Source of the DNA: a virus
Lineage: Duplodnaviria; Caudoviricetes
IMG/VR virus record: IMGVR_UViG_3300018405_000014
Location: 52,700 to 116,699 of that record
Reading direction: 5' to 3' (one strand)
DNA: 64,000 nucleotides
The notes under the pieces were generated by a model. That model was not told the DNA's origin and ran no database searches. It saw only the letters and a list, made by a program, of their open reading frames with translations. The position numbers and the translations under genes are program-made. Below, piece by piece: positions 1 to 64,000 of the stretch (positions are counted from its first letter, which is position 1; each line of letters begins with the position of its first letter).

Positions 1-278
1 ACGTCGCAGAGACCCTGTTTGGGGATCGTCGGTTGGCGGTAATCAGTGAGTTCGGTTTCTGCACAGGAATCGATGCCGATGTGTCGATCAATACGCCGGC
101 TGGCGCAGTCAACTTCAAAGAAGTCATCGCTGCCCAGATCGCCTCGATCATCAGCGGCCACTACGAACTGATTTACAACAGCAAAGGCTTTGACTTCAGT
201 CTGGAAGTGGGTGCTGTCCAGCCGCTTCTTGGCACCAGCCAGATCCCGACGGTGTCCATGCAGATGCTGGGTGGTTAA
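1..278 (+). CDS. 3' end of a probable virion structural protein (begins upstream of window)
   Basis: Frame is open from the window edge to TAA at 278, directly upstream of ruvC; function inferred from context only. Confidence 0.5.
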   Translation, partial: VAETLFGDRRLAVISEFGFCTGIDADVSINTPAGAVNFKEVIAAQIASIISGHYELIYNSKGFDFSLEVGAVQPLLGTSQIPTVSMQMLGG

Positions 279-312
279 CACCCGGTAAACCGACTCCCTG
301 GGGGACCTAGCC

Positions 313-903
313 ATGCAGTTTAACGATGAGTCATTCATCTACCGCATCATGGGGATCGATAACGGCTCGTCTATGTTAGGGATGGTGGTGACAGACCTGG
401 ATTTGCGTACTGGATTGTACGAGGTCGTCACTGCCGAAACCTTCGTGGCCGAGAAGATCCTAAAGGACTACCAGGGGTTGGTTTCATCGCACGGGGCTCG
501 TTGGGCACGTCAGCACGCATTGCAAGATGCGGTGGCCAGTGCATTGCGATTCTTTAACCCGCATGTCGTGGCTGTGGAGACTCCATTCTTCATGCCACGT
601 CGGGTACAGAGCTTTGAAACCCTGACAGAGATGATGATTTTCATTCGACTGGCTGTAGAAGATTACGGTCTAGGCAGTGACATTATCCGCGTCACCCCTG
701 GTCAAGCCAAGCGGGCTGTTCAGCCTGCTAACTTCACCATGAAAAAGGCAGTCATGAAGGACTGCGTTCTTAGAATGGAAAACATCCATTATCGAGAGGG
801 AATCCACAAAGACGCGCTGACGGAACACGAGTACGATGCAATCGCTGTGGCCGTGGCCCATGGTCGAGATGTGAGAAGTGCGACGGGTTTCGTCAAGCCA
901 TAG
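313..903 (+). CDS. ruvC: RuvC-like Holliday junction resolvase
   Basis: IMGIDNG, VAVETPF and EHEYDAIAVA carry the RNase H-fold acidic catalytic residues of RuvC. Confidence 0.85.
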   Translation: MQFNDESFIYRIMGIDNGSSMLGMVVTDLDLRTGLYEVVTAETFVAEKILKDYQGLVSSHGARWARQHALQDAVASALRFFNPHVVAVETPFFMPRRVQSFETLTEMMIFIRLAVEDYGLGSDIIRVTPGQAKRAVQPANFTMKKAVMKDCVLRMENIHYREGIHKDALTEHEYDAIAVAVAHGRDVRSATGFVKP

Positions 904-906
904 ACC

Positions 907-1389
907 ATGAGGGGCGTCGTGATGCTACTGTCTGACGTGATAAAGGTAATTGGTGACGATGAGCTCGAAGAGTTTCCGTGGGGGGGCGTGGTTGTCGATA
1001 CTGTCAACCTATTCGTCACTGAAGAATTTCGTTTGAAGCTGTCTTCAACCGGCCACGATGTTGACCGCGCCCTGAATTCTCTGGGTGCGGATGTGAAGGA
1101 TCTGGTGCTTAGGGCCAACCTGGACACCAGTCAATGCCGTATCACTGCCCCAGTGGGCGGTGGCATGGTAGTAGAGTTTGAAGAGACTACACCTGAAGAT
1201 GAAACACGTAAGCTATGCAAGGCCATGAAGAGTCCGGTCTTTGTCGTAGTGGCGGTGGTGGTGATGATGATGATTATAGTCGCAATGATTATGATCAGTC
1301 TCCTGCCAGGAAACAGACCAATCGACCGGTCCGAGGTGTTTTCAGAGGCGGTTAGGATCTTCTTCCCGTCCCTATTAAACCTACCGTGA
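907..1389 (+). CDS. Hypothetical protein with C-terminal transmembrane segment
   Basis: 160-aa ORF, hydrophobic VFVVVAVVVMMMIIVAMIMISLL. Confidence 0.65.
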   Translation: MRGVVMLLSDVIKVIGDDELEEFPWGGVVVDTVNLFVTEEFRLKLSSTGHDVDRALNSLGADVKDLVLRANLDTSQCRITAPVGGGMVVEFEETTPEDETRKLCKAMKSPVFVVVAVVVMMMIIVAMIMISLLPGNRPIDRSEVFSEAVRIFFPSLLNLP

Positions 1390-1399
1390 GTAACGGACT

Positions 1400-1603
1400 A
1401 TGGGTACTGTTGAACCTGTAACACCACCTGAGAACAAACGTGGATTTGCTTTCTACGTCAAGATGGCCATTCTGGCTGTCGTATTGTTGGTTGTACTTTC
1501 TGAAATTGTTATATCGCAGCGCGCGGGAACCTCATTCAACATGGAGATGCTCGATAAGCTTCTCGATACCTTATTGACCCTGCTGGCCCCGACTCCTGAA
1601 TGA
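1400..1603 (+). CDS. Small membrane protein
   Basis: 67 aa, one TM helix, followed by terminator. Confidence 0.6.
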   Translation: MGTVEPVTPPENKRGFAFYVKMAILAVVLLVVLSEIVISQRAGTSFNMEMLDKLLDTLLTLLAPTPE

Positions 1604-1611
1604 TGTACAGA

Positions 1612-1657
1612 CATAGAGCCTCCTAGAGCCCCTTCAAAGGCTCTAGGAGGCTCTATG
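1612..1657. terminator. Bidirectional hairpin terminator between convergent genes
   Basis: 19-bp inverted repeat CATAGAGCCTCCTAGAGCC...GGCTCTAGGAGGCTCTATG. Confidence 0.8.
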
Positions 1658-1664
1658 CGGCACG

Positions 1665-2303
1665 TTAGTGCTTCTTGCGATGCATCGGGTTGCTTACCTC
1701 AAAAGAGTTCTTAAACAGCGTCCTGACGAACTCTGCATCTTCCTGGGTCTTGATGCCGGGTTTGATCACGCGGATGTCTTCCAGGGCAAAGGGAATCTCC
1801 ACCTCTTCGATCTTCACACCATCCGGTACTTCCAGATCGATCTTGACCATCGATTGCTGGACACCCTCGGCATCTTCAAAGACGTCCACTTCAAGCACCA
1901 AGTCACTGTCCTTGACCGGGAAGAAGTAACGGGTCTTTTTCAGACCAGTGGGTACCAAGGAACGGAAGATAGCGAATGTATCGGCCGAGATCTCCATTTC
2001 ATTCTCTTGATTGCCGTCGGGTTGTTTGACCTTGATGGTTTGGGTGTAGACAGGCTCACCGTCCCCGGTCTTTGTCATGCGGACACGGATGTTACCGTTT
2101 ATGCCCGTATCACCCCCTACGTTGCAGGGCATGCCCCATTGTTCCTGGAACTCCTGACGGTCTGCCGACTTGGCCAGTGCTTCAAGGTCCTTGACTTTAC
2201 CGTAGATCTCATATTCCCGTTCCTGGACCGTAGCCCCTTCTGCATTACTCTCCAAGCTGACGGCGTAGACGGGCGCCATGGCTTGTTTGAGGATTGTGTT
2301 CAT
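1665..2303 (-). CDS. CYTH/triphosphate-tunnel-like protein with N-terminal SLE motif
   Basis: EREYE, IRVR, TIKVK, ENEMEI, KKTRY and LEVDVF match the CYTH pattern; start reassigned to MNTILKQ. Confidence 0.65.
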   Translation of the reverse strand: MNTILKQAMAPVYAVSLESNAEGATVQEREYEIYGKVKDLEALAKSADRQEFQEQWGMPCNVGGDTGINGNIRVRMTKTGDGEPVYTQTIKVKQPDGNQENEMEISADTFAIFRSLVPTGLKKTRYFFPVKDSDLVLEVDVFEDAEGVQQSMVKIDLEVPDGVKIEEVEIPFALEDIRVIKPGIKTQEDAEFVRTLFKNSFEVSNPMHRKKH

Positions 2304-2402
2304 GATAATGTCCTGTAGACGTAAGACCGACAAAAAAAGAAATGCACCATAGAATGACAGGGAAAGGCCGAAGCCCTCCCCTGTCACCCTGTGGCGTATG
2401 AC

Positions 2403-4319
2403 TTAAGCCAGACGGATACCTACGATGTCGCGGGCACCACTGATGGCCACCAGCTCGAAGCACAGGTTGTCAGCGGTCATCATGTAGATGTGCCCTGCGC
2501 CAGCCAGACGGCGTGCGGTGGCATACAGCTGCACCAGAACTTCAGCCAACTGCGGTTGTGCACCGGCCCCAGTCTTATTGGGGGTGCGCACTTCCTCAGA
2601 GACCAGCCCGAATTCTTCAGAGCTCACCTTGACATGGATCATGCCCAGCGGCTTGAACAACACCGCGACATTTTCACGGAACTGACGGTAGGCTTCCGGA
2701 TCTTCTTCAGCGATCGGCAGCGTGTCCGTGCACTCCATGAACTCCATACGCATGGCCTCATCGGTCAGCGGCGTCAGGCTCAGCAGCAGGTTGCGGGTAC
2801 GGCTGAGGAACTGTGCTGCATAGCCGGCACCGAACTTCTTGAACCGACCGCAATTGAGCAGGTCTTCAAAGTCCTCAACAAAGCTGGTGATCTTCAGGCC
2901 CGACAGACCAAACTGATCCAGGACTGCACGGTTCACCTCGTCGGTGTAATGCTTGTCCAGGTAGTTCATCACGTTTTCAGCGATGTTGCCACGCAGTGTC
3001 TTCAGGCGCTTTTGCAGCACCAGTAGATCCGCTTCGCTTTCATTCAGCGCTTTGATGGAATCCAGCGCTTTGATGGTCTCCTTGTCAGCGGGCAGTTGGA
3101 CAGCTACAAACTTGGATGTCACAGTGATGTGTTCATCCTGCTTTTGCGCAGCACCGGCCGCCTGAAGGGCAGCTTCTTCCAAGCTGGAAACTGCCTCAGT
3201 GCCAGACACACTGTGGACACTGTTCAGTTTCAGGTCATCGAGCACGTACTTGCGGACAGCTTCTTCCACATTCTTCAGTGCATCGAGGTCAACCACATCT
3301 AGGTCGTTGCTGGGGAACAGGTCATCACCGCTTTCACGGTCAGACACAGAACGAACTTGGTTGGGGCGGGTCATGTTGCGGATTTCGTGGGCGTACTCGA
3401 CCAGGTCTCCAGTCACGGCTAGGAACTCCTCTCGGACAGAGCCGTCCTTGCCCTTAACAAGGAAGCAGACTTCCTGGTCGGGATCGTAGGTACGGCGGGT
3501 GTGTTGTTTGGGTGACCAAGTCCAGGCGAACTTGGAACGGTGGGCCAGCTGCCAGTTCTCGCCGTTGACCCAGAAGTCATCGTACGGACGATCTACATTG
3601 AAATCAGGGCCGTCAGACTTCTGAGTTTCAGCAACCGGTTCTTGACGCACGGTTGTCGGGATGTCAGTCCGCGCCACATCGACGCGCCCTTGACTAATAC
3701 CCGATGCCTCTTGACCGAACCCGGCGCGGCGTGGTTGTTGCTCGTCACGGTTAAACAGGCTAGCACGCGGCTGTTCAGCCTGCGGGACCGCTGGTCGACG
3801 AGAAAAGATGCTGTTGCTACCCCGGACATCACGCTGAGGTTCGTTGCGGCTAAACACCGAACCTGCACGCGAGCCCACGACACGGTTATCGCCACGCTCA
3901 AAGACGCTACGGCGGTCACCACCAAAGACACCCGAGGAACGACCGGTGCCGGCACTGCGGCCCTGGATACGTGCCAGCAGGGTGTTCCACTTATCCTCGT
4001 GACGACGCATGTCGGTGTAGATGTCATCCGGAGCGGAGTCAACAAAATCCGGATCACTCATACCGAAGGCGCCCACATGACTGTCGACGATGTCGACGAT
4101 CACGTCACGGACGATAGCTTCTTCGTTCGAGCTACGCGAGGTGCGCAGGTCGTTGTCTGCCACGACGGCAATCACATCCACCAGCTGATTCATCTCGCTG
4201 TTGTTGTAATTCTGAGCCGACATGTAGCGCGCGTACTCACGACGAAGGCTGTTGGAACTGGCCCGGTTCTCGATGTAATCGATAGTGCGGTCGTAGACGT
4301 AGTTGATCAAGTCGCTCAT
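2403..4319 (-). CDS. Conserved phiKZ-like hypothetical protein downstream of the nvRNAP subunit
   Basis: 638-aa ORF, co-oriented with the RNAP subunit gene, with an Arg/Gly/Ser-rich linker. Confidence 0.7.
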   Translation of the reverse strand: MSDLINYVYDRTIDYIENRASSNSLRREYARYMSAQNYNNSEMNQLVDVIAVVADNDLRTSRSSNEEAIVRDVIVDIVDSHVGAFGMSDPDFVDSAPDDIYTDMRRHEDKWNTLLARIQGRSAGTGRSSGVFGGDRRSVFERGDNRVVGSRAGSVFSRNEPQRDVRGSNSIFSRRPAVPQAEQPRASLFNRDEQQPRRAGFGQEASGISQGRVDVARTDIPTTVRQEPVAETQKSDGPDFNVDRPYDDFWVNGENWQLAHRSKFAWTWSPKQHTRRTYDPDQEVCFLVKGKDGSVREEFLAVTGDLVEYAHEIRNMTRPNQVRSVSDRESGDDLFPSNDLDVVDLDALKNVEEAVRKYVLDDLKLNSVHSVSGTEAVSSLEEAALQAAGAAQKQDEHITVTSKFVAVQLPADKETIKALDSIKALNESEADLLVLQKRLKTLRGNIAENVMNYLDKHYTDEVNRAVLDQFGLSGLKITSFVEDFEDLLNCGRFKKFGAGYAAQFLSRTRNLLLSLTPLTDEAMRMEFMECTDTLPIAEEDPEAYRQFRENVAVLFKPLGMIHVKVSSEEFGLVSEEVRTPNKTGAGAQPQLAEVLVQLYATARRLAGAGHIYMMTADNLCFELVAISGARDIVGIRLA

Positions 4320-4342
4320 GGTGTACTCCAGATCTGGTAAAC

Positions 4343-5977
4343 TTAGGTGCGTCGGATCAGTGCTTGCGTATGATCCAAGATAGGTTTGAACTCAGGTACC
4401 TCTTCGGTCGTATGTCGAGGTCCCAGACGGATACACGGATTGAACCGGTTGTTTCCGATGGGGGTTGACTTCGGCAGTACGCCGAACCCTGTGACAGCAG
4501 CGAAGGAGGAGTCCAAGTACATGGTGGGGCCAATCGGCTTGGCATCTTGGCTTTTACCCCGGCCGTGGGTATCGGTCTGCTGAACAATCACACTCGTGAT
4601 CTTAAAGAACATGTTGTCACTCGGGTTGGACACCGAGGAGACTTCGGGATGTTCGGCAGCGGAACTGATGCCATGGATCAACCATGGGTTGAAATACTTG
4701 CGAAGAATATCCTCGTACTCCTTGTTGGTGAGGGTCTTCTTGGAATTGCCGGTGATCTTGAACAGGAACTCGAACACATTGTTGTTGATGTTACGCAGCA
4801 GATAGCGCAGCACTTCGAGACGCTTGTTGTACAGGCAGGCCTCCTGGCCTCGCTTGCTGTTCAACATGTTCTGCATCTCTTTCATGATGTGGGCCATCAG
4901 GTCGTACAGATCGCTGCAGTCGATGTTCACTTCCTTCAGTGTCTTGATGGTTTCTTGGTCCACATAACCATCGAGCGACTTCAGGTGAATGTCAATTTCA
5001 CTGACCAGCTTGCCGTAGTTGTTGCTTTCACCCCAGAGAATGAACGCGAGGAATACACGCCACCACCAAGTATCATTCAGATCCTTGACGTCTTCCACGT
5101 ACTCTGGGAAATGGTCAATCACGTAGAAGAACCCTGCCGCCATCGAACTGGCCAGCTCACTCCATGATCCGCGGTCTATCAGCATGATAAAGTCGGTGGC
5201 AATGGCTTCGTAGTTACGACGTGGGTTCACGCCCCGCGGGGCTTTACGCATCGAGCTGACCTTGACCCAATATTCTTCAGGATAGGCTTCCGGGTCGTAA
5301 TCTTGCTGGCGCATGACCACCGGTCTGGTGCCGGTGTACTTTTCAAACGCCTCGTACAACCCATACTTACAGAACAGGTAATGTGGAAGGGAACTGAAGA
5401 CATACCCCAGGCGAATCAGATCGCTACGGTTGCGTGCCTTCTTGTTGTGCAGCTGGGAGTACACCACCTGCTCCTTGACCCGCAGACCATCGATCACCAC
5501 GGTGTAGCTTTCGCGGTTAAACGACATCGGTGCACGCGGGATGCGGATGAACACACTGTTCTCTTCGATCTCGAAAGCAATGTCGCCCATGACGGGTGCC
5601 ACTGCAAACGGTTTACCTGAAATGTAAAGCATGCCTGCCTGTCCCACATATGGCAGGTACATGTACATTGGGGCAAGTTCTTTGCCCTGATTCCTGAACC
5701 GATACTTCACCAAATACACCGAGGTGTGCGCGATGTCGTAGATCCGGTTATTGCCCGAGCGCGCCCGAGTAATGACGTTATACGTTTCCAACGGCGAACA
5801 GCGCTCACTCCCGATAAATTCGAACCCATCCGGATACTGGGACTCACCGCAACGGATGCGGCTATCAATGTAGGCCTTGGCGTGCGGGACGTCCTTACAG
5901 GCAATCCCTTTGACCACATCCTCATTGAACACTGGCGCACGTTTGCGGTGAGAGTATTCGAATAATGCGGAGTCCAT
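4343..5977 (-). CDS. Non-virion RNA polymerase beta-like subunit (phiKZ gp123-like)
   Basis: 544 aa; YLPYV..AG..YISG beta N-terminal-like motif; syntenic with DnaB and the major capsid gene as in phiKZ. Confidence 0.75.
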   Translation of the reverse strand: MDSALFEYSHRKRAPVFNEDVVKGIACKDVPHAKAYIDSRIRCGESQYPDGFEFIGSERCSPLETYNVITRARSGNNRIYDIAHTSVYLVKYRFRNQGKELAPMYMYLPYVGQAGMLYISGKPFAVAPVMGDIAFEIEENSVFIRIPRAPMSFNRESYTVVIDGLRVKEQVVYSQLHNKKARNRSDLIRLGYVFSSLPHYLFCKYGLYEAFEKYTGTRPVVMRQQDYDPEAYPEEYWVKVSSMRKAPRGVNPRRNYEAIATDFIMLIDRGSWSELASSMAAGFFYVIDHFPEYVEDVKDLNDTWWWRVFLAFILWGESNNYGKLVSEIDIHLKSLDGYVDQETIKTLKEVNIDCSDLYDLMAHIMKEMQNMLNSKRGQEACLYNKRLEVLRYLLRNINNNVFEFLFKITGNSKKTLTNKEYEDILRKYFNPWLIHGISSAAEHPEVSSVSNPSDNMFFKITSVIVQQTDTHGRGKSQDAKPIGPTMYLDSSFAAVTGFGVLPKSTPIGNNRFNPCIRLGPRHTTEEVPEFKPILDHTQALIRRT

Positions 5978-5995
5978 TGGCTACCCCTTGTTCTG

Positions 5996-7126
5996 TCAGG
6001 CTTTGGCTGATATTTTAGACAATACCCCGTAAAGAGTAATGGCTGCCCCTACGATCGCAACGATCGTCTTAGCCCATTCGACATAATTACGCCGCATCGC
6101 GGCTTCCCTGTCTTGCTGAGCTTTGCTGTAAGCCCCTTCATTACGTAAGTTCTGAAGTGTCTTCTCTACCTCGAGCTGTTCGGTCCTGATCTTGGATTCC
6201 TCCAGTTTCCGAATCGTCATGTCGCGCTCGATCATCCCCTTCGCCATCTCGGTGATCGGGCCACCGTTGATAGCGTCTTCCACGGTCCGGTGTAGTCCGA
6301 ACTTCTTATCTGCCTCTTCGAAGGTGTACGAACGGTTGATCACTTCACTGACCACCCGCCCTTCATCCACCGGCTTACGGCAGACCACATGAATCCCAGT
6401 CGGGTAGGACAGGTCCCGCTCCACCGGAATCATGAATACATCGCCACCCACATTGATGTAGCGCGTCCCGCGCTGCACCTGATGGGCATTGTCCACAGCT
6501 TTAAGCATGAAACCAAAAGTCGCCTCACCCATGCCAGGCGCTATGTCCTGCAGGGTCCGTTCATCGCGCTTGATCTTGTCAAACGGATGGCGGGCTCCAC
6601 GGTCTGCGACCCACTCTACCAGAAGATCGACATCCGGCATATAGCAACGCCCGGAGGCGTCTGTCATGTCGCGCCAATAGATGACATACTCTACACTGGC
6701 ACTCACGAACTGCTGAGTGTTTGCATGCAGTGCACCGTCGTAGGCCCTGATCCAATACTGGGTCTCACGGTCATCCAGGTTAGGACGGGTCCGTAACGTA
6801 TCAAGAGCCCGTTCCATGGATGCCTTGCTCATGGTGTGCGTGACACAGACGATGAATTCATCGCCACTGCCATTACCGATCGGCGGAACCACAATAGCGG
6901 TACCGTCTCGACTGGTCACAACAACGTCACGCTCCATGTAGTTGTAATAGTTGGTGGTGACATACGGAGCACCCCTCACTCCTCGCTCATGGTCCGCACT
7001 GGCTCTTCTTATCCGCGTAGCGTTTCGCTGCTGATAAGGAAGATCTTCACGTTCGAGGTGAGCGGGATTCTGAGTGCTATGTGGGTACCTATTAAAGCGA
7101 TTATCGATGCGAGTGACGTCGTCCAT
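5996..7126 (-). CDS. Conserved hypothetical protein (phiKZ gp122-like position) with C-terminal coiled coil and TM
   Basis: 376 aa, lies between the capsid and RNAP genes, hydrophobic C-terminus. Confidence 0.7.
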   Translation of the reverse strand: MDDVTRIDNRFNRYPHSTQNPAHLEREDLPYQQRNATRIRRASADHERGVRGAPYVTTNYYNYMERDVVVTSRDGTAIVVPPIGNGSGDEFIVCVTHTMSKASMERALDTLRTRPNLDDRETQYWIRAYDGALHANTQQFVSASVEYVIYWRDMTDASGRCYMPDVDLLVEWVADRGARHPFDKIKRDERTLQDIAPGMGEATFGFMLKAVDNAHQVQRGTRYINVGGDVFMIPVERDLSYPTGIHVVCRKPVDEGRVVSEVINRSYTFEEADKKFGLHRTVEDAINGGPITEMAKGMIERDMTIRKLEESKIRTEQLEVEKTLQNLRNEGAYSKAQQDREAAMRRNYVEWAKTIVAIVGAAITLYGVLSKISAKA

Positions 7127-7246
7127 AGATGAACACCATTATTTAAAAAATTACTACGGAATCGTGTGATTTTATTTCTTTTGATACTGATGACTGACTG
7201 CGTGCCATCAGTCTAATGGCAATCGCTTATTTCCTTGATCACATCG

Positions 7247-7274
7247 ATAATGTATCGCTCTATTTCGCTTCAAT
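7247..7274 (-). promoter_or_regulatory. Putative early promoter (ATTG-N16-TACATTAT)
   Basis: One of 7 identically spaced copies; resembles the phiKZ early TATATTAC element. Confidence 0.65.
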
Positions 7275-7290
7275 GGATTCTGGACATGCG

Positions 7291-7322
7291 GCATAAAAAG
7301 CGGACCGAAGCCCGCTTTTTAT
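7291..7322 (-). terminator. Terminator after major capsid gene
   Basis: ATAAAAAGCGG...CCGCTTTTTAT hairpin. Confidence 0.7.
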
Positions 7323-7357
7323 TTGCGTCACTAGGACACCCAGTCAACCCTTACGGA

Positions 7358-9595
7358 TTAACCTCCAGTTCCAGCGCCGGTATCAGAACCGGTACCAGTG
7401 CTGCCAGTGCTACCTTCGACGGGGTCGGTGGCGTCGGCGCTACCGGGAAAGTTCTGGACGGGATACGCCCAGCCCTCCGACAGTACTTCGTCCAGGCCGA
7501 TCACGTTGATCTTGCCGAAGATCGGGAGGTGGTTGACGTGACGGTTACGCGGCTGAACCATCGCTTCACGGATCTGGGTTTCATCACGGCTCACGTTAAC
7601 GTGGCTGATCAGTTCCGGAATCCAGAAGTGAGTACCGCAGTTCAGCGGATCGAGGCCTTCGGTTTCACGCTTGAAGGTCCAGTAGATGGTGCGGCGAATG
7701 CGCTCGTCGACCGAGGTCACTTTCTCGAAGCTGATGTCGTCACCCAGGGTACGGGCATCGCCGTCCTTCAGGATGTACGAAGCAGTCTTCGGATCGGAAC
7801 CGATGATCACGTGCACCTTCTCACCAACGTAGCCGGTGTAGGCGTCCAGAGCGGTCTTGTAGTTGGACTCCAGGATAGCATCCTGAATGTCGCTACGCAG
7901 GACGTTGCCCAGAGCAGCCTGGACGTCCTGTACGCGCTCGAAGCTGCGGCGGCTGATTACCAGCTCACGCAGGTCGAGGTTGCGCTCACGGAACCACGGA
8001 CGGACCAGGAAGCGTGCGATACCTTCGACTTCCGGCAGGAGGTCGTCAGCGTCGATGCTGCCGCTCAGGAACTTCCAACGGCTCAGGCCGTCAACGAAGC
8101 GCTGCAGAGTGGTCACAGCCATGTTGTCGTTACGCAGACGCGCAGCAGTCACCAGCAGATCGATGTCAGCCATGCCACGGGCTTCAGCCAGCGGGGACGG
8201 AATCGACAGCGGGCTACCCAGCATCACCGGATAACGCTCGGTGTACTCGGAGCTGTTCAGCTGCAGGCCGCGCAGACGGCGGTTGGCGTTGGACAGGCGA
8301 GCAGCCGGTTCCCAGCCGATCACAGCGAGGTCAGCCAGGCCATCAGCGATGGTCTTGCCTACGCCAGCGTTGGTCAGGGACAGGACTTCACCAGCAGCGT
8401 TAACCACACGGTCAACAGCGATGGTAGCCGGGTTGACAACAGCGTTGCCCTTCTCGACGTCCACGTTACCAGTCACGACCAGAGCCAGAGTCACGGTGTA
8501 ACCACCTTCGACGATCTGCTTCAGGATCGGGTTGGTTACCGGCTCGCCATTGTAGTTCAGGGACTTGGCATTGATCTGGATGGAGCTCGAACGGAAGTTC
8601 AGTTCCAGTTCGCGGGCCAGACCCTGGTTGCCCTTGATGAACGCAGCACGCGGCAGGTTCTCGACATCGAAGCCCAGAACGTCGCTGTCACCCTTACGGA
8701 TGTACAGAGTCTTCAGACCGACGTTGCGGTCCAGAGAATCGGTCTGGTTGGCTTGACCGGCGATCTTGACCAGAGTGTTCTGGGCCAGGCCGACCAGGTT
8801 GACGCGATTGCCGACTTTCAGAGCGCTGGTGGTGACCTTACGGTTGCCCAGTTCAACGCTGCGCGGAGCGATGACGTTTTCGGCGACGAACAGATCCTTG
8901 TTACCGTCATGGATTTCCGGTACCAGAGTGGTCGACTGGTCGGCCAGGATCTTGTAGTTCAGAGCAGCTTCGAGCAGACGGCGCTGTTTGAAGTCGGCGT
9001 GGTCGCCACGGGTGTTGTGCAGGAAGTGGTTCAGCACGAGGTGCGAACGGATGGTGACGTCAGCGCCGCCCTGTTCCGGGGTCAGAACCACGGTACGGTA
9101 GAAGCCTTCAGCGAATTCGCCCTGCTTGGCCGCTTTCTGGTTGTAGACCATGGACAGACCGATGAAGTCGGTCAGGTTGCTGTTGTCGAAGGCTTCCAGG
9201 GAAGCGACAGCTTTTTCCATGAAGTCGAAGTCGCCGAGGGACTCGACGGAAACGACGGTGCCAGCGCCACGAGGAGCGGAAGCGTCCGAAGCGCTGAGAG
9301 CGGTACGGGCGTATTCAGCCGGGGAGGCCGAAGCCATGGCGATAACAGCAACGGCGTCTTTCTGAGCCTTGGTCAGGGTTTCGCCGCCGAAGGATTCCAG
9401 GGAGACCGACAGGTCGCTGACCACGGATTCCATGGACAGTTCCAGGTTTTCACGGTCCAGCGAGGACAGCGATTCCATGGATGCTACACCGATGTTACCA
9501 ACGATGGCACCCTGGCTGAAACGGGATTGCAGATCTTGAGCCTGACTGGCCAGGGTTTCCTGGGCGGTCGGCGCCTTCTTACCTACTACACTCAT
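7358..9595 (-). CDS. Major capsid protein (phiKZ gp120-like)
   Basis: ~745 aa with strong codon bias; N-terminal propeptide with repeated SME/SLE/SVE sites; QGEFAEGFYRTVV and QPRNRHVNHLPI motifs; GGAG RBS before MSVVGKK. Confidence 0.9.
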   Translation of the reverse strand: MSVVGKKAPTAQETLASQAQDLQSRFSQGAIVGNIGVASMESLSSLDRENLELSMESVVSDLSVSLESFGGETLTKAQKDAVAVIAMASASPAEYARTALSASDASAPRGAGTVVSVESLGDFDFMEKAVASLEAFDNSNLTDFIGLSMVYNQKAAKQGEFAEGFYRTVVLTPEQGGADVTIRSHLVLNHFLHNTRGDHADFKQRRLLEAALNYKILADQSTTLVPEIHDGNKDLFVAENVIAPRSVELGNRKVTTSALKVGNRVNLVGLAQNTLVKIAGQANQTDSLDRNVGLKTLYIRKGDSDVLGFDVENLPRAAFIKGNQGLARELELNFRSSSIQINAKSLNYNGEPVTNPILKQIVEGGYTVTLALVVTGNVDVEKGNAVVNPATIAVDRVVNAAGEVLSLTNAGVGKTIADGLADLAVIGWEPAARLSNANRRLRGLQLNSSEYTERYPVMLGSPLSIPSPLAEARGMADIDLLVTAARLRNDNMAVTTLQRFVDGLSRWKFLSGSIDADDLLPEVEGIARFLVRPWFRERNLDLRELVISRRSFERVQDVQAALGNVLRSDIQDAILESNYKTALDAYTGYVGEKVHVIIGSDPKTASYILKDGDARTLGDDISFEKVTSVDERIRRTIYWTFKRETEGLDPLNCGTHFWIPELISHVNVSRDETQIREAMVQPRNRHVNHLPIFGKINVIGLDEVLSEGWAYPVQNFPGSADATDPVEGSTGSTGTGSDTGAGTGG

Positions 9596-9743
9596 TTTTT
9601 GTTTCTCCGCGAAGATTGCAGCGCGCGCTGCGTGACTGCGAGCATACCGGGTTTTCATCTCCGTCCCCCGATACTTACGCAAGTTTTGCATACCATTGCA
9701 GAAAGATGTCCGCAATAGTCCTCAATAAAATACCGGCTTTTAG

Positions 9744-10253
9744 TTACAGTTGGTTCACGGCGTGCTGAAACGTGATAGTTTTAGCCAACTCGTGTACACC
9801 TACCATGTCATAGAGTACGGCGCTGATTTTAAGCGAAAGGTCAGCACGGGCAGTTTTCAAATCCTGCTCAGACTTATCCGACGCCTGTGTACATAGAAAG
9901 AGTCCCAGAGTGTTCTGGTCGATCATTTCTACATGGGCATGTAGCTCACCCTGCCTGTTGGTAGTCGCACCGAAGACAGTAGTCTCGAACGGCACGTTGG
10001 CGCAAAATGCACGTTCTTCGAGGTTCAGGCTTTCACCTACACCGTCGAAATCGAAGGTGCATTTGCCCTCACCCAACAGGATGTTCAGGATTTCTTCACG
10101 ATGGGATTGCACCAAGCGGTAAATCAAAAGATCTCTGCTTGATACTATGCCAGACAACTTTTCCCAATCAGTGAGATCGGCATTCGACAGTCCCAGCTCC
10201 TTCATGATGAGGTTGAGCCAGACAGGGACTACGACCAGTTTGATTTTGCTCAT
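9744..10253 (-). CDS. Hypothetical protein
   Basis: 169-aa ORF between the capsid gene and DnaB. Confidence 0.65.
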   Translation of the reverse strand: MSKIKLVVVPVWLNLIMKELGLSNADLTDWEKLSGIVSSRDLLIYRLVQSHREEILNILLGEGKCTFDFDGVGESLNLEERAFCANVPFETTVFGATTNRQGELHAHVEMIDQNTLGLFLCTQASDKSEQDLKTARADLSLKISAVLYDMVGVHELAKTITFQHAVNQL

Positions 10254-10294
10254 TAGACATTCATCCTCTTTAGAGCGGTGGTTAAGGCTTATCC

Positions 10295-11854
10295 ATGGAC
10301 ATTAAGCTATTCCTTGTTAAATCCGTTTCGCTTCTGTACCTTGAAAGTCAGGTAGAGGGGTATAAATCCGGTAACGTCTCGTTAATTCGCGATCTATTGA
10401 CCAACCTCCAGCTTCCAGATGACATCAGCGAAATCGGCGAAGGGCGGAACGTCCTTGCCAATCTCCGCACCACAGTCCTGTGGATGCTTAATAACGGTGA
10501 TTCACAAAGATATGAACCGGATTCGCTTCTTCAGCGGCTTCGGATGAACACCCAGCATGACGATGTCACCTATAAAGCCCTTGAAAAGTCTATCCGTAAG
10601 TACCCGGATGAGTCCGTCGTCCGCAAACATATCAATGACATTTCGCAGGAACTGCGCCGCTACAAAAACCGCGAGAAGCTGCACGAGATCATCAAGAAGG
10701 CGTCCTACACTCTGAGCTTCAAAGAAGCCGAAGTCGAGGATTGGGACGGCTTTATTCTCAACACCGCCCAAGACCTCTTGTCGGTGGACATGGAAACTGA
10801 AGACCGGGTCGACCCTGCCTTCATTACCAGCGTCAACTTCCAGGACAAGAGTTCGGTCACCGCGGCGTTCGAGGACATGAATAAGTCCTTGGGCACCGAA
10901 GGTATCATCCGCTGGCCAATCAAGGCCCTGAACCGTCTCATGGGCGTCCAGGCAGGGGGTAGACGCGGTGAGTTCGGTCTGATCAATGCCCTGCCTGGTA
11001 ACAATAAGTCAGGCACTATGCTTGACCTGTTTATCGGCACCTGCATTTTCAACGATCCTTTCCTGTTCGATCCTGAGAAGAAACCTTTGGCTCTGTTCTA
11101 TAGCACCGAAGATGACATCCCAGTGATCATCCAGAAGATCTACGTGATCCTGCGGCAGCGGGAAGTCGGTCACGCAGTCTCTGTCAAAGGTATGGACCCG
11201 CAAGCTGCTGCTGAGTACGTCATCGAGAAACTGCAAGCCCGTGGCTGGAACGTGGAGCTGCACCGTATCCGGGGTTCATCATTCTCCTATGCCAAGTACA
11301 TCAAGCACCTGGAGCAGTACAAGGCTAAAGGGTATGAGGTAGCAGTATCTTTCGTCGACTACCTGGCAATGTACAGCAAAGACGGCTGTGCACAAGGCTC
11401 GACTGGTGACGACCTGCAAGACCTGTTCAAGCGTGTGCGTGAGTACACATCTGCTGAAAAGATCCTTCAGGTCACAGCACACCAGCTCTCGACCCAAGCC
11501 AAGGAAGAGAAGCGCATGAACCCCACCAAGTTCATTCGCGACATGCCGGGCGGCGGTTACTACCAGGGCTGTAAGAAGCTCGATACCGAGGTGGATTGGG
11601 AGTTCTACGTCAACAAGCAAGTGGTCAACAACGGCACGTACTTGGAATACATCTGGGGTAAACACCGCGGTGTGGTGGAGCCGACTCCAGAGGCGCACAA
11701 GTACTTCGTCATGCGGTATCTGGATAACCACATGTACGGCATCCCGTACGACCTGGATCTGGATGAAGACCTCAGTTACAAAGTCGTGGGTGGACGTCCT
11801 AACTCCGAAGGCGGCGGAGCTACGTGGGACGACATTGAAAACATCGCAACATAA
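10295..11854 (+). CDS. dnaB: DnaB-like replicative helicase (phiKZ gp118-like)
   Basis: GGRRGEFGLINALPGNNKS Walker A-like motif, FVDYL Walker B, TAHQLS, GKHRG. Confidence 0.85.
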   Translation: MDIKLFLVKSVSLLYLESQVEGYKSGNVSLIRDLLTNLQLPDDISEIGEGRNVLANLRTTVLWMLNNGDSQRYEPDSLLQRLRMNTQHDDVTYKALEKSIRKYPDESVVRKHINDISQELRRYKNREKLHEIIKKASYTLSFKEAEVEDWDGFILNTAQDLLSVDMETEDRVDPAFITSVNFQDKSSVTAAFEDMNKSLGTEGIIRWPIKALNRLMGVQAGGRRGEFGLINALPGNNKSGTMLDLFIGTCIFNDPFLFDPEKKPLALFYSTEDDIPVIIQKIYVILRQREVGHAVSVKGMDPQAAAEYVIEKLQARGWNVELHRIRGSSFSYAKYIKHLEQYKAKGYEVAVSFVDYLAMYSKDGCAQGSTGDDLQDLFKRVREYTSAEKILQVTAHQLSTQAKEEKRMNPTKFIRDMPGGGYYQGCKKLDTEVDWEFYVNKQVVNNGTYLEYIWGKHRGVVEPTPEAHKYFVMRYLDNHMYGIPYDLDLDEDLSYKVVGGRPNSEGGGATWDDIENIAT

Positions 11855-11861
11855 GAGCCAA

Positions 11862-11897
11862 CATAAGAGAGCAGCCCTCGGGCTGCTCTCTATGCCG
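11862..11897. terminator. Hairpin terminator between convergent genes
   Basis: AGAGAGCAGCC-CTCG-GGCTGCTCTCT followed by ATGCCG. Confidence 0.75.
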
Positions 11898-11901
11898 TTT
11901 G

Positions 11902-12525
11902 TCATGGAGCGTTCTGTGCAGCGACCAAGGCTTCGATCAGAAGTGTTTGTTCATCAATGGTGCGTTGTAGTTCGGCAACCTTATCGCTCAGGCGAATGAT
12001 GATGGCGGTGTCGGTTTCTGTGTGGGTCACAGCCGCACGCCGCGCCGCTGTCAACTGGGTGTGTTGCTGCTCGCTAACATGGTCACTGACCGGTGCACGC
12101 GTCACGTAGAACACCGGGTCGACACCGATCTTGGCTTTGACCGATTCGGTGATAGCCTGAACGATATCATCGGTACTGCGGTTCTCAGGCCACATCCCTA
12201 ACGAGACTGCCAGCACTAAGTGGCTGTAAGGAATGCTGCCCATGCTTGGATAGCGTTCGATGTAGGTGTCAGGTACATAGATCAATGATCCATCTTTATC
12301 ACGCAGACAGATGACCAGGGCATTCAGTGAGAGGTCATCCTTGTAGGCGGTCTCGGTCAGCCCGACTGGAGCATAGATCAGCTTCAGCGGCTCTTGCCCA
12401 CGGGCGATGAGTTCGTTGAATTGACGAATGGCGATGACGGTATAACTTTTGTCCGTATCTGCAACGAAAGGCGCACGGAACAGGAAGGCACCAGAAATAC
12501 CCATCGGGGGAGTCATGCGGATCAT
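11902..12525 (-). CDS. Hypothetical protein, possibly structural
   Basis: 207-aa ORF with GAGG RBS. Confidence 0.65.
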   Translation of the reverse strand: MIRMTPPMGISGAFLFRAPFVADTDKSYTVIAIRQFNELIARGQEPLKLIYAPVGLTETAYKDDLSLNALVICLRDKDGSLIYVPDTYIERYPSMGSIPYSHLVLAVSLGMWPENRSTDDIVQAITESVKAKIGVDPVFYVTRAPVSDHVSEQQHTQLTAARRAAVTHTETDTAIIIRLSDKVAELQRTIDEQTLLIEALVAAQNAP

Positions 12526-12619
12526 GAGGTGACCTCAGGCAAAGAAAAAGAAAAGAAATAGGGAGAGGGGCCGAAGCCCCTCTCTGTTGTTAAAGACTAG
12601 GGCATAGCATATCCAGTCC

Positions 12620-13003
12620 CTAGAACCGCACCAGGTCAAACCCGATGATCTCAGAGGCCTTGGAGCTGATATGTGTCCTGATCCCAAGGACCATCCGATC
12701 GGCCTGATCCCGCTCGATCAGTTGCTTGATCAACTTGCTCTTGGGGCCATGAGGTTGAATGACACCCCGCAGTTGGCCAGTGGACTCATCATAATGAACA
12801 CTGACAATCTTTGCACAGACGTTCTTCTCGTTCACCGAGGTGTGACGGTCGGCGCGCTGCTGGATCGTCTGGTGACCAAAGAGTGATGGCGTACCGAACT
12901 CAACCAGTAGGCCACCCGCAACTGCTGACCGATGAAGTTTCTCGACAACCTCAGGAGACAGGTCTAGGGCAAATTCCCCCAGACGTACAGACGCTTCTTT
13001 CAT
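12620..13003 (-). CDS. Divergent prohead-protease-like protein, probably inactive
   Basis: EFGTP...NEKNVC...GVIQPHGPK...GIR...IIGFDLV recalls the T4 gp21/phiKZ gp175 fold; start reassigned to MKEAS. Confidence 0.45.
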   Translation of the reverse strand: MKEASVRLGEFALDLSPEVVEKLHRSAVAGGLLVEFGTPSLFGHQTIQQRADRHTSVNEKNVCAKIVSVHYDESTGQLRGVIQPHGPKSKLIKQLIERDQADRMVLGIRTHISSKASEIIGFDLVRF

Positions 13004-13013
13004 GAGTCTCTCC

Positions 13014-13814
13014 TCAGTACATGCTAGCACGCAGACCAATGGGTTTATCGTTACCGTCGTAGCAGATGGGGTATTCGCACATCCCACCTTCATTCTCGAC
13101 ACGGGTCTCATCGACCAATGGCAGGTATTTGGGCAGGTCAGCTATCTTTACCGCCCGACCATTGATTGAGCAGTCGTCATCTGCCCTGGGGTTGCACCAG
13201 GCTTCATTGATTTCATCCATCGGGACTTTCTGTGCAAGGTCAGGCACCTGACTGTCAGAGAGATAACCATCCAAACCGCCAATGTAGAGATGATCCATCC
13301 GGTTCTTGATCAGAGCTTCACTGGCACCATAAGTCCGGTAGTATTCGAGAATGTAATTGGCAGCATCCACGTAAGCCACCTGACCCCGTCCAGCATTGGG
13401 ACCCTGGTCCAGTCGATAAGCCATGGGCTGACCTTCGGTGGATTGATCCAGGTAATACCAGATATTGATGACACCCTGATTACCGACCGGATAAGCCCCT
13501 ACAAGGTAGCCTTGGTTGACCCCTGTACCTACGCATTGCCCACGGGCCGAACACGTGAAGAGGATCTGATTGAAGGTGTTGTAGTGCCGTCCTGTACTTT
13601 CATCGAACAGCTCCACGGTCGATTCACCGATCCAGGCGCAGGAAATAAACCCTTCCCCTTGTTTGTGGTAACTGGCCGTCTTGACAGAGCAGGGGTAGTA
13701 AAGCGGCAGGTTGCTCATGTTGCTTTGGGTGGGTGGGTTGAAGGCATGAGCCGGCAGGACAATCAGAGAGACTAGCAGCGATACAGTGAGCCAGAAGGCG
13801 CGTTGAATAGTCAT
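13014..13814 (-). CDS. Exported Cys-rich hypothetical protein
   Basis: Start MTIQRAFW with GAGG RBS; signal peptide ending AHA; several Cys. Confidence 0.65.
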   Translation of the reverse strand: MTIQRAFWLTVSLLVSLIVLPAHAFNPPTQSNMSNLPLYYPCSVKTASYHKQGEGFISCAWIGESTVELFDESTGRHYNTFNQILFTCSARGQCVGTGVNQGYLVGAYPVGNQGVINIWYYLDQSTEGQPMAYRLDQGPNAGRGQVAYVDAANYILEYYRTYGASEALIKNRMDHLYIGGLDGYLSDSQVPDLAQKVPMDEINEAWCNPRADDDCSINGRAVKIADLPKYLPLVDETRVENEGGMCEYPICYDGNDKPIGLRASMY

Positions 13815-13908
13815 GGTTGTGTACCTCAGAAATGTTGAGTTAAAACCCGAATAGGCGCTTGATACGTTGAAAGAAAGTGGGTTTGGGGTGTAGCCATGAT
13901 CGGGTTCC

Positions 13909-14481
13909 TTATATTCTCGGAGATACCGGCCCGTCTTCCTGGTTCTGGTACTTACCAGAGCGCGAAGCATACGACGTATTGCATGGCGCCCCTTCGAAAA
14001 ACAATACTTGACAAGATCCTTCACCCGCATAGAGCATCGCTGGCAATGGAGTGGTGTTGGCAAACTCTAGGGTTACATACCCTTCCCAGCCAGGCTCGAG
14101 AGGAGTAGCCAAGCAAGAGATCCCACAGCGCGCGTAGGTCGATTTACCAAGTACGATGCCGACCATGTTATCAGGCATTGAAATGCGCTCGGCGCTACTC
14201 GCCAAGACAAACGAGTTCGGCGGAATGATGCACACGTCACCTTCAAAATCGACAAATGACTTATCGGAAAAATTCTTAGGGTCGATGATGCTGTTGTTTA
14301 CATTGGTGAAGATTTTGAATTTCTTACCGACCCGAAGATCGTAACCGTAGCTAGATAGACCATAGCTGACAATCTTATCCCCTGATTGTGAGATACGGAC
14401 TTGTTCTGGATTAAATGGATGGATTAACGGAGTGTCTCCGCTACAAAGTGCTTGAATCTGATGGTCGGCCAAAACGGTCAT
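13909..14481 (-). CDS. dcd: dCTP deaminase (intact)
   Basis: [28 protein letters not shown] and C-terminal GKYQNQ. Confidence 0.92.
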
Positions 14482-14502
14482 GGTATTCTCCTAAGAAATT
14501 AG

Positions 14503-15258
14503 TTAAACATCGATGGTGTGAAACCGTAATCTAGCAATGCCTTCACCTAGATAAATCGTGAGGGCACTATTGGTCACGTTGGTGATCTGTAGTGTCATCA
14601 CGCCTTCAAACTCTGGTTCGATGGGGGTGACGTTGCAGATCAGCGCAGATCGTGCATAGGTACTCTTACCCGACACGGTGACCAATACGTCACGCGGGAT
14701 ATTGAAGTACTCGGCCGTCGGAGCCTGGATGTAACTGTGGGCTGGGATCAGCACATACTTGGCACCGTCTTCGTCAACCCGGATGTACGGTGCTGCGAAG
14801 TTGGTCTCCTTCATGCGCTTGGGATCTATTTCAGGCTCGAAGACGTTGGTGAAGACCTTGATCTGGTCGGGGTCACTCGTCAGGCTAACGTCGTAACCAT
14901 AGGACGAAGTGCCGAACGAAATCACTTTACGGACGCCCTCATCCAGCGGTTCGCCATCAATGAAGACGCCCTGATAAGGCATGTTGGTGGCCTTATCGAC
15001 ATACCGCACAGGACGGTCATGAAACTTGTCGATCATTGGCTTCCAATCCAGCCAATCATCATCCGACAGGGGTTTGGCATAAGCCCTATTGATGAAGATT
15101 TCACGCTTGTTCTCATCGCACCAGTTGGCGATCAGGGCTTTCTCCTCTTCGTTGTACGGTGGGGAAATCAGGCGCCCTTGGAGACCATCACAGTCATACA
15201 TCCGGTGCGTAGGGCGGGTGCACTGACGAATGATCCAGTTGTCAGACTTGATAGACAT
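14503..15258 (-). CDS. dcd: Second dCTP deaminase paralog with N-terminal insertions and no C-terminal arm
   Basis: MSIKSDNWI, SFGTSSYGYD, GKSTYARS, TPIEPEFEG; ends shortly after GEGIARLRF. Confidence 0.8.
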   Translation of the reverse strand: MSIKSDNWIIRQCTRPTHRMYDCDGLQGRLISPPYNEEEKALIANWCDENKREIFINRAYAKPLSDDDWLDWKPMIDKFHDRPVRYVDKATNMPYQGVFIDGEPLDEGVRKVISFGTSSYGYDVSLTSDPDQIKVFTNVFEPEIDPKRMKETNFAAPYIRVDEDGAKYVLIPAHSYIQAPTAEYFNIPRDVLVTVSGKSTYARSALICNVTPIEPEFEGVMTLQITNVTNSALTIYLGEGIARLRFHTIDV

Positions 15259-15260
15259 TT

Positions 15261-15611
15261 TCAGATGTTCCTGTGGTTACGGTTGAGGTAGAAGAGGGCA
15301 TGGGCCACATTGCGACCGTGGACACCCAGTTCCCGTTTCTGGACGGCCAGGGATTTGCGGTTCAGCAGATTTTCAAGAGGGCCCATGGTCTTGACCAGCG
15401 CATCGTATTTAAGCCTGACGGTATCGAACTTCAACTGGAGGTTTGTCACCTCCATCTGCGCGGCTCTCAACTCGCGGTGATTGCGATAGACGGCCGTTGG
15501 CATGGTCGCCACTACTGTCTTCACCGAAATCTGTTTCATTTCGTTGAAGAGTTTGGTTGCAGCCCGGTACTTCGTTGGATACCGACGGAAGAAGCGAAAC
15601 AGTGACGGCAT
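15261..15611 (-). CDS. Hypothetical basic protein
   Basis: 116-aa ORF abutting the dcd start. Confidence 0.55.
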   Translation of the reverse strand: MPSLFRFFRRYPTKYRAATKLFNEMKQISVKTVVATMPTAVYRNHRELRAAQMEVTNLQLKFDTVRLKYDALVKTMGPLENLLNRKSLAVQKRELGVHGRNVAHALFYLNRNHRNI

Positions 15612-15930
15612 GATTGAGATCCTTTACAATATTGACTTCGATGCACTTTCTGAGTGCAGTGGAAAAATTCAAGCGGGTCGTGGCCACGCCTTGTTTAGTC
15701 TTGACCGCAAAGTTCTGGGCCAGTTTAAGTACAGCTTTGCGGACCACTTCGAGCTCGACGTTGTCAAAGCGGCGGATGAAGAAATCGCCTGCATAGAACA
15801 CCTGAATCATGCCCGATGTCTTGCCTTGCTTATCGCGAGCCACACAGGTGCCCAACGTCTTGAACCCCGGTAATGGATACAGACTCACCACAAGGCGATC
15901 GCAGACCTTGTGAACAGTAAAACCTTCCAT
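15409..15930 (-). CDS. Hypothetical early protein
   Basis: GGAGG RBS before MEGFTV, downstream of the early motif; 3' part overlaps the next ORF, so the end is uncertain. Confidence 0.45.
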   Translation of the reverse strand: MEGFTVHKVCDRLVVSLYPLPGFKTLGTCVARDKQGKTSGMIQVFYAGDFFIRRFDNVELEVVRKAVLKLAQNFAVKTKQGVATTRLNFSTALRKCIEVNIVKDLNHAVTVSLLPSVSNEVPGCNQTLQRNETDFGEDSSGDHANGRLSQSPRVESRADGGDKPPVEVRYRQA

Positions 15931-15994
15931 AACGCCTCCTTGTACAGACATAGTTAAGTCGCAGTCTTTTATTTTAACGACTGTCTACACGGTG

Positions 15995-16022
15995 GTAATG
16001 TAGGGTCATTAAATGGTCGAAT
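15995..16022 (-). promoter_or_regulatory. Putative early promoter (ATTC-N16-TACATTAC)
   Basis: Matches the 7-copy motif. Confidence 0.65.
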
Positions 16023-16130
16023 GGTAACTTCCCTCGAGTCTATTTAGGGGTTCTATTTTTAAGAACTAGAGGGCGGTCTAATTATGTGCAGGCGACGAAA
16101 ACTCAACCTTTTCGATAGCCATTTAACCCC

Positions 16131-18278
16131 ATGATCAACCCAGTAAAAGAGAGCCAACACATGACTGCTGTCGCTGCCAAATGTACCGAGAACATGACTA
16201 CGGATGTCCCGCTTCAGGCTCCCTCTCTGGACATTTGGGAATCGAAATACCGTCTTCGCGACCGTCACGGCGCTCCGGTAGATGCCAACATTGATTCCAC
16301 CTGGCTCCGCGTGGCCAAAGCCCTGTCCTCCGTCGAGAAAGACCCCGAGCATTGGGAAAAGCGTTTCCTCTGGGCACTGCACAACGGCGCCATCCCAGCA
16401 GGCCGCGTAACCTCCAACGCCGGTGCTGGTTTCCACAAGCCTGCGGTATCTCTGATCAACTGCACCGTGTCGCAGACCGTCCGCGACTCGATGCGCAACA
16501 TCCTCGCCGCTGTCTCCGATGCAGGCATTACCCTGAAAGCCGGTTGCGGTATTGGCTACGCCTTCTCGACCATTCGTCCGAAGGGTGCCTACGTCCACGG
16601 TGCCGGTGCTGGCACTAACGGCCCACTGGCCTTCATGGATATCTTCGACAAGATGTGCTTTACCGTAGCATCTGCAGGCGGCCGTCGTGGTGCGCAGATG
16701 GGTACGTTCGATGTGTCTCACCCGGATGTCGAATCCTTCATCACTGCCAAGCGTGAAGATGGTCGTCTGCGTCAGTTCAACCTGAGCCTGCTGATCACCG
16801 ATGAATTCATCGAAGCGGTGAAAGCTGATGCCGAGTGGGATCTGTATTTCCCGGTCACCAACAAACTCGCCATTAACGATCTGCGGACCGAAGACCTGAT
16901 CTGGCGTGACTGGCCCGTCATCGAAGACGAGTACACCGTCAATGACCAAGGCCTGGTTGCCTGTGAGATCTACAGCCGCGTGCGTGCCAAGCGCCTGTGG
17001 GACCTCATCATGAAGTCCACCTACGACTTCGCTGAGCCGGGCTTCATCTTGATTGACGCCGTCAACCGGATGAACAACAACTGGTGGTGTGAAGTCATCC
17101 AGGCTACCAACCCTTGCGGTGAGCAGCCACTGCCTCCGGAAGGTGCTTGCCTGTTGGGTTCGATCAACCTGACCAAGTTCGTCATCAATCCCTTTACCCC
17201 TGAAGCACGCTTCGACTGGGATCGTTACCGCGAAGTGGTGTCGGTGTTCACCCGTATGCTGGACAACGTCGTCGAGCTGAATGGCCTGCCGCTGGAAAAT
17301 CAGCGTAAGGAAATCATCCGCAAGCGCCGTCACGGTATGGGTTATCTGGGCCTGGGTTCCACCATGACCATGTTGGGTATGGTCTACGGCGATGAATCCT
17401 CCGTGGAGTTCACTGAGAAGGTGACCATGGAACTGGCCGTTCAAGGCTGGCGTGATGCATTGGCACTGGCTAAAGAGAAGGGCCCTGCCCCGATCATGGA
17501 TGAAGTCTTCGCCCTGACAGCCCGCCACCTGCGCCTGCGTCCTCAGCTGGTTGAAGACGGCTACAAGGTTGGTGATGAAGTTCCAGGTCGTATCCTGCAT
17601 GCCAAGTACAGCCACTACATGAGCAAGATCGCACAGGTCGAGCCTGAACTGGTAGCTGAACTGGCTGAAGTGGGCGCACGCTTCACACACCACAGCTCTA
17701 TTGCACCGACCGGTACTATCTCGTTGTCGCTGGGTAACAATGCCTCCAACGGCATCGAGCCGTCGTTCTCCCACAGCTACATGCGCAACGTGATTGTTCC
17801 AGGCAAGAAGACCAAGGAACAGGTTGAGGTGGTGTCCTTTGAATTGGCGGCCTACCGTCACTTCATCAACCCAGAAGCCAAAGAAGGTGACCTGCCTGCT
17901 TGCTTCGCTACGGCTGACACCATCAGTCCCGAGCAGCACGTGCTGGTTCAAGCTGCTGCGCAGCGCTGGATCGATTCGTCGATCTCCAAGACCGTGAACG
18001 TCCCGACGGACTTCCCGTTCGACCGCTTCCAGAATCTGTACATGGATGCATACGAGCAAGGTCTGAAGGGCTGCACTACCTTCCGTTTCAACCCAGAAGC
18101 CTTCCAAGGCGTCCTGGTACGTAAGGAAGACCTGGACAACACCGTCTACGTCTTCGAGCTGGAAAATGGTGAGACCATCGAATTGCCCGGTAGTGAGAAA
18201 GTCATCTACCAGGGCGAAGAGCACGTAGCGGCCAACCTCTTTGACGGGATCAAGGAAGGAACCTACGGTAAGTGGTGA
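16131..18278 (+). CDS. nrdJa: Class II (adenosylcobalamin-dependent) ribonucleotide reductase, NrdJa
   Basis: PAGRV, LINCTVS, RRGAQM, TNPCGEQPL, ACLLGSINL, SIAPTGTIS, SISKTVN, KGCTTFR. Confidence 0.92.
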   Translation: MINPVKESQHMTAVAAKCTENMTTDVPLQAPSLDIWESKYRLRDRHGAPVDANIDSTWLRVAKALSSVEKDPEHWEKRFLWALHNGAIPAGRVTSNAGAGFHKPAVSLINCTVSQTVRDSMRNILAAVSDAGITLKAGCGIGYAFSTIRPKGAYVHGAGAGTNGPLAFMDIFDKMCFTVASAGGRRGAQMGTFDVSHPDVESFITAKREDGRLRQFNLSLLITDEFIEAVKADAEWDLYFPVTNKLAINDLRTEDLIWRDWPVIEDEYTVNDQGLVACEIYSRVRAKRLWDLIMKSTYDFAEPGFILIDAVNRMNNNWWCEVIQATNPCGEQPLPPEGACLLGSINLTKFVINPFTPEARFDWDRYREVVSVFTRMLDNVVELNGLPLENQRKEIIRKRRHGMGYLGLGSTMTMLGMVYGDESSVEFTEKVTMELAVQGWRDALALAKEKGPAPIMDEVFALTARHLRLRPQLVEDGYKVGDEVPGRILHAKYSHYMSKIAQVEPELVAELAEVGARFTHHSSIAPTGTISLSLGNNASNGIEPSFSHSYMRNVIVPGKKTKEQVEVVSFELAAYRHFINPEAKEGDLPACFATADTISPEQHVLVQAAAQRWIDSSISKTVNVPTDFPFDRFQNLYMDAYEQGLKGCTTFRFNPEAFQGVLVRKEDLDNTVYVFELENGETIELPGSEKVIYQGEEHVAANLFDGIKEGTYGKW

Positions 18279-18338
18279 TACCCCAGACCTGGGACCGAGT
18301 CCCAGGTCATTCCACACCCCACATCCCATTCACGCGTT

Positions 18339-19100
18339 ATGGAACAAAATAGCATGGCCATCGAAATAACCTCCAAGATCGTTGCGGTACGTCTCAAGAA
18401 AGAGCAAACCAACGATCCGATTGCACCTGTCGCCTCAACAGTTGATGAAAACCCGCTGACCCTGCGAATCGAATCGCGCCCCCAAGGGGCTCTGCAGGCC
18501 ATCTCCGAGAAGATTGTCTACGTCAGCAGTGAAGGCAAGAAGAAAGTCTACGTACTGGTGTCGTTCATGCCAGTCACCGGTATGGTCAACGGTAAAGAAG
18601 TCACCATCGAGCGTCCGGTGGAATTCTTCATTCCGAGCGGCCAGCTCTCCAGTGAACACCAGTGGATCACAGCCAGCATGCGCAGCCTTTCCCTAGCTGC
18701 TAGGGGTGGGTACATCACACAAGCCCTGCAAGACCTGCGTAAGGTCACCTGGGACAAGGGTGTGGTTCGCTGTGGCATGAACAAGTGGAATAAGCCTCAG
18801 TTCCACGACTCTGAAGTCGCGGCTATTGCCTGGTCCATCCAGCAGATCCTCATGCATCGCGGTTTTCTGGATGACGAGGGTAACCAGGTCTCGGTGGAAA
18901 AACTGGCCAGCCAGATGAACACCCGTCACCTGAGCGCCCCGGTTACGGTTGACGAGAAGGTCAATGAAGAAGTCGCTGTGACGGACACTGGTCTTAAAGT
19001 CAATAGCGTCGGCACATGCCCCACCTGCACCGGTAGCCTGGTCCTGATGGACGGTTGTCCGACGTGTGTGGAAGGATGTGGTTACTCCAAGTGCGGTTAA
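18339..19100 (+). CDS. nrdJb: Class II RNR small part NrdJb
   Basis: ERPVEFF, SLSLAARGG and C-terminal CPTC...DGCPTC..CGYSKCG. Confidence 0.88.
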   Translation: MEQNSMAIEITSKIVAVRLKKEQTNDPIAPVASTVDENPLTLRIESRPQGALQAISEKIVYVSSEGKKKVYVLVSFMPVTGMVNGKEVTIERPVEFFIPSGQLSSEHQWITASMRSLSLAARGGYITQALQDLRKVTWDKGVVRCGMNKWNKPQFHDSEVAAIAWSIQQILMHRGFLDDEGNQVSVEKLASQMNTRHLSAPVTVDEKVNEEVAVTDTGLKVNSVGTCPTCTGSLVLMDGCPTCVEGCGYSKCG

Positions 19101-19113
19101 CCGGGTACTTACC

Positions 19114-19332
19114 ATGGAAGATCGTGCGCGGCTCCTAAACCAGATCCAGCGACAAACCAGTACACATAACTGCCCGGCTTGCAGTGGGCCTGCGTACTGT
19201 GCTATCGAAGATGGTAAATCAGGTAACCTGTGCTGGTGCATGGACGTCAAAGCGGTCAACATCGCTGAAACCGACCAGTGCATGTGCAAGAACTGCCTGA
19301 AGGCTGAGACAACCCTGTTCAGCCCTACGTAG
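19114..19332 (+). CDS. Cysteine-rich CWC-family small protein
   Basis: CPAC...C...CWC...CMCKNCL. Confidence 0.7.
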   Translation: MEDRARLLNQIQRQTSTHNCPACSGPAYCAIEDGKSGNLCWCMDVKAVNIAETDQCMCKNCLKAETTLFSPT

Positions 19333-19443
19333 GTAATCCGAACCAACATACGTGGCCAGACGGTACCCCGTCTGGCCACTATGTCCGCAATCCTATGTAC
19401 AGTCATTTAAACTGTGCTTCATCTCTTGAAGAGGAAAATATAC

Positions 19444-20577
19444 ATGACCAGCACGTTTGTCGACAAGTCTGGGCGTGGCGTCCTGCTGGCTGCCCTAAAT
19501 AAGGCAGCGGCTACTAAGGGTTATTCTTTTGCTCCGACTGATCTGAATTTCGGTCCAGTGGAAGCATCGAGCAACCCGGTACGCCAGAACCAAGTCATCT
19601 ACACCGCAGCCGCTGACAGTCAGTACGAAGGCAGCCAGGTTGCTTACTACAACCGCCTTGACCTGACGCAGCTGTTCGTCAATGCAGGCATTGTTAATGT
19701 CGAGCTCACCCAGGGCGCCGTCACCACCGGTGATGTTGTGGCTGCTCTGAATGCCCGTTTCGGTCTCGGCTTCAGTGCCGAAGACATCGATTTCAATGTT
19801 GCAGTCGATCCGGCTGCCACCTCTGTGATTCTGCAGGCCCTGGAAGGCTCCTACGGCTTCCAAGGTCAGCTGGAAATCCAGTTGGTGGAGGGTAGCGTCC
19901 CTTTAGCTGAAGTCGTCGTGGACCCGGTTCTCGACGGCCCTGAATACCCCGCTCCTGTTCCAGCGTATATTATCGATCCGGTGATCGTGACTGGTGAACT
20001 GACCCTCAAAGGTCAGAAGGCTGATGGCACCATGCTCAATGGCACTGGCAACCCATCGACCGAATTCACTGTCGCCACTAACGGTGAACTGGAACTGGCT
20101 GTCGGTGCCCGTATCTGGAAGTCGGCTGTCCTGCCGGTACCGGAGGCTGGCCATTACAACATCGAGATCGCTGAAAACAGCGATTGGAACTGGCCGTTCT
20201 CGGTGGCCCTGCTCAGCGAGAGCCGTCCGGTCACCGACCTGTACGATGTCGTCCTGTCGATCACGTCGCTTGAGACGGGTGTCGCCCTCCCATTCCAACT
20301 GGTTCGTGATGCTGAAGGCGTAATGCACTTCATCAACGAACAGCACGGGTTGGACATTTCCGACAGCGTAGTGACTGCCTCCGGTGATGTTGTGCAGAAC
20401 ATTCAGCGGGCTACCTTCTACAAGGCCCAGCTGGGTGAGATGACCACTAACACCCTGGGATCACCGATCGGTGACTTCCTGATCAGTCTGAATGCCGTTC
20501 GGCGTGAAGGCCTGGTACAGCCGCTGCAGGTCGAGATCAGCGTTAGCGTATCCGTGCCTGGTTCTGAGCCGGTATAA
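19444..20577 (+). CDS. Virion structural protein, YNRL paralog-family N-terminal domain plus extra C-terminal domain
   Basis: YEGSQVAYYNRLDL...ALNARFGL is shared with the 43.7-54.7 kb array. Confidence 0.7.
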   Translation: MTSTFVDKSGRGVLLAALNKAAATKGYSFAPTDLNFGPVEASSNPVRQNQVIYTAAADSQYEGSQVAYYNRLDLTQLFVNAGIVNVELTQGAVTTGDVVAALNARFGLGFSAEDIDFNVAVDPAATSVILQALEGSYGFQGQLEIQLVEGSVPLAEVVVDPVLDGPEYPAPVPAYIIDPVIVTGELTLKGQKADGTMLNGTGNPSTEFTVATNGELELAVGARIWKSAVLPVPEAGHYNIEIAENSDWNWPFSVALLSESRPVTDLYDVVLSITSLETGVALPFQLVRDAEGVMHFINEQHGLDISDSVVTASGDVVQNIQRATFYKAQLGEMTTNTLGSPIGDFLISLNAVRREGLVQPLQVEISVSVSVPGSEPV

Positions 20578-20599
20578 TTTGCCGAAGTGAGGAAGCGTC

Positions 20600-21076
20600 A
20601 TGGCCGATAACGTCCCGCAGGTGGTAACGATCGCCCAACTTCCTCCTCTCGAACCTGATCTGCTCTCAGGTGATGACAGCATTGAGATAACCATCAGCAC
20701 CCGTGCTGATGGTGGTGCCGGGATGCCCAAACGGACTTACCGCACCACTCTCAATGCTGTCTTGTCGATCTACGCCAAGCGCAGGGATAACCCTAACCAG
20801 GTTACCGCTGAGCAAGTCGGCAGCTACACCATCGAACAGATCAAGGCTCTCCTTGAGGAGAAGCTGGGCGTAACAGATATTGCCGTCAATTCTATGAGAC
20901 TTGACGGTAGAACTCGGCAAGAGATTGTCGAGGAAGCAAGACAAGGCACGGCTTCGAACTCGGAAAACCTGGCGGGGCGTCCGGCAACTGACTACCTTCT
21001 GGTCGATGAGTTTGAACATGCGTTGGTGGAAGTAACGAAAAGCATCGATGAGCTCACTGATCTCATCACCATTTAA
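20600..21076 (+). CDS. Tail-fibre-associated protein (NPxQVT motif)
   Basis: RRDNPNQVTAEQVG and NSxxLxG repeats. Confidence 0.65.
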   Translation: MADNVPQVVTIAQLPPLEPDLLSGDDSIEITISTRADGGAGMPKRTYRTTLNAVLSIYAKRRDNPNQVTAEQVGSYTIEQIKALLEEKLGVTDIAVNSMRLDGRTRQEIVEEARQGTASNSENLAGRPATDYLLVDEFEHALVEVTKSIDELTDLITI

Positions 21077-21097
21077 GACTTACCGTAAAGGTGAAAT

Positions 21098-22549
21098 ATG
21101 TCACTCGATCCTACCAAGTTGGCTCTACTGCTGGCTTCTCTTTCCAACTTCAGCACCACCATCAAGGGTCGTCTTGATGCCAAGCTGAACGCCATCGACA
21201 CTGCGGTCAACTCCGCGAAGCTCGAAGGCAAAACCCTGGCTGAGATCCAGTCGCTGATCGGCGACGACATCAATGCCGCTCTGGCCATCCTGGAAGCTGA
21301 CTTCGCTGCGTTCGTCGCCCGTCGCGACAACCCGCATCAGGTTACCGCCGAACAGGTCGGTCTGGGTCTGGTCGCCAACTACGCACCGGCTACTCTGGTA
21401 GAAGCCGCTGCTGGTCTGGCTTCCGACAAGTACATGACTCCGGCTGCCTCCAAGGCACTGCTGGACGCGTTCTGGGCCGACGTAGCAGGTACTGCTCCCG
21501 AAACCCTGAACACCATCAACGAACTGGCAGCCGCGCTGCAGAACAACCCTGACGTCATCGCTGCTCTGCAGACCCTGATCGACGCCAACGCCGCTGCGAT
21601 CGCCGCCGTCTCCACTCGTGTGGATGCGCTGGACGTTCACGCTGGCAAGACCTACGTCGAAGTCGGTGCCAACGTCGACACCAACACCCTCACCGTCGGT
21701 GAAGGCGTTGGTGCTCAGCAGGTCACTCTGGCCACCGTTCTGGCCGGCCTGAAGAGCGACATCGCTGCTGGTCAAGCTGCTCAGGTAGCCGAAGCCACTG
21801 CTCGTACCGATGCAGATGCTGCCCTGCAGACTGCCCTGGACGCCGAAGTCGTCGCTCGTGGCGACGCCGACACTGCCCTGGACACCAAGTTCACTGCCCT
21901 GACCGACGGTCTGGAACTGAACAAGGTCGACAAAGGCGGCAACATCGGCTCCAACACCCTGACCCAGGGTGTAGGCGAACTGGCTGCCGAGGTTACCCTC
22001 GACACGCTGGTTGCTCAACTGCAAGCTGCCAACGCTGGCGACGCAGCTGCCATCCAGGCCCTGCAGGATTCCTTCAACGCATTCGTAGCCGCCAAGGCCA
22101 CCAGCGCTGAAGTGATTGCCGGTATCGATGACGCCAAGTACGTCACCTCCCTGGGCGCCAAAGCAGCCATCGACGCTGCCGTAGCTGCTCTGGTTGGCGC
22201 CGCTCCTGAAACCCTGAACACCATCAACGAGCTGGCCACTGCTCTGCAGAACAACCCGGATGTGATCACTGCTCTGCAGGGTCTGGTTGCTCAGAACGCT
22301 CAGGCCATCGTTGACCTGAGTGCTGTGGTTGACACCAAGCTGAACATCCTCGACAAGGCCACTTCGGCTGACGTCCAGGCTGGTATCGATGATGTCAAGT
22401 ACGTGACCTCGGCTGCACTGAAGCCTAGCTTCGATGCACAGGCTCAGGCCATTGCTGGCAACACCGCGTCCATCGACGACCTGATGGCTCAGATGGCTGC
22501 AGCGTTCGACACTGCTGCTGCTGACCTGACTCCGGCTCCGGTTGTCTAA
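21098..22549 (+). CDS. Ala-rich tail fibre protein with internal duplications
   Basis: RRDNPHQVTAEQVGLG; APETLNTINELAxALQNNPDVI twice; KATSAxVxAGIDDxKYVTS twice. Confidence 0.75.
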   Translation: MSLDPTKLALLLASLSNFSTTIKGRLDAKLNAIDTAVNSAKLEGKTLAEIQSLIGDDINAALAILEADFAAFVARRDNPHQVTAEQVGLGLVANYAPATLVEAAAGLASDKYMTPAASKALLDAFWADVAGTAPETLNTINELAAALQNNPDVIAALQTLIDANAAAIAAVSTRVDALDVHAGKTYVEVGANVDTNTLTVGEGVGAQQVTLATVLAGLKSDIAAGQAAQVAEATARTDADAALQTALDAEVVARGDADTALDTKFTALTDGLELNKVDKGGNIGSNTLTQGVGELAAEVTLDTLVAQLQAANAGDAAAIQALQDSFNAFVAAKATSAEVIAGIDDAKYVTSLGAKAAIDAAVAALVGAAPETLNTINELATALQNNPDVITALQGLVAQNAQAIVDLSAVVDTKLNILDKATSADVQAGIDDVKYVTSAALKPSFDAQAQAIAGNTASIDDLMAQMAAAFDTAAADLTPAPVV

Positions 22550-22561
22550 GTAATACCCGCG

Positions 22562-22597
22562 ACATAGACGGAGGGGCAGTGCCCCTCCGTCTTTATG
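22562..22597. terminator. Hairpin terminator
   Basis: AGACGGAGGGGC-AGT-GCCCCTCCGTCT-TTATG. Confidence 0.75.
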
Positions 22598-22601
22598 TGC
22601 T

Positions 22602-23159
22602 TTACTGGAAATCTTCAATCGGTACGCCACGCACCTGACCCTCATCCGTTACCCGGATGATGCCTTCGTCTGTAATGCGTCGTACGGCTTCAGACCAGAA
22701 GATGTGGATGGTCTTACGGCCGATGTAGATGTAGGATGTGTCTTTGGCAAAGATCTCGATCTCAAGGAACTGCGCCAGCGAATCGAAGGGGTGATCGATA
22801 TCCACATCGAATTCACCATCGACCAGGTTGAACTTACCGTCCAAGTAACGGATCAGGGCTTCCTTACCGTCAATCAGGGGTGCCTTGGCAGCGTCAATTT
22901 CAAAGACCGGGTAGTGAGTCTCGATGTCAGCACGGGCATAGTAAAGATCGACATCGCCTTTGACGGGGCCGTTAACCTTACCACTGACCTTAATGACAGT
23001 GTTGTCACCGTGTTCATCCGGTTCAATGGCACGTGGTACCCCCACATCCAGATCACGAGAACTCAAGCGGATGCGGTTGGTTCTGAAGATCAGGGCAAAG
23101 AGGTTCTCGAGCGCCGTTTTATCTGGGTCGAAGTGAAAGTCTTTCGTTTTACAAACCAT
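22602..23159 (-). CDS. Virion structural protein, YNRL paralog family
   Basis: NTVIKV...KGDVDLYYARADI...SYIYIG. Confidence 0.6.
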   Translation of the reverse strand: MVCKTKDFHFDPDKTALENLFALIFRTNRIRLSSRDLDVGVPRAIEPDEHGDNTVIKVSGKVNGPVKGDVDLYYARADIETHYPVFEIDAAKAPLIDGKEALIRYLDGKFNLVDGEFDVDIDHPFDSLAQFLEIEIFAKDTSYIYIGRKTIHIFWSEAVRRITDEGIIRVTDEGQVRGVPIEDFQ

Positions 23160-23191
23160 GACGACCTCTGATAGGCGTTAAAGGAGTGGGT

Positions 23192-23557
23192 TCATAGTAT
23201 TTCACCCTTGTAATTCAGGTGGTACCCGTTGTCATCGGCTATCTGTCTCATGTATCGGATAAAGAGATGCCGGTGACAGAACTTACCTGCAGTGCAGTAA
23301 CAAGCCACAGCTAATGGACCCGTTCGCTCAAGGAAGCCCTGGAAGTCCTCAGGAGCCTCTCTAAAGCGCTCTGTAAGCTTCTTTAGGTAGATCTCGGTAT
23401 ATTGGTCGTCTGTAACTTCACCGCGCTTGTATGCGTACAGGACGTCCTTGTAGGGAGCGAAGGGTTCAAAGCCTGATTTGACTGTGATGTCGAATAACTC
23501 AATGCCTCTGTCGCGGGCTTTCCGCCACTGTGGTATCGCGATCGTATAAACGTCCAT
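23192..23557 (-). CDS. DUF488-like protein
   Basis: DITVKSG..FAP, Y...Y, ACYC....FCHRH. Confidence 0.65.
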   Translation of the reverse strand: MDVYTIAIPQWRKARDRGIELFDITVKSGFEPFAPYKDVLYAYKRGEVTDDQYTEIYLKKLTERFREAPEDFQGFLERTGPLAVACYCTAGKFCHRHLFIRYMRQIADDNGYHLNYKGEIL

Positions 23558-23609
23558 GCTCGTCTCCGAAGATTGTCATACCCTACCCTGGGTTATTTTG
23601 AAATCACAG

Positions 23610-24045
23610 CAAAACAAAAAAAGAAATAAAGTACTTCCCCCAGTGATCAGCCCAATCGTTCGAAAGGACGGATCACTGGAGGCTGCACTTTATGTCTGAA
23701 TCGGAGAAGGAGCGGACCCCAATCCAGACACCACAGGCAGGGAGAAAGCCGGAAAACCCCCCGACTGTGTTTCTTTGCAGCGGTGTGGAGCAACGACGCT
23801 CTACACACCATCGTTTACCACCTTCCCTTGGCCTGGAAGGCGGAACCACAATCACCTGAGCTATCACGACAAGTTCACTCAGGGCAACGAACAGGGACGT
23901 GAGGTGGGATTATCCCACCTCACGAAGGTGCACCACGACTAAGGGGGTAGTCAGGTACTGGGCTAGGGAAAAAGTACCCCAGCAGGCTCTACGCAGTGAA
24001 GCGCATCAGGTTGACCATGCTTTAAATGCATAGTCTGACATACTA
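23610..24045 (-). ncRNA. Candidate structured non-coding RNA (~430 nt)
   Basis: ORF-free; about 9 consecutive hairpins; G-U pairs form only on the minus strand; TATAGTATG at the 5' end and hairpin plus U-run at the 3' end. Confidence 0.6.
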
Positions 24046-24072
24046 TACCGTAAAACAGTACAAGTATTTCAG

Positions 24073-25614
24073 TTACACCCCAAGGAGGATACCGAGTGAG
24101 AGAAGATTGGCTTGCCCATCACGCAGCGAGGCACCGATCCACGTCTGATAATGACGTGCCAATACTTCAGCAGCATGCGGGGTCATCAGGTCAGTGGAGA
24201 ACACGAAATCGACCGCTTGGTCGTTTTCAGCGATAGCCTGACCTTCGGGGGTGAGCATACCGTGATCGCCAAGGAAGCGAAGGATCTGTGTGTGGATACC
24301 ACGGACTTCGGCGGCTTGTTCGCCGTACGCTTCGGCATCCCAGACCATGGGTTCGACCAGAGATTCGTTGGAATTGGTTTCACCGTCTTCCTCCTCCTCT
24401 TCAAGGTCTTCGTCTTCTTCCTGCTCTTCGGATTCAGGCTCCTCTTCCTCTTCGACTTCGGTTTCAATAGCGTCTTCGTCGATCGTGTCGGCGTTGGCTA
24501 CTTCTTCCTCTTCGTTATCGAAGTCGTCACCTTCCTCTTCTTCCTCAGGGAGCTCTTCCTCCTCTTCGGGAAGCTCCTCTTCTTCGACTTCTTCAGGGAG
24601 TTCTTCTTCCTGCTCGTCGTCGAGGTCGGTTTCTTCCTCTTCTTCAGACGCCTCTTCAAGATCGGGGTCTTCTTCAAGAGGTGCTTCTTCCTCTTGTTCC
24701 TGATCATCCTCGTTCGGGACGAGTTCCATTTCGTCATCGGTCATGGAAGTGTCGTCCATAACATCGTTCTGCTCGTCGTCAGACTCGGACTCGTCGAGCG
24801 TTTCTTCTTGCTCTTCGTCGTCCTTGGGTTCAGCATCCGACTGGATGCTGTTGACAGAGGTGCCTTCCTCGAACTGGATACCGACCGGGTTGTCCTGGCG
24901 ATGCTTTTCGATCAGATCGCCCAGCTTGTCCGCTTCGTCGCTGCCGACAGCCTGAGCGTCTGCGCGAATGGCTTCAGCCTGCTCAAGCACAGACTCATGG
25001 GCCTTGGTCACCAACTGTTCGATGCGATCAACGGCATCGCTCATTTCACCGAGGACTTGCGTCTGTTCCAACGATTCCATCGACACACCGAGCTTGTCAG
25101 CATACGAGCCAAAGCAGCGGGTGACGCTTTGAAGCAGAGGTGTGGCGGCCGCTACCGGGAAGGATTCCATCGATAGGACCGAGCGAATGGCACCAATGTA
25201 GTTACGATGGATAGCCAGCATCTCCATCGACAGGATCAGTTCTTCCTGCGAGGCGTGAGTGGCGCGTTCGCTGGTATGGAAAGCTACAGGTTCTTCTGCA
25301 TCGGCCTTGGCTTGCAGAGCGTCTTCGATCTGCTCGACTTCGGTCAGACGAGGGGTCAGGACATCCTGCATGATCAGCTCGACCCGGACCTGTGGTTCTT
25401 CAACACCGTCAACGGCTACGAGGTCCTGTTGGTGGTCTGCTTGCTCAAGAACATTCTCGGCCAACACCTGGAAGGCGGTTGCAGAGGCATCTTCCATCGA
25501 CGGACTGCTGAGCAGGGCACGCCCTACACTCATCAGGCTTTCCAGGCTGGTGCGGTAGTTCTGGGCTTCGTTAAGCATGACGGCTGCAGTCGGTTTGCTT
25601 GCGGTGTGGCTCAT
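24073..25614 (-). CDS. Highly acidic internal head/scaffold-like protein
   Basis: At least 5 SLE/SME motifs and a long E/D tract. Confidence 0.7.
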   Translation of the reverse strand: MSHTASKPTAAVMLNEAQNYRTSLESLMSVGRALLSSPSMEDASATAFQVLAENVLEQADHQQDLVAVDGVEEPQVRVELIMQDVLTPRLTEVEQIEDALQAKADAEEPVAFHTSERATHASQEELILSMEMLAIHRNYIGAIRSVLSMESFPVAAATPLLQSVTRCFGSYADKLGVSMESLEQTQVLGEMSDAVDRIEQLVTKAHESVLEQAEAIRADAQAVGSDEADKLGDLIEKHRQDNPVGIQFEEGTSVNSIQSDAEPKDDEEQEETLDESESDDEQNDVMDDTSMTDDEMELVPNEDDQEQEEEAPLEEDPDLEEASEEEEETDLDDEQEEELPEEVEEEELPEEEEELPEEEEEGDDFDNEEEEVANADTIDEDAIETEVEEEEEPESEEQEEDEDLEEEEEDGETNSNESLVEPMVWDAEAYGEQAAEVRGIHTQILRFLGDHGMLTPEGQAIAENDQAVDFVFSTDLMTPHAAEVLARHYQTWIGASLRDGQANLLSLGILLGV

Positions 25615-25663
25615 TCTATGAATCCTCTTCCATTATACTCCTAGTTAAAAGGAATATTTTCAA

Positions 25664-28600
25664 ATGTACGCCAATTTCTCGCGTCTGTTAGGGTTGATCT
25701 CCGTGAAGGAGACCGGCTCTCACATTATAGTCAATGGAATACCTGGGCTCAGGTTCTCTAAAGACGTATACAATCACTGGAAAACTAGCAAGTTGAACAA
25801 CAACATGTTCACTGCTATTTCGCGAAGTGGCGTAAAGTTTCCCAAGTTCTACGCCATCGAAGTTCTGTACATGTTGGATCAACTGATCCAATCCCGTCGG
25901 ACGTATGTGGGTCGGCGGACGCTACAGCGTGTACGCGATGAGTTGATTGCTGGCACGTGGCTGCGCAACATAGGTCTGGGTGATTTCACCTCCAGGCTTA
26001 ACATGTCGGCACTGAAGGACTTGACAGTCACATTATTTCCCCATCAAATTAACTTTTTACAGCATTACGACAGAGCTACGTTTGAATACTCGCTCAATGG
26101 AATGTTGATGGACGCGGCAGCAGGATCGGGTAAGGCTCAGCCTCTTGACGCTAAAATCAAGGTACCTGGTGGTTGGGCCACTATGGGTGACATGCGCGTG
26201 GGGAGTCAGGTGATTGCGCCGGACGGTACGACCGTCAATGTGTCGGGTGTTTATCCTCAAGGTGTAAAAGACATCTATGAAATTGAGTTCGTCGATGGGC
26301 GGAAAACCAGGGCGTGTGGTGAGCATCTCTGGGAATGTCACGACGGAAGGCAGAGTAATGTTTCCCGTCAGTGGGATGTCCGATCGACGTTGCGTATGAA
26401 AGAGATTTTAGAATCTCGCGGTGGTAATCGACTGTACGTTCCTCTCATCACTCCAGATGAAGGTACAGAGGTACAATACCCACTTGACCCGTATGTGCTG
26501 GGTGCGTTATTGGGCGACGGTGGTCTTCGATACCATGTTGCCTTTTGTACTCCAGATGCCGAGGTACTGGAGAATGTCCGTAATGCCTTACCAGACACCG
26601 TGGAATTCAAACGTATAACTGAAATCGACTACAGCATTGTGGGTGTTGAGCGCGGCGACAATGTACTGAGACGGATAGTTAGAGAACTTGGATTATTTGG
26701 TAAGTATTCTCACGAAAAACATATTCCTAGTGAGTATCTCCAGGGTTCCCGGACACAACGCCTGAGTCTTCTTCAAGGCCTCATGGACACCGATGGAACT
26801 TCGGATCAGCAAGGGACCGTCTCATTTTGCTCCAGTAGTAAGCAATTGGCGGAAGGTGTGCAGTATCTGGTTCGCAGTCTGGGTGGTATCGCCAGGATCG
26901 CTGTTCGGAAACCGACTTATACTTACAACGGCGAGACGCGAAATGGCCGCCCTGCATATCAAGTCAACATTCGTCACTCCAAACCATCCGAACTGTTCAG
27001 GTTAAAACGCAAACAGGAACGTTGTAAAGACGATGGACAGTATGCTGCAACGCTCAAACTACGTGTTAAGTCAATCAAGCTCGTCGGTCAGGAAGAGGCG
27101 CAATGTATCAGGGTGGATCATCCGAAACACCTGTACATCACCGATGACTTCATTGTCACCCATAACACGATCTCGCAATACGCCACGGCCCATTGCTTGG
27201 GGGCTGACACCTCAGTGCTCGTTGTACCGAAGAACTCTGTGTTTGACGTCTGGGTCAAAACCATCAAGGTACTCTTCAAGCAGACGCCAGAGTACTGGCA
27301 CAGCCTGAGTGGAGAGGAATTGACTCTGGGCAAGAAGTACTACATCGTCCACTACGATTATCTGGAGAAGTTCGTGGCCTTCGTCGGGGCTAACAAAGGC
27401 AGCTTCGGCAAGGTCTACGTAGGGATCGACGAATCGCACAACTTCAACGAGCAGTCCAACCGGACCAACCTGCTGATCCAGCTCTGCCAGACCCTCAAGG
27501 CTCGAGATGTGATCCATGCATCGGGTACGCCATTCAAGGCCATGGGTTCTGAAGCCATCACCCTGCTGGCGACGATCTGTAATGACTTCACCCCTGAAGT
27601 ACAAGGGTCCTTCCGTAAGATCTTTGGCAAGGAGGCTAAGCGGGCGATTGAGATCTTGGCTAATCGAATCGGTATTGTCTCCTTCAAGGTGGTGAAAGCT
27701 GACATCGAGACGCCGGGTGTGGATTACCATGAGATCAAGGTACCGATGAACAACTCATCGGAATATACCTTGACCAGTGTCCGCGAAAAGATGAGCAAGT
27801 TTATCGATGAGCGTTTGGCCTTCTACCGAAAGGGGATGCCGGAGTATGAAAAACTCTACGCGACGTGCATGGACCTTCACGGGCAGACTGTAAAGGGCGG
27901 AATGGCCTCCGCAGCGTTCTCCGAATACCGACGTGGCGTGGCTCAACTTCGCAAGGGGTATGATCCAGTTACCATGAAGGATCTGGTGATGTACTGTAAC
28001 CGGTACGAGCTGAAGACCATTGTTCCCTCGCTACCTGAACGGTACCGCAAACCGTTCTTGAATGTCCGTGCCATCATCAAGTACGTTGACCTCAAGGTCA
28101 TGGGTGAGGCGTTATCTCAGGTATTGGGGCGCCTGCGCATCCAGTGTCACTTGGACATGCTACCCAACATGCCCTTGGATGAGATCATCGACAACGCGAC
28201 CACCAAAACGGTGATCTTCACCAGTTACGTGGAAGTGGTCAAGGAGCTTGAGAGCCTGCTGACGAAGGCGGGGTATAAACCCATGCTGGTGTACGGGGAG
28301 ACCAACAAGGACTTGCCGAACATCGTCAAGCGGTTTGAGAATGACGACGACATCAACCCTCTGGTGGCAACCTTCAAGTCCCTGTCGACAGCTGTACCGT
28401 TGACCATGGCCAACACAGTGGTGTTCACCAATGCCCCGTTCCGTGATTACGAACGGACGCAGACCATTGCCCGTGTTGACCGAATTGGACAGAAACATCG
28501 CTGCCATGTATACGAGACGTATCTCGATACCGGTGCAGAGCCGAACATCTCGACGCGCTCTAAGGACATCATGGCGTGGAGTAAATCTCAAGTCGAGGCT

Positions 28601-29506
28601 ATCCTCGGGGTCAGTGCTCCGGATGATCTGGAGACTTCGTTGGAGTCTTTGGTGGAGAACCCTAGTGCGACCTTGCCCGATGCTGAAGGTTTCATGGCAC
28701 GTTTGCAACAAGAGCTGCCAATCGACGTGGTCGAGGATGATGTGAGTATGGAGGGTCTATTTAGCAATGCCCCATCCGCAAACATCCATAAGACGGAAGC
28801 CGTTCTGGCAAAATTGAAGGAGACGTATCTTAATTCGTCTTGGAGGTCAAAGCAGAAGTTCAAGGAAGGCAAGCTTCGGCTTGAAAACAGTCACCTGACC
28901 GAGATCGCCAGAGTCAATCAGACCAAGCAGGTCATGGACAAATGGGTGGATGCAGTCAGAACCCGTAGTTCGAGCCTGGCCAGAACAGTCAGTGACTTCT
29001 CCAAGGGCTGGAAAGACCCCAGTAAGGTAGAGCGTTGGGCAGACGGAATCGAGACTGACACTCTGCACGGGGCTCGCAGTAAGCAGACAGTCACTGTCAT
29101 CCGGCTGGCCGACAAAATACCGACGATGAATGGTTACATCATCGGTGGTGTCGGCACTACGACTTATCTGAGCACCGATAAAGAGGTTCTTGACGCTGCT
29201 AAGCGGCTCGAAGCTCTGCTGGATCACGATGTCGTTTGGATTGACGAACTGCTCGATAAGGAGTTTTCTCACAAGAGATTTGGAGAGTTCCATCGTGGGG
29301 CCGACCACACTACCTTGCTCGATGAAATCTCCAGCAGCGATCTCTCACATGCCGAGGATGCCATAATGGTATACAGGGCGATCAAAAACACCATGAAGAA
29401 GGAAGAAGCTGACTTCGTTAACTCACCTGAGGCCAAGTTGTTTAAGGACCATCACAGTGCGATGTACAAAGCGCTGTGGGCACAGCTAACGAAATCCACC
29501 AAATAA
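25664..29506 (+). CDS. SF2 (SNF2/DExH) helicase with intein and C-terminal head-protein-like extension
   Basis: AAGSGK|T Walker A, IDESH, ASGTP, VIFTSY, QTIARVDRIGQ. Confidence 0.85.
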   Translation: MYANFSRLLGLISVKETGSHIIVNGIPGLRFSKDVYNHWKTSKLNNNMFTAISRSGVKFPKFYAIEVLYMLDQLIQSRRTYVGRRTLQRVRDELIAGTWLRNIGLGDFTSRLNMSALKDLTVTLFPHQINFLQHYDRATFEYSLNGMLMDAAAGSGKAQPLDAKIKVPGGWATMGDMRVGSQVIAPDGTTVNVSGVYPQGVKDIYEIEFVDGRKTRACGEHLWECHDGRQSNVSRQWDVRSTLRMKEILESRGGNRLYVPLITPDEGTEVQYPLDPYVLGALLGDGGLRYHVAFCTPDAEVLENVRNALPDTVEFKRITEIDYSIVGVERGDNVLRRIVRELGLFGKYSHEKHIPSEYLQGSRTQRLSLLQGLMDTDGTSDQQGTVSFCSSSKQLAEGVQYLVRSLGGIARIAVRKPTYTYNGETRNGRPAYQVNIRHSKPSELFRLKRKQERCKDDGQYAATLKLRVKSIKLVGQEEAQCIRVDHPKHLYITDDFIVTHNTISQYATAHCLGADTSVLVVPKNSVFDVWVKTIKVLFKQTPEYWHSLSGEELTLGKKYYIVHYDYLEKFVAFVGANKGSFGKVYVGIDESHNFNEQSNRTNLLIQLCQTLKARDVIHASGTPFKAMGSEAITLLATICNDFTPEVQGSFRKIFGKEAKRAIEILANRIGIVSFKVVKADIETPGVDYHEIKVPMNNSSEYTLTSVREKMSKFIDERLAFYRKGMPEYEKLYATCMDLHGQTVKGGMASAAFSEYRRGVAQLRKGYDPVTMKDLVMYCNRYELKTIVPSLPERYRKPFLNVRAIIKYVDLKVMGEALSQVLGRLRIQCHLDMLPNMPLDEIIDNATTKTVIFTSYVEVVKELESLLTKAGYKPMLVYGETNKDLPNIVKRFENDDDINPLVATFKSLSTAVPLTMANTVVFTNAPFRDYERTQTIARVDRIGQKHRCHVYETYLDTGAEPNISTRSKDIMAWSKSQVEAILGVSAPDDLETSLESLVENPSATLPDAEGFMARLQQELPIDVVEDDVSMEGLFSNAPSANIHKTEAVLAKLKETYLNSSWRSKQKFKEGKLRLENSHLTEIARVNQTKQVMDKWVDAVRTRSSSLARTVSDFSKGWKDPSKVERWADGIETDTLHGARSKQTVTVIRLADKIPTMNGYIIGGVGTTTYLSTDKEVLDAAKRLEALLDHDVVWIDELLDKEFSHKRFGEFHRGADHTTLLDEISSSDLSHAEDAIMVYRAIKNTMKKEEADFVNSPEAKLFKDHHSAMYKALWAQLTKSTK
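26135..27166 (+). mobile_element. Class-3 (Ala1) intein with LAGLIDADG homing endonuclease, 344 aa
   Basis: AQPLDAK start; EHLW (block B Trp), AQCIRV (block F Cys), VTHN|T end; LGALLGDG and LQGLMDTDG. Confidence 0.9.
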
Positions 29507-29544
29507 GTAATTGATGGGAGTCTAGGCTCCCTTAAGGAACTGTT

Positions 29545-30621
29545 ATGAGTAGTATTCTTTCTCGAGCACTTCACCCGACGACTCATCCAGCCGTAGCCAG
29601 TATGGAGTGCTTCAAATTGCTGACATCCATGGAGCAGGCAGCTGACGAAGAGCGTCAGGCAGCCGCCACAGTAAAGCTCTTGGAATCCATTTCTGAATTG
29701 AGCGACACCGACAAAGCAGATGAGTTGCTCGGTCACGTGTCTGAATTACAAGGGGTTGAACGTGAGCACGTCTCGCTGGAATCGCTAAGTGGTCTGCTGC
29801 CAGTTCTTCGAAAGCTGATCACCCCTGAAAAGGAACCCAGCAAAAGCCCGAAGGACTTCAAAGAACTCCAGGCGCTGTTCAACAAGTACTACCTCAATAG
29901 TGCCTGGCTCAGCAAGCAGACGCTGGTTGATGGTGAGGTTGATGGTGCCAGTATCGGTGAGACTTTGTCAAGACGTGGCAAGTTCAATGCCGGTACGTTC
30001 GCCGCCGACCTTTCCAAGTATGCCGGGGAACTCAAGTCGACCTATTCGAAGTATGTGCGTTCTATTGCACCTTACGCCGAAAAGATCCGGACACTGGATG
30101 GTCAGCTTGTCAGTCAGGTCAATGCGCTCAATGCCAAAGATAATGGCTACGACGCTCAGCTTATCAAGCTGGTCAAAGACGCTGTAGCAAAGATGGAGGC
30201 ACTCGAAGCCCCCGTTGTGCAAATGGACGGTAAGTTCGAGGCGTTCGGCGGCTGGACCACCATCGCCAAAAACGGTACCCTGACCGCTACGCTGACTCAC
30301 AAAGGCCCGACGCTCAAGACAGTTGCTACACTGACAAAAGAAGACATCGTGTCGGTGTGCAAAACCATTCTTGAGTTGTACGCGACGATTGCCGAACTGG
30401 GCAGTCTTGCCCCTGAGTTCTGCGACCTCAGCGACCGAGATCACGGGTTTGTTTCCTCGCTTAAAGGCGAATCCAAGAAGCTCTGGGAACAGTACGTACT
30501 GCAAACTTCCACGTTCGAGCAAATGCGTCGTCTGCTCTGGATGACAGGGGTTGCTACGGGTGTGAGTGAAGTGGCCCGTGTCTCGATCAAATGGATTGAC
30601 CGCTCCATTAGAACTGAATAA
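29545..30621 (+). CDS. Internal head protein with S-x-E propeptide
   Basis: ASMEC, TSMEQ and VSLES in the N-terminus; YLNSAWLSKQ motif shared with the helicase tail. Confidence 0.7.
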   Translation: MSSILSRALHPTTHPAVASMECFKLLTSMEQAADEERQAAATVKLLESISELSDTDKADELLGHVSELQGVEREHVSLESLSGLLPVLRKLITPEKEPSKSPKDFKELQALFNKYYLNSAWLSKQTLVDGEVDGASIGETLSRRGKFNAGTFAADLSKYAGELKSTYSKYVRSIAPYAEKIRTLDGQLVSQVNALNAKDNGYDAQLIKLVKDAVAKMEALEAPVVQMDGKFEAFGGWTTIAKNGTLTATLTHKGPTLKTVATLTKEDIVSVCKTILELYATIAELGSLAPEFCDLSDRDHGFVSSLKGESKKLWEQYVLQTSTFEQMRRLLWMTGVATGVSEVARVSIKWIDRSIRTE

Positions 30622-30668
30622 AGAAAAAAGAAACAGCTAAGAGAGGGAGCCTAGGCTCCCTCTCTATG
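30620..30668. terminator. Bidirectional terminator, near-identical to 35161-35209
   Basis: AAAGAAAAAAGAAACAGCTAAGAGAGGGAGC-N4-GCTCCCTCTCTATG. Confidence 0.8.
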
Positions 30669-30678
30669 TCGTCACCGG

Positions 30679-30975
30679 TTATTCGAGCGATTCGAGGAGA
30701 TCCTCAAGGCTCTCGAAATCGGTGTATCGTGAGGCTACATCTACTTCGATGGTGATCTCCTCACCATCACCACTGACGACATAATCGGCAGCGCAGAGGC
30801 TGGCGATCAAGCGCTTTCGGGTAATGGTCTTCAGGCGCTCGAGCCCCATGCGGTTCTTCAGTTCGCTATCGGACATGGTCAAGTTGATGGTACCGAAATT
30901 ACCGACCGCGATGTTAGCCTTGACACGGGCTTCGATGGCTTCGACGATTGTTTTAGCAATGGCTTTATACGGCAT
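30679..30975 (-). CDS. Hypothetical early protein
   Basis: 98 aa, AGGAG RBS. Confidence 0.65.
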   Translation of the reverse strand: MPYKAIAKTIVEAIEARVKANIAVGNFGTINLTMSDSELKNRMGLERLKTITRKRLIASLCAADYVVSGDGEEITIEVDVASRYTDFESLEDLLESLE

Positions 30976-30991
30976 GGTGTTGCTCCTTGTA

Positions 30992-31279
30992 TCAGTAAAA
31001 GATGCCCGATTCGATCAGGCGGTTTCTAATCTGGCTTATCCAGCGTTCACTGGGTTTCCGCCGACCTTTCACAACCGCTACTTTTTCACGCAGTTCAGAG
31101 TCGGCCATTACCAGACTAGCGGGATAATAGCCACAGCCCGATTCGGGCGAGCCGTGACGGACAAGCAGGCCTGTAAGGTCGCCATCTACCTCGTCTGGAT
31201 CGATGGCGACATAGCTGATCCCAACCTCCCCTTCCAACTTGCGGAAAAGAAGGCCATTGGGTTCATGGTAGATGTTCAT
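30992..31279 (-). CDS. Hypothetical early protein
   Basis: 95 aa, ATGA overlap with the upstream ORF. Confidence 0.6.
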   Translation of the reverse strand: MNIYHEPNGLLFRKLEGEVGISYVAIDPDEVDGDLTGLLVRHGSPESGCGYYPASLVMADSELREKVAVVKGRRKPSERWISQIRNRLIESGIFY

Positions 31280-31929
31280 ACCTGGCTCCCAAAATGGATG
31301 TCGAAGAATTCACGCTTCTCTTTCCAGGCGCTCACCGGGATGTTCTTATGGAAACTCTCGGCGACGATCGGATCATTAAAGAGACAGCTCATGGGGGCGT
31401 AGAGCCATGTGCCGGAGGAGGTCTCATACCGCACCAGAAACTCATTGGGGATGAACACCCCATGATCCAGGTAGACATACTGCTTGTATATATCGCAGAT
31501 GACATGGTCGAGGACGGACGTGTACCCGACGCCTTCCACCTTGATAAAGACGTCACCTTGGAGCGGATGGATCTCAGGGCGCCCTTCGGCATTCAGGACA
31601 GTCTTGTACGCACCATCAGGGGAATTGACGATAACGTCTACCGCGTAGCTACCCACACCTACCTTAAGTCTATTGGCCTGATGGATCTTAAGTAAGACGC
31701 CATACGTGGTGGGCAGGAGGTCACCAAGATCTGAGGTCTCGGTAAAACGCTCCCGGGTGTCCTCGCAGGCCTCGTATTTAAGGATGATCGTGCCGTCCTT
31801 GACTTCATAACCGTACTCCGTTTCCACACTCGGGAGTTTGGTGATGTAGAGGTTCTTAAACGGCTCGACCGTATTCATTCGAGCTTCAGTGAGCAGGTCT
31901 TGGCTGATAATGAAAGTAATGTTGTTCAT
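31276..31929 (-). CDS. Hypothetical early protein
   Basis: 217 aa, AAGGAG RBS. Confidence 0.65.
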   Translation of the reverse strand: MNNITFIISQDLLTEARMNTVEPFKNLYITKLPSVETEYGYEVKDGTIILKYEACEDTRERFTETSDLGDLLPTTYGVLLKIHQANRLKVGVGSYAVDVIVNSPDGAYKTVLNAEGRPEIHPLQGDVFIKVEGVGYTSVLDHVICDIYKQYVYLDHGVFIPNEFLVRYETSSGTWLYAPMSCLFNDPIVAESFHKNIPVSAWKEKREFFDIHFGSQV

Positions 31930-31958
31930 GCTGATCTCCTTAGATCGGGAAGGGTAAC

Positions 31959-32129
31959 TTAGCGAGACGGTTTGGTAATCTCGCGGACTGGGTCAAGGAT
32001 GCGTTGAACTTCAGCGGCTTGTTCCGCAGAAAGAGGGGTCTCGCTTTTGAACTTCTTATACTGCCTGTAACTGCAGTAACCGATAGCGGCAGCGGCAATA
32101 GCGATGACAGAAATGGCTTTGACGTTCAT
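31959..32129 (-). CDS. 56-aa membrane-anchored early peptide (not in ORF track)
   Basis: MNVKAISVIAIAAAAIGYCSYRQYKK..., TAAGGAG RBS, immediately after the early motif. Confidence 0.65.
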   Translation of the reverse strand: MNVKAISVIAIAAAAIGYCSYRQYKKFKSETPLSAEQAAEVQRILDPVREITKPSR

Positions 32130-32169
32130 GATCAGTTCTCCTTAAGAACTCGGTGATGTATTCACCGCT

Positions 32170-32197
32170 ATCATGTATGTTTGTAATAAATTGGAAT
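32170..32197 (-). promoter_or_regulatory. Putative early promoter (ATTC-N16-TACATGAT)
   Basis: Matches the 7-copy motif. Confidence 0.7.
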
Positions 32198-32240
32198 CGA
32201 GACGGCATAGAGAGGAGCCCACGGGCTCCTCTCTATAGGG

Positions 32241-32531
32241 TCAATCGAGGGTGTCACGTGCTTTATTGGCAGCATTGACCAGACGTATCTTCTTGTTGCA
32301 GCTGGCTGTTTGTTTGACCTGAGCAATGTAGGCACTGCTCATCATGATCAAACGCTCATCTGGGACAGCTTGTAGGTAGCGGTCGGCATCCGGAGGCGAG
32401 GTGATCTCACATTCAGATACAGCCAGGTACCGAGGTGTACACCCCGGTAGGGTGACCACGGCCCCAAGCAGTAGCAACAGCCACCACCGACTGCGTTTAG
32501 GGCGCTTGGGGGAGTACGGAGTACTGAACAT
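32241..32531 (-). CDS. Outer-membrane spanin (Rz1-like lipoprotein)
   Basis: Basic N-terminus, hydrophobic stretch and LPGC lipobox; downstream of the i-spanin candidate. Confidence 0.65.
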   Translation of the reverse strand: MFSTPYSPKRPKRSRWWLLLLLGAVVTLPGCTPRYLAVSECEITSPPDADRYLQAVPDERLIMMSSAYIAQVKQTASCNKKIRLVNAANKARDTLD

Positions 32532-32566
32532 CGCGAATCGGTTAAACAGGTGGTTACTGTGAGCCT

Positions 32567-33082
32567 TTATTGGGTAGGTATGCATGAGGGGTGCTCCTGT
32601 TTATTGGCGATGCAGAATGCCTCCCAAGAGTTCTCAAGAACCTTTACAGCGATCTGCTCATTTGATGGTCGTAGTGCGGTGCCCAGTGAGTCCGTCACTT
32701 CAGCCTGATTGATGTCAAGCGTAGGGCATTTGCTCATCCGGTCCCGGTAGACCACAACTTCTTTGACCAGGGGTAACTGCACCGACCTGTCCTGGACGGG
32801 TTGACCGTAACGGGCTGCGCAGAGAAGGTCATTCTGAGATTGTTCTATCTGATAGAACTTCTCTTCTAGTTTGTGGTTTTCCTGGAGGTACTGCTGTATC
32901 TCGCCACGAAGGGTGTTGATGGTCTCTTCGTGTTCTTCAATGGTCTTTGCATTGCTTGCCAGGGTCTGATTGGCCTCAAGGGTCCAGTTCACCCAGTAGA
33001 TGAACGTGGAGATGACACCCGCTACCAGAAGACCGACCAATATACCTTTCAAACCAACTGCCGCTATAAGTCTTGTCCACAT
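32567..33082 (-). CDS. Inner-membrane spanin (Rz-like)
   Basis: N-terminal TM, then coiled coil and Cys residues; paired with a lipoprotein. Confidence 0.62.
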   Translation of the reverse strand: MWTRLIAAVGLKGILVGLLVAGVISTFIYWVNWTLEANQTLASNAKTIEEHEETINTLRGEIQQYLQENHKLEEKFYQIEQSQNDLLCAARYGQPVQDRSVQLPLVKEVVVYRDRMSKCPTLDINQAEVTDSLGTALRPSNEQIAVKVLENSWEAFCIANKQEHPSCIPTQ

Positions 33083-33164
33083 AATGAAATCTCACCGATA
33101 GATAAAGACATACAATGGCACCGTCGACCCGGCATAAGGGGAGAGCCGAAGCTCCCCCGTTTGG

Positions 33165-33572
33165 TCAGGCGGACAGCGTGGCGATGTACTGGGTCACGAT
33201 TGCCGAGACCAGTGCCGAGACCGAGATCTTCAGGCGCTTGGCTTCAGCGACCAGTGCAGCCTTGACGTTCACATCGACGTTGCCAGGCAGACGCACGTTA
33301 CGCGGCGACTTACCGCCGTCGGCGAAAGCTTTCAGGCGTCCGGTCAGGTCCAGAGCCATGACGGTGGCTTTGACCTTCGGTGCAGGCTTCTTGGCCGGAG
33401 CTTTGGCAGCAGGCTTTGCAACCGGCTTGCGAGCAGCTTTCGGCGCGGCGGGCTTGGTAGCCACCGGCTTCTTGGCGGGGGCTTTCGGGGCTGCTTTGGT
33501 AGCGGCGGGCTTCTTGGCTGGGGCCTTGGTAGCCGGTTTAGCGGCAGTGCCTTTCTCGATAGCGGTGGTCAT
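33165..33572 (-). CDS. Histone H1/AlgP-like K-A-P repeat protein with C-terminal ribbon-helix-helix-like domain
   Basis: AKPATKAPAKKPAA repeats; VKAALVAEAKRLKISVSALVSAIVTQYI. Confidence 0.7.
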   Translation of the reverse strand: MTTAIEKGTAAKPATKAPAKKPAATKAAPKAPAKKPVATKPAAPKAARKPVAKPAAKAPAKKPAPKVKATVMALDLTGRLKAFADGGKSPRNVRLPGNVDVNVKAALVAEAKRLKISVSALVSAIVTQYIATLSA

Positions 33573-33616
33573 GTTGGACATTTCCTTCAGTGCATTAAAA
33601 TGGATTTGTAACACCA

Positions 33617-34210
33617 TCAGACGTTATTAGGTCTGTCATATGATGGCACTTGGCCAGTTGTTTTTAACTTGAATAGATTAACGATCCGATCACCGTCGGC
33701 GAATACAACGGTGGCTACATCCTCACTGGCCTTTCGGCCAAGGATGTCGAAGAGCATGTTCGACAGTTCAAACCGTTCAACCGGTGTATCGCGCAGCTGA
33801 TTAAGGGCGGTGTCACCCACCAGCAGAAAAATGCGCCGCGCAGGTCGGGCTTTAGGTAGATGGTAAACGTGCTTATCCCGACCGGGTTGATAGACGTAAC
33901 TACCTTGACAAGACATCCGCTCAAACCACTCGTCTATCCAGCGAGGCACTTGCTGACGATAAAACTCGTTATGTAGGTGCTTGCGCCTGTACATGTCAAG
34001 GAGCATGTCGTACGTGGCTTGCTTTAATTGACTGAATGCGTACGATGAACCGTAATGGCCCCGCAGGTCCATGTAGACAAAATACGTGGTCTCATTTAGG
34101 ACGGTGGCTTTTATCGTCCTTCTCAGCGTCTTGATCAGCCTTCGCTTTCGAATCGGATAAAGCAGCAGATGCCACATCTGCACTAGGAATGACATAGGTG
34201 TAGGCCCCAT
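33617..34210 (-). CDS. Hypothetical protein
   Basis: 197-aa ORF; start uncertain. Confidence 0.5.
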   Translation of the reverse strand: MGPTPMSFLVQMWHLLLYPIRKRRLIKTLRRTIKATVLNETTYFVYMDLRGHYGSSYAFSQLKQATYDMLLDMYRRKHLHNEFYRQQVPRWIDEWFERMSCQGSYVYQPGRDKHVYHLPKARPARRIFLLVGDTALNQLRDTPVERFELSNMLFDILGRKASEDVATVVFADGDRIVNLFKLKTTGQVPSYDRPNNV

Positions 34211-34622
34211 CGTTAAAACTGTCGAGGATGTATGGCATGTGCATGTCCAGGAGATGGGACATGCATTTACCCGCTCGGTAGATGAGCGTGATTGTATTGT
34301 TCTTGTGTAACACTGCGGTCAGTAAAAGGTGTTCGCGGTAAGGTTCGAGTAATGTGTTGGTGGCCTTAAAGGTATCCTCATCGAAGGCATAGGGTCGAGT
34401 GCCTTCACCCACCAGGTGCCAGTGGTCATAGAGGTGATCGTCTTTGAACACAACCGACCAGGTAGAATCGTAGAGGGCCATTCGACCCTTCGTGTATTTA
34501 CGTTCATCGTCGGGGTTGAGGTCTATGAAATCACCCCTGATCACCTCGCTATCATGTAGGTAATCATCCACCTCACGGGAATCCGGGCACATGCCTTCTC
34601 GGAAGACTAGCAGCTTTTTCAT
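34092..34622 (-). CDS. Hypothetical protein
   Basis: 176-aa ORF. Confidence 0.55.
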   Translation of the reverse strand: MKKLLVFREGMCPDSREVDDYLHDSEVIRGDFIDLNPDDERKYTKGRMALYDSTWSVVFKDDHLYDHWHLVGEGTRPYAFDEDTFKATNTLLEPYREHLLLTAVLHKNNTITLIYRAGKCMSHLLDMHMPYILDSFNDGAYTYVIPSADVASAALSDSKAKADQDAEKDDKSHRPK

Positions 34623-34689
34623 TGGGGTGATGTCCGTTTCTGTTCTACAGGATCGGTGAGCTTTTTCTTATTTAACAAGGGAATTCACC

Positions 34690-35157
34690 ATGCATCATCT
34701 TTACCATGGTTCTGGTTATCGTCATGCAGAACTAAAGCCCGGTATCCATCATACGGGTGTTAAAGTCGAGTGGGATAAGAGCGAATCCAACGAGTGGCTC
34801 TACGCAACGTCTGTGATGGAGGAAGCCATTTCGCAAGGGTTAGCCTCGGTGGTGGAGAAACACTTCGCCATGAGCCGCTTTAAGTCTTCTGGCAGGACTC
34901 TGGAATTCATCTTCGAGGATGTCCCTCCAACCCTGAGGGAAATAGAGGCCTTGACTGTCTATCTCTATAAATTGGATTGGCACAAAGACATCTGGGTGGC
35001 TGTTAACAACCTGCACAATGGCATGAAAAACGAATATAAGACAAAGGAGATTATTCCAGCCGCCATGATCGACCATTGTAAACAGGTTGATCTTAAGACT
35101 TACCTGGGGCGTAAAGAAGTCATCCTCTCCTCTGCCAGATCCGCCATGAACTGGTAA
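34690..35157 (+). CDS. Hypothetical protein, possible ADP-ribosyltransferase-like fold
   Basis: LYHGS...LKPG...WLYAT...NEY pattern. Confidence 0.5.
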   Translation: MHHLYHGSGYRHAELKPGIHHTGVKVEWDKSESNEWLYATSVMEEAISQGLASVVEKHFAMSRFKSSGRTLEFIFEDVPPTLREIEALTVYLYKLDWHKDIWVAVNNLHNGMKNEYKTKEIIPAAMIDHCKQVDLKTYLGRKEVILSSARSAMNW

Positions 35158-35160
35158 ACC

Positions 35161-35209
35161 AAAGAAAAAAGAAACAGCTAAGAGAGGGAGCGCAAGCTCC
35201 CTCTCTATG
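35161..35209. terminator. Bidirectional terminator, near-identical to 30620-30668
   Basis: Same 31-nt and 14-nt arms; only the loop differs. Confidence 0.8.
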
Positions 35210-35214
35210 CCGTC

Positions 35215-35898
35215 TCACCGACCGTTCAGGAAGTCCTTAGCGGCGCGGGCATCGAGGTGGAATGTCCCAGCGATATCCGCCTCACTCGAGACTGCCTTAG
35301 GGAACCGGCTACCCGAGGTGCTAAAGCCCATGAACACAGTACCGCCAACATGTACCACTGCCGATACATGGCCTTTGGTTACGTGAACGATAGCCGGGGC
35401 ATCAAAGCCTTCGATATGGGCCTTGTGATACCCCTTAGCCAGGGTGGGCTTGGTGCTGCTGGTGAAGTCCTGTGCAGTCAGGTTGACAACTTCCTCTCGA
35501 CGGATGTTGCGGTAGAAGAAACTCCAGAACGCCGGCGTGGTGTCGACCGCAGGTTCTTCGGATGCTTCAGATACCCGGATGCGAGATACTGCAGCGATGG
35601 TTTCACCGTCTGTGCCTGTGACACTGGAGACGGCATCATCCTGAACCACTGCTTTAACTTCTTCTGCAGCGACAGGTTCGGCTACAACAGGTTTGACAAT
35701 GGACAGGGTGGGTTTGACATTCTCCCGTTCACAGACTGCCATAGCTTCCTTCAGGGAAGTGTTGACAGTGGTAACTGATGGGGACGGTGCTGCAGTGACC
35801 CTAGAAGCCTTACGGGCCTTGAGGGTCTTCCAACCAAGTCCTGCAACTGCTGCCAGACCTACAACGATGGCGCTGCCGATTGCGATATTCTTAGTCAT
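35215..35898 (-). CDS. Membrane-anchored early protein
   Basis: N-terminal TM, TAAGGAG RBS, follows the early motif. Confidence 0.7.
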   Translation of the reverse strand: MTKNIAIGSAIVVGLAAVAGLGWKTLKARKASRVTAAPSPSVTTVNTSLKEAMAVCERENVKPTLSIVKPVVAEPVAAEEVKAVVQDDAVSSVTGTDGETIAAVSRIRVSEASEEPAVDTTPAFWSFFYRNIRREEVVNLTAQDFTSSTKPTLAKGYHKAHIEGFDAPAIVHVTKGHVSAVVHVGGTVFMGFSTSGSRFPKAVSSEADIAGTFHLDARAAKDFLNGR

Positions 35899-35960
35899 GG
35901 TGTGTTCTCCTTAAGAACAGGGGGCACGTAGCCCCCTTATTGGGTAGGGTATTCATCGCT

Positions 35961-35988
35961 ATCATGTATCGTTGAAAAAAAGTCGAAT
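35961..35988 (-). promoter_or_regulatory. Putative early promoter (ATTC-N16-TACATGAT)
   Basis: Matches the 7-copy motif. Confidence 0.7.
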
Positions 35989-36024
35989 CGCATAAAGAGC
36001 CTGGGGAACTCCCCAGGCTCTATG

Positions 36025-36318
36025 TCAGGACTTGGCGCAGGCCATTTTGTAGAACTCATCGTTGATCTCAATGAGTTGGTCGACACTGGTTGCGGTATGC
36101 AACGCATCAATGAACATGCCGCACGAAGCCTGGAAGTGGGTCATCAGGTACTTGGCTGATTCAAACTCATCGCCACTGTAGGCTGCTGGCGCAGCATTCT
36201 TGATCAGTCTGAGGAAGGTATTGAGGTGTGACGCTGTGATGCGGGCTGCCACCCAGCGCTCCCGGTTATCCAGATGTCCTGGTGCCACCCGATTAGCCGG
36301 CGTAATAGAAACTATCAT
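36025..36318 (-). CDS. Hypothetical protein
   Basis: 97-aa ORF followed by a terminator hairpin. Confidence 0.55.
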   Translation of the reverse strand: MIVSITPANRVAPGHLDNRERWVAARITASHLNTFLRLIKNAAPAAYSGDEFESAKYLMTHFQASCGMFIDALHTATSVDQLIEINDEFYKMACAKS

Positions 36319-36521
36319 GGAGCATTACCTTAGAAGAAATAAGACACAGGATTACAGTGAAACAAATTGACTAAACATACATGGTGGTGTATTCGTTTTC
36401 TTTGACGGATTAAAGCATGTACTCGCGAATGACCGTTATCTGTTCGACCTCTATATAGTGCCCCATCGTAACCGTGGGAGACGCGGCATAAAACGGCGCC
36501 CCGCAGGGCGCCGAATTACGG

Positions 36522-37043
36522 TCACCAATAGTCGCTGAAATCGACGTGAGTGGACGGGACCTTGATGATATTCAAGGCCTCGACCAATGCAGATCGTTCA
36601 GTGCGCTCGAGCAAGTTGATCGAGAAGCGTGCCAACTTGAGCGGGGTGATTTCACTTGGTCGCTCGAGGATGTACCAGTTGCTCAACTCAGGAGCCTTGA
36701 AGGCACCGGGAAGAACATTGGTGACGTAGCCATGAACCAAGGTGGCTTCACGTTCACTGATCAGACCTATTGACTGAGCGCCGATGTGCTCAAGCTCTTT
36801 GACCCGATTCGGCCGCGGAATGTCACTGTGTTGACCTTCCAGCAGTTTATCGAGATGACGGATGTCTTTGTCGGTGAGTCCCCTCTCACCGAACTTTCGA
36901 ACCAGGATCAGGTTGCGGTTGCGAGGAATATCCCCCTTGACGAAAAACAATTCGCGACCGCGTTGACCTAGGATCACCGGTATTATATATTTACCCTTGG
37001 ACATGAAAGCTGTTCCTGTTGTGTTTCCAACTACTGACAACAC
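36522..37043 (-). CDS. Hypothetical protein
   Basis: 173-aa ORF; true start may be MSKGK. Confidence 0.55.
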   Translation of the reverse strand: MLSVVGNTTGTAFMSKGKYIIPVILGQRGRELFFVKGDIPRNRNLILVRKFGERGLTDKDIRHLDKLLEGQHSDIPRPNRVKELEHIGAQSIGLISEREATLVHGYVTNVLPGAFKAPELSNWYILERPSEITPLKLARFSINLLERTERSALVEALNIIKVPSTHVDFSDYW

Positions 37044-37332
37044 ATTGCAGGGCTATTATTTTAAGTGCATCTTGCTCTTTGCAATAGAGTGTCATGGAAA
37101 TTTTGAGCATATTTCGACATACTCTTGGTTTAGATTACACTATGCCAGCATTGCCCAGTGTCAGGAATGTACCGTCATGGTCCAGATAAAGTGCTTCTGT
37201 GTTGTGGATGGATTGCAATAGATTACGAAGGGATGTGGTTAACTGGAGCACACTGGCCATAACCATTCCTATATTTGGTTAATGAGGTCATAGGATAAAC
37301 TGCATCAAGGTGACCAGTGTGCAGTGGGTACA

Positions 37333-37845
37333 TTAAAACAGGTGGGGGATTCGCTTAAATGTCTGGAAAACAAGGTCGGGATTAGTTGGACAAGTCAGGA
37401 CATTGACACATTCAAACTCACCGGGTATTTCAGGAACAACGGCCAGGTCCCCTTCGAGTGATTTGTTCAGAATCACTGTCCGATGAATAGTGTCAGCCAC
37501 TCCCATCCCTTCTGCGATAACTGAAGCCCCTCCGATCAAGCAGACTTCTTCGGCCATGTCCTCCAGACACACATTCAGGGCGTCATCGAGAGAGGCATGG
37601 AACATAACCCTATCTGTACGACCCAACGAAAGAAAAGACTTCTTGCGGGTAAGTACATGATGGAACCGGCCAGGTAAAAGACATGGCAGAGATTCGAAGG
37701 TCGACATGCCCATGATCATGGGTTTCCCCCGTGTGACTTGGACAAAGTGAGTCAGGTCTTCGGGGTAGTTCCACGGTAGGGGTTTATTCCCACTGTATCC
37801 GATGGCACAGTCTTTCGTCTGGGCATATACCAACGTAATTTTCAT
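37333..37845 (-). CDS. folA: Dihydrofolate reductase
   Basis: AIG...LPWNYPEDLTHF..VTRGKPMIMG..TFESL..LPGR, LIGGA. Confidence 0.9.
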   Translation of the reverse strand: MKITLVYAQTKDCAIGYSGNKPLPWNYPEDLTHFVQVTRGKPMIMGMSTFESLPCLLPGRFHHVLTRKKSFLSLGRTDRVMFHASLDDALNVCLEDMAEEVCLIGGASVIAEGMGVADTIHRTVILNKSLEGDLAVVPEIPGEFECVNVLTCPTNPDLVFQTFKRIPHLF

Positions 37846-37898
37846 AGCGAATCCTTTAGAGTCAGCATAGAGGAGGGCGTGTGCCCTCCTCTATGTCG

Positions 37899-38447
37899 TT
37901 ACGATGCGTGATGGGCCAGCTTATGTGACAGGCTTTCTACCATCTTTTCCATTTCAGGTTTGGCGTAATAGTTCATAGAGAACTCATGAATCTCACGACC
38001 AGCTTCACCACTCGTTACAAGGATCAGCTCAACCCCCACACCACCATTGGCAGCCTTCCACTGTCGAAGGTAAGCGTTTTCACGCGGCACCTCAGCCAGT
38101 GTCTCCCAAAGCACCTGCCCTGTCTGCAACGAACAGGTAAGGTGCTCTTTAGGCTGAATCTCAGCGATAGTCGGAAGTGTCTTAAGGTCCACGAACGCCT
38201 GATCCTTCAGCACCACCCACGGATACTCCCGAGTAGCCTCAAGGCCCTGGATGTACTCAGTCATGACCTCGGGATTCTTATTGAGGTCATGGCGCTGGGT
38301 GCACTTCATCACCAGGTGCTTCTGGTGATAGTGCATTCTCAGGATTCGGTTTCCATGGCCCTTCTTACCAAAGCAGGTAATGGACAAATCAGCCGGAGAT
38401 TGGATGCGCTGATTCTGCGCACCGACCACCAGATCAAAGATATCCAT
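37899..38447 (-). CDS. Hypothetical protein
   Basis: 182 aa, translationally coupled. Confidence 0.6.
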   Translation of the reverse strand: MDIFDLVVGAQNQRIQSPADLSITCFGKKGHGNRILRMHYHQKHLVMKCTQRHDLNKNPEVMTEYIQGLEATREYPWVVLKDQAFVDLKTLPTIAEIQPKEHLTCSLQTGQVLWETLAEVPRENAYLRQWKAANGGVGVELILVTSGEAGREIHEFSMNYYAKPEMEKMVESLSHKLAHHAS

Positions 38448-38908
38448 TAACTGAGCGCCGTCGGAAGCTTGATGGTCTGAACCACGTGATCACTCGGAAG
38501 ACGAAGTCTGGAGACGATGTAGCTGTCTACCAAGTGGTCGTCATTCAGGATCAGTAGCATGAGGTACTCTTCCTCGATCTCTTCAGGCACAGGCTCCTGA
38601 ATGACATGGAGGTCCAGATTATCGAACAGGCCGATCCGCGTACCGTCTTGCTTGGAACGGACGAAGTGGGCACGCGAGGTGACCGATCCTTCCGGCATAT
38701 CGAAGAGGTACTGAGCGATACCGATGGAGGCCGCCAGGGCGTAGCGGTAATGTTCGCTGCGACTACTGGCCAACAACACCATGGCACGGACTGTGTCAGC
38801 AGTCATTGACTGTACACCCCAGCCCAGACTACAGTCGAAAGGCGGTAGCTTGGCCACTACCTCCCCAACAGTCAAAGGTGCAGGGAGCTTTACCAGCTCA
38901 TTGTTCAT
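38447..38908 (-). CDS. Hypothetical protein
   Basis: 153 aa, AGGAG RBS. Confidence 0.6.
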   Translation of the reverse strand: MNNELVKLPAPLTVGEVVAKLPPFDCSLGWGVQSMTADTVRAMVLLASSRSEHYRYALAASIGIAQYLFDMPEGSVTSRAHFVRSKQDGTRIGLFDNLDLHVIQEPVPEEIEEEYLMLLILNDDHLVDSYIVSRLRLPSDHVVQTIKLPTALS

Positions 38909-40946
38909 GTGTTTCTCCTTGAGGTTTAGTCATGTCCGAAACAGGCATGACGACCAATTTCGAATGGAAGTTAATGGCTTTATTCAGGGTCTTGGGGTTG
39001 ACGAGCATCGCACCAACTTCGGTAAGTCCGAGTTCCTTAGCAGTCTTGGCCTTATCGGGGCCATGTCCGACACCTAGAAACACGATGTCAGTGTTCTTAC
39101 TGACACTCTTGGTGAGTTTACCGCCACGCGAGATGACCTCATCTTCCATCTCCTTGCGTGACTTTCCGTCAAAAGACGATCCACTGACCACGACTGTCAA
39201 TCCGGTTAGGTCCTGATGTTCTGCTTTCTTGACCACCTCATCGGTGTAGGTCAGGATCTTATCCAGGGCCAACAGGTCGTATCCGTTGGTAAGGAACGCA
39301 TTGACTATAGACTGGGCTACGGTTGGACCAACATCATCAACCTCCTGAAGCTCCAATAGAATGGCCTGTCCCAAGGCTTCGAAGTTATGGAACTGACTGG
39401 CCAACGCCCGTGCAGTGCTGTCACCTACCTCAGGAATGCCGACCGCGCGCAGTACCTTGTAGAACGGTAGGACTCGGCAGCGGTTTATGTTGGCCAGTAT
39501 CTTCTCGGCCATGTTGGTGCTGATACCTGCCAGATAAAAGTCCTCTTCCGACAGGTGGAACAGCGAACTGTACGACCCGAGTGATCCAGCTTCAATGAGG
39601 GCTTCGACTGCCGCAGGACCAAGGTTCTTAACGTCGATGCCTGCACGGCTGACGAAGTAGCTCATCCGGTTGACCACCTGAGCTGCACAGCTTTCGTCAT
39701 TGGTACAGAACAACTCACCACCCTCACCGCGGCTCTCTACCGGCGAATCACAGCACGGACAGGTCGTTGGAACCTGAATGATGCCATGTTCATCGGTGCG
39801 AAGCGAGGTGATGACCGATTCAATCTTGGGAATGACGTCACCTCGACGTGAAACCACAACCGTATCGCCGATGCGAAGATCCAGGCGCTTGACTTCTTCA
39901 AAGTTGTGAAGGGTCACGCTACTGATAGTTACCCCACAGAGCTTCACAGGACGAATCTTGGCGACAGGGGTGAGCACTCCAGTCCGGCCGACTTGTACCT
40001 CAACCCGCTCCAGGATCGAAGTGGTCGACTGGGCTTCGAACTTATAGGCCACTGCCCAGCGAGGTGAGGTCGAACGCTGACCCAGCGAGGAACGCACTGT
40101 ACCGTTAATGGCCTTAAGTACCAGGCCGTCGATGTCGTACTCGAGGTTATGGCGTTCTTCAGCCACTCGATTGACCGTCTCCATGATCTGATCGATTGAG
40201 GTACTCAAGCCAGTCCACAGAGCATCAACTTTGTAGAAGGCCTGGAGTACACCATCGTCGACATCAGCCAACGACACCGACCTTGACACGCCATCGCTGT
40301 ATATCACCGCGTCGTATGCAATAAAACGAATGCCCATGCCCAGCAGGCTTTCACCTTCCTTTCTGCGCATCAGGCCAGCAACCATGTTACGGGCGTTGGC
40401 ATAGGGTTTCTTGCCTTGAGCTTCACGGCGCTCGCATGCTTTCTTGAATTGAGCGTGGGGAATTATACATTCTCCACGGAATTCAATGTCGCCCGGAATT
40501 GGACCGATGTCAGCAGGGATACCCTCAAAGAACACGGCATTGTCGGTGATGTCGTCGCCGACATAACCATCACCGCGGGTAACTGCACAGACAAGTTTGC
40601 CATTGGTGTAACGGACATTCAGGCTGGCACCGTCGAGCTTGTATTCCAGAGCGGCGTAAATAGGACTGTCAAGCCCCACACACCAGTCGATCAGCTCTTC
40701 TTCGTTGTAGACGTTCATCAGACTGAGCATGGGCGACAGGTGCTTGACCTTATCGAAACTGCCTCCGGGCGGAGCCCCTATTTGATTCAAAGGGGAAAGC
40801 GGATCGTCGGTCTCCCCTTCAAGAGCCTTCAATTCCTGTTTAAGGGAATCATAGACTTCGTCAGAGACATCCGATTGACCCTGGTTGTAGTACAGGTCAT
40901 TGAGGCGCGCCAGTTCAGCACGCAGAGTGGCGATACGGGTGTCCAT
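38898..40946 (-). CDS. ligA: NAD+-dependent DNA ligase
   Basis: YYNQG..SDEVYD, PMLSL, EYKLDG, TRGDG, RWAVAYKF, QVGRTG, Zn finger, HhH repeats, BRCT. Confidence 0.95.
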   Translation of the reverse strand: MDTRIATLRAELARLNDLYYNQGQSDVSDEVYDSLKQELKALEGETDDPLSPLNQIGAPPGGSFDKVKHLSPMLSLMNVYNEEELIDWCVGLDSPIYAALEYKLDGASLNVRYTNGKLVCAVTRGDGYVGDDITDNAVFFEGIPADIGPIPGDIEFRGECIIPHAQFKKACERREAQGKKPYANARNMVAGLMRRKEGESLLGMGIRFIAYDAVIYSDGVSRSVSLADVDDGVLQAFYKVDALWTGLSTSIDQIMETVNRVAEERHNLEYDIDGLVLKAINGTVRSSLGQRSTSPRWAVAYKFEAQSTTSILERVEVQVGRTGVLTPVAKIRPVKLCGVTISSVTLHNFEEVKRLDLRIGDTVVVSRRGDVIPKIESVITSLRTDEHGIIQVPTTCPCCDSPVESRGEGGELFCTNDESCAAQVVNRMSYFVSRAGIDVKNLGPAAVEALIEAGSLGSYSSLFHLSEEDFYLAGISTNMAEKILANINRCRVLPFYKVLRAVGIPEVGDSTARALASQFHNFEALGQAILLELQEVDDVGPTVAQSIVNAFLTNGYDLLALDKILTYTDEVVKKAEHQDLTGLTVVVSGSSFDGKSRKEMEDEVISRGGKLTKSVSKNTDIVFLGVGHGPDKAKTAKELGLTEVGAMLVNPKTLNKAINFHSKLVVMPVSDMTKPQGETHEQ

Positions 40947-40963
40947 AAGCAGGCTCCTATGAC

Positions 40964-41410
40964 CTAAGCGATGACTTCAGGTCGTGGGGTGAGAATAGCG
41001 TGAGACAGACCAACAATACGGCGACCAGAATTCTGGTCACCCGGGACTTTATCCACGGTCAATGTCATCAGCTTCAGTGATTGAAACACTTCACTGGCCA
41101 AACCATCGGGATTACCGTAAAGCAATTGGGCATGCAATACGACAGATTTGTTTTCAATAATCAGACCAAGCGGCTTAAGGTATCCAACCTTGAAGGGCGC
41201 TCGGTATCGATAAATATCAACCAGGTCGGGATTGTTGCCTGTAACCGTGCGGTCTGGCCACTTGGAATACACCGGAATTGTATTTTCAAGCAGATGGGTA
41301 CACTCCTCGGTGGAGAGCCCTTCGCTGTAAGCAATCGGTAGGGTGTGGAGCGAGGTATGATGGTAGACATCGGTCGGCGTTTGAAACAGGTTAAGTACAG
41401 CTTGGTTCAT
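40964..41410 (-). CDS. Hypothetical protein
   Basis: 148-aa ORF in the ligase operon. Confidence 0.6.
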   Translation of the reverse strand: MNQAVLNLFQTPTDVYHHTSLHTLPIAYSEGLSTEECTHLLENTIPVYSKWPDRTVTGNNPDLVDIYRYRAPFKVGYLKPLGLIIENKSVVLHAQLLYGNPDGLASEVFQSLKLMTLTVDKVPGDQNSGRRIVGLSHAILTPRPEVIA

Positions 41411-41413
41411 GAT

Positions 41414-41893
41414 TCATTTCACCACAGTAAGGAAGGAGGGGCGGGTGGGTTCTTCTTTCCTGACTTCGGCTGTAGGCGCACCATCCGCCACCTCAATGGC
41501 TACACCATGTAGCATGTGCATCGCGGTTTCAGACACGAGGATGGTCGTTGGGATGCAGGTATGAATGATCTGCGGCATGGCGGGGTCGTATATGCCAATC
41601 ACCCCGTGAAGGCTGACGGTATGGACGTATTCAACGCCCTGGTAGCGTGCCTTGAAGATGATGTTGGTGTTTTCCAGCCGGAGGTCACGGATGGCCATGG
41701 GACTGATGTTCAAGATAACTACATCGTCGCCCACATGGGTGGTGAATACGTAAGGGGTAAGGTGAGGATTTTGTTCCAGGAACTCAGGCGTAGCAAAAAC
41801 CTGCATGTGACAGGCGCTGGCGGTCTCCATGATGTAATCGCGGGTGGATTGGATGTAACGGAATGCAATTTCAGCAGTCTGGGGTAGGATCAT
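41414..41893 (-). CDS. sspB: SspB-like ClpXP adaptor
   Basis: VILNISPMAIRDL...FKARYQG...VIGIY core and C-terminal RPSFLTVVK, like the SspB ClpX-binding tail LRVVK. Confidence 0.8.
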   Translation of the reverse strand: MILPQTAEIAFRYIQSTRDYIMETASACHMQVFATPEFLEQNPHLTPYVFTTHVGDDVVILNISPMAIRDLRLENTNIIFKARYQGVEYVHTVSLHGVIGIYDPAMPQIIHTCIPTTILVSETAMHMLHGVAIEVADGAPTAEVRKEEPTRPSFLTVVK

Positions 41894-42240
41894 TTAATAA
41901 TACCTGGATTGAGACAGAGGTAGTCATATACCTGATTGTCGATCTGTTCTTTAAGGAGCTTCTTCCGATCGCGTTTGGAGGCGCACGGGTACTCATGTAC
42001 TCGGATGGCATTATCTCGCTCATACAGGCCATTTAGGAGCTTACAGGGGTGTTTGCTGACTGTCAGGAGGCCTAGCTGTTTATCGACCTCCTGACTGACG
42101 TGGGTAGACTCACCCATGTAAAAGCGCCCGGTGGCATCGTGTTCAAGGATATAACACCCCTTATTCACGATACCTGAGCGCTTACTGCGTCCTGAGGGCG
42201 AATGCAGCCACTTGATGACTGCGTTCGGGGTGTCGGACAT
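41890..42240 (-). CDS. GIY-YIG-like nuclease domain protein
   Basis: GCYIL...FYMGES. Confidence 0.55.
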   Translation of the reverse strand: MSDTPNAVIKWLHSPSGRSKRSGIVNKGCYILEHDATGRFYMGESTHVSQEVDKQLGLLTVSKHPCKLLNGLYERDNAIRVHEYPCASKRDRKKLLKEQIDNQVYDYLCLNPGIIK

Positions 42241-42307
42241 ATCAACCTTCTTTAGGGATCGGGGCTGTGGTGCGGAAAGATTCAGGCGGTTTTAACGCCA
42301 CCGCTCC

Positions 42308-42886
42308 TTACTTGCAAAAGTCGCGGTCGTTGACAACTACGTTCTTAGGGCCGATGGTGAAGACGAAGACACTGGCAGGTTTCAAAAGTTGGATACCTTT
42401 CTCACCCTGTCCGATGAAGACACCCCACCAGCTATCGCTATTCAAACCGACGACGTTCATGCTGGTGCCATTGACATCGAGTTCGGTTTCTTCACGGACT
42501 TTCGAACTGTCCTTATACTGGATGCCGAAGAGTTCACGCTCCATGTAGGAGTAGTGCCGACGGCCAGTCAAATGGATACCTCGACCTTCATCGACAAACT
42601 CGCACGGTCGAGTGTCAGTGACCATGACCCCAGGCATCTTGACCTGTGTATACAGGTACCACGCCGCACCACCGACTACCGCAAAGAAAAGACCACTGAT
42701 TAGCAGATAGGTGCGAAGCAGGGTCGCACCTATAGATTTAGATCGTGCCTGGATCTTTTCGCGGGCTTGGCGACCCGCATCAGAGGATTTATTTTTCTGA
42801 CCACTCAGAAAATTGTTCACGAGGTCCTCGGTACGCATGAAGAGTGCATCGTTCGAATTGGTAGCGTTGTCAGCTGATACAGTCAT
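42308..42886 (-). CDS. Membrane-anchored early protein
   Basis: One TM helix, AGGAG RBS, follows the early motif. Confidence 0.65.
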   Translation of the reverse strand: MTVSADNATNSNDALFMRTEDLVNNFLSGQKNKSSDAGRQAREKIQARSKSIGATLLRTYLLISGLFFAVVGGAAWYLYTQVKMPGVMVTDTRPCEFVDEGRGIHLTGRRHYSYMERELFGIQYKDSSKVREETELDVNGTSMNVVGLNSDSWWGVFIGQGEKGIQLLKPASVFVFTIGPKNVVVNDRDFCK

Positions 42887-42920
42887 GGATAATGCTCCTA
42901 TTGGTTGTGTGTACTCCTCG

Positions 42921-42948
42921 ATAATGTACGGCTGTAATGTTTTTGATT
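42921..42948 (-). promoter_or_regulatory. Putative early promoter (AATC-N16-TACATTAT)
   Basis: Matches the 7-copy motif. Confidence 0.65.
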
Positions 42949-43007
42949 ACGGGAAAAGAAAAAAAAGAGAGATCATAGAGGCCGGGGACATCCCCGGCCT
43001 CTATGAT

Positions 43008-43391
43008 TCAACGTCGGACATATCCCAACTCTTCGAACGGGTCGTCTTTCTCTTCAGGAACTGTGAGGCTTCGGGTGGTCTGAACTTTCTCAGTCGTGGC
43101 TGGTTTAGAAGTCTTGACCAGCAGTTTAGTCATCCAGTCGACATTGGAGCCGAGAAATTTATCCTTCCCGTCTACCCGAATGACTCCACGTCGGACGGTA
43201 AAATAGGTAGCCAGTTGCTCCAGCTCTGGAACCGAATCGCCCAAGGCGAAATAGGTGGCATGAGGACTGGTACGGTAGGTCTGGATAAGTTCCTCTATCG
43301 GGTAGACTTCCTCAATATCAAGTTCTACGGTGATGGCATCCACAGCTGACATCGAGTCAGCCAGGATCAAGTTGATACCAACATTACGCAT
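43008..43391 (-). CDS. Hypothetical protein
   Basis: AAGGAGG RBS before MRNVG. Confidence 0.6.
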   Translation of the reverse strand: MRNVGINLILADSMSAVDAITVELDIEEVYPIEELIQTYRTSPHATYFALGDSVPELEQLATYFTVRRGVIRVDGKDKFLGSNVDWMTKLLVKTSKPATTEKVQTTRSLTVPEEKDDPFEELGYVRR

Positions 43392-43431
43392 GGTGTTACC
43401 TCCTTGAGGCAATGGTCAAATGATTGGCAGA

Positions 43432-43615
43432 CGGCATAAAAGACCACATCGAGGGAATCGCCCTTCGATGTGGTCTGATGCACAGGCGCCGTTGGAACAG
43501 ATGCAATGTCTCCCGACAAGGCTCACTGATCCGGGAAGGAACTAGGCTGGATCACCCCCTCACGTGTACTCGAAAGTACCTGTACATATAATGGGATTGA
43601 AATTGCCGTGTTCAT
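43432..43615 (-). ncRNA. Candidate small RNA or attenuator leader
   Basis: Lies between the early motif and a strong hairpin followed by TTTTATGCCGT; contains a UUCG hairpin and a CU-rich loop. Confidence 0.4.
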
Positions 43616-43622
43616 CACCTCT

Positions 43623-43650
43623 ACAATGTAGGGCTATAATTCTTTTGAAT
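43623..43650 (-). promoter_or_regulatory. Putative early promoter (ATTC-N16-TACATTGT)
   Basis: Matches the 7-copy motif. Confidence 0.65.
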
Positions 43651-43762
43651 TGGGAAATTACGCGACTGTGGGGTCAAATGGTGTGTGACTGGTTAACTAT
43701 ACGAAACTTTTACTGAGTCTCGTTGGACCGTCCACCAATCCTTCCCCATCAGGTACCTTGAC

Positions 43763-44272
43763 ATGTATAATGTATCGATGCTCGCAAAAGATCAGGTCCT
43801 GGCCCTGATCAATGATGAAAACCTACTCAACCTCACATTCGACAGTGTTTCCTTCGGTGTGCCGACTGCTGCTCCGGGCGAAACGCCTCAACGCGATACC
43901 GAACTGGTAATCGAAGGTATCCCCGGTAAGGGGTACAAGGGTACCGCCACCCTGTTGTACAACCGTATTCCACTTCAGGCGTTCGAAGACGCTGTCCCAT
44001 CGGCCATCCAGGTCGAAGGTGACATCACCCTTCAAAACATCCTGAATGGTTTCAATGCCTTCTACGGTTCCAACCTGCAACTGGATGACATCCGTAGCGA
44101 CCTGGCCATGCCGGCGGTGCTGACCAGCACCCCTCAGCAGTGGACCATGATCGCTGCTGCTGGCTCCTATGCCTACCGCGGTCAAGTCGTTCTCAACATC
44201 CAGGCCGCTGACGTGGATCTGGCAGTTGCCGTCACCAAGCCTGTATTGGATGGTCTGACCCTGACGATGTAA
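43763..44272 (+). CDS. Virion structural protein, YNRL paralog family
   Basis: LINDEN...GYKGTATLLYNRI...SYAYRG. Confidence 0.75.
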   Translation: MYNVSMLAKDQVLALINDENLLNLTFDSVSFGVPTAAPGETPQRDTELVIEGIPGKGYKGTATLLYNRIPLQAFEDAVPSAIQVEGDITLQNILNGFNAFYGSNLQLDDIRSDLAMPAVLTSTPQQWTMIAAAGSYAYRGQVVLNIQAADVDLAVAVTKPVLDGLTLTM

Positions 44273-44342
44273 GCATCTGCTTACCGCTGGGTTAGGTCTT
44301 CCTTTCCCAGCGGTTATAGCTTCCTCTTAAGGTGAGTCTATC

Positions 44343-45182
44343 ATGCAGCAATATCAACAACGTCCCGAGCAACAATTGAGAGATCTCCTCAACCAGACCA
44401 ACACCCCTGAAGTCGAGTTCACCCCCACTAACCTCATTTTGGGTAAACCAAGTGATCTTCTGGGGTTCGGCAATGCCAACACTCAGTTGAATGTTCGAGG
44501 TGTGGCTGGCGACCATTACAAGGGGCAGGTCAAAGTTTACTACAACCGCCTTGATCTGGGCGTCCTGTTTGGTGGTAATTACCGGGCTGAGTTCAGTGCC
44601 CTAGGACAGTCATCTCTGCACAGACTGTTGCCTGAAATCAGTAAAGCCTTGGGCATCACCCTGACTGAAGACGATCTGGTCAACATTGACCTCAGGCTTC
44701 TCGGTACCGGTGAGCAGGTTCTGATTGAACTGGAAGCAAAACCGGGCTCGATTGCCTATAAAGGATACACCGTAGTCCTGTTCAATCGCAGGCAGCTGAT
44801 GTTGACAGATGTCATCCGGACGCGTGCAGTGGCCAAGCTTACCCATCCAGATCCAGTGTTGGACGGGTACCGGAGCGCTGGGTTGACCACGTGGGGGTTG
44901 GACTTTACCCTTATTCGCCCTCAGTTGAGGGTCAGTCCTAACCGGGCACATTACCGTGGAAACTGGACAGACCATGCTGGGCTTCAAGCCAAACTGCAAG
45001 AGCTGTACAACATCACCGACTGGCCAGCCATTGACGCGTCGTCGACCTCCACCGATTCGGTCAAGGTCTACGAGACCAAGTCTCTACCAGATGCTAACCG
45101 TAACTTCTCGCACGTTGCTGTACAAACTGGCATTCGAAGTAACGGCCTTTCTGGTACCGCGTACTTTCATTACAACATCTAA
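44343..45182 (+). CDS. Virion structural protein, YNRL paralog family
   Basis: YKGQVKVYYNRLDL; ends AYFHYNI. Confidence 0.75.
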   Translation: MQQYQQRPEQQLRDLLNQTNTPEVEFTPTNLILGKPSDLLGFGNANTQLNVRGVAGDHYKGQVKVYYNRLDLGVLFGGNYRAEFSALGQSSLHRLLPEISKALGITLTEDDLVNIDLRLLGTGEQVLIELEAKPGSIAYKGYTVVLFNRRQLMLTDVIRTRAVAKLTHPDPVLDGYRSAGLTTWGLDFTLIRPQLRVSPNRAHYRGNWTDHAGLQAKLQELYNITDWPAIDASSTSTDSVKVYETKSLPDANRNFSHVAVQTGIRSNGLSGTAYFHYNI

Positions 45183-45196
45183 TCGGAGTTTTACTC

Positions 45197-46042
45197 ATGT
45201 CTCTTTATAAGGACCCAGTAACAACCCTGCTGGGTGTGATTGCCCAAAACAACGGGATTCAGCTGAGTCCTGAAGATTATGACTTTGAGAATCCGACGGT
45301 CAACACCACCGGAACCAATCCAGGGCAGAACACCTACGTCACCGTCACCGCCAACAACAACGTCGCCCCTTATCAGGGTTCGGTACAGATCTTCTATAAC
45401 CGGTTGAACCTGGCTGACCTTCCAAAACTTGTGACGCTGAGCATTCAGGCGCCCGAGTTCAGTAACTCTCACGATATCCTGCCATACATCAATGAGCGTT
45501 TCGGTCTGAACCTCGAGCCGACCGATATCGTGTTGGTAGATGCGGTTGATATGGTGACCTATAAGACCGTCACACTGACGGCTGAGGAAACCAGTCTGGG
45601 CTGGATCGGGACAGTGGACGTTTCTGTCAAACAGGGCGACATCCCACTGGAGAACTACCTGGTCAACACGGCCCTACCTGGGTTCCAATACCCGACTCAG
45701 TACGCCACCCTGCCCTTTGCGCAGTTCTACAGCTACTGGCGTGATTTTTCCGAGCACACCGCTTATCTGAAAACCCTGGTCGCAGGTCAAGCCATCCCGG
45801 TAGAGTTGGCGACGATCCTGACCGACATCACGGGCGACACTTGGGCCCATACCGGTTACAGTCAGTTCAGTCTGGGGGGTGCAATCATCAAGTTTGCAGG
45901 TCCTACTGCAGAGAACGGTCTGTTCAACGACAACTACGATTACGGACTGATTGTGGGTCTCGACCACAACGATGCATTCGGAATCAGTGGGGATCTTATC
46001 ATCCACTTCAGCGATCCGGTCGACCCGTTCGCTCAAGCTTAA
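45197..46042 (+). CDS. Virion structural protein, YNRL paralog family
   Basis: YQGSVQIFYNRLNL; DFS; LIIHF. Confidence 0.75.
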   Translation: MSLYKDPVTTLLGVIAQNNGIQLSPEDYDFENPTVNTTGTNPGQNTYVTVTANNNVAPYQGSVQIFYNRLNLADLPKLVTLSIQAPEFSNSHDILPYINERFGLNLEPTDIVLVDAVDMVTYKTVTLTAEETSLGWIGTVDVSVKQGDIPLENYLVNTALPGFQYPTQYATLPFAQFYSYWRDFSEHTAYLKTLVAGQAIPVELATILTDITGDTWAHTGYSQFSLGGAIIKFAGPTAENGLFNDNYDYGLIVGLDHNDAFGISGDLIIHFSDPVDPFAQA

Positions 46043-46055
46043 GTGAGGTGATCTG

Positions 46056-46859
46056 ATGGACGGACGTCTTAAAGTTCTGCAACTGGTCAATGAGCAGAAC
46101 GATCTACGCATCCCTGTAAGGCCCGATAACGTCGAGATGGCAACACCCGTGGCCAAGGCCAGCGGTGGAGTGAGAAATACCGGTGTGGTGCTCTCAGGCA
46201 TCGTAGGGAAGGGATACAAGGGCGAGGTAGAGATCCTCTTTGACCGACATGACCTTTCTGCCTTGTTTAATGGTGACGGAGTCGCGGCGAAAGCCCGGAC
46301 CAACGGAACCATTAACCGAGACTGGCTGCTAAGTCACCTGAATAACAAGTACGGCTTATACCTCGAGCCAGTCGATATCCAGGAACCAGTGATCCCTGAG
46401 TTCAATACCCTTGAAACCACTCAATTGATCGAGATCCAGGTCAAGGACAACTCGTGGAACTGGATGGGTCGGGTGGTGGTTGAGACCACGTACGGTAACC
46501 CCCTGCTGGAAACCGTTGTTCTGGTTCGGTTATTGCCTCTGCTTGATCATCCGACCGACCTCATGATTCTAGGATCGAACCGTCGGTATGGGTACATGTC
46601 CACGTATAACTTCGACTTTACCGGCTATAAAAACGATCTTCAGATTGACCCGAAAACAGGCCGCTGGGCGAACTTCAGCCGCGTACTTGAAATCGGTGCC
46701 AAAGCCGGGATGCCGTCATGGAATAATAACTCCGTGGTGGATCGGGCGACGAGCGAGATCGCTAACGCAAATCCGAAGTTCCAACGTGTGATGATCCAGA
46801 CGTACGCCACCGGTGGGGTAATGGGACCGCTGTATTTCCATTACGATCTGGACTGGTAA
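46056..46859 (+). CDS. Virion structural protein, YNRL paralog family
   Basis: YKGEVEILFDRHDL; ends LYFHYDLDW. Confidence 0.75.
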   Translation: MDGRLKVLQLVNEQNDLRIPVRPDNVEMATPVAKASGGVRNTGVVLSGIVGKGYKGEVEILFDRHDLSALFNGDGVAAKARTNGTINRDWLLSHLNNKYGLYLEPVDIQEPVIPEFNTLETTQLIEIQVKDNSWNWMGRVVVETTYGNPLLETVVLVRLLPLLDHPTDLMILGSNRRYGYMSTYNFDFTGYKNDLQIDPKTGRWANFSRVLEIGAKAGMPSWNNNSVVDRATSEIANANPKFQRVMIQTYATGGVMGPLYFHYDLDW

Positions 46860-46895
46860 AGTCTCCCAGTTACTTTTTCATGAAAGGGTTAGCGC

Positions 46896-47894
46896 ATGGC
46901 TATCTATACCAAAACGGCCAAGCAGATGCTGGTCGATCTGATTAACGAAGGGAATCCCAACCTCCCCTTCCCGATCAATGACACTGATTTCGATTTCACC
47001 CTGCCTGAGACGATCATCGATCCAGGCAATGGCCACAACACCAGGATCCGGGTGATCGCCAAACCGAACACCAACTACATTGGCAACATTGTAGTGACTT
47101 ACCGGCGGTTGAATGTGGGCTTTCTCTTCCGCAACATGACGCTGGAAGTGCAGAAGTGGGTGGCGAATAGCGGTCAGGGGAGCGGCAGCCTGATCCTACT
47201 GAGCAACCTGCTGCCGATTTATTCTGAAAAATACGGTATCCCCTTTACAGCAGGTGAGTGGACCGATCAGTGGTTGACAGGTTTCCATGGTATCCGGGGT
47301 GATACCTTTACGATCGCCCCGACAGCCAACAACTTGGTTTTCGTCGGATCAGTGACCGGTAGATGGCGGGTGGGCGAACGCACCTTGGAATCGTTGCTGC
47401 CGGTGGATGTGGTGGCAGGTCGTCTGTATCCGGGTGGAAATAACCAGGACGATCCGATGCGCAAATACTGGATCACCCCAGACGGCTTTAACACCGATTA
47501 TTCCAATAAGTCGGCCATACTTAACGGTTGGCTGGGGAATGCCAATCACCCCCTGGGTCAATGGCAAGATAGCGGTGTATCAGCATTACACACACGACTG
47601 ATCAACGAAGTCTTCCCGATGGTCATTCCCAGAAATGGCCCGCGGATCACCGCTACAAGCTACGTCGGTCGCGCCGCTCTTACCAACGGGACCTCGTTCA
47701 ATGGTAACGATCCAACAACCGGTTATCTGGTCAAAGAACTGGGAATGACGGGCGCACGCACCAACCGGTACATACTGCCGCATGCCGCAGTACCTGAGGC
47801 AAACTCCGAGTTCTTTAACCGGGTACTTGTTCTGACACTGCCAGATGACTGTCCATGGGGCACGGGTGCTCTGTACTTCCACTATAACGTCTAA
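46896..47894 (+). CDS. Virion structural protein, YNRL paralog family
   Basis: YIGNIVVTYRRLNV; ends LYFHYNV. Confidence 0.75.
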   Translation: MAIYTKTAKQMLVDLINEGNPNLPFPINDTDFDFTLPETIIDPGNGHNTRIRVIAKPNTNYIGNIVVTYRRLNVGFLFRNMTLEVQKWVANSGQGSGSLILLSNLLPIYSEKYGIPFTAGEWTDQWLTGFHGIRGDTFTIAPTANNLVFVGSVTGRWRVGERTLESLLPVDVVAGRLYPGGNNQDDPMRKYWITPDGFNTDYSNKSAILNGWLGNANHPLGQWQDSGVSALHTRLINEVFPMVIPRNGPRITATSYVGRAALTNGTSFNGNDPTTGYLVKELGMTGARTNRYILPHAAVPEANSEFFNRVLVLTLPDDCPWGTGALYFHYNV

Positions 47895-47905
47895 GGACCC
47901 TGTAC

Positions 47906-48781
47906 ATGACTATTCATCGTACTGCCAAACAGAGCTTGGTCAATTACATCAACAGTGCCAACAGCGCTGCACTGACTGTAGCTGAACTGGATTTTGGCCT
48001 ACCCACCCCTATTGCAGGGACGTGGCGTGAAGGTCTGATCGACCGCAATACTGCAATCAGGATCACCGCCAAAGAGGCGTCCTCCTTTCAAGGCAGCAGG
48101 ATCATCTGTTACGACCGGTTGAGGCTGGATGATTTTAACAAGCTGATCCCCCTGTCCATCAAGAACTACTTGCCGGACACGACCCATGACCTCATCAAGC
48201 CCCTGAGGCTTCGTTACGGCATCGCCCTGGACCCCGATGAGTTCATCGATGAACCCCTGCCCGAAATTGGCGATGTGCCAGTGGCGTGCGTACTCCGGGC
48301 TCAACCACACGCAATCGGCTGGCTCGGTCAAGTTGAGATCATGGTCCAACAAGGTGATGCTGTTCTAGCCGATCACCTGACCACTACTCAGCTCCCAGGC
48401 TTTGACTACCCGGTCGAAGGTGACGGTGCGCAGGGGTCTGCACTGACCTATCTGTACCCGTACGACTTTACCGCGTACAAGGATCTGCTTGACGTCCTGA
48501 CGGTAGGTCAGTTCATCGACGATACCGATACAGCGCTTCTGGATGCAGTCAAGGCGATTGATACCAACTTGGGCAGGAGTCTGTGGACCCTCGACGGCGC
48601 TGCGACCACATGGGCATTGGGAGGTGCTGAGGTGGTGTATAACGGCATCAATAGTCCGCTACTGCCCACCAACTCGTCCTACAAGTACGTGGTCGGGATC
48701 AAGATGCGTGACAACGTGACCACTCCGCCCGGTGTCTTCTACCTGCATTACGACGATCCAATCGATCCTAACGCAGTCTGA
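47906..48781 (+). CDS. Virion structural protein, YNRL paralog family
   Basis: FQGSRIICYDRLRL; FYLHYDDP. Confidence 0.75.
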   Translation: MTIHRTAKQSLVNYINSANSAALTVAELDFGLPTPIAGTWREGLIDRNTAIRITAKEASSFQGSRIICYDRLRLDDFNKLIPLSIKNYLPDTTHDLIKPLRLRYGIALDPDEFIDEPLPEIGDVPVACVLRAQPHAIGWLGQVEIMVQQGDAVLADHLTTTQLPGFDYPVEGDGAQGSALTYLYPYDFTAYKDLLDVLTVGQFIDDTDTALLDAVKAIDTNLGRSLWTLDGAATTWALGGAEVVYNGINSPLLPTNSSYKYVVGIKMRDNVTTPPGVFYLHYDDPIDPNAV

Positions 48782-48830
48782 GCATAAGTCCCTGGCCTAG
48801 GCCAGGGACCTGACATGGGCGGAACTCACA

Positions 48831-49691
48831 ATGTCTTATTACTCAAAACCTCAGATAGACCTGTTGTACAACCTGATCAACGAGTCCAACCCTGGGTTGT
48901 TGGAACCGAGGGATCTGGTCAATACACGGATCGGATTACCCTTTAACCGAACGCCCGCCGCCGGCGAGATCGCAGACACCTCCCTCGAGTTGTATGCTAC
49001 CCCAGAGTCGTTTTACATCGGGAAACAGATTGTCCACTATCGTCGAATCGACGTCAGTAGGCTATTTGCCAACATGACGATTAAGATAGACCTTTGGACA
49101 CCGTTTGGTGGCATCAATCGGACGACTCTGCGCGAACAGATAAACCAACTGTTTGGTCTGACGCTGGTAGATGATGATCTTCCCAATACAACTTGGGGCG
49201 AAACCACCTACAATGTCGACATCTTGCCGACATCGTTGACGTACAAGGGCCGGTTCAGGTTCACCTATACCCGTGGTAAGCGAGCACTCGATCAGATCCT
49301 TCCAGCCAACGTGGAGACCTTTCAGAGTCGCTTCTGGGACAGTCGCTATGTGGAAGGTAAACCTCTGCTGTCGTTGGTTAACGTCGGGCTTGATTTCAGC
49401 ACATATGCAGCAGTGGCCGGGAACATATCCAACAACTGGACCATCAACGGGTTCGACTTTAGACTTAACCAGTTGATAGGGTGGTACCGGCAGGTCTCTG
49501 GCATCATGCTAGACACCAACAAACCTCATACGGAAGTTGGAGGGATAGGTGGGCTGGTGTTCACTCGGTTCAGTTTACCGAACATCAACGCCCCTGAAGG
49601 GAATGCCGGCAGGTTCAACCGCGTGATCCTGATCTCCAGTCGAGACGATAGCTGGTTCGCAGGAAAAATCATTATGCATTACAACGTATAA
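48831..49691 (+). CDS. Virion structural protein, YNRL paralog family
   Basis: YIGKQIVHYRRIDV; ends IIMHYNV. Confidence 0.75.
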   Translation: MSYYSKPQIDLLYNLINESNPGLLEPRDLVNTRIGLPFNRTPAAGEIADTSLELYATPESFYIGKQIVHYRRIDVSRLFANMTIKIDLWTPFGGINRTTLREQINQLFGLTLVDDDLPNTTWGETTYNVDILPTSLTYKGRFRFTYTRGKRALDQILPANVETFQSRFWDSRYVEGKPLLSLVNVGLDFSTYAAVAGNISNNWTINGFDFRLNQLIGWYRQVSGIMLDTNKPHTEVGGIGGLVFTRFSLPNINAPEGNAGRFNRVILISSRDDSWFAGKIIMHYNV

Positions 49692-49706
49692 CGGTCGAGG
49701 TGACCC

Positions 49707-50186
49707 ATGGCGCTGATACAAGGCTCCAAGGCCGATGTCATCTCGGGACTGAACCGAGAAACATTGGCAACACTGGATCACTCGGGACTTCACATGAGTC
49801 CGGTGGTTCCAGTAGACGATCCCTCAGGCAAAGTAGTCAAGGTGCGTATTACCTGTCAGCCTGAATACCAGTATCGGGGGACGGCGGTCATTCAGTATAA
49901 CCGTCTTCCCTTCGCTGAGTTGGCTGCTAAGTTCCCTGTACTCCCGAACATCAGTCCAGGAGCCATGCTCTATGAGATGCTCGATAACTTCCGCGATGCC
50001 ACCAGTGTCAATCTGACAGATGAGGCGGTGGAAGATTCGCCTGTCGTGGCGCTCGAGGATGGGACCTTCCAGGTAACACTGACTGCTAAACCTGAATCTC
50101 ATGGGTGGTATGGGACCGGAGTCTTCACTTTCCGGGATCTGCCACCCCTTTCACTGGCGGTGACTGACACCAGCCTCAGGTGGTAA
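49707..50186 (+). CDS. YNRL paralog, N-terminal domain only
   Basis: YRGTAVIQYNRL. Confidence 0.7.
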   Translation: MALIQGSKADVISGLNRETLATLDHSGLHMSPVVPVDDPSGKVVKVRITCQPEYQYRGTAVIQYNRLPFAELAAKFPVLPNISPGAMLYEMLDNFRDATSVNLTDEAVEDSPVVALEDGTFQVTLTAKPESHGWYGTGVFTFRDLPPLSLAVTDTSLRW

Positions 50187-50188
50187 AA

Positions 50189-50536
50189 ATGACTGAACGT
50201 AAATGGATCAACTACTTCTTTGGCACGGACTTCACTCCGGTGGCAGAAGCACTGAAGAGCATCCAGGTTGACACTGTCCTGAAAGATGATACCGCGCTGG
50301 GTATGGTGGCGCTTCTTCAGGAAATCGACAAGGGTGAGGGTAAAGACAGTTGGGTGGCAGATGACGTAAGTGTTCAGTGGAACCTGGCTAATGTCCATGT
50401 CTGCTACAACGGCGTTAACACACCCGACTTACCCACTAACTCCAAATACAGCCATGTCTTGATGTTGATGTTCCCTGAAGGGTCAATGGCACCGACTGGC
50501 AAAGTGTGCCTACAATACAACCTGATGGAGGTGTGA
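50189..50536 (+). CDS. YNRL paralog, C-terminal domain only
   Basis: DFT...YNGVNTPDLPTNSKY aligns with YNGINSPLLPTNSSY of 47906-48781. Confidence 0.7.
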   Translation: MTERKWINYFFGTDFTPVAEALKSIQVDTVLKDDTALGMVALLQEIDKGEGKDSWVADDVSVQWNLANVHVCYNGVNTPDLPTNSKYSHVLMLMFPEGSMAPTGKVCLQYNLMEV

Positions 50537-50537
50537 G

Positions 50538-52133
50538 ATGGCTATTTTGAACATGATCGGGTTTGATCAGATGCCATTGATCAATAACATCAGTGCAACG
50601 CGCATCAGGCACGAAGGCTTCGATCTACTGGATGGATCGAAGACGGGCGGCATGCAATGGAACACAGTTAAACGAGATGGTCGGGTTCGGTTACAGGCAG
50701 CCTTTATTAACCATGGTAGTTCCGGCACGCGAGCCTTCACATTTACCGAAGGTCTACCCCTGTCGACATGGTTTGGCAATCGGACCAAGCTCACAAAAGG
50801 TGTGATTGGATGCCGCATTCACATCAATAATGCTGTTGCAAACTTCAGTAATGCACCGATGGTTATTGTCGACTTGAGTACGTGGTCGGCATCGAGCACT
50901 GTCATCTCCAAGTTGGCTGCTGGTGAGCATTACGTTGAGTATGTATTCGACATGGTCAGGAGCGTCCTGGAACTGTGGATTAACGGCGAAATGAAGGTAA
51001 GTACGCCATGGACTATGACCATGGCGTCAACCTTCGGTATCCGGCAGTATTTCATGTCAGTTCCCAGTGGAAACCCAGGTGTTGTCATGGACTTCTCGGA
51101 CCTTTACGTCCTCTGGGATACTGAAGATGACACCCCCTGCGACCGGTTGGGTCCGGTGCAGGTCAAGTGGCTTCCGGTGGCCGAAACAACATTCCCAGAC
51201 GACTGGGGGTACCTGGACGGGCCACTGCTCACCTACCGGGTCGATGGTGTCGACAAGACGTACCAAGGTCTGATTCCCCGTTACCTTGAAAGCGATGTCA
51301 AGGAAGGATCTATCAAGCTGACATTGTCGACCACCGTCGGGTCCATCACTGGTCCACTCTTCATTCACGCTGATCCTCTTAACACAACCGTAAACGGGTT
51401 CGCTAACCAGCAGACCGATAGCAAGAACACCCTCGGTGTAGATTTTGTCTCCGCCAAGAAAGTGACTGCCTATGCACTCAAACGGTCTACAGTGACTAGC
51501 CTTGGATTCATGGATGATTGGACCTTCGAAGCCAGTTCGGATGGTGTGCAATGGACTGTACTCGACACCAAGACATCTCAGGCCGCTGCTCATGCATCAG
51601 GGGAGACAATCGTCCATAGTCTTCCGGTCGACAAGGTCGGCGCCTATAAGTTCTATCGACTGGTGTCAACCAAACAGGTAGTCGGCAGCAGCGCAAGTAG
51701 GCACGTGACCATGCAGCATTTCCAGTTGCTGGGAGATCCTGCAGATGTACGGATCAACGCTGACCTTACGTCGCTGGTAAATATGCCTTATAACAACAAC
51801 GTGGCCGATACTGAAGTGCCAGTGCTTCGGACCTCGGTCAGCGAATCTGAGGCTACTTTCCGGTTTACTGCTCCGGTGGTGGGTAGCGCCGACATCAAGA
51901 TGGTGCAGTTGCGCCTGGCGGGTAAACGCGATCCCGGTACGGAAGAGCGTCTTGTTGTGCGCAGTGAAGTAGGCACCGTACAAGGCCCTGAACAAGACCT
52001 TCGCATGGACACCGATTTCCGCTTGGGACCAATCTTGGAAAACCTGGCGGTCAGTCACACCGGTGATGCCTGGACGGCAGATTCGGTTGGACAACTGAAA
52101 CTCATCGTTAAATCCAAGACAGGGGAAGCCTGA
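50538..52133 (+). CDS. Virion/tail protein with discoidin (F5/8 type C)-like insert
   Basis: WTFEASSDGVQWTVLD...YKFYRL; RLGPV motif shared with the next gene. Confidence 0.65.
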   Translation: MAILNMIGFDQMPLINNISATRIRHEGFDLLDGSKTGGMQWNTVKRDGRVRLQAAFINHGSSGTRAFTFTEGLPLSTWFGNRTKLTKGVIGCRIHINNAVANFSNAPMVIVDLSTWSASSTVISKLAAGEHYVEYVFDMVRSVLELWINGEMKVSTPWTMTMASTFGIRQYFMSVPSGNPGVVMDFSDLYVLWDTEDDTPCDRLGPVQVKWLPVAETTFPDDWGYLDGPLLTYRVDGVDKTYQGLIPRYLESDVKEGSIKLTLSTTVGSITGPLFIHADPLNTTVNGFANQQTDSKNTLGVDFVSAKKVTAYALKRSTVTSLGFMDDWTFEASSDGVQWTVLDTKTSQAAAHASGETIVHSLPVDKVGAYKFYRLVSTKQVVGSSASRHVTMQHFQLLGDPADVRINADLTSLVNMPYNNNVADTEVPVLRTSVSESEATFRFTAPVVGSADIKMVQLRLAGKRDPGTEERLVVRSEVGTVQGPEQDLRMDTDFRLGPILENLAVSHTGDAWTADSVGQLKLIVKSKTGEA

Positions 52134-52135
52134 TC

Positions 52136-53182
52136 ATGATCAAAGAAATTCTAGGGTTCGCTGACTTCCCGGCCGATACTCGCTACCCGACACTTGAGCT
52201 GCTGGGTAAAGGTATCGTTTCGGGATATAACCCAGGGGCCACCTCAGCGAATGTTAGTTGTGTACAATACAACAATCGACGCTGGTTGAGGATCTTTGGT
52301 GCGGCCACACCCTTTCTCCGTATGGATCTCAAAAATGTCGGGATCACCAACGACGAGGTCAGGACCCGTAAAATTTACGGTGGCTTTCGGTACGCTGTCA
52401 CCAACAACCCCGCGTTTAACAATGCCCCTATCCTGTTCTTCTCTCGGGGGACATCATACACCCTGCTGACAGACTCGCAGCTGACGTCCAGGCAGGGTGA
52501 AGCCTACATCGAGTACATGATCGACATCCCCAACCTGACATTCAAAGTCTGGGTCGATGGGGTTATGCGTAACAGTGGACCACTCAACACTGCCGAAACG
52601 GCTTCGACGGACGAAGGGCACATGCGCTACGGACAGACTGCAGTTAGTCCAACGAATGCAATGCATCACTACAACGACTTCTACTGGCTGGTTGACACCT
52701 CCGATCTCGATGACACTCCGTCGTCGCGCCTGGGGCCCGTCAAGGTTGGTGCTGTCAAGGTCGATACCTCGGTCGTGCCTACTGATTGGGTCGTGCCAGA
52801 AGGGACCACACCGGAAACTGTACTGGACGCCACCACCCTCGGCCCTAACGGTGAAGTGTCTCCTGTCATTCGTACCTCACCGGCCGAGTCTGTGGCTTCG
52901 TTCAGCTTTGCCAAGCCAGACACTCCTTTCCCGATTCGGGCCGTCTCAATTGAGATGTATGGTTATCGGGATACCGGTACCGTACCTGTCATCGAGGCGC
53001 AGCTGCGTCAGGGTGAGGCAGTCTCGGCTAAGCAGACTCAGTCCCTTCACACCAATGTGCTGCGTGAGGGTGCTGACGCGAACCGCATCGGGTGTCTCAA
53101 CAAGGACCTGAACAACCAGCCTTGGACGGTCGATTCCATCGATCAGCTTGAGGTCCTCATCAACTCCAAAACAGGAAGCTGA
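52136..53182 (+). CDS. Virion/tail protein, paralog of 50538-52133
   Basis: YIEY...WVDG, DDTP..RLGPV, PVIRTS, WTVDS. Confidence 0.65.
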   Translation: MIKEILGFADFPADTRYPTLELLGKGIVSGYNPGATSANVSCVQYNNRRWLRIFGAATPFLRMDLKNVGITNDEVRTRKIYGGFRYAVTNNPAFNNAPILFFSRGTSYTLLTDSQLTSRQGEAYIEYMIDIPNLTFKVWVDGVMRNSGPLNTAETASTDEGHMRYGQTAVSPTNAMHHYNDFYWLVDTSDLDDTPSSRLGPVKVGAVKVDTSVVPTDWVVPEGTTPETVLDATTLGPNGEVSPVIRTSPAESVASFSFAKPDTPFPIRAVSIEMYGYRDTGTVPVIEAQLRQGEAVSAKQTQSLHTNVLREGADANRIGCLNKDLNNQPWTVDSIDQLEVLINSKTGS

Positions 53183-53187
53183 ACACC

Positions 53188-54000
53188 ATGACCGAGTCAG
53201 CTAACCTGCGAAGTGTTCGCATCCAGTACCTCTACGTAGATAAGAATGATACAGCACTACGGGATATCCGGGTCGATTACTTGGCAGTAGACAAGACCCC
53301 CGTCTCAGTACGTCGGGTCAATGCACAAATGCTGACCGTGTCTGAAGATCCTGCCAACGTACGGGACGCTCGTCTCCAGTACCTGGAGCGAACTCGGGAC
53401 CCGGTGTCAGTTCGCCGAATCCTGAGTCAGGTCTTGATGGTTCAGAAAGACCCCCTTTACCTAAAGGGGATGCGTGCTCAGTACCTGACGCTAGAGAACA
53501 CCCCACCTAACTTTACCATCGATGCGTGGCCGCGGTTGTTGGAGATCATCAACAACAACAACGGCACCAAGTTCAAACTCGGTGACGTGCTGCCAGGCCT
53601 ACCTACACCCAACCTAAAGTTAGGTACGTGGAATACACAACTTGAAATCACAGCCCAACCATCGTCGGGTTACTCTGGCAAGGTTACAGTGTACTACGAG
53701 CGATACCCTATTGGGTTGTCGTTCCAGGACATTCATCCGGTCTTTGATTTCACAGGTGTTACAACCTCGCACGACCTGCTACCGCAGATCAATGCATTCT
53801 TCGGCCTCAAGCTGACACCGGTCGAAATAGTCGCCACCCCGATGATCCCTCAAGGCCCGAACATTACGAGCTTTGATCTGGTGGCATCTGAGAATGCTTG
53901 GTTCTACGTCCCTGGCAGTAAATTCCACTTCTCTGGATTGTCGGATCTGAAAACTGTTTACGCAGTGACTGATCTTTCTGGTTTTGATCTTCCGATGTAG
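53188..54000 (+). CDS. Virion protein with N-terminal 16-aa repeats and a YNRL-family domain
   Basis: R..R.QYL repeats; YSGKVTVYYER; TDLSGFD. Confidence 0.65.
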   Translation: MTESANLRSVRIQYLYVDKNDTALRDIRVDYLAVDKTPVSVRRVNAQMLTVSEDPANVRDARLQYLERTRDPVSVRRILSQVLMVQKDPLYLKGMRAQYLTLENTPPNFTIDAWPRLLEIINNNNGTKFKLGDVLPGLPTPNLKLGTWNTQLEITAQPSSGYSGKVTVYYERYPIGLSFQDIHPVFDFTGVTTSHDLLPQINAFFGLKLTPVEIVATPMIPQGPNITSFDLVASENAWFYVPGSKFHFSGLSDLKTVYAVTDLSGFDLPM

Positions 54001-54087
54001 CCAGCATAAAGGGAGGGCTTCGGCCCTCCCTGTTTTATGTCTGACGGCATAAAGCCACTGCACCCGAAGGTGCAGTGGCTCTAGACA

Positions 54088-54636
54088 TTAGACTACGGGT
54101 TCAGCTACGTAGTCAAAGCCGCTCAGGTCGGTGGTGGCGTATACCTGGCTCATGCGCTCACGGCCGTCTACCGGCTCAACCAGAGTCACGATCAGGTCGC
54201 CCACGTAGGCGTGCGAGCCAGCTGCAGCGCGCAGGGTCAGCGGTGCAGTTTCACCGTCAACCATCTCGTCAACCCAAGTCGGCATGACAGTTTCGACGAA
54301 GTCTACGTCTTCGGCGATCAGACCCAGCTGAGCGACAACAGCTGCTTTGACGTCAGCCAGAGTCGATTCGGCAGTGGTCTGGAATTCGGAAACGGCAGCA
54401 CCAACGGTGGCCAGCTCCAGACGGGTGTAACGCAGGGTCTGAGAACCCTTGAACTCGGTGCTACCTTCAACAGCAGATACGACGATCTGGGTGTTGCGGG
54501 TGTTGATGCCTTCCGGATCAACGAACTCAGACGGGGCACTGATGGCAACTTGTGCCAGAGTCAACGCACGGGCGTTGTCAGCGTTCATCAGGTCCAGAAT
54601 ATTCTGGATGGAACTCTTGAGGGGATCGATGATCAT
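54088..54636 (-). CDS. Virion structural protein, YNRL paralog family
   Basis: FKGSQTLRYTRLEL; TDLSGFD; start MIIDP. Confidence 0.7.
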   Translation of the reverse strand: MIIDPLKSSIQNILDLMNADNARALTLAQVAISAPSEFVDPEGINTRNTQIVVSAVEGSTEFKGSQTLRYTRLELATVGAAVSEFQTTAESTLADVKAAVVAQLGLIAEDVDFVETVMPTWVDEMVDGETAPLTLRAAAGSHAYVGDLIVTLVEPVDGRERMSQVYATTDLSGFDYVAEPVV

Positions 54637-54750
54637 TCTGTGTCTCCAGACGCAGTGGGAAAGAGTGGAAATCACCCTTCCTCATAGTATAGGTTCACCG
54701 AAAAAACCATATATTATTCAAAAATAACAAGGGGGGCCGAGGCCCTCCCG

Positions 54751-54969
54751 TTATGTCTCTGGTAATACTTTCGAAAGGATCAGCGTCAACCCATTCAGGG
54801 TTTTGTTTGCCACTGCAACCCCTATTTCAACGTCACCATCGGGAGCAAAGTCCCACGGCACCCAGACCCCATCGATCTTGGAATAGCCGCTGACGACCTC
54901 TCTATACTGCCCGTCTAGCTTCACGAAGACCTGTGTACTACCAGGCCATACACCATCTTTGATTAGCAT
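54751..54969 (-). CDS. Small tail-fibre-associated protein
   Basis: VFVKLDGQYREV...KIDGVW repeats. Confidence 0.55.
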   Translation of the reverse strand: MLIKDGVWPGSTQVFVKLDGQYREVVSGYSKIDGVWVPWDFAPDGDVEIGVAVANKTLNGLTLILSKVLPET

Positions 54970-54984
54970 GCCAACTCCCCTCTA

Positions 54985-55230
54985 TCAAGGCTTGACAACC
55001 AACCAGATGTCACCGTCGGTGCCCTGAAGGTTATCTGGCAGGGAAGTGCTAACATGAAGGTCACGCATGGCCATGGATTTGACAGTCGACAGTTTGGTCT
55101 TGTCTTCGGTGGTGTAATCTTCAGTGGACAGTTGCTTACCGTTGACCTTATCGACCTTACCTGTCAACAGGCTGTTGACCTTGGAGGTAAAGTTGGACAA
55201 GGACTGAATGACGTTGCTGATAGTGCTCAC
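54985..55230 (-). CDS. Small tail-fibre-like protein
   Basis: KVDKVNGKQLSTEDYTTEDKTKL and GTDGDIW motifs. Confidence 0.65.
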   Translation of the reverse strand: MSTISNVIQSLSNFTSKVNSLLTGKVDKVNGKQLSTEDYTTEDKTKLSTVKSMAMRDLHVSTSLPDNLQGTDGDIWLVVKP

Positions 55231-55384
55231 GTTTAAATTCCTTCTACAGATGGATAGATTGCGGGTGAGGCTGGGTCATACTTATACAGCAAGTATGCCA
55301 GAAAAGAAAAAAAGAAAGACTCATAAAATTAGCTAGGTATAGGGCGAATACCCTATACCTAGCCGTATGTTTACATGCTGTCTT

Positions 55385-55495
55385 TCATGACTTCGCCGAG
55401 GTCTTTCTCAACGATTTCATCTGAGTCATGATAACGCGATGACCTGCGTAAGCGATGGCAGCACCGATGACTGTACCTATCATAAAGTTTTTCAT
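55385..55495 (-). CDS. 36-aa hydrophobic early peptide (not in ORF track)
   Basis: MKNFMIGTVIGAAIAYAGHRV..., GGAG RBS, directly abuts the upstream stop. Confidence 0.5.
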   Translation of the reverse strand: MKNFMIGTVIGAAIAYAGHRVIMTQMKSLRKTSAKS

Positions 55496-55597
55496 TTAGA
55501 TGCTCTCCATTACTTCAGCGATTTTCTTGTTACGCGCAGGTGCAGTGATGGTCACAACTACGATGTAACCAACAACGATTCCAAGAAAGGTTTTCAT
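55496..55597 (-). CDS. 33-aa hydrophobic early peptide (not in ORF track)
   Basis: MKTFLGIVVGYIVVVTITAPARNKK..., AGGAG RBS, after the early motif. Confidence 0.55.
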   Translation of the reverse strand: MKTFLGIVVGYIVVVTITAPARNKKIAEVMESI

Positions 55598-55666
55598 GGG
55601 TGTATCTCCTACGATTGGGGTATGTGTAGAGCAGTCCTTGATGGATTACTCTGTGTACTCACCACT

Positions 55667-55694
55667 ACAATGTATTGTTGAAATTATTTCGAAT
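55667..55694 (-). promoter_or_regulatory. Putative early promoter (ATTC-N16-TACATTGT)
   Basis: Matches the 7-copy motif. Confidence 0.7.
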
Positions 55695-55768
55695 CGAATT
55701 TTAGAGTGACGACATAAAAGAGAGGATGACCCTCTCTGGTAATTGTCAGATATAAGATTGGTTTGGTC

Positions 55769-55860
55769 AGGATTAATTTACAGCAGTCAGCATAAAGACC
55801 TACTCCCCATCCTTCATTGGATGGGGAGTAGGTCTAACGGACTTATGCCGGCAGAGCCAT
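55769..55860. repeat. 92-bp direct repeat, copy 1
   Basis: Identical to 61013-61104; includes a terminator hairpin and the MALPA-stop codons. Confidence 0.95.
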
Positions 55861-56205
55861 TGCTGGGAACGCGTGCAGCACTGAATACACCTGTACCAAT
55901 GTTACTCGCATCGAGTGCGGGGGAGATCGCCGATTAGGAGTGGTTCTCCCCCGATGACTTGCCCCTTCACGCTGATAGTTACTTTAGGATAGGTTCCTGC
56001 CGTGGCGATGGATGGTAAAGTCGCATCAATACTGACATTAGAATTGCCTGAGATACTTACAGAACCTATTATGTCCTTCTTGAGTGTCAATGTAAAGGGG
56101 TTAGTGAGTCGATCGGCACTTACCGACGCTGTTGTCTTATCTAACTTAGTATCAAGCTTCTCAGAGATACTGATAAACAACTCTGTAAACTATTGACTAG
56201 ATCCA
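55861..56205 (-). pseudogene. Frameshifted, truncated tail-fibre gene
   Basis: AGTYPKVTISVKGQV; removing one C from the CCCCC run restores DLPALDASNIGTGVFSAARVP; cut off at the repeat. Confidence 0.6.
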
Positions 56206-56898
56206 ACTTGGATCTATTTTAGTGGCAGTGGTATGATTCCCAGCAGTGGTCGGCATTGCACTACCTTGTGCTGTCTGACTCATGCGATATATTCCGATTC
56301 GAGTCACTCGCTCAATTGTATTCGACGTTATCTGGGAGGAATCTGTAACTATTTTACCGAGATACATCATACCATCCGATTCAGGTAACTTCTCAAGACT
56401 TGTCCGATATCCCAATATTCCTTTATCAATACTCAGGTATATGTAGAATACTTTATTAGCAGGAGATACATCGATCGTGCTGAGCACTATGTCCTGAGCC
56501 GGAATTAATCCTAATGTACCTTGTAAATATGCCTGAATGACTTTAGTGAATCTTAATGTGAATCCGGTGGATGTTACACCCAATGGATCTGTACCCGTGT
56601 CTCCAAACTGACTCACTGGTAACTCTGACAGCGATACTGTTTCAGACAATGCATTATCGACATAAGCCTTAGAAACACCTCCGATAGAATTTAAGGTAAC
56701 TCCATGTGGATTGTTCTTATTGGCTATGTGTGAATTGACTGTTGTCAATACAGATGTCTTAATGGATTCCTTAGATGTGCCATCCAATGTGGCTGTATTT
56801 ACCGACTCAACTGCATGGGATGGCCTTGTCTTGACAAGATCATTTATGGCACTTGTGAACTCGCGCACTTTGGCGAGTAGTGTCAATAGCTGGCTCAT
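56197..56898 (-). CDS. Tail-fibre-associated protein (NPH motif)
   Basis: HIANKNNPHGVT; C-terminal domain shared with the two upstream genes. Confidence 0.7.
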   Translation of the reverse strand: MSQLLTLLAKVREFTSAINDLVKTRPSHAVESVNTATLDGTSKESIKTSVLTTVNSHIANKNNPHGVTLNSIGGVSKAYVDNALSETVSLSELPVSQFGDTGTDPLGVTSTGFTLRFTKVIQAYLQGTLGLIPAQDIVLSTIDVSPANKVFYIYLSIDKGILGYRTSLEKLPESDGMMYLGKIVTDSSQITSNTIERVTRIGIYRMSQTAQGSAMPTTAGNHTTATKIDPSWI

Positions 56899-56923
56899 GG
56901 TTCATTGTCCTTCGTTTACTTAA

Positions 56924-57637
56924 TTAGGTCCAATTCGGATCAAGATGAACCACTCTGGAAGGAAGGCCGCTAGTAGTAGGTATCGATTGTCCCTTTGGAA
57001 CAGATGATAATCGAAATCCTCCAAACTTAGTGAACTTGGTTATATTTATAGAATTGACTTTAGCGCTACCTGTTACTATTGTCCCAACGAACATGAGAAC
57101 TGAAGTCTCTGCGACTTGAGTCGTATGGACCACGTAAGAAGCAGTGCCATTGACAATAGTGACATAGACAAAGAATGTAGAATCTGATGGATTCGTCTTT
57201 ACCGTAGTCAGGTTTAAGATCATGGGGGCCAATGGGGCATATCTACCATTTATCAACAATGGGGTTACTTCTGCAAAATTGACCATCCATCCTGAAGACA
57301 CGGCCGTTATTAAGGGGAGGTTCGTGTCCAGTGATCCAAAGCGACTCACTGGAATGATTGATTCAGAGACCCTGCGCTTAAGCATCACCTCCACTTCACC
57401 CTTAGTATAGCTCCCTAACTGTAACGCTGTCAGTCCATGGGGATTGTTCTTGTTATTCTCATGTGCTGTTACAGTAGGATCTATCTCGGCCTTGATCTGT
57501 GCTATCGTACTTCCACCTAAGGTCTGTGCATTCTGACTTGAGATGACGTGAGCAGCAGTCTCCTTAAGTCGGACTGCTACTTGATCGAAATATATCCTTA
57601 TCCGATCAGTCAGCGCTGTTACTTTTGAGGTACTCAT
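56924..57637 (-). CDS. Tail-fibre-associated protein (NPH motif)
   Basis: HENNKNNPHGLT; paralog of 56197-56898. Confidence 0.7.
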   Translation of the reverse strand: MSTSKVTALTDRIRIYFDQVAVRLKETAAHVISSQNAQTLGGSTIAQIKAEIDPTVTAHENNKNNPHGLTALQLGSYTKGEVEVMLKRRVSESIIPVSRFGSLDTNLPLITAVSSGWMVNFAEVTPLLINGRYAPLAPMILNLTTVKTNPSDSTFFVYVTIVNGTASYVVHTTQVAETSVLMFVGTIVTGSAKVNSINITKFTKFGGFRLSSVPKGQSIPTTSGLPSRVVHLDPNWT

Positions 57638-57655
57638 TTAAATCCTCTTGGGACT

Positions 57656-60556
57656 CTAGGTCCAATTAAGTTTGACGTTATCTGCAGGGTGTCCTGACGA
57701 TGTAGGTATTCCAGATCCGATTGGAGTTGTAGACATCCGCACCGTGTCAATCCGATAAACCTTTTCAACGTCAATGCGCTCGATCTGAGTTGCGTTTGTG
57801 GTCACTGTACCAATCAACATTGTCGAGAATGTCTCTATCTTTTCTGTCAACGTAATAACGTACTGCGGCGCACCATCGATCATTTCTACGTAAACGTAAA
57901 ACTTTTTATTGGTAGGTGTTGGGTGGATGTCTTTTAAATCAATGGTACGGATACCTAAGACATATGGCGATCCCATTATGAATACTGGTGTCGGGTCAGT
58001 AAAGTAAACCGACCACCCCTCAGACACATCCTGAGACGCAAGAACAATTGCTTCTGATTCAGGGGGTCTAACATACGCATCGAATTCTGCTTCGGTCTTA
58101 GCAAACGGGTAGATTATCGACTTAGTGTAAAGGTCACTTGACCATGAGTTTGAAAGGCACTGACAGAAGCCAAACGTCGGATGTACAAAGTAACCAATGT
58201 CCGTTAGTGGGATCGGGTTAAAATTAGAAAACCTAAAACTACTGGCTACAAATTCTTGAGTGGCCTTATTCCATTTAAATCGAACATTTACAAATGTACT
58301 ATTTCCAATTGTAGAGTAGTTATGACACGCTGGCCCACCAATCAATACTGCCGTTGGGGTATCATAGAAACACCACGCACCCGTAGTGAGACAATGGAGT
58401 GCTGCCGCAGGTCCAAAGCCAGTAGAATTTCCACCATATGCAACAGGTGTATATGTTTTCCCTATACCAATGCTGGTAACCACATTACCTGACTTAACAA
58501 GTCCAGTCACTTTAGATAATACACAGTAGTTGGTCCGAGTGGTAGCATTGTGAATATAGGTCCAGAAGAATGGAGGGACTCCACTTGTCTGAGGTACAAC
58601 CAATTGGCCGTATGCTGTCGTCCAAGTTCCGACCGTACCTGCAACAGATACAGCGACATTCCGGGCCGTAGTATTTAAAAGTGTACCGGAGACAGTCATT
58701 GGTGTTCCAGATACAGTCATATCTGAATTTAACTTCTGTCCTCGAGTCTCACTCACCCCGCTCACCGAAGTGAAATGGTAGCCAGACACATTCACCGAGC
58801 CGTTTACAACTTCGACTATCGGATTACTCCATGTATATAAATCGAGTCCCTTAGTGGATATATCTATCCGCTGTCTTGCGGGAGAGTACCCAGTCCGAGT
58901 TGGGTTACCATTGGCGCTCCGATATGTCCAATCGCGTGGACCTCCCTCTAACTTGACATTGACAACCGCCCTTGCCAATAAACCGTCAGATTCACGTCTA
59001 CCGATAGCATGGAGTAATATGTTTTCACTATCAATGCAGATAGCGCCGCCAATACTCGACCCTAGTGGAGTGGGAAAGAGTGGATCATCACTTGCGGTTA
59101 ATATACCTGTATTGTTACTTTGTTTTGAGAATTTTAATGTTTCAAACCGTGAGACAAAATTGGCAACGTTTGTTCTACGTATCGCGGCAGCATCTACCGT
59201 AGAACCGGAGAAAAAGTTAAACCAGACGCCATTCCGCGTCAAGATCTTATTGTCAAAGTAACCATTACCATTTGAATTAAATAGAACGTTATCGATGTCG
59301 CCTAAGAAGAAATCTCCGGAACGAGTAAAGCTTCTACCATCTTCAGATGCAATCAACTTGGCCTGATCGTTCAGACCGGGATCTACCACCGCTGTGCGTC
59401 TTACTGGATCGTAGACAACCGACATTGTGTTTGTAGCACCAGTTGAAGAAAATGAAGTTGCAAAATAACTTCTTGAACTGACTGCGATTCTAACAAGTCC
59501 CGCCTCATTTGCAGCCGCTGCAATGCCCACATTATCGCCGTGCTGTACGTTAACTGCGACTAAGGGACCTGCAACTAAAACCAATGGTTTAGTTGCAGCA
59601 TCCGTACTACTTGCAGCTGAGGCCAATGCAATCTTATTACTGGTAATGGGTCCCGAGTAACTTTGCGTGGTGATCGACGGCACTAATGTCAACTGTGTCA
59701 GAGTCCCGTTTCGGATATCCGACACTAGACATGTTCTAACGTATACCGCAAACTCACTACCTAATCCACTACCCCCTGCAAAGGTAAAGAAGTATACCGT
59801 ACCGTCTATAATGAGGTTGGCTGTTCGAGGGGAAGACCATCCCGATCCAAAACCCTCATTACCTTCGATGATACAACCTTCATGTAACTTCTCATCCATT
59901 GTACCGTTAGTCAGGGTTACAGACCAGCCATAGAACGTACCGTCTACTTCATTCTCCAGACGTGCTACAAATAACTCTTCAGAACTACAAACGATTGCAG
60001 AAAGTCGAACAGTTGAAGGTAAGAACGATGGACGATATTGCTTACCAGTACGTACTGGAGAAGTTAAACTGCCAATTTCAGCTTCGGGAATGTAACAGTA
60101 GAAAACACCACGTCTAGATCCATTAGTTCCGTTGCGCAACGCTACCAAGGTACCGTCTTCCTCCAACACCATCGCATACCCTTTATAGGTAGGGTCTGTA
60201 CTTGCACCTTCAAAACTACCTGTGACGCCTAAAGGAAGATAGTTCTGAAGACCATAGTTTGAGATAGGTAGTATACCTGGCGGTATCATAGTCTTCAGTT
60301 TATTATCAAATTCGGTCTTGGTATATATATCGAGTTGCTCTGTAGTGACATCGTGTGGATCTGTGATCTGTGAAGTATGCGCGGTAACCTTTGAAGTCAG
60401 GACTGCATTAACTTGAGTCTTCGTCTTCCCCTCTAATTTCTCTGCATTGTCTGACTGCAAGGCATTTAATCTTGGCTGTGACGCAAGGTACTTAATCCTA
60501 TTTGAAAGTATAACTAACTTACTACCGAGTTCTGTAAATTTGTCTGAAAGTGACAT
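57656..60556 (-). CDS. Large tail fibre/receptor-binding-like protein
   Basis: HTSQITDPHDVT, long beta-rich centre, C-terminal domain paralogous to the two downstream genes. Confidence 0.7.
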   Translation of the reverse strand: MSLSDKFTELGSKLVILSNRIKYLASQPRLNALQSDNAEKLEGKTKTQVNAVLTSKVTAHTSQITDPHDVTTEQLDIYTKTEFDNKLKTMIPPGILPISNYGLQNYLPLGVTGSFEGASTDPTYKGYAMVLEEDGTLVALRNGTNGSRRGVFYCYIPEAEIGSLTSPVRTGKQYRPSFLPSTVRLSAIVCSSEELFVARLENEVDGTFYGWSVTLTNGTMDEKLHEGCIIEGNEGFGSGWSSPRTANLIIDGTVYFFTFAGGSGLGSEFAVYVRTCLVSDIRNGTLTQLTLVPSITTQSYSGPITSNKIALASAASSTDAATKPLVLVAGPLVAVNVQHGDNVGIAAAANEAGLVRIAVSSRSYFATSFSSTGATNTMSVVYDPVRRTAVVDPGLNDQAKLIASEDGRSFTRSGDFFLGDIDNVLFNSNGNGYFDNKILTRNGVWFNFFSGSTVDAAAIRRTNVANFVSRFETLKFSKQSNNTGILTASDDPLFPTPLGSSIGGAICIDSENILLHAIGRRESDGLLARAVVNVKLEGGPRDWTYRSANGNPTRTGYSPARQRIDISTKGLDLYTWSNPIVEVVNGSVNVSGYHFTSVSGVSETRGQKLNSDMTVSGTPMTVSGTLLNTTARNVAVSVAGTVGTWTTAYGQLVVPQTSGVPPFFWTYIHNATTRTNYCVLSKVTGLVKSGNVVTSIGIGKTYTPVAYGGNSTGFGPAAALHCLTTGAWCFYDTPTAVLIGGPACHNYSTIGNSTFVNVRFKWNKATQEFVASSFRFSNFNPIPLTDIGYFVHPTFGFCQCLSNSWSSDLYTKSIIYPFAKTEAEFDAYVRPPESEAIVLASQDVSEGWSVYFTDPTPVFIMGSPYVLGIRTIDLKDIHPTPTNKKFYVYVEMIDGAPQYVITLTEKIETFSTMLIGTVTTNATQIERIDVEKVYRIDTVRMSTTPIGSGIPTSSGHPADNVKLNWT

Positions 60557-61012
60557 TGTCATTTCCCCAACAGTGAATAAGTTCATCTAGGAATATCTCT
60601 TTACGCTCACTGAGTTCCTCTTCGCAAGCAATGCCCTTACTTTCAAAGAGTGCCCATTCGTGATAGAGATCGAGGGTTTCATCTACTACAAAGAAGATAA
60701 AGTCAAATATTGCTACGTATGTATTCTTTTTCCATCATGTCTCTCCATTGAGGATATTGTCGATATGGGATCGAATACCGGTGAGCAAGGCAGTCATACT
60801 TTCTTTAAGCTGAGTCACAATGACCATAGTTGTGCATCTCTTGAAGGGTTGGGAAGAATCGGTACATATGCATATCCGTTATCTTTGAACGGATATGCGA
60901 CATAGAGGAGTGGGGGATGACACACTCCTCCGCTCAGGATCATCTTGGCCGTGAACGGCTAAAGATAATATCCTCCAGCTTCGCTCTTTATAGTCTTTTT
61001 GAATTTATTCAG

Positions 61013-61104
61013 AGGATTAATTTACAGCAGTCAGCATAAAGACCTACTCCCCATCCTTCATTGGATGGGGAGTAGGTCTAACGGACTTATGCCGGCAGAG
61101 CCAT
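61013..61104. repeat. 92-bp direct repeat, copy 2
   Basis: Identical to 55769-55860. Confidence 0.95.
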
Positions 61105-61593
61105 GGCCTTACCAAGCAGGTAAGCATCCCAGGTCAGACCGCCATCACGAGTGGAGAATGCAATGACGTCACGACCAGCTGCTGAGAACTCAGGTGCTTT
61201 ACCTTCGTTCCAGTAGACGTTCGGCCAGAAGGTGATGGCGTGTGCACCAGCGTTGGTCAGGTACAGTGCCATGGTGTAGACGCGATCGGCTTCAGGCACT
61301 CGCAGGAGGGAGAAGGTAGTCGGTGCAGTGATGGTTTTGTTGAAATGGTTACCCAGCCAGCAATCCAGAGCAGAGTCAGCACCCAGGTCAACCAGACGCT
61401 CGGTGACAGCAACACGCTGCTCGCCAGTTTCAGGAGAACTCATGGCACTGGTGTCTGCGGCAAGCTGAGTACTCAGCTCATCGATCAGGCGCTCGGTTTC
61501 AGCGATGCCGTGAGCATCACCGTCTTCGATGGCGGTTTTTACTTTACCGGTGTAGTTGTTAAGCGACGCTAACAACACTGTTGGATCAGACAT
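61087..61593 (-). CDS. Tail-fibre-associated protein
   Basis: N-terminus like 21098 (LLASLNNY); ITFWPNVYW...GRDVIAFSTRDGG.TW domain. Confidence 0.7.
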   Translation of the reverse strand: MSDPTVLLASLNNYTGKVKTAIEDGDAHGIAETERLIDELSTQLAADTSAMSSPETGEQRVAVTERLVDLGADSALDCWLGNHFNKTITAPTTFSLLRVPEADRVYTMALYLTNAGAHAITFWPNVYWNEGKAPEFSAAGRDVIAFSTRDGGLTWDAYLLGKAMALPA

Positions 61594-61642
61594 ATAGACC
61601 TCGATGTGTTAGAAATGAAGAACCCTGTCTTCATACGATAAC

Positions 61643-62083
61643 TCAGGACTTAGGCAGGAAGGATGATTTACCCCCAACCCGAACCCCGATGTAGAAGATG
61701 CTGGCACGCCAGCGTGCGATACCCTCATCGCGCAATGCACGGTAGAAGACCTCATCAGCCTCATCGCGAGTGAGGTAACGGGCAGTACCGTCAGGACGGA
61801 TGATGGGGTTGCCACTGTAAAGCCAATCGTGCAGCGTCGCGGACTGATCCCCATAATCAGCCAGCAATGCATACACAGGGAAGAGAACGACGTTGCGCAG
61901 GCTTTTAAGGCTTGCGTAGTCGGTCCTGAACCCCTTCTTAACCACAATGGGGCCATAGACCTCATCGTAATACGTGAAGTCATCCAGCATCTCATAGAGA
62001 CGCCGCCCCAGTTGACGAGTGTCAAAGTGGGAGAACTTCCCGATCCCTAGGGTATCGGTGTATTGTGGAAATGTTAGCTGCAC
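61643..62083 (-). CDS. DUF1353-family protein
   Basis: GFRTDYAS, LHDWLY, READEVF-like motif, VRVGG. Confidence 0.75.
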   Translation of the reverse strand: MQLTFPQYTDTLGIGKFSHFDTRQLGRRLYEMLDDFTYYDEVYGPIVVKKGFRTDYASLKSLRNVVLFPVYALLADYGDQSATLHDWLYSGNPIIRPDGTARYLTRDEADEVFYRALRDEGIARWRASIFYIGVRVGGKSSFLPKS

Positions 62084-62092
62084 GGTGACTCC

Positions 62093-64000
62093 TTACGTGA
62101 TGCTATATTCCTGAGTCTTCCAGACGCCGGGTTCTGGACGCATTGCAACCGCCCCTGTTGCTAGGTTAACCAGTGCGCACGTCCAATACGACGGTGTGTT
62201 CGCAGGTGTATTGGTGTTAGAGACCTTGACTGCATAGTATCGACTCTCAGGGATGGTGATGTCCACCGTGCCTTGAGTGGAGATAGTCGCTTTCTGCACC
62301 CCATCCATGAATAGATCGAAGATGTCATCGGCCTGTGCAAATACCCGATAGGTCCCTGCCTCGAAGTACAGGTTAGCGTAGTAATCCAACTTGAAGTTAC
62401 CGGGTACAGATTCCGACCCATACACCGGCGAAAAGAGCAAATGACCAAAATCAATCACTGTCCCTGTAACGGGGTTTAACGGCTGCCAGAACGAATATGG
62501 CCCAGTGGCAGACCATGGACGAGCAGACGCCGTATACGGCCTCGTAGCGGCGTTGGGGAGGACCTGTGCTGCTAGTCCCTTGTCGGCGAAGTAATCGCCG
62601 ATCAATTTCATGTTGATTGGGATGTTGGCTGAATGTTTAAGGCCCAACCAAGGCACTCCTGACGCAATTTCGTCGATCATCCGACCGACCCGCCTGATGT
62701 CCGTCAAGTCAGGCAGATACGCGCGCAGCGTTTTCATGATGTCCGCGTAATACACCTTGTCCGATATCACTGGGGCAAACCGCTTGATCTTGATGGTACT
62801 GGTCATGGTGAAGGGCGTACTGAGTACCACTTTGAACTCATCGTTGTTCTTCACCATCACAGGACCAAGTCCCGCGCCATCCCAGGTCTGAGTCACAGGC
62901 TGACCGGGTACATAAGCCACTGTCCCGACCCGGACCCCATTTTTGTAAACGATACCTGACCCGTTGACATCCATCGTCCCAACAAAGTCGACGTTAATCA
63001 GACTCTGGTTCCTAATGCCCACATCGAGCACCTGACCGTTGTCCCTGACGTTCTGCCCGTCGGTGAAGGAGATCTTGAAGGACACCACGTTATAGGTGAT
63101 CCGGTAGGTCTCAATCTCACCCGAGTTCAGAATGGCGGCCACTTGGATCGTCGTGGTCCCTTTCGGCACGGTAAAGGGCTGGACTTGCGCAGGAGTCACC
63201 GAGGTGAACGATGCCACTTGGACACGAGATTCTGATCCTCCCGCACTGATGCTTTCGGCGTCTGTCATGCCGTTATAAAGCGGGTGGTCTCCATAGGTTG
63301 CCCGCAAGAATCCGACGTTCACAGGCGTCCGGTTGTAGTCACCAGAGAAGTAGGCCCCGAACCTTACGATCAGCTTGTTCGCTGTGGCGAAGAACGATGA
63401 GAGTGTGACGGGGTGCGCTTGAGCGATGTTGTTGATCAGTTGTCCGTGATCGGTGATCACAATCAAGCCGTTACCGTTTTCACGGTAGGTCATCATGGCC
63501 TGCACAGCTGCATCAGTGATCAGAGCTGTCACGGTAGAGACAGATGACATCAGCAGAACACACGCATACTGCTCAAGTTCAGTCAAGGTGGGGTTGAGCG
63601 ATCCACCGTAATCGCTGACGTCCTTGAATGTCGGAGTGAAACCCACTGCTGCACACAAGCGCGTGAAACTTGTGTTAAAGCCCGAGGCAACTGTACTTTT
63701 GACCGCGTAGCTGCCGGTGGCAATAGCATCGCCGAGGATCAGGATCTTTCGATTGCCGGCAGTGACCTTCTTCGGGTTAGCAGTCCAGAGGATTGCGTTG
63801 TACAGGTACTTATACGACGCTGTAAGCTGTGAACGAGGGTCGTAGAGCGTCTTTGACAGGTTGGTGTAACCCGATGCCCCAGTCTCAGCTGACGTGCTCT
63901 CAGGGAGGTCTATGGTGTCTTTAAACAGGACGGCCTTAATGTTACCATTGGCATCCAGAATATAGACGTCACGGAAGCGGGTGTAGTAATCACCTGCCAC
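62093..64000 (-). CDS. Large virion/tail protein, C-terminal part, with PA14-like domain (starts beyond window)
   Basis: Open to the window edge; GTYRVFAQADDIFDLFMDG. Confidence 0.65.
   Translation of the reverse strand: MAGDYYTRFRDVYILDANGNIKAVLFKDTIDLPESTSAETGASGYTNLSKTLYDPRSQLTASYKYLYNAILWTANPKKVTAGNRKILILGDAIATGSYAVKSTVASGFNTSFTRLCAAVGFTPTFKDVSDYGGSLNPTLTELEQYACVLLMSSVSTVTALITDAAVQAMMTYRENGNGLIVITDHGQLINNIAQAHPVTLSSFFATANKLIVRFGAYFSGDYNRTPVNVGFLRATYGDHPLYNGMTDAESISAGGSESRVQVASFTSVTPAQVQPFTVPKGTTTIQVAAILNSGEIETYRITYNVVSFKISFTDGQNVRDNGQVLDVGIRNQSLINVDFVGTMDVNGSGIVYKNGVRVGTVAYVPGQPVTQTWDGAGLGPVMVKNNDEFKVVLSTPFTMTSTIKIKRFAPVISDKVYYADIMKTLRAYLPDLTDIRRVGRMIDEIASGVPWLGLKHSANIPINMKLIGDYFADKGLAAQVLPNAATRPYTASARPWSATGPYSFWQPLNPVTGTVIDFGHLLFSPVYGSESVPGNFKLDYYANLYFEAGTYRVFAQADDIFDLFMDGVQKATISTQGTVDITIPESRYYAVKVSNTNTPANTPSYWTCALVNLATGAVAMRPEPGVWKTQEYSIT

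Follow-up and report, generated by a model that had tools for sequence, protein, structure and literature searches.

A gap between two genes of a phiKZ-related jumbo phage appears to encode an independent, late and trans-acting structured non-coding RNA: a discrete molecule of about 430 nt that belongs to a new family. We put the probability of this reading at about 0.6. The sequence, here called RNA1, is conserved within one clade of phiKZ-related jumbo phages, and the feature that is kept is the RNA fold. Specifically, selection keeps eleven helices and a three-way junction closed by a further, long-range helix. The helices drift freely by compensatory change, while certain loops and joining strands are invariant. 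The novelty lies at the level of the RNA family. That is, no described family or mechanism fits RNA1, which can only loosely be grouped with the large phage non-coding RNAs.

RNA1 is located on the minus strand of the window, the 64,000-nt stretch of phage DNA analysed here (its own record fragment is 116.7 kb long and 44% complete). An initial annotation, made from the sequence alone, had drawn attention to an ORF-free gap between two minus-strand genes. The gap is confirmed: it extends over 23558-24072, is flanked by minus-strand ORFs at 24073-25614 and 23192-23557, and is ORF-poor over 23610-24039. The features of the locus are as follows.

24073-25614, minus strand: upstream gene; its 513-aa product contains a long acidic tract, and the part coding for the C-terminus precedes RNA1 in 12/12 loci.
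24039-24048, minus strand: start word GTATAGTATG, ending in TATG, whose G (24039) is the putative transcription start.
23610-24039, minus strand: non-coding RNA gene RNA1, ~430 nt, supported by fold z-score, 12 homologs, covariation and the lack of a conserved ORF; both ends are predicted from sequence signals.
23192-23557, minus strand: downstream gene for a DUF488-N3a protein, homolog of PHIKZ151; directly 3' of RNA1 in 11/12 loci.

The acidic-protein gene has a single holder among 50,697 phage records, Pseudomonas phage pPa_SNUABM_DT01 (DT01). Its product belongs to no Pfam or PHROG family, and a protein atlas gave no usable match for residues 1-240 and only sub-threshold matches (<=0.82) for residues 415-513. 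For the downstream gene, no literature was found under 'DUF488-N3', and a comparative paper on jumbo phages (PMC7824862) mentions neither DUF488 nor a non-coding RNA.

The region folds far better than expected by chance, particularly on the strand of the flanking genes. For 23610-24039, the minimum free energy (MFE) of the minus strand is -204.4 kcal/mol (z -9.38; 0/100 shuffles as good), compared to -149.3 for the plus strand (z -3.38), a difference of 55 kcal/mol. The syntenic gap of DT01 also folds well (z -5.9). Moreover, G-U or U-G pairs are kept in 12/12 homologs at several positions, such as pair 58-71 of alignment A15 (5' part) and pair 117-167 of alignment A16 (3' part). Since these pairs would be A-C mismatches on the plus strand, the strand asymmetry described in the initial annotation is real. 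Fold strength, conserved G-U pairs and covariation among homologs all bear out its proposal that the minus strand carries an element with extensive structure at the RNA level.

We identified 12 distinct homologs of RNA1 (window included), all of which keep the 11 helices and the long-range UCGUU/AACGA pairing. One is carried at 262,320-262,750 by DT01, the sole cultured phage found with RNA1, and the others by uncultured jumbo-phage contigs of about 250-277 kb. Pairwise identity ranges from 55 to 98%; the window is the most divergent member (55-59% to all others). Each helix re-forms in each homolog when its segment is folded alone. Two loci were left out of the counts: L003, whose sequence is identical to that of L069, and L070, which repeats L067 almost exactly but is truncated. 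Stricter E-values dropped spurious weak matches (L073, window positions 8219 and 11942, and reverse-strand matches to the palindromic terminator). Searching with the 15-mer GTGCAGCCTCCAGTG matched 64 viral loci, six with RNA1 and the rest by chance (RNA1-holding loci: L003, L010, L024, L047 and L066, with L067/L068 reached by other routes), and motif-scan matches in L002 and L073 were dropped as chance. RNA1 is present in single copy: the R1 model has one match each in the window's own fragment, DT01 and the genomes G001-G005. No match was obtained in phiKZ, Noxifer, PA1C, Viktualia, pEa_SNUABM_11, Moabite or SEGD1; the same kind of search found DT01, the positive control. Within the genome, no part of RNA1 recurs (as a direct repeat or a DGR- or retron-like template), and a template repeat of the DGR or retron type was rejected.

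Covariation among relatives, a question raised by the initial annotation, is extensive. Across the 12 homologs, 74 of 123 modelled pairs change on both sides, well above shuffled and slid controls, although this count leans towards the modelled structure because the alignments were fitted to it by covariance models. The fraction of paired cells is 92.1% in the 5' part, 97.6% in the core and 94.5% in the 3' part, cell counts that overstate independent events as the 12 sequences represent about five lineages. In the 5' part, 24/39 pairs change on both sides (shuffles 16.3, 0/500 reaching 24; slid partners 4-8). The corresponding numbers are 20/35 for the core (shuffles 12.8, 0/500 reaching 20; slid partners 3-5) and 30/49 for the 3' part (shuffles 18.5, 0/500 reaching 30; slid partners 8-20). 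From the 5' end, RNA1 is organized as follows.

24013-24035, minus strand: helix 1, in its window-specific form GACUAUGC/GCAUGGUC, obtained by folding where the initial annotation had drawn it.
23990-24005, minus strand: helix 2, invariant hairpin UGCGC-UUNANU-GCGUA; 5/5 pairs identical in 12/12 homologs.
23962-23983, minus strand: helix 3, variable hairpin; 6/6 pairs change on both sides, and it forms in every homolog.
23930-23958, minus strand: helix 4, with C-rich loop ACCCCCU; contains GACUA-CCCCCU-UAGUC; 9/11 pairs covary.
23898-23924, minus strand: helix 5, 12-bp stem with variable loop; 8/10 pairs covary.
23811-23890, minus strand: three-way junction holding helices 6 and 7, closed by UCGUU (23886-23890)/AACGA (23811-23815).
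23855-23883, minus strand: helix 6, CCUGAG/CUCAGG, with invariant loop UGAACUYRUCGUGAUA; 6/7 pairs covary.
23818-23843, minus strand: helix 7, CCGCCUUCC/GGAAGGUGG; 5/6 and 4/5 pairs covary.
23782-23809, minus strand: helix 8, GGUGUG..GAGC/GCUCCACACC; 5/10 pairs covary.
23732-23769, minus strand: helix 9, with conserved loop CCGGCU; 11/11 pairs covary.
23692-23731, minus strand: helix 10, UGUCUGGAUUGGG/UCCGAUUCAGACA, with pyrimidine-rich loop; 10/13 pairs covary.
23605-23693, minus strand: helix 11, terminal hairpin CCAGUGAUC/GAUCACUGG followed by a U-run; invariant core GUGCAGCCUCCAGUG/CACUGGGGGA (23626-23693).

Nine of the ten elements proposed initially (hairpins plus the motif TATAGTATG) were recovered in place. 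The exception, a GGUACU/AGUACC hairpin, is an alternative pairing that is incompatible with two helices supported by the homologs. Three elements are additions to the initial picture: the hairpin at 23990-24005, the CCGGCU-loop hairpin at 23732-23769 and the long-range UCGUU/AACGA helix, which is invariant in 12/12 homologs. The helices differ in how they are conserved. At helix 1, the other 11 homologs have UGUAGGAC..UUCUUU.ACA instead, with one covarying pair. The pairs of helix 2, being identical in 12/12, are conserved and beyond the reach of a covariation test. Helix 11 combines both behaviours, as 9 of its 25 pairs covary and 11 never vary.

The C/U-rich loops that the initial annotation likened to anti-Shine-Dalgarno sequences are conserved in part. 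The CUCCU-type loop of helix 10 is: it reads GUCCGCUCCUUC in the window and GUGCCACUCCUC in most homologs, and (A/G)CUCCU(C/U) is kept in 12/12. On the other hand, the C5 loop of helix 4 is present in 10/12 homologs (missing in L069 and L072), and UUUUUCCCU is specific to the window. The loop of helix 7, CGCUACC, is found in 11/12 homologs and lost in the window. A GUAG at the 5' end and the CUAC of this loop go together: the window lacks the two, and the other 11 homologs have them.

RNA1 matches no known family. Rfam 15 (spanning GOLLD, ROOL, RNase P, 6S, group I/II introns, riboswitches, T-box and Rsm RNAs) gave 0 matches at gathering score in the 64-kb window, and ARAGORN found 0 tRNA or tmRNA genes there, in agreement with the lack of tRNA, tmRNA and RNase P hallmarks remarked upon initially. 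At E<=10 over 23400-24250, the only matches on RNA1 were chance-level and miRNA-like, on the terminal hairpin (mir-4504, 24.3 bits vs 104; mir-250, 20.7 vs 58). One snoRNA match at the same threshold lies in the flank of RNA1. In six homolog loci, Rfam had nothing on RNA1. A conserved protein-coding frame, which the initial annotation held would speak against its proposal, was looked for in the 12 homologs and not found: each sense frame contains 3-14 stops in each homolog, and ORFs of at least 25 aa differ in place and frame. Literature searches for a large jumbo-phage non-coding RNA found none that fits; the sRNA candidates tabulated for PMC10914365 and PMC11512511 concern phiKZ and 201phi2-1, outside this clade.

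Several signals suggest that RNA1 is transcribed on its own. The start word is kept as TATAGT(A/G)TGT in 12/12 homologs, and the TATAGTATG singled out in the initial annotation falls at exactly 24039-24047. In 6/6 complete genomes of 254-277 kb (DT01 and five relatives), GTATAGTATG occurs in exactly two copies; the scan of the five complete relatives gave 0 control matches. One copy is ~150 nt upstream of the R1 core and the other heads a second non-coding element. The late promoter of phiKZ is TATG with the +1 at its G (PMC4666361 section 17; PMC12809450), and a virion and a non-virion multisubunit RNA polymerase are reported for DT01 (PMC8541153 section 3.2.2). By analogy, GTATAGTATG would be a phiKZ-type late promoter, with transcription from its G. 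It may instead act as a processing or recognition site at the RNA1 5' end. As a general promoter TATAGTATG was rejected, with only two sites in the 116.7-kb fragment: it is specific, not general. A sigma-70 promoter scan found none.

At the other end, helix 11 and the U-run at 23605-23625 probably form the terminator of RNA1. The terminator motif of phiKZ is given as a hairpin followed by TTATKYYGT, i.e. TTAT(G/T)YYGT (PMC10914365 section 18), and RNA1 has a GC-rich hairpin and tail of this type. In relatives, the tail after helix 11 is UUUAUGCCGU, and their RNA1 ends in TTTTATGCCGT or TTTTGCCGT; the window has a degenerate form, TTTTGCTGT, after the U-run. The tail of the relatives also matches a recurrent motif of the genome, hairpin plus TATGCCG, which is found 26 times in the window's own 116.7-kb fragment (mostly directly after GC-rich hairpins) and 42 times in DT01. 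A simple terminator scan did not call hairpin 11 because its loop exceeds the scanner's limit. RNA1 thus has a TATG-containing start word (12/12) and a probable terminator of its own, and a start at GTATAGTATG with a stop at hairpin 11 and its U-rich tail would make RNA1 its own transcription unit, made late.

Evidence of expression comes from public sequencing records, where part of the stretch occurs in 20 entries from 13 studies. Two entries may represent the source sample, and four runs were examined. Run X20, on record as RNA, has a single 177-nt contig (depth 3) on 23741-23918, a weak metatranscriptome hint of RNA1 expression. Runs X14, X15 and X18 are probably DNA. Uncovered flanks and low-complexity pile-ups (24384-24427 and 23271-23312) were uninformative in the four runs.

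The second copy of GTATAGTATG heads RNA2, a conserved non-coding element of about 300 nt placed after a different gene and that gene's terminator; in DT01 it lies at 119,630-119,940. RNA2 is GGA-rich, with 10-14 GGA on the sense strand vs 0-1 on the antisense. It has no Rfam match to any Rsm family at E<=10, and the R2 model finds nothing in phiKZ or PA1C. Direct pairing of RNA1 with RNA2 was rejected. For the full-length duplex, RNA2 shuffles matched or beat the energy in 10, 24, 25, 27 and 29 of 30 cases (five genomes), and single conserved RNA1 loops never paired with RNA2 better than composition-matched shuffles (best cases 12 and 13 of 200). We consider it doubtful, if conceivable, that GTATAGTATG, a UCC-/CCUCC-rich RNA1 and a GGA-/GGAGG-rich RNA2 make up a two-RNA system with a private transcription signal, which reprograms late translation or forms an RNA-rich particle. 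If so, RNA1 loops would resemble anti-Shine-Dalgarno sequences and RNA2 a Shine-Dalgarno or Rsm-binding site. Both RNAs would be made together late, and translation would be re-programmed outside the phage nucleus: one RNA would sequester 30S subunits or host regulators of the Rsm/CsrA type, and the other would mask or mimic the anti-SD of the ribosome. Alternatively, RNA1 and RNA2 would assemble into an RNA-rich particle.

Other explanations place RNA1 within a neighbouring mRNA. It could belong to the DUF488 gene as a 5' leader acting in cis (riboswitch-like or an attenuator), with hairpin 11 as a regulated premature terminator and RNA1 as the terminated by-product. The layout invites this idea, as RNA1 is directly upstream of the DUF488 gene in 11/12 loci with its terminator 50-70 nt before the start codon, and small RNAs of phiKZ and 201phi2-1 often arise from premature 5' UTR termination (PMC10914365 section 20; PMC11512511 section 16). 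However, the linkage is not fixed: a Kelch-repeat gene separates RNA1 from DUF488 in L072, and many DUF488 homologs (289 phage records; loci inspected in PA1C, Viktualia, pEa_SNUABM_11, Moabite, SEGD1 and Noxifer) lack such a gap. Hairpin 11, with its 25 pairs and invariant core, showed no apparent conserved opening pairing in an informal look at the alignments. In addition, with 430 nt and 11 helices RNA1 is far larger than the leader-derived sRNAs on record, for which PMC11512511 set a filter of <250 nt. The motif GGTAnnnTATR, rejected as a general promoter since it is not enriched genome-wide (14 sites vs ~28 expected), stands between the terminator and the DUF488 gene in five homologs. We consider a leader unlikely. 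We give somewhat less credit to a structured 3' UTR of the acidic-protein mRNA, or a product processed from it, which would stabilise that mRNA or be freed by an RNase at the 5' word. The acidic-protein gene does precede RNA1 in 12/12 loci, both are confined to this clade, and Pseudomonas phage PAK_P3 has 3' UTR-derived non-coding RNAs that lack their own start site (PMC10914365 section 20). Against this, 6/12 homologs (L010, L047, L066, L069 with its identical L003, L072 and L024) have a hairpin after the stop codon of the upstream gene and ahead of the start word. The same 10-mer also heads RNA2, behind a different gene and terminator, which suggests a shared initiation or recognition signal and not a gene-specific UTR.

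The two remaining explanations concern the nature of the molecule itself. RNA1 could work as an RNA-only machine, acting as a ribozyme or self-assembling into multimers as GOLLD and ROOL do, with RNA-RNA contacts made by its conserved loops. Large RNAs with a tertiary fold show this pattern of variable helices and invariant loops/junctions, the loop of helix 9 has a self-complementary apical CCGG in 12/12 homologs, and the 5' GUAG and helix 7 CUAC were lost together in the window and kept in the other 11. Yet RNA1 has no similarity to any Rfam ribozyme or large-RNA model, and the co-loss of GUAG/CUAC is a single event. As the proposed tertiary pairs never vary, covariation cannot probe them. 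On balance, an RNA-only machine is very unlikely. Hardly credible is an element of the other strand or of the DNA, i.e. the plus-strand, GGA-rich RsmA/CsrA sponge offered in the initial annotation, or an origin or packaging site. The plus strand is indeed GGA-rich (14 copies in the window, 7-11 in each of nine further homologs counted; the minus strand has 2-8, with four in the window), and its fold still beats shuffles. The sponge is nonetheless rejected because the minus strand is indicated by its fold (z -9.4 vs -3.4), by its conserved G-U pairs and by the orientation of the start word, the terminator tail and both flanking genes. For a DNA element, compensatory changes that keep pairing down to 55% identity are unexpected in a protein-binding site, and the genome has no direct repeats or DGR-like copies of RNA1 elsewhere.

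Returning to RNA1 as an independent late RNA, its mode of action can be sketched as follows. The phage's own non-virion RNA polymerase would read GTATAGTATG and start RNA1 at the G, and transcription would end at the long hairpin 11 and the U-rich tail. RNA1 would then accumulate as a stable, compactly folded particle that works in trans. Its variable helices would act as scaffolding, and the invariant single-stranded elements (the UGAACUYRUCGUGAUA loop, the CCGGCU loop, the CUCCU and C5 pyrimidine-rich loops, and the junction strands) would provide contact surfaces for a protein or a purine-rich RNA. Most likely, RNA1 would serve as an RNP scaffold or decoy rather than as a cis-regulatory leader.

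Few large RNAs combine an intricate fold with strong covariation, and each new class has opened the question of what RNA is able to do without protein. The relatives of phiKZ are jumbo phages that form a nucleus; interest in them comes from phage therapy and from the way they evade defences that target DNA. To our knowledge, the non-coding RNAs so far described in this group are short, leader-derived candidates. RNA1, a word occurring twice per genome and a GGA-rich RNA2 together suggest an overlooked RNA-based layer of the late infection programme. Since the P. aeruginosa phage DT01 is in culture, RNA1 is directly open to mapping, deletion and purification.

Among known systems, GOLLD and ROOL are large structured non-coding RNAs of phages/prophages, Rfam families of several hundred nucleotides with many helices and strong covariation; we know of no function for these and similar RNAs. 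RNA1 is alike in phage origin, size, number of helices, covariation, and conserved loops and junctions. It differs in matching no Rfam family, in its host group (phiKZ-related jumbo phages of Pseudomonas-type hosts), in not being beside tRNA arrays (no tRNA in the window) and in having a dedicated start word in common with RNA2. RsmY/RsmZ-type RNAs are GGA-rich sponge RNAs of Pseudomonas. Any likeness to them is limited to RNA2, with its GGA-rich sense strand, whereas the transcribed strand of RNA1 is not GGA-rich. The late transcription units of phiKZ have TATG at the start and G as +1, as inferred for RNA1. However, their consensus has only four bases, and the word of the RNA1 clade has ten, invariant and twice per genome, which suggests an extra specificity undescribed for phiKZ. 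Finally, the sRNA candidates reported in phiKZ and 201phi2-1 (89-196 nt, with a <250 nt filter in the 201phi2-1 study; PMC10914365; PMC11512511) belong to the same wide group of phages as RNA1, with which they share a hairpin with a TTAT-type tail, an intergenic/leader position and conservation among relatives. These candidates are defined by read ends, whereas RNA1 is defined by covariation, over 430 nt and 11 helices.

RNA1, the structured RNA of the minus strand (helices numbered 1-11 from its 5' end), is a conserved non-coding fold of ~430 nt, confined to one jumbo-phage clade and outside the described families. Fold energy, 12 homologs, covariation and the lack of a conserved ORF bear out the initial annotation, which had read the locus as an unannotated structured ncRNA of this size and strand. 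Read on the minus strand, the gap between the flanking genes is a succession of hairpins. The last three features below had been missed.

24073-25614, minus strand: upstream ORF, 513 aa (ORF scan)
23192-23557, minus strand: downstream ORF, 121 aa (ORF scan)
23558-24072: inter-ORF gap of 515 bases, flanked by two minus-strand ORFs
23990-24005, minus strand: helix 2, a small invariant hairpin
23732-23769, minus strand: helix 9, a hairpin with a CCGGCU loop
23886-23890 with 23811-23815, minus strand: long-range helix UCGUU/AACGA, closing a three-way junction

Both strands were folded against shuffles, as had been proposed. The minus strand of 23600-24050 reaches a minimum free energy of -204.4 kcal/mol (shuffle mean -145.8; z -9.38; 0/100 shuffles as good), and the plus strand -149.3 (z -3.38). 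Nine of the ten hairpins listed earlier are present, with exact coordinates for the 12-bp stem (23898-23924) and for TATAGTATG (24039-24047); the tenth, GGUACU/AGUACC, is an alternative pairing that competes with two homolog-supported helices. The suggested alternative, a plus-strand RsmA/CsrA sponge, is rejected on the difference in z and on G-U pairs that are found in 12/12 sequences and become A-C on the plus strand (e.g. columns 58-71 of A15 and 117-167 of A16, two alignments fitted to covariance models). A DNA-element reading of the locus is likewise rejected. A protein-coding reading is excluded because every homolog carries 3-14 stops per sense frame, in all three frames, and ORFs of at least 25 codons vary in position and frame.

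Known families do not account for the RNA. Rfam 15 gave zero matches at gathering score over the whole window and ARAGORN found zero tRNA and zero tmRNA, in keeping with the absence of tRNA or tmRNA hallmarks noticed at the outset. A permissive Rfam scan of 23400-24250 returned only a snoRNA model in the flank and, on the terminal hairpin, two models for miRNA precursors that stayed far under their thresholds. Full-length scans of six homologous loci gave no match on RNA1.

Among 50,697 phage records, blastn found a single relative, Pseudomonas phage pPa_SNUABM_DT01 (DT01; MW735835). Its gap in the same place (513 bases, unannotated, fold z -5.9) is flanked by genes for a hypothetical protein and a DUF488 protein, and in its alignment with the window, identity blocks alternate with stems in which both arms differ. 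Patterns from the identical blocks brought up homologs in IMG/VR and metagenome contigs; none turned up when one genome per prokaryote species was scanned. Of the 64 hits of a 15-mer, 58 were dropped as chance matches, as were L002 and L073, and duplicates were removed (L003 has the sequence of L069; L070 is a near-copy of L067). This left 12 distinct sequences: the window, L001 (DT01), L010, L024, L047, L066, L067, L068, L069, L071, L072 and L074. They are 55-98% identical in pairs and form about five lineages, with the window the most divergent (55-59% to all others). Homologs on long contigs come from records of 254-277 kb (CheckV 96-100% complete); the window's own record is a 116,699-base fragment, 44% complete. 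A search with R1, a covariance model of the core, matched DT01 and gave no match in PA1C, Viktualia, pEa_SNUABM_11, Moabite, SEGD1, Noxifer or phiKZ. R2, a model of the 3' part, had no match in Noxifer, phiKZ or PA1C.

Folding the anchor-to-anchor segments sequence by sequence gave identical hairpin placement in every homolog, with differing stem sequences. Three covariance models were built from hand-checked structures, and the 12 sequences were realigned to them before pairs were counted.

Pairing and covariation in the three modelled parts of RNA1
R3, 5' part through helix 5: 92.1% of cells paired; 24/39 pairs changed on both sides; shuffle mean 16.3 (0/500 reach the observed value); partners slid 1-3 columns, 4-8
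R1, core junction and helix 8: 97.6% paired; 20/35 changed; shuffle mean 12.8 (0/500); slid, 3-5
R2, helices 9-11 (3' part): 94.5% paired; 30/49 changed; shuffle mean 18.5 (0/500); slid, 8-20

Covariation among related phages, proposed as a check, is present: 74 of 123 pairs change on both sides. Because the models shaped the alignments, these lean towards the structure, and since the sequences make up about five lineages, cell counts overstate how many independent events there were. Sliding the partners retains this relatedness and still gives values far under those observed. Most of the signal comes from helices 3, 4, 5, 6, 7, 9 and 10. Helix 2 and the UCGUU/AACGA helix show zero variation, so covariation speaks neither for nor against them.

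The unpaired elements behave differently from the stems.

Conserved unpaired elements of RNA1
5' GUAGGACCUGUUCUUU: 11/12; the window differs
Helix 2 loop UUNANU: nearly invariant
Joining strand UAUUUCGUUGCC: nearly invariant
Helix 6, 16-nt loop UGAACUYRUCGUGAUA: nearly invariant
GUUGC-GUUC between helices 6 and 7: nearly invariant
Helix 7 loop CGCUACC: 11/12; lost in the window
GUAAACGAUG: nearly invariant
CGCUGC: nearly invariant
Helix 9 loop CCGGCU: nearly invariant
Helix 10 loop (A/G)CUCCU(C/U): 12/12
Helix 11 core: nearly invariant

Helix 4 keeps its C5 loop in 10/12, and helices 3, 5, 8 and 11 have freely variable apical loops. Such a combination of drifting helices and fixed loops and junctions is typical of an RNA that has a tertiary fold or binds partners. 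The window's copy, alone among the 12, is without the 5' GUAGGAC, having its own hairpin instead (24013-24042), and without the CGCUACC loop of helix 7 (23818-23843). Since GUAG and CUAC are complementary, their joint loss here, a single event, could be the trace of a tertiary contact.

The word TATAGT(A/G)TGT stands directly 5' of the first helix in 12/12 homologs. The phiKZ late promoter is described as the four bases TATG, with transcription from the G (PMC4666361 section 17; PMC12809450), and DT01 is reported to encode phiKZ-like virion and non-virion RNA polymerases (PMC8541153 section 3.2.2). TATAGTATG was rejected as a general phage promoter, with 2 occurrences in the 116.7-kb fragment. 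At the other end, the relatives' RNA closes with helix 11, a U-run and then TTTTATGCCGT or TTTTGCCGT; the window's tail is TTTTGCTGT. For phiKZ terminators, the shared motif is given as TTATKYYGT after a hairpin (PMC10914365 section 18). The genome that holds the window repeatedly shows (T)TATGCCG(T) right behind a GC-rich hairpin, with 26 copies of TATGCCG in 116.7 kb and ~six-fold enrichment in intergenic DNA; this match indicates that the same kind of terminator is used in this distant clade. Examples with (C/T)T(C/T)TATGCCG(T) lie at window 11891, 32209, 35206, 43438 and 54051, and DT01 holds 42 TATGCCG.

In its 10-base form, GTATAGTATG, the word is found exactly twice in DT01's 265,520 bases and exactly twice in each of five complete relatives, both on one strand, against a chance expectation of ~0.5 per genome; a reversed control word was absent from the five relatives. 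In each genome one copy precedes the R1 core by ~150 bases, and the other stands at the head of a second gap without ORFs (DT01 119,574-119,973, between PA10_00117 and PA10_00118), which holds a separate finding, RNA2, whose bearing on RNA1 is through this shared start word.

L102:2128-2440, which is MW735835 ~119,630-119,940, plus strand: RNA2, with homologs L103-L109

RNA2 starts past the upstream gene's terminator and spans ~300 bases, with a hairpin and T-run of its own at the end. It is present in 7/7 complete relatives searched, 76-84% identical to the DT01 copy in lineages where RNA1 is only ~60-70% identical to DT01's; the window's record gave no match, a negative that carries no weight at 44% completeness. 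It is purine-rich (GGA 10-14 times sense, 0-1 antisense), without Rfam matches, and its covariation is small (3/71 predicted pairs, five sequences). We regard it as a candidate sponge-like GGA-rich ncRNA. Predicted duplexes of RNA2 with whole RNA1, or with single conserved RNA1 loops, were no better than composition-matched shuffles.

The main rivals would make RNA1 a cis-acting leader of DUF488, the 3' UTR of the acidic-protein mRNA, or an RNA-only machine. The leader reading draws on the downstream gene, 23192-23557, a DUF488-N3a member homologous to PHIKZ151 with homologs in 289 phage records. In six other jumbo phages inspected, no comparable gap lies upstream of the DUF488 gene, and in L072 a Kelch-repeat gene separates it from RNA1; RNA1 is therefore untied to DUF488 and travels with the acidic-protein gene, directly upstream in 12/12 loci. 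(Kelch-repeat-like genes at 752-1762 and 2315-3226 of L072 flank its DUF488 gene, the first being this insertion.) That constancy is what a 3' UTR would share; a hairpin stands between the upstream stop codon and the start word in 6/12 homologs, and the start and end signals fit a separate transcription unit from the G at 24039 to ~23610. The acidic protein has an Asp/Glu-rich tract of ~170 residues, no lead in Pfam, PHROG or atlas, and a homolog only in DT01 among phage records.

Two DUF7941 / PHROG 'virion structural protein' paralogs, 22602-23159 (minus) and 19414-20577 (plus), place RNA1 in a late, structural-gene neighbourhood. At 25664-29506 (plus), a 1280-aa SNF2-type helicase carries LAGLIDADG/Hom_end homing-endonuclease domains at residues ~354-440, which suggests an inserted intein. 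Public runs holding part of the stretch comprise 20 rows from 13 studies, mostly DNA metagenomes, two maybe from the source sample. Four labelled as RNA libraries were examined, three of them probably DNA. In the fourth, X20 (on record as RNA), specific cover amounts to one 177-nt contig (depth 3) at 23741-23918, inside RNA1 and from a close relative (5 differences), a weak hint of expression.

We favour RNA1 as its own late transcription unit. More tentatively, it would form a folded particle that works in trans, touching a partner through its invariant loops and junction strands; the CUCCU of the helix 10 loop (12/12) is a possible anti-Shine-Dalgarno. DT01 is cultured, which makes the RNA directly testable. 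The gap goes without mention in the accessible part of the DT01 genome paper, and the searchable literature, supplementary tables on phiKZ and 201phi2-1 aside, holds no fitting large structured ncRNA in jumbo phages. We rate RNA1 as a previously undescribed RNA family for which no functional analogue is known. The sRNA candidates described for phiKZ and 201phi2-1 (PMC10914365 section 20; PMC11512511 section 16) are short and mostly leader-derived, whereas RNA1 is large, at ~430 nt, and structured.
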